A stretch of DNA of 63,450 nucleotides, filler included, from Octopus bimaculoides (lineage: Eukaryota), in the NCBI RefSeq assembly GCF_001194135.2. It is 8 parts of 8 records of this genome, joined end to end, with 100 filler letters (N's around TTAATTAATTAA, not from the genome) between each part and the next. Parts side by side here need not be neighbours in the genome. Positions count along the whole stretch, not along the records: positions 36,842 to 43,758 come from NC_068995.1; 7 more parts are not named here. One strand, written 5' to 3'. Below, one piece after another: positions 1 to 63,450 of this stretch (positions are counted from its first letter, which is position 1; each line of letters opens with the position of its first letter). Under the pieces are notes generated by a model. It did no database searches. It was given only the letters and a program-made list of their open reading frames with translations, and was not told the origin of the DNA. The translations under genes were made by a program, and so were the position numbers.

Positions 1-14686: not shown

Positions 14687-14719
<33 letters not shown>

Positions 14720-14721
<2 letters not shown>

Positions 14722-14945
14722 CTTGCACAGAGAAATGAAAGACAAGGTCATCACTGCATATTTGAAGCACCTCAAACTTCTCTGAAATCAACTCAAGGAA
14801 CCTAGTGACTGCCACCAACATATGGGCTGTTGCCGTAATCCGCACTACCTGAAGGACAATGACAATGCATGATGCCCTCCACCCTAAGGCAAATGTACAC
14901 AGGCTCTACATGAAGTGAGGTAAAGGTGGACATGGACTGATTAGC
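14720..14945 (+). mobile_element. R4/Dong-like internal fragment
   Basis: Translates MTMHDALHPKANVHRLYMK*GKGGHGLIS, similar to the HPKADVDRLY...GGRGL motif. Follows (ATT)n. Confidence 0.7.
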
Positions 14946-15189
14946 GTACGGGATTAGCGTACAAGGACTGATTAGCGTACTTAGCGGTATTTCGTCCGTC
15001 GCTACGTTCTGAGTTCAAATTCCACCGAGGCCTTTCATTCTTTCGGGGGTCGATAAATTAAGTACCAGTGAAACACTGGGGTCAATGTTATCGATTACTC
15101 TCCTCTCCCAAAATCTCGGGCCTTGTGCCTCTAGTAAAAAGGATTATTATTATTATTGTTGTTATTCTTATTTTGATGTAAACTATCAG

Positions 15190-15475
15190 CTTATTTTGCT
15201 GGGTATGATTCAAAACGTCAGCTGTCCACAGCCACCAGCCTAAAGTGACACTTGTTTACTGGTCATGCTTCAAGAACCTCGTGGAGAAATCTTACAGTTC
15301 CAAACAATGATGCTTTCTGTAGGTCTTCTATCTTTGCATTTTCACCAATCTTTTCGAGCCATGTTGGTAATTCAGCGCTGATACTTCCAAGCGCACCAAT
15401 TACTACTGGTAAACACGTCCACTCTCTTCATTGCTCACAACCTGCGTATTTTCCACTTCAGATCGTCATAGTTGT
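15190..15475 (-). mobile_element. R4/Dong-like 3' fragment, different subfamily
   Basis: Translates YDDLKW...PVVIGALGSIS...LQKASLFGTVRFLHEVLEA*. (TAA)n at both ends. Confidence 0.75.
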
Positions 15476-16542
15476 TCACTTTATTATCATCATTATTATT
15501 ACTACTATTATTATCATTATTATTATTATCAAAATAAGAATGGTATTTGTCGCTGCCATAATTCACTGTTTCAGGGTTTTGCTTGTCAGTATGATTAAGG
15601 TTTTCTTATTGACCAATAATTACTAATCATCTCCCAAATTACATTTTGCGTCTTGTATTTAATGTCATTATTATGGTTGTATGAATAAAACAAAATTACT
15701 GCTATCTGTCTTGCTATAACGGCTTCAACAACTGATATGGCACTGATCAATTTTTCTTTCTTTCTTTTTTTTTATCGATTGAGCGATAGTCGCCAGTGAA
15801 AAAAAAATCATTATCGTCTTCCTCATCTCCATCCTCTTCACCCTTATCGTCATTATTATTATCAATATTATTATTATTTTCATCATTATTATTTTTTTTA
15901 TTATCATCGTTAAAGCGGTACAGGACGTCGATACAGCATTATATGATATGTAACTCCACGTTATATATATCATATTGCATTGTATCGTCCAAAATTGCTC
16001 CTACCCTTGAATGAAGAAAATTGTAGTTGATGATGATGATGATGTTGTTGTTGTTGTTGTTATTGTTAAGGCGGCGAGCTGGCAGAACCGTTAAGCACGC
16101 TTGGGCGAAACGCTTAGCGGTATTTCGCCCGTCGTTGCTACGTTCTGAGTCGAAATTCCGCCGAGGTCGACTTTTGCCCTTCATCCTTTCGGGGAGGGGG
16201 CGATGAAATAAGTACCAGTTATGCACTGAGGGTCGATATATGCATATGTATACGGGTAATATAGTATAGTAAAGAGAAATAAACAAAATAATTAATTAAT
16301 CTAGTGGAAATCCACAGGAGAGCAATAAAAATAGAAAATTAAGGAGTTATCTCCCCTATAATAACAAAGACGAAAGCTAACGATGTCCTAAGGACCTAAT
16401 AATAGTTATGTATGTGTTTTTTCGTGTTTTGTTCGAAAGGTAACCACTCCTGAAGAAGTGCCAAACGTCTAAATCCAATGGACCAGTCACTGGATAAGTT
16501 TGGCACAGAAATGTTAACATAGAGTGGTGAATAAATCGATAT

Positions 16543-16642
16543 NNNNNNNNNNNNNNNNNNNNNNNNNNNNNNNNNNNNNNNNNNNNTTAATTAATTAANN
16601 NNNNNNNNNNNNNNNNNNNNNNNNNNNNNNNNNNNNNNNNNN
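16543..16642. other. Artificial 100-bp scaffold spacer (44 N + TTAATTAATTAA + 44 N)
   Basis: The same 12-mer sits inside N-runs at 12630, 16587, 27366, 36786, 43803, 59406 and 62111. It has stops in all six frames. Confidence 0.95.
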
Positions 16643-16703
16643 CTATTTCTGAATTCTCAGTATGTTGGAGAAGCAGGTTACTGTCAATCCCTATATATTT
16701 ATG

Positions 16704-16741
<38 letters not shown>

Positions 16742-18875
16742 TATTCAGGTGAATCCAGCACATAAATGGTAAAGCACCGGGTTGAGTCAAAATCAAAATG
16801 CATACACAGCAACTATAGATGAATACAAATGTTAGTACCGAAGTACAGACAGAAAGATATTCGGATTATGTACATAATTAATTGAACCCTACAGAATATA
16901 TTACTAGCTCATGGGCAAATCCAGAAACGCGCCTTGTTTTAAATATACAGTCCATATAATATACTTCGGAACACGCGAGGAGCAGGTTCCAAGAGAAGTG
17001 TATCTTAAATTAATAAATAAGAAACGCTTGATAGGTGTCAGTTCCTTACATCTGTTTCCAAAGAATTTCTTTTAATTAATAGGCACATTATATTATTATA
17101 AAAAACCGTTTTCTTCAGATGAGTACACGAACCACAGTATTAGGAATATTTAAAAGCATTTTAAAATCCTCGGCAAGTATATATATAGTGATTACACGAC
17201 CTTCGCTGGTCGCAGAATGTTTGCCAAATCAGCTAAGTAGTCTTATAGCAGACGACAGCACAATAAGCTTTGCTGTCTTATTGACTTTGAATAATTTTTT
17301 TTTTTTTAATACAAATGTTCCCAACCTTGCAAAAAACTGTATCATCTAATTAAATTACCTTTTCTCAAAATGCATTGAAAACGTTATAACATATTCAGAA
17401 CACTATTTCAGAAAATTATCTCCGTTCTTTTTGAGCATATAAAAGACAAATTCAAATGGGGCAAAATGAGTAAGAAAGGATAAAGTAAATTTGCCTCTCC
17501 AATTTTCTTATTTCTTTATTGCCCACAAGGGGCTAAACAGAGAGGGGACAAACAAGGACAGAGAAAGGGATTAAGTCGATTACATCAACCCCAGTGCGTA
17601 ACTGGTACTNNNNNNNNNNNNNNNNNNNNNNNNNNNNNNNNNNNNNNNNNNNNNNNNNNNNNNNNNNNNNNNNNNNNNNNNNNNNNNNNNNNNNNNNNNN
17701 NNNNNNNNNNNNNNNNNNNNNNNNNNNNNNNNNNNNNNNNNNNNNNNNNNNNNNNNNNNNNNNNNNNNNNNNNNNNNNNNNNNNNNNNNNNNNNNNNNNN
17801 NNNNNNNNNNNNNNNNNNNNNNNNNNNNNNNNNNNNNNNNNNNNNNNNNNNNNNNNNNNNNNNNNNNNNNNNNNNNNNNNNNNNNNNNNNNNNNNNNNNN
17901 NNNNNNNNNNNNNNNNTGCCCGGCGTGCCAACGTTTCTGCCAGCTCGCCGCCTTAAATTTAAAGCTTGCCTCTCCAGTTTTCTTGCATTACATTTGAAAA
18001 CAGATTCATACACAACAATATCCACCCTTTTACATCAGAAAGATCAGAAATGCAAAAAAATTTAAAAAATTTAAAAAAATTTTAAAAATAAGAAATTAGA
18101 ATATGTAGGTCAATGAAAGAGGATCTTGTAAAATGCACACATTATGTGAAATTAACGAAACTCGACTAAATCTAAAAACTAAACGTAGAATATTCTCATT
18201 AGCTTCTTTACCATCTGCTGGAGTGGCTCTCTTCCCGATATTTTTACGTACCATACGGTTAAAGAGAAGAAATTATATATACATATAAAGATAAAGATCC
18301 TTTCCAGGTCATATAGACTCATAGAATTGGTTTCTCAGTTTCCGTGGCGTATACTCTTCTTTGCCAGCTATATGGATTGGAGTAACATAAAACGAAGTAT
18401 TTTGTTCAAGAACACAGCGTCGCCCGGTCGAAGAATCGAAACCACAATCTTACGACCATGAGTCCAACGCCCTAACTACTAAATCACACGGCTCCACACA
18501 CACACAAACACACACATAATGTAGTCGACTAGTATATCCTTGGTTGTGGCCAGCTAGAAAGTTACCTTTGGTTTCACGTCTACGATTGCATTTGACAATG
18601 TAGGTGAGTGTTCAAATGGCCGGAGGCACATAACCTCCCCACTAATAGAGGTAAAAATTCAGTCTTCGTTAGTTTGGTGATGGAAAAAATCCGCGAAACG
18701 AAAAAATCCTTTCTGGGAGGGACAGAGTTACCTCCCGTTGAACAATTCCAGCAGTGTCCGAAATGAGTCAGCTTTTGTACGTCTCTTCCCCTGTTCACTA
18801 GGCGGTAAACGGCAGGACCATGTTTCCAAAATACATTTCCTATCATAAGGGCTCCACTAGAAATCTCATTATTAG

Positions 18876-19007
18876 TTATTTAACCACTTATCCTGCCGTT
18901 TCGCAGCCTTCATCATGTAATAATAATTTATTATACACTGAAATTATAATTCCATGATGAAGGCTGCGAAACGACCGTAATCCTAAGGATAACAAGTGGT
19001 TAAATAA
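18876..19007. repeat. Nested inverted repeat (perfect 14-bp and 21-bp arms) with hammerhead-like core
   Basis: 18876-18889 pairs with 18994-19007, and 18897-18917 pairs with 18953-18973 (cgtttcgcagccttcatcatg / catgatgaaggctgcgaaacg). Confidence 0.8.
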
Positions 19008-20194
19008 ACATATTCACCACTCATACCTCCTGACATTTTATGGTTTATATACCCTTCATGAAATAATTTAATTGACTGGATCTTCTGGATTTCACCTGCA
19101 TAGAACTCTGCATTAGTACTGAATGTGGTATGTTAGCCGGGCCCACTAGCAGGGCTTTCTGTGAATCCATATATTTCACTACGAATATATCTGTGTGTAT
19201 GTATGTGTATGTGTGTTAAAAACGTTTCGGATGGTAGTCTTTCCTCGTAGAGTTCTAACTGTAAATTATATTAAATATCTAATGTCTTTGTAGCATACTT
19301 ACCACCTTATCTTGCATCCCCGCTCACTGAATTCTAGTATATATACAGAAAATGTCCTTGAAATTCCTGATGTGCCAGCAGTCTGATGGCGTGGTTTCTG
19401 TCTGTTTTTTCTTTTTCTTTTTGTTTCTTTTTGCTCTCTAATCCTTACTACTCTCCCCCTCCCTTTCGTTTTTTTCTAAGACGGCAATTCTTCTAGATTG
19501 TCTCTTCTCTCAATATCTTTGCCATACGTTTGTGTGTCTGTGTGTGTGTGTCTGTCTGTGTGTGTGTGTGTNNNNNNNNNNNNNNNNNNNNNNNNNNNNN
19601 NNNNNNNNNNNNNNNNNNNNNNNNNNNNNNNNNNNNNNNNNNNNNNNNNNNNNNNNNNNNNNNNNNNNNNNNNNNNNNNNNNNNNNNNNNNNNNNNNNNN
19701 NNNNNNNNNNNNNNNNNNNNNNNNNNNNNNNNNNNNNNNNNNNNNNNNNNNNNNNNNNNNNNNNNNNNNNNNNNNNNNNNNNNNNNNNNNNNNNNNNNNN
19801 NNNNNNNNNNNNNNNNNNNNNNNNNNNNNNNNNNNNNNNNNNNNNNNNNNNNNNNNNNNNNNNNNNNNNNNNNNNNNNNNNNNNNNNNNNNNNNNNNNNN
19901 NNNNNNNNNNNNNNNNNNNNNNNNNNNNNNNNNNNNNNNNNNNNNNNNNNNNNNNNNNNNNNNNNNNNNNNNNNNNNNNNNNNNNNNNNNNNNNNNNNNN
20001 NNNNNNNNNNNNNNNNNNNNNNNNNNNNNNNNNNNNNNNNNNNNNNNNNNNNNNNNNNNNNNNNNNNNNNNNNNNNNNNNNNNNNNNNNNNNNNNNNNNN
20101 NNNNNNNNNNNNNNNNNNNNNNNNNNNNNNNNNNNNNNNNNNNNNNNNNNNNNNNNNNNNNNNNNNNNNNNNNNNNNNNNNNNNNNNNNNNNNN

Positions 20195-20249
<55 letters not shown>

Positions 20250-20419
20250 CCTCTCTCCCTTAAATATCCTATCCTATCATATTATATATATTGTTTTCCA
20301 GTCTTTGCTCGTTCTCTTGCATAAATCATACAATTTTCAAATTTCTCTGTCGTGCAATAATCACACAAGATTTGAAAACAAAAGTCTTTCCGGCTGCATG
20401 TTTGTCAGTGGGATTTAAA

Positions 20420-20940
20420 TCACGTAAGTCCAGTGACTGGTTCGCTCTTGAATGCTACTGGTAACATGTAATCCAGTACAACCTGTTGCATGGTCGGGTC
20501 GTCGGCGACTAAACTGGCAACCCCACCAGGTTTGCTTGGTGAGGACGGTGTCGCTGGACACCCTGCGGGACGAAACATAAGACCCGTCAATGCGCGGAGG
20601 AACTCATGAGCAGTCAACGGCCATCCAACAAAATATTTGAAACGACTTTTTCCACAAATGAAGTCCCTCAGGGACTTAGGTACATGGATCAAGCGGAGAC
20701 CTAGGATGGGAGAATGGAAGAGAGAATGCAGACAGGCACTCACTCTGTTCTCTCGGACGAGCAACACAGGCAGCGAGGCTACCACTGCGGATTTTTATAG
20801 AGGGTTGGTAGAGCATAAGTCCGACGATGTCCTGGGGAAGACTCTGGGCTTCAATAAAGAGCAACTGACCAACCTGTTCGGAAGTACATTCGGGCCGAGA
20901 TATCTGGATAACTTCCAGAAACTCTTGGGATCAATGTGAT
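20420..20940 (+). mobile_element. Probable L1/Tx1-clade ORF2 C-terminal fragment
   Basis: GC-richer segment with a long frame (one stop at 20607) ending FYRGLVEHKSDDVLGKTLG...TFGPRYLDNFQK. Assignment is by recalled similarity only. Confidence 0.5.
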
Positions 20941-20996
20941 CCCCTAAAGCCCAAAATTTCTGGCCTCGTGCCAAAATTTGAAACCAATATTGTGTG

Positions 20997-21277
20997 TGTG
21001 AAGGCGTGTGGCTTTGTTGTTAGATTGTTGCGCTCACGATCATGAGATCATGATTTCGATTCCCAGACCGGCAGTGCGATGTGTACTTGATTTTATGTTG
21101 CACCAGTCCACTCAACTATAAATTAGTAACCTTATCACAGATTAGCGTCCCGTTCAGGAGTGTTGGCCACTTCACCTGGCTATAGAGGTGATGGTATCAT
21201 TCGAAAGCTACAACAATGCGAAGCGCATTGTGACCAGCGATGTATAATGACATCTGAAGATAGTCTGGTCGATACTG
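20997..21277 (+). mobile_element. SINE family D with RTE-derived 3' tail
   Basis: tRNA head (GGCTTTGTTGTTAG...TTTCGATTCCC). Tail 21220-21247 matches the RTE 3' end at 53325-53298 in 25 of 28 positions. Related tail at 13400-13560. Confidence 0.75.
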
Positions 21278-21505
21278 GGACACATACACACACACGCATA
21301 CAGATAGATAGATAGATAGATAGATAGATAGTTAGATAGATAGATAGATAGATAGATACATACATACATACATACATACATACATACATACATACATACA
21401 TGCACACAGGTGAGCACATACGTGCAAAACAAGGTGGAAAAAATAGTACTCGAATACCAAAGGTAGAGTAATATGTTTATTATTAAAGCTGCAAAATTAT
21501 CACAG

Positions 21506-21547
21506 AACTGTTACTCAGAGTTTCACGTTCCCGTTCGTCGGACAGTT
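21506..21547 (-). ncRNA. Type I hammerhead ribozyme motif (U4C variant)
   Basis: Minus strand reads AACTGT CCGACGA ACG GGAA CGT GAAAC TCTGA GTA ACAGTT: perfect 6-bp helix I, 3-bp helix II with GNRA loop, GAAA, ACT/AGT helix III and a GUA site. Confidence 0.75.
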
Positions 21548-21709
21548 GTGTGTGTGTATGTGTGTGTAAAATTAAAGTTTAGACAGGAGACTTTAAAATG
21601 TAGAATCCAAACCTGGTTTTGGATATGTCCCTAGTAGTGTACATTGAGAGATCATTTACCACTTACGACTACTCGGCGTCATCCGTGGTTGTGCACGTTT
21701 AGTATATTT

Positions 21710-22048
21710 TAAATGATTGAATAGGGAAGACAATGTACTGCAAGCTTTATTTAGCATGACGATCTGCATTGCCCCCTAGTGAGTAGGGGCGATATAATGG
21801 AATCGAACGCACCCTGCAGTGCAGAAGAAACCTGATCAGGTTACATAATACCCTACAGTGTTATAATATTACATTTCGCTGCTGTGTGTGGCAGGATGAT
21901 TTAACCTGATGATGTTTCTTCTGCACTGTGGGATGCATTCGATTCCATTATACCGTTCCCCACCCACGAGGTGTAGATGTAAGCCGAAACGATCGTCGTG
22001 CTAAATAAAGCTTACAGTACACTCTTGTCTTTCCTATCAATCAATTTA
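21710..22048. mobile_element. Foldback element with ~140-bp imperfect arms; hammerhead-like remnant in the right arm
   Basis: tataatggaatcgaa...tgcagaagaaac versus gtttcttctgca...ttcgattccattata, and aagctttatttagcatgacgatc versus gatcgtcgtgctaaataaagctt. Confidence 0.7.
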
Positions 22049-22063
22049 TACACACACACACAC

Positions 22064-22117
<54 letters not shown>

Positions 22118-22176
22118 ATANNNNNNNNNNNNNNNNNNNNNNNNNNNNNNNNNNNNNNNNNNNNNNNNNNNNNNNN

Positions 22177-22219
<43 letters not shown>

Positions 22220-22899
22220 ATTAGCAGAATGACTCAAGATCCGGGAGTTCCGTGCGTTGCGTTGGCAGGCACTTATCAAGCTCTCGGCCCTTGAGTCCCT
22301 CCGTTGCTTCTACTAACTATTATAAAAATATGCATATACTCATATTTTGAGTTCTACTTTTCCTGTTTGCATCACAATACCTGCATATGTGCATGTGTAT
22401 GTGTGTGAGAATGCGGCAGAGAGAGTAAGAGTATACACGCACACACACACATATATAGAGAGAGGGGGAGAGAAAGAAAGAAAGAAAGCTGATGTCTTGC
22501 TTTTTATGTTCGTGAATTCTTAATAATATTTGTAACAATGAAAGCGTTAGTAGTATTATCAATATTTAATAAAGAGAACATTGTTACTGGTATTATTTTG
22601 CGGTTTTAGCCTTGGAAATTTGAAATAGTGGCACTTTACTTTTTTATGGAGGAAAATGTTATTACAAATGCGAATAAAATGTAATTATACTTCACAAATA
22701 ATATATTTGACGTGTGTACGTAATTACGAAATTTGATAATAGTAATGCATTTATTCGGAGCGGTTAATTAATTAATAAATATTTGTTTAGAAAACTATTG
22801 ACTGTATAAGTAATGCACAATAAGTAGTAAATAATTATGCAGTGATGCACAAATCAGAATAAACATCACAACATCACAAGTAGTTGGTGAGCTAAAAAT

Positions 22900-23350
22900 T
22901 ATTTTAATTTCTAGAAAACACAAAGAGAGAGAAAGAGAGAGGGGGAGATTGGATAAAGAAAGAGAGAGAGGGAGTGAGAGTGTGAGACAAACTGAGAGTG
23001 TGTGAAACAAAGTGAGAGAGTGTGAGACAAAGTGAGAGAGTGATAAGTGAAAAAGCGAGAGAGTGAGAGAGAGAAAGTGTGAAAGAATGAGATAGTGTGA
23101 GAATGCGGCAGAGAGAGTAAGAGTGTGGGTAAGAGTAAGAAAGAACGTGTTAAAGTGAGGGAAAGAAAGTAAGAATGAGCATGAATGAGAGGGAAAGACT
23201 GAGAGAGGAAGAGTGAGAATGCGGCAGAGTTAGTGAGAGTGTAAGTGAGAAAGCAAGAGAGATAAAAAGCGTGAGAGAGAGAAAGGCGTGAGAGTGAGAA
23301 AGCAAAAAGGTAAAACAAAGAGAAACGAAAAGTATGCGTAAAAGTAACAT
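22900..23350. repeat. Degenerate GA-rich purine tract
   Basis: Visible directly. Shares a 30-mer (gtgtgagaatgcggcagagagagtaagagt) with 22403-22432. Confidence 0.9.
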
Positions 23351-24014
23351 GCAAAAGTTAAAATAACAAAAAAGAAAATCATATGGAGCAAGGTCCGCGC
23401 TAAATACTTAGCGGAAAAATATATATATATTATTGCTTTTTATGTTTTTTGTGTTCGTCTCTTGCTTTAATGTAAGAAGAAGCGTGCATTGTTAGTTGCT
23501 GGTGTAGTTTTATGTAATTTTATATGAGATATTTGTTGAAAGGAGGCTTCAAAGTAAAGAGTTATTGACAAGAAGAAGAAAGTGAAAATAGGTATAAATA
23601 TATTAAATAAACGAAAAGAAGCAGGAACTACGTCAAATTCGAAGGTAAAGTTATTGTGTGGAAGCAAAAATATCGACAATTAATACACTATATATATATC
23701 GACAATTAGAGAACGACATTGCACAGTAACACCATTTATATATATATGTGTTCGCGACTAAACGTTTGGTGGATAATATACACGCATACTTACTTAAACA
23801 CGCACATACAGATATAGTATTTATGCAATGTGTTGTATCTTTAATAGGTACAAATATATATAATTCATTATCACTCTCTATGTTAAACTTAAGTTATCAA
23901 CTAAAATCCGTATTTAAGCATTGAATAAACTAACGAAAATCGACACGAAATAGCTACATAAATCGAGTAGAATAATAAAACGAAAGAAGAGAAGCGGATA
24001 AAAACGTCGAAGAA

Positions 24015-24164
24015 ATGGTAAATGAGAAACTTCCAGAAAACTCCTGGTCCGACAACCCAGCGGATGCAGAACAATTCAGTGATGAAGAAGAGGAAAATGA
24101 TATCGATACCAATGAGAATCATACCACGTCGTGGTCTCCTTACGAAGACCCATATCAACGACCG
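24015..24164 (+). CDS. Candidate first coding exon of an unidentified plus-strand gene
   Basis: gaaATGG start context, then 50 stop-free codons (MVNEKLPENSWSDNPADAEQFSDEEEENDIDTNENHTTSWSPYEDPYQRP) in non-repetitive sequence, ending at CCG|gtagga followed by AT-rich sequence. No homology recognised and no further exons linked. Confidence 0.4.
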
Positions 24165-24199
24165 GTAGGAAAAAAAATTATTTGTTTTTAAATTTTTAT

Positions 24200-24543
24200 T
24201 CGGCTCTTTATGTTTCTGAGTTCAAATCCCGTCGAAGTTGACCTTGCTTTTCATCTTTTCAGACCCGAATATTGGGTCGATTTCAGGGCTTTTGCCCAAG
24301 TAGAAAGGATTATTATTATTAATGTGGCAAGTTGGCAGAACCGTTAGCATTTCGTCCGTCTTTACAATCTCAGTTCAAATTTCACCGGGGTCGATAAATT
24401 AAGTACCAGTCCAGCACTGGGGTCGATGTAATTGACTAGCCCCCCAGCCTCCCCAAAATTTGAGGCCTTGTGCTTACTATTAGAAAGCATTCTCTTGATA
24501 GATATTGTCTTCCATGTCTTGGGCCCTTGTGGCCCAGAAAGAA

Positions 24544-24603
<60 letters not shown>

Positions 24604-25212
24604 CTCAAGTTCAAATCAAATCGCGATCGTCTTTGCCGTTCATCCTTTCGAGGTCGATGAAAATAAAGTACCAGTTATATACTGAGCTCGATGTTACCGA
24701 GTTCCCCCCTCCCCGCAAAATTACTGACCTTGTGTCAAAATTAGGAATTATTGTTACTATGATTGTAGCTGNNNNNNNNNNNNNNNNNNNNNNNNNNNNN
24801 NNNNNNNNNNNNNNNNNNNNNNNNNNNNNNNNNNAATTTTACCGAGTATACTTTTGTCCTCCATCCCTTTTGGGGGTCCGATAAATTAAAGTACGAATGA
24901 AGAACTGGGGTGGGGGTCGATGATGTCGACTAACCCATTCCATTCCATATTGTTCATGTCATGCCAAAATTAGTGACCAATATTATTTTTTACTTAAGGC
25001 AGCGAGCTGGCAGACCGTTAGCGCGCCGGACAAAAATGCTTAGCGGCATTTCGTCCGTCTGTGCGTTCTGAGTTCAAATTCTGCCGAGGTCGACTTTGCC
25101 TTTCATCATTTCGCGATCGATAAAATAAATACGAGTTGAGCACTGGAGTTGATGTAATCAACATACCTCTTCCTGCAGACTTGATGGGCCCTGTCCCAAA
25201 ATTTGAAATCAA
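24200..25212 (+). mobile_element. Cluster of about five SINE-C copies or fragments separated by (TAT)n
   Basis: Repeated gtcgataaa..aagtacca motif. Most complete copy at 24996-25212. Confidence 0.8.
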
Positions 25213-25514
25213 TATTACCTTTTACTTGTTTCAGTCATTGGTTACGCTGTGGCCATGTTGGAGCACCGCCTTGTGAAGTATTAGTCAAACAAATCGATCC
25301 TAGCACTTATTATATTTTTAAGCTTGGTACTTTTATTCTATCGTGTTCTTTTTGCTGAACCGCTAATGCTACGGGGACATAAATACACCAGCTCTGGCTA
25401 TCAGGCTGTAGTGGGACACAGACACGTTTGTATATACGCGACAGGCTTCTTTCAGTTTCCTTCTATAGTAGAAGCAAATATTATTATTTATTCTTTTAAA
25501 ACTTTTTTTTGGTT

Positions 25515-26535
25515 GGTTAATATCTAGGTAATATCTAGTTTGACATCCGGCCACCTAAACAAAACAAAAACAAGTGTATTAAAACCAAAATTTGCGCAAA
25601 CGAACCGGGGATTGGAAAAAGGACTTTCGGAAAATTCATATGAAAAAAGGGTTTGGAAAATTTATGGTTATTTTTAAAATTTTTTTAAATAATAAACATA
25701 AATGCTTATATCTCCATTGGTGGGATATAAGCATCAACAAAAAAATGGTAATTTAAATGTTTACATCAAACCTTAATGAAGCGAGGCCGTGTGTGTGTAA
25801 GAAAAAAACAAACATTTTCTAACAGAAAAGTATGCTATTAAAATTAATTATCTTTACGTATCTATTTTTTAAAAATCACTATGGATAAATGCCAGAAATG
25901 ACCCCAGGCTCTCCAATGTTTTAAATTATAAACAAAAACAAACACGGGCGGGGAGTGGGTTTGGAAAAAAAATCATAAATTTTCAAATTTCTTTGCGAGC
26001 GTGAGAAAGAAACGAGGAGGGTTTGTCTTGGGATGTGCTAGAAACTACAGTCAAATCTCCCTTAAATCACCCTTTTTTTTTCTCTGAAAATATTTACAAT
26101 TTTTTTTTCTTTTTTCTTTTCACCGAAAAGGCTCCTCCTATTGTTTTTAAGTGCAAAAAAAAAATTGGCCAAAATCGGTCCCGGAGGGGGATAGAAGTGG
26201 GGGTAAAATATGAACTTATGTGGTCTTCCTGATCCGAAACTCCTCACATCCCCCACCCTGGAAAAAATGTTCCTCACAACTTTCTTCATAATCGTAATCT
26301 AAGCGTTTGAAAGGTATTTCTATAAAATTTCACTAAAAGATATCCATTTTCCTGAAAGTTAGGGAAAAAATCGGATCATGTGAATTTTCCGAAAGTTCTC
26401 TCCCCAAACTCCGGTTCGTTTGCGCAAATTTTGGTTTTCAGAGTCGTTTACTACACATTTTATTCACCTATTACACCTCTCTTTGTTTCCGTGGCCGGGT
26501 GTTAAAACTAGACATTAACCTATTTTATTAACCCT
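25515..26535. mobile_element. ~1-kb non-autonomous foldback/DNA element with long imperfect terminal inverted repeats
   Basis: aaaaccaaaatttgcgcaaacgaaccgg...tttcggaaaattcatatg (25.58-25.64 kb) is inverted at 26.38-26.44 kb. The outer tctagttt..acatccggccac motif is also mirrored. Confidence 0.65.
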
Positions 26536-39417: not shown

Positions 39418-39566
39418 TGGCGTTAGGAAGGGCATCCAGCTGTAGAAACTCTGCCAAATTTAGATTGGAGCCTGGTGTTGCCATCCGGTTTCACCAGTCC
39501 TCAGTCAAGTCGTCCAACCCATGCTAGCATGGAAAGCAGATGTTAAACGATGATGATGATGATGAT
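39418..39566 (+). mobile_element. Family E 3' portion
   Basis: Ends CCCATGCTAGCATGGAAAGCAGATGTTAAACGATGATG; inverted relative to 39999-40360. Confidence 0.85.
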
Positions 39567-39998
39567 ATATATATANNNNNNNNNNNNNNNNNNNNNNNNN
39601 NNNNNNNNNNNNNNNNNNNNNNNNNNNNNNNNNNNNNNNNNNNNNNNNNNNNNNNNNNNNNNNNNNNNNNNNNNNNNNNNNNNNNNNNNNNNNNNNNNNN
39701 NNNNNNNNNNNNNNNNNNNNNNNNNNNNNNNNNNNNNNNNNNNNNNNNNNNNNNNNNNNNNNNNNNNNNNNNNNNNNNNNNNNNNNNNNNNNNNNNNNNN
39801 NNNNNNNNNNNNNNNNNNNNNNNNNNNNNNNNNNNNNNNNNNNNNNNNNNNNNNNNNNNNNNNNNNNNNNNNNNNNNNNNNNNNNNNNNNNNNNNNNNNN
39901 NNNNNNNNNNNNNNNNNNNNNNNNNNNNNNNNNNNNNNNNNNNNNNNNNNNNNNNNNNNNNNNNNNNNNNNNNNNNNNNNNNNNNNNNNNNNNNNNNT

Positions 39999-40360
39999 CA
40001 TCATCATCATTGTTTAACGTCCGCTTTCCATGCTAGCATGGGTTGGACGATTTGACTGAGGACTGGTGAACCAGATGGCTACACCAGGCTCCAATCTGAT
40101 TTGGCAGAGTTTCTACAGCTGGATGCCCTTCTTAATGCCAATCACTCCGAGAGTGTAATGGGTGCTTTTACGTGCCACCGGCACGAAGGCCAGTCCGGAG
40201 GTACTGGCAGTGGCCACGCTTGAAATGGTGTATTTTACGTGCCACCTGCACAGGGGCCAGTCCAGCGGTACTGGCAACGAACTCGCTCGAATGCCTTTTT
40301 ACGTGCCACTGGCACAAGTGCCAGGAAGGCGACGTTGGTAACAATCACGCTCAAATGGTT
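39999..40360 (-). mobile_element. Family E repeat (GGCGTTAGGAAGGGCATCCAGC body, (GAT)n tail, ~65-bp internal tandem units); probably an RTE-related non-autonomous retroposon
   Basis: Copies at 30598-31000, 34770-34980, 37640-37945, 43440-43620 and 59465-59700 (minus) and 39418-39566 (plus). Confidence 0.8.
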
Positions 40361-40727
40361 CTATTTACACATACACACACACAGTGAGAGAAAGATAGAC
40401 AAACAGAGAGATGGTGGCTTTCTTTAATTTTCCATCTTGCAAATCCACTCACAAGGCTTAAGCTAACTCAGGGATATAGTAAAAGACGCTTGCTTAAGGT
40501 GCCATTCAGTGGGACTGAACCTGAAATCAAGTGGTTAGGAACTGAACTTCTTAGTCACACAGCCATGCCTGTGTTGAGAGAGAACAATATCAAATGTTGT
40601 CTTTGATATCCCTAAAAAAAGATGAGAATGGTTAAATACCATTTTGGTGACAGGTCTATTAGACCACAGTGGACCTAAGATTAAATGAGAACACCGACAA
40701 TTTCAAGAAGTGAAAGCAAGTACTTAC

Positions 40728-40874
40728 CAAGGGAACTAATATTATTGTTGCTTAAATTCAAAGAAGTGAGGTTTGTTAAACTGGAGAGAGGGATAAGGTT
40801 ACTTAAGTCATTGTTGGAGAGAATTAGATGTTCTAGACCAGTACATTCTTCAACACTGCCGACTTCATTGATAT
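40728..40874 (-). CDS. LRRC61: LRRC61-like protein, LRR exon (147 bp, phase 1-1)
   Basis: Acceptor attttccag|ATATC and donor CTTG|gtaagt. Translates HINEVGSVEECTGLEHLILSNNDLSNLIPLSSLTNLTSLNLSNNNISSL, with two LxxLxLxxNxL/I motifs and no stops. Confidence 0.9.
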
Positions 40875-41117
40875 CTGGAAAATAATATTTATCAGTTAGA
40901 AATAATACATTTCTAAATCTCTCAGAGAGACTTAAGCAGTAGTGACGCGATAAAGTAGTTGTATACTGCCAACTTAACGTGACAGTCCCAATAAGGGAAT
41001 CATACTACTGCTATTTAGCCCTAGGAAGCTGGACCGCTTCCTGTCAGCCTCGACAGATTTCCTGCGTCTTTATGTTTGCGAGGGGGAGACAAACTCCTCC
41101 ACCCAGCCTAGCCTGCA

Positions 41118-41160
41118 TTCAGGGACATGTTTTTGAGTTTTTGCTCATCATCAGCCTGAA
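41118..41160 (-). ncRNA. Type I hammerhead ribozyme motif, copy 1 (G12A core variant, intact GUC site)
   Basis: Minus strand reads TTCAGG CTGATGA TGAG CAAAAA CTCA AAAAC AT GTC CCTGAA: 6-bp helix I, CUGAUGA, 4-bp helix II, palindromic ACAUGU helix III, GUC. The GAAA element reads AAAA here. Confidence 0.8.
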
Positions 41161-41628
41161 GTAGCTGGCTGATAAATTTTTATTATGATCACTTGTCAAG
41201 CTCTTGCAAACATATTATTTCAGTGAAATACATTCACTGATTACAAAAATTAGAAATAATACATTTCTAAATCTCTCAGANNNNNNNNNNNNNNNNNNNN
41301 NNNNNNNNNNNNNNNNNNNNNNNNNNNNNNNNNNNNNNNNNNNNNNNNNNNNNNNNNNNNNNNNNNNNNNNNNNNNNNNNNNNNNNNNNNNNNNNNNNNN
41401 NNNNNNNNNNNNNNNNNNNNNNNNNNNNNNNNNNNNNNNNNNNNNNNNNNNNNNNNNNNNNNNNNNNNNNNNNNNNNNNNNNNNNNNNNNNNNNNNNNNN
41501 NNNNNNNNNNNNNNNNNNNNNNNNNNNNNNNNNNNNNNNNNNNNNNNNNNNNNNNNNNNNNNNNNNNNNNNNNNNNNNNNNNNNNNNNNNNNNNNNNNNN
41601 NNNNNNNNNNNNNNNNNNNNNNNNNNNN

Positions 41629-41662
41629 ATGTTTCTGAGTTTTTGCTCATCATCAGCCTGAA
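41629..41662 (-). ncRNA. Type I hammerhead ribozyme motif, copy 2 (intact core, 3' part in gap)
   Basis: Minus strand reads TTCAGG CTGATGA TGAG CAAAAA CTCA GAAAC AT, then N-gap. The catalytic core is canonical. Confidence 0.8.
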
Positions 41663-42962
41663 GTAGCATGACCAGCTGGCTGAAGAAGTCTGTCAAGCTC
41701 TTGCAAACATATATTATTTCAGTGAAACACAACTTAAATCTATCATAGTCTACAAGAATGGTTCCAAATATTTTACCATTGCAACAAATTTTTGACAAAT
41801 TAATAATTCTTCATCGTCTATATATTTTTTTTTTTTTTTAAATACTTAGTGAAATTTTTCAAAAGTTCATGGGGTTTTCACAGAACAGTGACAATCTAAA
41901 CAATTACATATCTAAAGAACCCCTTCAAGTCTTGAATGACCATGGAATTGCACCTAGAAAGTTACCATTCAGAGTACAAGTCTGGGCCAGGTTGTTTATG
42001 GAAGACCAGCAATTGCCCATGCATACCAGCCTCTCCTCTCCATGCCAAGGGACCAGCAAAGGCCGATACAGCTTGGCGCCAGTGACATTGCAACTCATTG
42101 CTGAGAAAACTGGAACAACATGAAATAAAGTGTCTTGTTCAAGAATACAACACACAACCCAGTCTGGGAATTGAACTCACTACCTTGTGATTGTGAACTC
42201 AATGCTCTAACCACTGATCCATGCACCTTCACAATTACATATCTGTTAATTATGTTCTGTTGTTTTATGTCATCAGAAACTATTGCCTCCATTCAGACAG
42301 CGTGTGGTCACAATATATGAAACAGTTATCAGATATTCATGTTTGAATCTGCAAGGACATATAGAGAAGGAATAGATTTGTTATTGCTTGGATTCTTGCT
42401 ATTCTGCATGTACCTCATGGATTATTATTTTCTTTGGCAGACATCAGTAAGCCTCAGTTAATAATTTGTTGGCTGATTTCTATAAACCTAAGCCACCTCA
42501 TAAGTGTGCATGTCTGTGTGTCTGTCAAATTATCATCATCATCATTTTTCTTTTCCATGTTGGTTAGACAGGTATTACAGCATCTCAAAATTAGTCAGTC
42601 TTTTATCATCTGGCATGCATATATGCACACGTATAGCAAGAAGAAAACATTCAGCCTTTGAAGATGTATCATGCATTTTTTGTTGTGTGTGTGTGTGTGT
42701 GTGGTGCATTGATTTTACAGCAGGATGCACTTCCTTGCATAGAATAGGTGCATTTTATCATGCCACTGATACTGCAGAAGTTGTCTGGGTGCAGGATTAT
42801 GGGGTTCCCTCCAACATGCGTTTGTTTTTATGAAGAGTTTCTGTTCTTTGAGACAGGTTCCATGAAATGCAGAGACCATCTCTAATCCACACATTCATTA
42901 CATAAACACACGCACACACACACACACAAAAGTACACCCAAATGACCATACAGTATACTCAC

Positions 42963-43049
42963 GCAAACCATCAAGATTTAAAATCATGATTGATTCCAGA
43001 TCAAAATCTCCACTGATTCCTCTCAGCATTCCACTGGTCACTTTAGATC
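42963..43049 (-). CDS. LRRC61: LRRC61-like protein, first identified coding exon (87 bp, phase 1-1)
   Basis: Acceptor ttttcttacag|GATCT and donor TTGC|gtgagt. Translates (G)SKVTSGMLRGISGDFDLESIMILNLDGL, which resembles the N-terminus of vertebrate LRRC61 as I recall it (ITPQLLKSRTGEFSLESILLLKLRGL). In frame with the next exon. Confidence 0.85.
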
Positions 43050-43101
43050 CTGTAAGAAAACAGAAAACACAGAGATCAATAAACAATAACTATTAAAACT
43101 A

Positions 43102-43229
43102 CAGGGTGTCCACAAGGTCTGGGTACATGGAGTAAATAAAATCATAACATAAACAATTAAATATAAGAAATAAAAATTTCTTAAAGTATGTGTTAATCCC
43201 CCATGTACCCAGACTTTGTGGACACCCTG
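43102..43229. mobile_element. Tc1/mariner-type MITE (128 bp)
   Basis: 29-bp terminal inverted repeats CAGGGTGTCCACAAGGTCTGGGTACATGG / CCATGTACCCAGACTTTGTGGACACCCTG (1 mismatch), with TA on both sides. Confidence 0.9.
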
Positions 43230-43859
43230 TAGAATACTGGATTCAATTCCAAATGTATTGAGACCTTTTGTTAATTTTTTTTCAGTGGACTACTGAAGTA
43301 GAGAACAGATTATTTAAACATAATTTCAGGACAGTGCCCCAGCATGGCCACAAAGAGTAATTATATTGGATAAATGAATTAGAGCTAATCTGTTGGATGT
43401 TCAGTGAATGACAGAGAAAACGATTGGACATTTAATATCATCATTATCATCATTTAATATCCATTTTCCATGCTGGCATGGGTTGGACGGTTTGACAGGA
43501 GCTGACCAACTGAAGGGCTGTTCAGGCTCCATGTCAGTTTTTGGCATGACTTCTATGGCTGGATGCCCTTCCTAACGCCAACCTCTTTACAGAGTATACT
43601 GGGTGCTTTTATGCAGCCCTTACAAGCCTGCAAGATTAGGGATGCTTAGTTGGAGAGGATTGCAAAGGATGAAACAGCTGTAAGCTAATGAAGTTCATAA
43701 AATAATCATTTGTTCCTTTATCATCTCACTTTTACATATATATATATATATATATATANNNNNNNNNNNNNNNNNNNNNNNNNNNNNNNNNNNNNNNNNN
43801 NNTTAATTAATTAANNNNNNNNNNNNNNNNNNNNNNNNNNNNNNNNNNNNNNNNNNNNT

Positions 43860-44504
43860 AATACCTATTATCTTGTTTTTAGCATTGAGCTCTGTTTTTA
43901 GCATTGAGCTATGTTTTTAGTATTGATCTAACTCGTCTATAGTACTCTTTCTTTATTTTTTCTTTCATTTGTGTATGTTGTATCCTATCTAGTTCATTGA
44001 CTCCTAAATACTTGTATGGTTGGCTTTCGTCTGGTTCTCTTATTTCATTGGCTTTATCTAGTGTTATATTGCTACTTTTAACTAATTTTCCTCTTTTCAC
44101 GGTTGCTTTGGCACATATTTCTAATCCGAATTTCATATCTATTTCCTTGGTAAAGCCGTATACTGTCTGTAGTAATGTTTCTAGCTCTCTGTAGTTTTTA
44201 GCATATAATTTTAGGTCTTCCATATATAGAAGGTGACTGACTGTTTTTCCGTAGCATTTGTAACCGCATTCAGTTAAAGGTATGAGTGCCAGGCAGAACA
44301 GGAGTGAAGAGAGCGTGTCTCCCTGGAATATTCCTCTTCTAATGTGTATGGCTTTCGTTTGGAGCTGTAGCACTGTCTGCCATTTGTTCATTGAGTGCCT
44401 TATGTATTTTATAATAATTGGTGCCACCTTGTTTATGGCTAGTGTTTCCAGAATCCACGTGTGGAGAACACTGTCGAAAGCCTTTTGGTAGTCCACCCAG
44501 ACCA

Positions 44505-44505
<1 letters not shown>
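43860..44505 (-). mobile_element. R4/Dong-like reverse transcriptase fragment
   Basis: ORF 43909-44505 has WVDYQKAFDSV, GIFQGDTLSSLLF, YMEDLKLY (YxDD altered) and YKYLGV. The 5' junction abuts (TAA)n at 44506-44590; the 3' end is lost in a gap. Confidence 0.9.
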
Positions 44506-44553
<48 letters not shown>

Positions 44554-44927
44554 GTTATTATTATTATTATTATCATTATTATTATTATTATCTCTTTTGT
44601 CTTTTTCTTGTTTCAGTTATTAGACTAGGACTATGGTGAGGCACAGTCTTGAATAACTTTTACTCGAATGTATCGGCCACAAAAGCCTGATACTTATTAT
44701 ATCGATCTCTTTTGCCGAGCCGTTATGTTACGGGCATTCAACCACACCAACACCAACACCAGTTGTCAAGTAGTGGTGGGAGAAAGACACGGACACGAAC
44801 AAACAAACACATAAACACATACATATCACGTGATTTTAGGGAGATATGTGGGTGGATAACGTGGTAGCTCTCAGTTATGGTCCGGGTTAAGGCTAACAGC
44901 ATCGATTAGTAGTAAACGTCTAAAGCA

Positions 44928-44964
44928 TGAGTGGCAGCCCATAATAGTTATGGGCTGCCACTCA
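44928..44964. repeat. Perfect 17-bp hairpin with 3-nt loop
   Basis: tgagtggcagcccataa-tag-ttatgggctgccactca. Confidence 0.9.
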
Positions 44965-47900
44965 CGCTGTAAATTTCTCCAATAGGTAATTCCATGTTCG
45001 CTTCACTGGATGGTAATATTATCTAGAGTGTATAATAGCAATAATTTATGATGACAGAGAATATGGAGATTGCTACATCCTTAAAATTTATTTTCTTTTA
45101 ATTTACATTTCATACAGCATATTTTTTTATGGTTATGACAACCTACACGTGTTTCGACTGCACGGAGTATGGGTAGTTGCACATGCAACCTGGCATGATA
45201 TTCTGCGCAGAGTGGAACAGGCCTTAAGATGCTTACACAAACAGCAAAGCATGTAAGAAATTTAAAACACGTTCTTGATAACTCAATATCCCACCAGCCA
45301 TATAGGTGACAAAAGGGGGATAGAAGCACATGTCCTAAACTCCCCAAATATATGGTATTTTCTAAACTAACCTAGTATATATTTTTTATCTTTTTTATTA
45401 CCCGGCATAAATACCGCAAGCACGAAAATATCTGATTAACTAAGAACAGGACATAGAACTGAACCGCCCCAAAATAAAATACATTACAAGAACTATACTT
45501 CAAAATAAGGTTATTAATTTCCCATCTACTACAATAAAGAAAGAAGCCTGTTAAAAGAGGTACAACCTTCTTAATTAAATAGAATCCAGACTTCGGCTAG
45601 CAACTGGTGCGAAACCGAGATCAACAACACAAGGTTACACACACATTAGATTTCAGATTCAAAACAACCAGCCCTCACTTCTGTCTGAACCCTAACCAAC
45701 AAACATCTAACTGTATTTGGTTGACTTCGAACCTAGCTAGTTGAAGGACCCTGAACAAAGTTGCACAGAATATTATGCTCAGTTACGTGTGCAACTGCCC
45801 ATACTCTGTTGTGCAATGGAAATACGTGTAGGTCGTCATAACTATAGAAGATATGATGTATATGTGAAATAAAAGGATATAAATTCTGAGAAGGTACCAA
45901 TCTCCATATTCTCTATCATCATAATTATTGCTCATATATATAGAGAGAGAGGGAGGGGAGAGAGAGGGGGAGAGAGTAGGGAGGGGAGAGAGAGGGGGAG
46001 AGTGGGGAGAGAGACGGGNNNNNNNNNNNNNNNNNNNNNNNNNNNNNNNNNNNNNNNNNNNNNNNNNNNNNNNNNNNNNNNNNNNNNNNNNNNNNNNNNN
46101 NNNNNNNNNNNNNNNNNNNNNNNNNNNNNNNNNNNNNNNNNNNNNNNNNNNNNNNNNNNNNNNNNNNNNNNNNNNNNNNNNNNNNNNNNNNNNNNNNNNN
46201 NNNNNNNNNNNNNNNNNNNNNNNNNNNNNNNNNNNNNNNNNNNNNNNNNNNNNNNNNNNNNNNNNNNNNNNNNNNNNNNNNNNNNNNNNNNNNNNNNNNN
46301 NNNNNNNNNNNNNNNNNNNNNNNNNNNNNNNNNNNNNNNNNNNNNNNNNNNNNNNNNNNNNNNNNNNNNNNNNNNNNNNNNNNNNNNNNNNNNNNNNNNN
46401 NNNNNNNNNNNNNNNNNNNNNNNNNNNNNNNNNNNNNNNNNNNNNNNNNNNNNNNNNNNNNNNNNNNNNNNNNNNNNNNNNNNNNNNNNNNNNNNNNNNN
46501 NNNNNNNNNNNNNNNNNNNNNNNNNNNNNNNNNNNNNNNNNNNNNNNNNNNNNNNNNNNNNNNNNNNNNNNNNNNNNNNNNNNNNNNNNNNNNNNNNNNN
46601 NNNNNNNNNNNNNNNNNNNNNGAGAGAGAGAGAGAGGGGAGAGAAAGAGGGGAGAGAGAGGGGAAAGAGAGAGAGAGGGGAAAGAGAGAGAGAGAAATTA
46701 TCAGGATATATGAACCTCTTATAGGGATAGTTTTATCTAAGTTACACTGTTTAATATATTTTGAAGATATAATTCTTCAATAAATATATTATACAAATAT
46801 CAAATATTTGTGAATAAGAAAATGGAGAGATACAATGAATATATTTTAATTTGTGATTAATATTGCCTACACTTGTTTCAGATTACACACAATACAAAAT
46901 ACATATACTATAAATTATATATAATAAAATAATTTTACATAATTTAAGATTTTGAGTGAAATATCTTCAGGGCAAAAAGGACATTACGGAATTTACATGT
47001 GAATGAGTTGAGATACTCCAACAGATTAAGTAGATGAAAGCATTTACAGTTATTTATATCTGTGTGCATTAATATTTTATTTAAATATACTAATCATATA
47101 ATTATTTAAATATAATAATAATAAATTATTGTATTTAAAATAAATCATTAAAATAAAGATTAAAAATGAAAATAAAAATTAAAAAATAAAAATAGAAATT
47201 AAAAATGAAAGTAATAAAATAGTAATCATAAAAATTATGAAAATATATAAAAATATATGAAAGATATATAGGACAGACATCTTTTAGTTTCCGGCTACCA
47301 ACTCTATTCACAAGGCTATTGTAAGCTCGATACTATTGTAAAAAAAGACTTGCATAAGATGCCACGCAGTGGGACTGAAACTGGAACCATGTGGATGAGA
47401 ATTAAACTTCTCACCACGTAGTCAGACCTGCCCATAAGTGTATATACAGGTGCGTGTGTGTTTGTGTGTGTGTGTGTGTGATATGTATATGTATATTTGT
47501 AGTCGCAGCATATTTGTGCTTCTGGTGTGTTTTTTAGTCGACTATATATATAAAACTCGTTTCCACTTCCGAAAGGGATACCGTCCTGTCGGAGGATAAA
47601 CCCAACAACTGCCTCGGGAACTACTTCCCTGTTGTACGGATTGCTGCAACACAAAACGAAGTGCCCTGCCGAAATACACAAGACGCAACCCGGCTAGAAA
47701 ATCTAACCCGTGACCAAGGAATCGCGAGTTCAACACTATCCATGCAGCCGCGCGTCTTCACGTGTTGTATCCGTCACTAAGTTATTGAACATCTCTTTAA
47801 TTTTTCTTTAAGATCGTCGTGTGGAATTTAAATGAAATTTTGCCGTTCTTTCTAACCAGTTCTGCCACCAGCGTAGACCATTACGTTTAGAACCAATGAT

Positions 47901-48979
47901 AGGAATTTATAAATGAACGTGAAACCACCATTGCCATGGAGATCAAATGGCTACTATAATAGTATCTTTTCCTAAAAGCAAGTTTCAATCTCTGTGCTAT
48001 TCTAAATACCAAAATGTTCTCTGCAGTCTAATCTTTCCCAGTCTGACCTCCTGTAGTTCGCTGGTTGCATGATCTTTTTATTTCCTATATACATCTCAAT
48101 GAAAAATTGTTCCTGTCATTTCCGAGCAGCTACAAGACTCTAAGTAATTTTCTCAAACAGAATGTAAAAAGAAAGAAAGAAAGAAAGAAATGAAATAATA
48201 AAAACTTTTATCCGCATTCTCTTTATTTTCATTATTTTGTTCAATTTCTGACACATTCTCTAAAAGCTTTCAGTATGACCTGTGCATAAAATATAAAGTA
48301 AAACAGTTTAAAAGAAAAATAATATACATGAAAGTACTTTCCGATTTGATGTCATACAGCTACATCCATAGCGAATAAAATGCTATTTTGATGACTAATT
48401 CCTCCCGACTAAATAATTTTTCTTTCTTCATGAAGTTTGGCAAGGACAGGTCGGCTTAGATACCAACAATTTATCATGTTGTAATTTGTACTAGAGAAGA
48501 AAAATGCAAATAGACAGTTTATATATTCAAACCCGAGCAGAGGGCATCACTGATATATCCTGTGGGCAATGTATAATCGAAACTGGTAGAGCCATCGATC
48601 ACGATTGATGAAGCCACTTTTAATTTTATCAACGCAGAAAAAAATTACAGATAGCCAACCATCACAAACACATTCATATAATGGAAGGAAACAGTTTATT
48701 AAATTATATATTTTCAATCACGATTAACGATTAATAACGTCGTTTATAGATTTTCAATAGATCAGTTACTGATTTACTGCATTCCTACAGTAGGAACGAA
48801 AAGGAAGTGTTTGCAACTCATGTAAAACAAATATTCCAGGGGACGTCTTTCGTAAAGGACCAGCATTTCCATTTTTCCGTCATTGTATACAGCATTCGCT
48901 AATATACATACGTGTATGTATACAGACACATATATATTAATGTTTGTTATCATATATACATATATGCATGCCCACAGAG

Positions 48980-49230
48980 GTGGAGGCGCGTGGCTTAGTG
49001 ATTAGGGTGTCAGCATCATGATCGTAAGATTGTGGTTTCGATTCCTGGACCGGGCGACGCATTGTGTTCTTGAGAAAAACACTTCATTTCACGTTGCTCC
49101 AGTCCACTCAGATAGTAAAAATGAGTAACGCTGCGATGGACTAGCGTCTCGTCCAACGGGGAACACATACGGCATCGAAACCGGGAAACCGGGCCCATAA
49201 GCCTAGCTAGGGTTTAAAAGGACGCATTTA
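48980..49230 (+). mobile_element. SINE family D (GTGGAGGCGCGTGGCTTAGTG head; GTTGCTCCAGTCCACTCAG body)
   Basis: A/B boxes present. Related copies at about 18390-18500, 30425-30580, 31045-31260, 38540-38735, 41960-42230, 47560-47760 and 49800-50110, with differing tails. Confidence 0.8.
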
Positions 49231-50833
49231 TTTTTTATTTTATACACAGAGAGACACATATACGTATGAATGCGTTCGTGTGTGTGTGTGTGTGTGTTCG
49301 CGCACAGGCGCGTGTGTGTATTTATATCTGACTGTGTGCAATTAGGCTTTAATTCAAGGATCACTCAGTGTGTTTAAGAAAAGTAACACATGTATTTTTA
49401 AAGAAAAACTGTTGAGAGTAACTTCGAAATATCGATTTTTTTTTTCACCTACAAACCCGCAGCCGGTGAAACTTCAAAAACAGGGGTAAAATTTCCGTCT
49501 ATTCTGTTTGACTCGAAATGTATCATTAATACACGGCCATGGTTGATGAACCGTAGGATGCTATCTAAAAGCGCCATGGCTGTGCCTCATATATTTTATT
49601 TCTTACTTGCTTCATTCATTGGACTGCAGCCATACTGGGGCACCGCCTTGAAGGGCTTCGTCGAACAAATCAGACAGAGTACTTATTTATTTTTCTCCCT
49701 GGTACTCTTCGTATCAAACAACACTGGTCGTCAAACAGCAGCCGGGAGCGGGAGAAAACAAAACACAGACACACGCGCCTACACTCACATGCAAATATGA
49801 ATGTCAGGCTCACAATCATGATCTAGTGAGTTCGATTTCCGGACTGGATTGTGTGTTTTGTTCTTGAGCAAGACACTATTTTATGTTGCTCCAGTTCGCT
49901 CAGCTATAGTAATGAGCTGAGACGGCATTGGTGCCAAGCTGTATCGGCATTTACCTTTCTCTTTTACATAACATCGGTGGCGTGGAGATTGGAGGCTGGT
50001 ATGTATGGGCGACTTCTGGTCTTCCATAAACAATCTTGCCTGGACTTGTGCGTTGGAGGGTAACATTCTAGGTGCAGTCTCACGATCATTCATGATTGAT
50101 TCGGGTCTTTACTCGTTACCCTATATATACACTTCGGGCTTCTTTCAGTTTCCGTCCATGAAATTAACTTACAAGTGATTCGTCGGCCAGAAGCTGTAGT
50201 TCAAAAAAGTTGCCCAAGATGCCACGGAGTAGGACTGAACCAAAGACCACATGTTCTGAAAGCAAGCTTTTCAACCACACAGCCACTCCTGTGCCTATGC
50301 TAAAAGTTTGTAAACTGTACATTAAAAAAGACATAATCAGAGATTCATTTCCACTATATAATTGAAATTGAATGGATATAATAATGGCTATTTCTTCATC
50401 GCAGATTGTCAGTCCTTCCTGAAGATTCCTCGTATCTCCTGATTTAATAGCCATCAAAAACCTTAGCGAGAAATAAAGACGACAAAAAAATATATCTGAA
50501 TCCGTATACCCACCACACCCACACACTAATCTAAGAATGTACTGAAATAATGATTGCTTTAGTACAGGGGAATTTCGTTCAATTAAAAGGTTTTTAAGAT
50601 GATTCTCTTATCTATGATTAATTAATTTTTATCCTTATTTCCTCTTCTTTTCTTTCATATGACCTCTACATCTTGAAGTATACTTACTCTGCGAAGATAA
50701 GTAAAATTCAAAACTGTAAAATAAGCTTTTATATGAGAAGAACCAGGAAGTAAACACGTACATACATTACAGACGTGTATGCGTTTATAAGACACAATCA
50801 TACATACATACGTATATACATATATGTAAGAAT

Positions 50834-50887
<54 letters not shown>

Positions 50888-50960
50888 CTATATGCATATA
50901 TATATATATATATATATATATGCATTTCTATAGACACATACACATACAAACATATTTATA

Positions 50961-51002
<42 letters not shown>

Positions 51003-51103
51003 CACACATATTCGGTCATATATATATATAGATGTAGATGTATGTATGAATATCATTGTAAAGAGTGGTCGTGAGTAGGAAATGAAGTGTGTGTGTGTGA
51101 GAA

Positions 51104-51152
<49 letters not shown>

Positions 51153-63450: not shown

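What the first reader, a model, noticed from the sequence alone, without database searches (positions are those of the whole stretch)
40896..41728. Retrozyme-like 354-bp tandem unit with type I hammerheads, sense-strand inside the LRRC61 intron
Seen: a 354-bp period (31-mer at 40896 and 41250), and each unit carries TTCAGG-CTGATGA-TGAG(CAAAAA)CTCA-RAAAC-AT-GTC-CCTGAA on the strand of the LRRC61 pre-mRNA. The array ends about 20 nt before the 40874 acceptor. Established: metazoan non-LTR retrozymes and Penelope-like elements carry type I hammerheads in tandem units of a few hundred bp; short palindromic helix III motifs (here ACAUGU) work as dimers, and monomers can yield circular RNAs. Inference: the upstream copy (41629-41662) has an intact core, while the downstream copy is G12A but keeps its GUC site. 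In a double-hammerhead fold the intact core could cut the pre-mRNA between 41124 and 41123, 249 nt before the exon, which could affect splicing or release a ~354-nt RNA. I am not aware of this being described in octopus but cannot check.
Basis: partly seen in the sequence, partly recalled or inferred. Interest (0 to 1): 0.9.

Follow-up and report, generated by a model that had tools for sequence, protein, structure and literature searches.

The report
Decaying hammerhead retrozyme copy in intron
A short tandem mobile element that carries self-cutting "hammerhead" RNA motifs sits in an intron of a leucine-rich-repeat gene, 21 bases before an exon; it is a partly damaged copy of an element type already known in many animals, and nothing yet shows that it cuts the gene's RNA.

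Summary
The core observation holds. On the minus strand, unit A (40896-41249, 354 bp) carries a complete canonical type I hammerhead (41160-41118). It has a 6-bp helix I, a 4-bp helix II with loop CAAAAA, ACAUGU as helix III, and a GUC site that would cut between 41124 and 41123. Its G12 is A (41133). A further 31 bases (41250-41280) repeat the start of the unit exactly. A diverged copy B (41629-41731) keeps G12, but runs into the N gap after GAAACAU, so its cleavage site and 3' helix I strand are not in the sequence. The gap's 348 N do not fit the repeat register, which needs 200 + 354n bases; the number of units is unknown, but at least about 1.95. The motif is on the same strand as two LRR exons (Pfam LRR_4, E 1.3e-16); the name LRRC61 is unverified. 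Every testable feature matches the non-LTR retrozymes of animals: 40.7% GC, no ORF, a monomer RNA far more structured than shuffles, and a weak helix III that needs a dimer. Verdict: a new member of a known kind, of modest interest.

The parts
40896..41731 (-). Whole tandem array: copy B (partial view), the assembly gap, a 31-nt unit tail, and full unit A. It holds at least about 1.95 units.
   Evidence: blastn of unit A against the piece finds only 41629-41731 and 41250-41280. There is no unit similarity upstream of 41731.
40896..41249 (-). Unit A, the only completely read 354-bp monomer. GC is 40.7% and no ORF exceeds 61 aa.
   Evidence: The monomer RNA folds with z -4.55 as a linear molecule and -4.76 as a circle.
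41118..41160 (-). Hammerhead A. Helix I is UUCAGG/CCUGAA, the core is CUGAUGA, helix II is UGAG-CAAAAA-CUCA, followed by AAA (G12A), ACAUGU and C17.
   Evidence: Rfam HH9 at 34.8 bits over 41173..41101. It is the only descriptor hit, with 1 of 2000 shuffles giving any hit. The MFE fold forms helices I and II plus a 10-bp outer helix I.
41133..41133 (-). Position G12 of hammerhead A, read as A. G12 is the general base of the hammerhead.
   Evidence: T at 41133 against C at 41635 on the + strand. The role of G12 is described in PMC6155905.
41123..41124 (-). Predicted scissile bond after C17 of GUC, 249 nt upstream of the exon.
   Evidence: Read directly.
41250..41280 (-). Last 31 nt (in RNA sense) of the neighbouring upstream unit. 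It is 100% identical to 40896-40926 and shows a unit-to-unit junction inside one contig.
41281..41628 (.). Assembly gap of 348 N. The repeat register requires 200 + 354n nt, so the real length and the number of units are unknown.
41629..41731 (-). Copy B, the 5'-most unit, seen only up to GAAACAU. G12 is intact (41635). It is 79.6% identical to A, with a +2-nt indel, a 21-nt stretch replaced by 7 nt, and a +9-nt insertion in outer helix I.
   Evidence: A truncated Rfam HH9 match scores 16.2 bits.
40875..40899 (-). 3' splice region: CUAAC (40899-40895, straddling the end of the element), CUGAU (40895-40891), a U-rich tract, and AG (40876-40875).
   Evidence: Read. The branch-point assignment is an inference.
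40728..40874 (-). Host exon of 147 nt coding LRR repeats, bounded by ag|...|gt.
   Evidence: Pfam LRR_4 gives E 1.3e-16 for this exon joined to exon 38269-38329.

Best explanation
This is an intronic insertion of a non-LTR retrozyme, a non-autonomous retroelement made of tandem units of about 354 bp that each carry a canonical metazoan type I hammerhead. It lies in the same orientation as a host LRR gene and ends 21 nt upstream of a 3' splice site.

The copy is decaying. The only fully read hammerhead has lost its general base (G12A). The 5'-most unit has acquired indels, including 9 nt in outer helix I.

The array is most likely transcribed passively as part of the intron and removed with it. 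Its helix III is one A-U pair closing a CAUG loop, so a single motif is not expected to cut. Any residual cleavage would need a double hammerhead, in which an intact core (copy B or a hidden unit) pairs with the GUC strand of unit A. That would cut at 41124|41123.

Shown: the anatomy, the strand, the register, and the structural propensity of the monomer. Inferred: the retroelement origin, the dependence on a dimer, and the weak or absent present-day activity.
For: - The complete hammerhead motif matches Rfam HH9 (34.8 bits, E 9e-8 locally) and is rare by chance (1 of 2000 shuffles; core pattern expected 0.13, found 2).
- Its architecture equals the published 'canonical' metazoan type I hammerhead: helix I 6 bp, helix II 4 bp, helix III 1-2 bp with a small palindromic loop, acting as dimers (PMC4209133).
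- The helix III type is the same as in the axolotl/newt HHR_Amex1, which cleaves poorly as a monomer and well as a dimer (PMC7229834).
- The tandem 354-bp period is confirmed. It lies within the 150-450 bp range, and mussel repeats are 350-390 bp.
- GC is 40.7% and there is no ORF.
- The monomer RNA is much more stable than shuffles (z -4.55 and -4.76).
- Helix III costs +5.3 kcal/mol in cis, whereas the ACAUGU self-duplex gives -4.6. The hybrid of the B core and the A site forms helices I and II.
- The gene exons lie on the same strand.
- Decay is visible as G12A and the indels.
Against: - No second locus of this element could be fetched, so membership of a dispersed multi-copy family is not shown.
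- The Rfam score is below the gathering threshold.
- A possible target-site duplication (TGATAGAT / TGATAAAT) is weak and does not cleanly abut the element.
- The gap hides 200 nt or more and could contain intact units, so 'decaying' may describe only the visible parts.
- No RNA data were available.
Confidence: 0.72

Rival explanations
1. One reading: an active intronic ribozyme. The G12-intact upstream core and the downstream GUC strand form a double hammerhead in the pre-mRNA. This cuts 249 nt before the exon, modulates splicing or transcript stability, and/or releases a ~354-nt RNA that can be circularised.
For: - Helix I and helix III strands are identical between the copies, so trans pairing is as good as cis.
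- The motif is on the sense strand.
- Dimer-dependent cleavage is documented for this helix III type (PMC7229834, PMC4209133, PMC6155905).
- Intronic sense hammerheads exist in amniotes (PMC6155905).
Against: - Copy B's own 3' half is unread.
- Copy B has a 9-nt insertion next to loop 1, which is needed for the tertiary contact.
- Both copies have U10.1-A11.1 instead of the consensus G-C.
- One of the two active sites is crippled by G12A.
- The divergence between units looks like neutral decay.
- No RNA evidence was obtainable.
- From my own knowledge: engineered intronic hammerheads do not necessarily block splicing (exon tethering; Dye, Gromak and Proudfoot 2006).
Confidence: 0.15
2. It is a fragment of a Penelope-like element: tandem pseudo-LTRs (pLTRs), or a solo pLTR array, rather than a stand-alone retrozyme.
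For: - PLEs carry hammerheads in their pLTRs and insert as partial tandems (PMC4209133, PMC8557442).
- Vertebrate retrozymes are closely related to pLTRs (10.64898/2026.07.22.740005).
- Such tandems commonly break short-read assemblies (PMC8557442), and a gap sits here.
Against: - There is no RT/GIY-YIG-sized ORF anywhere in the 6.9-kb piece.
- The period is 354 bp, not about 3 kb.
- The motif is the canonical type (helix I 6 bp, helix II 4 bp, with helix III). It is not the PLE 'min-HHR', which has a helix II of 7-8 bp, a short helix I and no helix III.
Confidence: 0.08
3. Assembly artefact: a single unit whose two haplotypes, or whose mis-joined contig ends, were placed on both sides of the gap.
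For: The gap lies inside the repeat, and its length (348 N) fits no integer register.
Against: - The contig to the left of the gap itself runs from a complete unit into the first 31 nt of another.
- Copy B ends in unique flanking sequence and differs from A by three indels.
Confidence: 0.04
4. A chance resemblance to a hammerhead in AT-rich intronic DNA.
For: The score is below Rfam gathering, and G12 is mutated.
Against: - Only 1 of 2000 shuffles gave any descriptor hit.
- The core recurs in a second, diverged copy with 38 of 39 bases identical, while the surrounding sequence has indels.
Confidence: 0.01

Closest known systems
Metazoan non-LTR retrozymes (Cervera and de la Pena 2020, PMC7229834), e.g. 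the mussel 350-390 bp and axolotl 331/353 nt repeats
   Same: Tandem units of a few hundred bp, each with a type I hammerhead. Low GC, no ORF or LTR, and a highly self-paired monomer RNA. The unit length of 354 bp is almost the same as in mussel and axolotl.
   Different: Only one locus with about two visible units was seen. No evidence of family copy number, transcription or circular RNA could be obtained. One core is mutated (G12A).
Amphibian satellite-2 / HHR_Amex1 hammerheads (newt, axolotl)
   Same: Helix III is reduced to one base pair closing a palindromic tetraloop (here A[CAUG]U), which implies cleavage as a double hammerhead. Helix I is 6 bp and helix II is 4 bp.
   Different: The host is said to be a cephalopod, not verified here. 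Invertebrate retrozyme hammerheads are described as usually having a more stable helix III. Pair 10.1-11.1 is U-A here.
Amniote intronic hammerheads HH9/HH10 (RECK, CTCL; Rfam RF02275)
   Same: Best Rfam match. Loop 2 (CAAAAA) is identical, UAC is present in the helix I internal loop, and the motif lies on the sense strand inside an intron.
   Different: The score is below the gathering threshold (34.8 against 52). Helix III is 5 nt shorter. The motif sits in a tandem repeat, not as a single ultraconserved motif. There is no evidence of conservation or domestication.
Penelope-like element pLTR hammerheads (min-HHR)
   Same: Type I hammerheads that act as dimers, with a tandem arrangement and a probable evolutionary link to retrozymes.
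   Different: The min-HHR has a long helix II, a short helix I, no helix III and no loop-loop contacts. PLEs carry an RT-EN ORF of about 3 kb, and none is present here.

Membership tests
Hammerhead ribozyme, canonical metazoan type I | Conserved core: CUGANGA ... GAAA ... N-U-H cleavage triplet | tested here: inconclusive
   Copy A has CUGAUGA and GUC present, but G12 is A (41133). Copy B has CUGAUGA and GAAA intact, but its cleavage triplet lies in the N gap.
Hammerhead ribozyme, canonical metazoan type I | Helix I of about 6 bp (open), helix II of about 4 bp capped by a loop, and helix III of 1-2 bp with a small palindromic loop | tested here: met
   UUCAGG/CCUGAA, UGAG/CUCA with loop CAAAAA, and ACAUGU. 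The definition is taken from PMC4209133.
Hammerhead ribozyme, canonical metazoan type I | Loop 1 and loop 2 nucleotides that make the tertiary contact | tested here: inconclusive
   Loop 2 is identical to the HH9 consensus, and UAC is present 5' of helix I. The 3' side reads UGC where HH9 has UAC, and copy B carries a 9-nt insertion nearby. No 3D test was possible.
Hammerhead ribozyme, canonical metazoan type I | Score at or above the Rfam gathering threshold | tested here: not met
   HH9 scores 34.8 bits against 52. Nothing in the piece reaches any gathering score.
Hammerhead ribozyme, canonical metazoan type I | Self-cleavage at the predicted site | not testable with these tools
   This needs in vitro transcription or mapping of RNA ends.
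Non-LTR retrozyme | Head-to-tail repeats of 150-450 bp, each with a type I hammerhead | tested here: met
   The period is 354 bp. One full unit, a 31-nt junction and a diverged partial unit are present, and both visible hammerhead segments lie on the same strand.
Non-LTR retrozyme | GC below about 45-50%; no LTR, PBS, PPT or coding capacity | tested here: met
   GC is 40.7%. The longest ORF in the unit is 61 aa, with no homologue.
Non-LTR retrozyme | Monomer RNA that is highly self-paired | tested here: met
   MFE is -110.6 kcal/mol with z -4.55. The circular fold gives z -4.76 with 60% of bases paired.
Non-LTR retrozyme | Dispersed multi-copy family in the genome, coexisting with PLEs | not testable with these tools
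   No collection on hand holds this genome. Searches returned nothing related.
Non-LTR retrozyme | Expression as linear and circular RNAs of unit length | not testable with these tools
Non-LTR retrozyme | Target-site duplication longer than 4 bp (when present) | tested here: inconclusive
   TGATAGAT lies about 11 nt upstream of the 5' boundary and TGATAAAT lies 1 nt after the 3' boundary, matching at 7 of 8 positions. The pair is weak and does not abut the element.
Penelope-like element (pLTR) | RT plus GIY-YIG ORF between direct repeats; min-HHR architecture | tested here: not met
   No ORF in the piece exceeds 109 aa apart from N-filled ones. The motif has a 4-bp helix II and a helix III, unlike the min-HHR.
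Amniote intronic hammerhead HH9/HH10 | Single motif conserved at an orthologous intron position across species | not testable with these tools
   No orthologous loci were obtainable. Here the motif lies in a tandem repeat and is mutated, which argues against this family.

The most novel reading that the evidence does not exclude
The array is not inert. An intact core, from copy B or from units hidden in the gap, pairs with unit A's GUC strand in the nascent LRR-gene transcript and cuts the intron 249 nt before the exon. This would give a cephalopod example of a retrozyme-derived ribozyme acting on a host pre-mRNA. It might be tunable, because only the dimer fold is active. It would also mean that an active retrozyme family with an amphibian-type, dimer-only hammerhead makes circular RNAs in this animal.
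Probability: 0.1. Interest if true: 0.55.

Novelty: new member of a known kind. Interest (0 to 1): 0.3.

Why it matters
I found no paper describing them in octopus; the nearest record is a count of 235 Hammerhead_1 hits in the giant squid genome (PMC6962438). The helix III type is noteworthy because it has so far been described as typical of amphibians rather than invertebrates. The sense orientation, 21 nt from a splice acceptor, makes this locus a convenient natural test case for whether an intronic dimeric hammerhead affects splicing. However, intronic retrozymes and intronic hammerheads are both already known, and this copy shows signs of decay.

Tried and rejected
I therefore had no read depth, no gap closure, no RNA ends and no circular junctions, and read laying was unusable.
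- Other copies through spurious ORFs: the 61-aa ORF of the unit has no homologue. Exact look-ups of four window ORFs found no contigs.
- Host protein: a 69-aa peptide from the two exons found nothing at E<=1e-8. The gene name and the organism therefore stay unverified.
- Metagenome scan with CTGATGANNNNCAAAAANNNNRAAACATGTC: three unrelated contigs. Only one (L003) is a convincing hammerhead, and none is the same element.
- Whole-piece Rfam scan at E<=10: it missed the motif because of filtering. The motif appeared only in a 111-nt search.
- A third degenerate unit upstream of copy B: rejected, with an alignment score of 17 against a shuffle mean of 16.6.
- tRNA/SINE-type promoter in the unit: ARAGORN found nothing. 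The bacterial promoter scan is irrelevant here.
- EMBO Rep 2010 paper on HH9 (PMC2933863): not held.

Full report
**What is in the sequence**

All coordinates are read on the minus strand, which is the RNA sense of the host gene. The stretch 41160..41118 reads UUCAGG CUGAUGA UGAG-CAAAAA-CUCA AAA AC-AU-GU C CCUGAA. This is the layout of a type I hammerhead:
- an open 6-bp helix I;
- the CUGAUGA box;
- a 4-bp helix II with a 6-nt loop;
- the GAAA box, here AAAA, so G12 is A at 41133;
- a minimal helix III;
- a GUC triplet whose C17 is 41124.

Rfam's Hammerhead_HH9 model aligns over 41173..41101 with 34.8 bits (E 9e-8 in a 111-nt search). The alignment shows a further outer helix I (AGCC/GGCU) beyond an internal loop that contains UAC. 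The score is below the gathering score of 52. Nothing in the piece reaches a gathering score, and the whole-piece scan at E<=10 missed the motif because of its filters.

A descriptor of my own required the CUGANGA box, a 4-bp helix II, RAA, an A...U-closed helix III, H17, and at least 5 of 6 pairs in helix I. It hits once in the piece. Only 1 of 2000 dinucleotide-preserving shuffles had any hit. The looser core pattern occurs twice, against 0.13 expected. The motif is not chance.

**The repeat and the gap**

Unit A spans 40896-41249 (354 bp). The next 31 bases (41250-41280) repeat 40896-40926 exactly. One contig therefore contains a unit-to-unit junction.

Beyond the gap, 41629-41731 is a second copy (B), 79.6% identical over 108 columns. 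The hammerhead segment matches at 38 of 39 positions, and the only difference restores G12 (41635). Around it there are three differences: a 2-nt indel, a 21-nt stretch replaced by 7 nt, and a 9-nt insertion between the outer helix I strand and UAC. Copy B stops at ...GAAACAU at the gap edge. Its GUC triplet and 3' helix I strand are not in the data, so the statement that 'each unit carries' the whole motif is unverified for B.

In register, 41629 equals 41127 of A, and 41280 equals 40926 of A. The missing sequence must therefore be 200 + 354n nt. The 348 N fit neither value, and the 502-bp spacing between the hammerheads is meaningless.

Upstream of 41731 there is no similarity to the unit (score 17 against a shuffle mean of 16.6). 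No other fragment of the unit exists in the piece. The array therefore runs from about 41731 to 40896 and holds at least about 1.95 units.

**Host gene and strand**

The minus strand carries an exon at 40874..40728 (ag|AUAUCAAU...CCCUUG|gtaagt) and another at 38329..38269. Joined, they give three 22-residue leucine-rich repeats (Pfam LRR_4 E 1.3e-16). The nearest solved structures are of the SDS22/internalin type. The hammerheads are therefore on the sense strand of an intron.

The name LRRC61 and the organism could not be checked. The protein search found nothing at E<=1e-8.

The element ends 21 nt before the acceptor AG. Two branch-point-like motifs lie there: CUAAC straddling the end of the element (40899-40895), and CUGAU in the flank (40895-40891). 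The minimal 3' splice region was therefore left intact, or was supplied by the element. This is an inference only.

**What it is**

Every feature that I could test agrees with the non-LTR retrozymes of animals (PMC7229834):
- tandem units of 150-450 bp with a type I hammerhead (mussel 350-390 bp, axolotl 331/353 nt);
- GC below 50% (40.7% here);
- no LTR, PBS or ORF;
- a strongly self-paired monomer RNA (-110.6 kcal/mol against -85.5 +/- 5.5 for shuffles, z -4.55; z -4.76 when folded as a circle).

The ribozyme has the 'canonical' metazoan architecture defined by Cervera and de la Pena (PMC4209133): helix I 6 bp, helix II 4 bp, and helix III 1-2 bp with a small palindromic loop. It is not the Penelope-type min-HHR.

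Its helix III is in effect one A-U pair closing the palindromic loop CAUG. This is the type described for newt and axolotl HHR_Amex1, which cleaves poorly as a monomer and well as a dimer. In my energy evaluation, forming helix III in cis costs +5.3 kcal/mol, whereas the ACAUGU self-duplex gives -4.6 kcal/mol.

**How it most likely works**

In a double hammerhead the extended helix III joins two copies. Each active site is built from the core of one copy and from the U16.1-C17-helix I strand of the other (principle in PMC6155905 and PMC4209133). A co-fold of the visible part of B with the substrate strand of A forms helices I and II (-45.4 kcal/mol).

Several points argue against present-day activity:
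- B's 9-nt insertion lies next to loop 1.
- Both copies have U10.1-A11.1, where the consensus is G-C.
- B's own 3' half is unread.
- The indels look like neutral decay.
- Both copies can form an alternative hairpin, AUCAGCC...GGCUGAU, that sequesters the CUGAUGA box. This hairpin appears in the monomer's MFE fold.

I therefore rate a passively transcribed, decaying retrozyme copy as most likely (0.72). I rate the active-cleavage model at about 0.15.

**Comparison with what is known, and novelty**

Intronic retrozymes are not unusual. In Xenopus, 42-44% of copies overlap introns, although this is a relative depletion (10.64898/2026.07.22.740005). Sense-strand intronic hammerheads are known in amniotes (RECK and CTCL genes, PMC6155905).

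I found no paper describing hammerhead retrozymes in octopus. The giant squid genome paper lists 235 Hammerhead_1 hits without analysing them.

This is a new member of a known kind.

**Limits**

No other copy of the element, no orthologous locus and no reads could be obtained. Family size, age, expression, circular RNA and cleavage all remain untested.

Noticed in passing
window 41143-41171 (minus strand) and 41645-41682: In both copies the CUGAUGA box can be locked in an alternative hairpin, AUCAGCC...GGCUGAU, which the monomer MFE fold prefers over helix I. It may be an inactive conformer like those of viroid hammerheads.
   Followed up: partly
window 40891-40899: Two branch-point-like motifs lie just before the acceptor: CUAAC straddles the last 4 nt of the element, and CUGAU lies in the flank. 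The insertion sits immediately upstream of the minimal 3' splice region.
   Followed up: no
window 37645-37954, 39418-39570 (inverted), 39998-40366, 43430-43586: Four copies of an interspersed repeat of about 300-370 bp, 83-95% alike. It has internal 67-bp tandem sub-repeats (TTTTACGTGCCACC...). Two copies flank the second gap in inverted orientation.
   Followed up: partly
window 39576-39997: A second assembly gap of 422 N inside the downstream intron. It is bordered by a (GAT)n/(ATC)n microsatellite and by inverted copies of the repeat described above.
   Followed up: no
window 43099-43232: A near-perfect 32-nt inverted repeat around a 70-nt AT-rich loop. The fold is -69.9 kcal/mol with z -10.6, so it is MITE-like. 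It explains the spurious Rfam miRNA/sRNA matches.
   Followed up: partly
window 42130-42235 and 40500-40575 (minus strand): Stretches that look like tRNA-derived SINE heads, with A-box and B-box-like GTGGTTAGAGC ... GAGTTCAATTCCCAG. ARAGORN calls no tRNA there.
   Followed up: no
window 38332-38457: A long (ATA)n/(ATG)n microsatellite abuts the acceptor of the 38329 exon. On the RNA strand it forms a (UAU)n tract directly upstream of the 3' splice site.
   Followed up: no
L003 6803-6833 (minus strand), metagenome contig Ga0123355_10047944: An unrelated, well-formed type I hammerhead with the same loop 2 and helix III style: ACUCC CUGAUGA UGAUCAAAAAGAUC GAAAC AUGUC GGAGU. It probably comes from animal DNA in a metagenome.
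   Followed up: no
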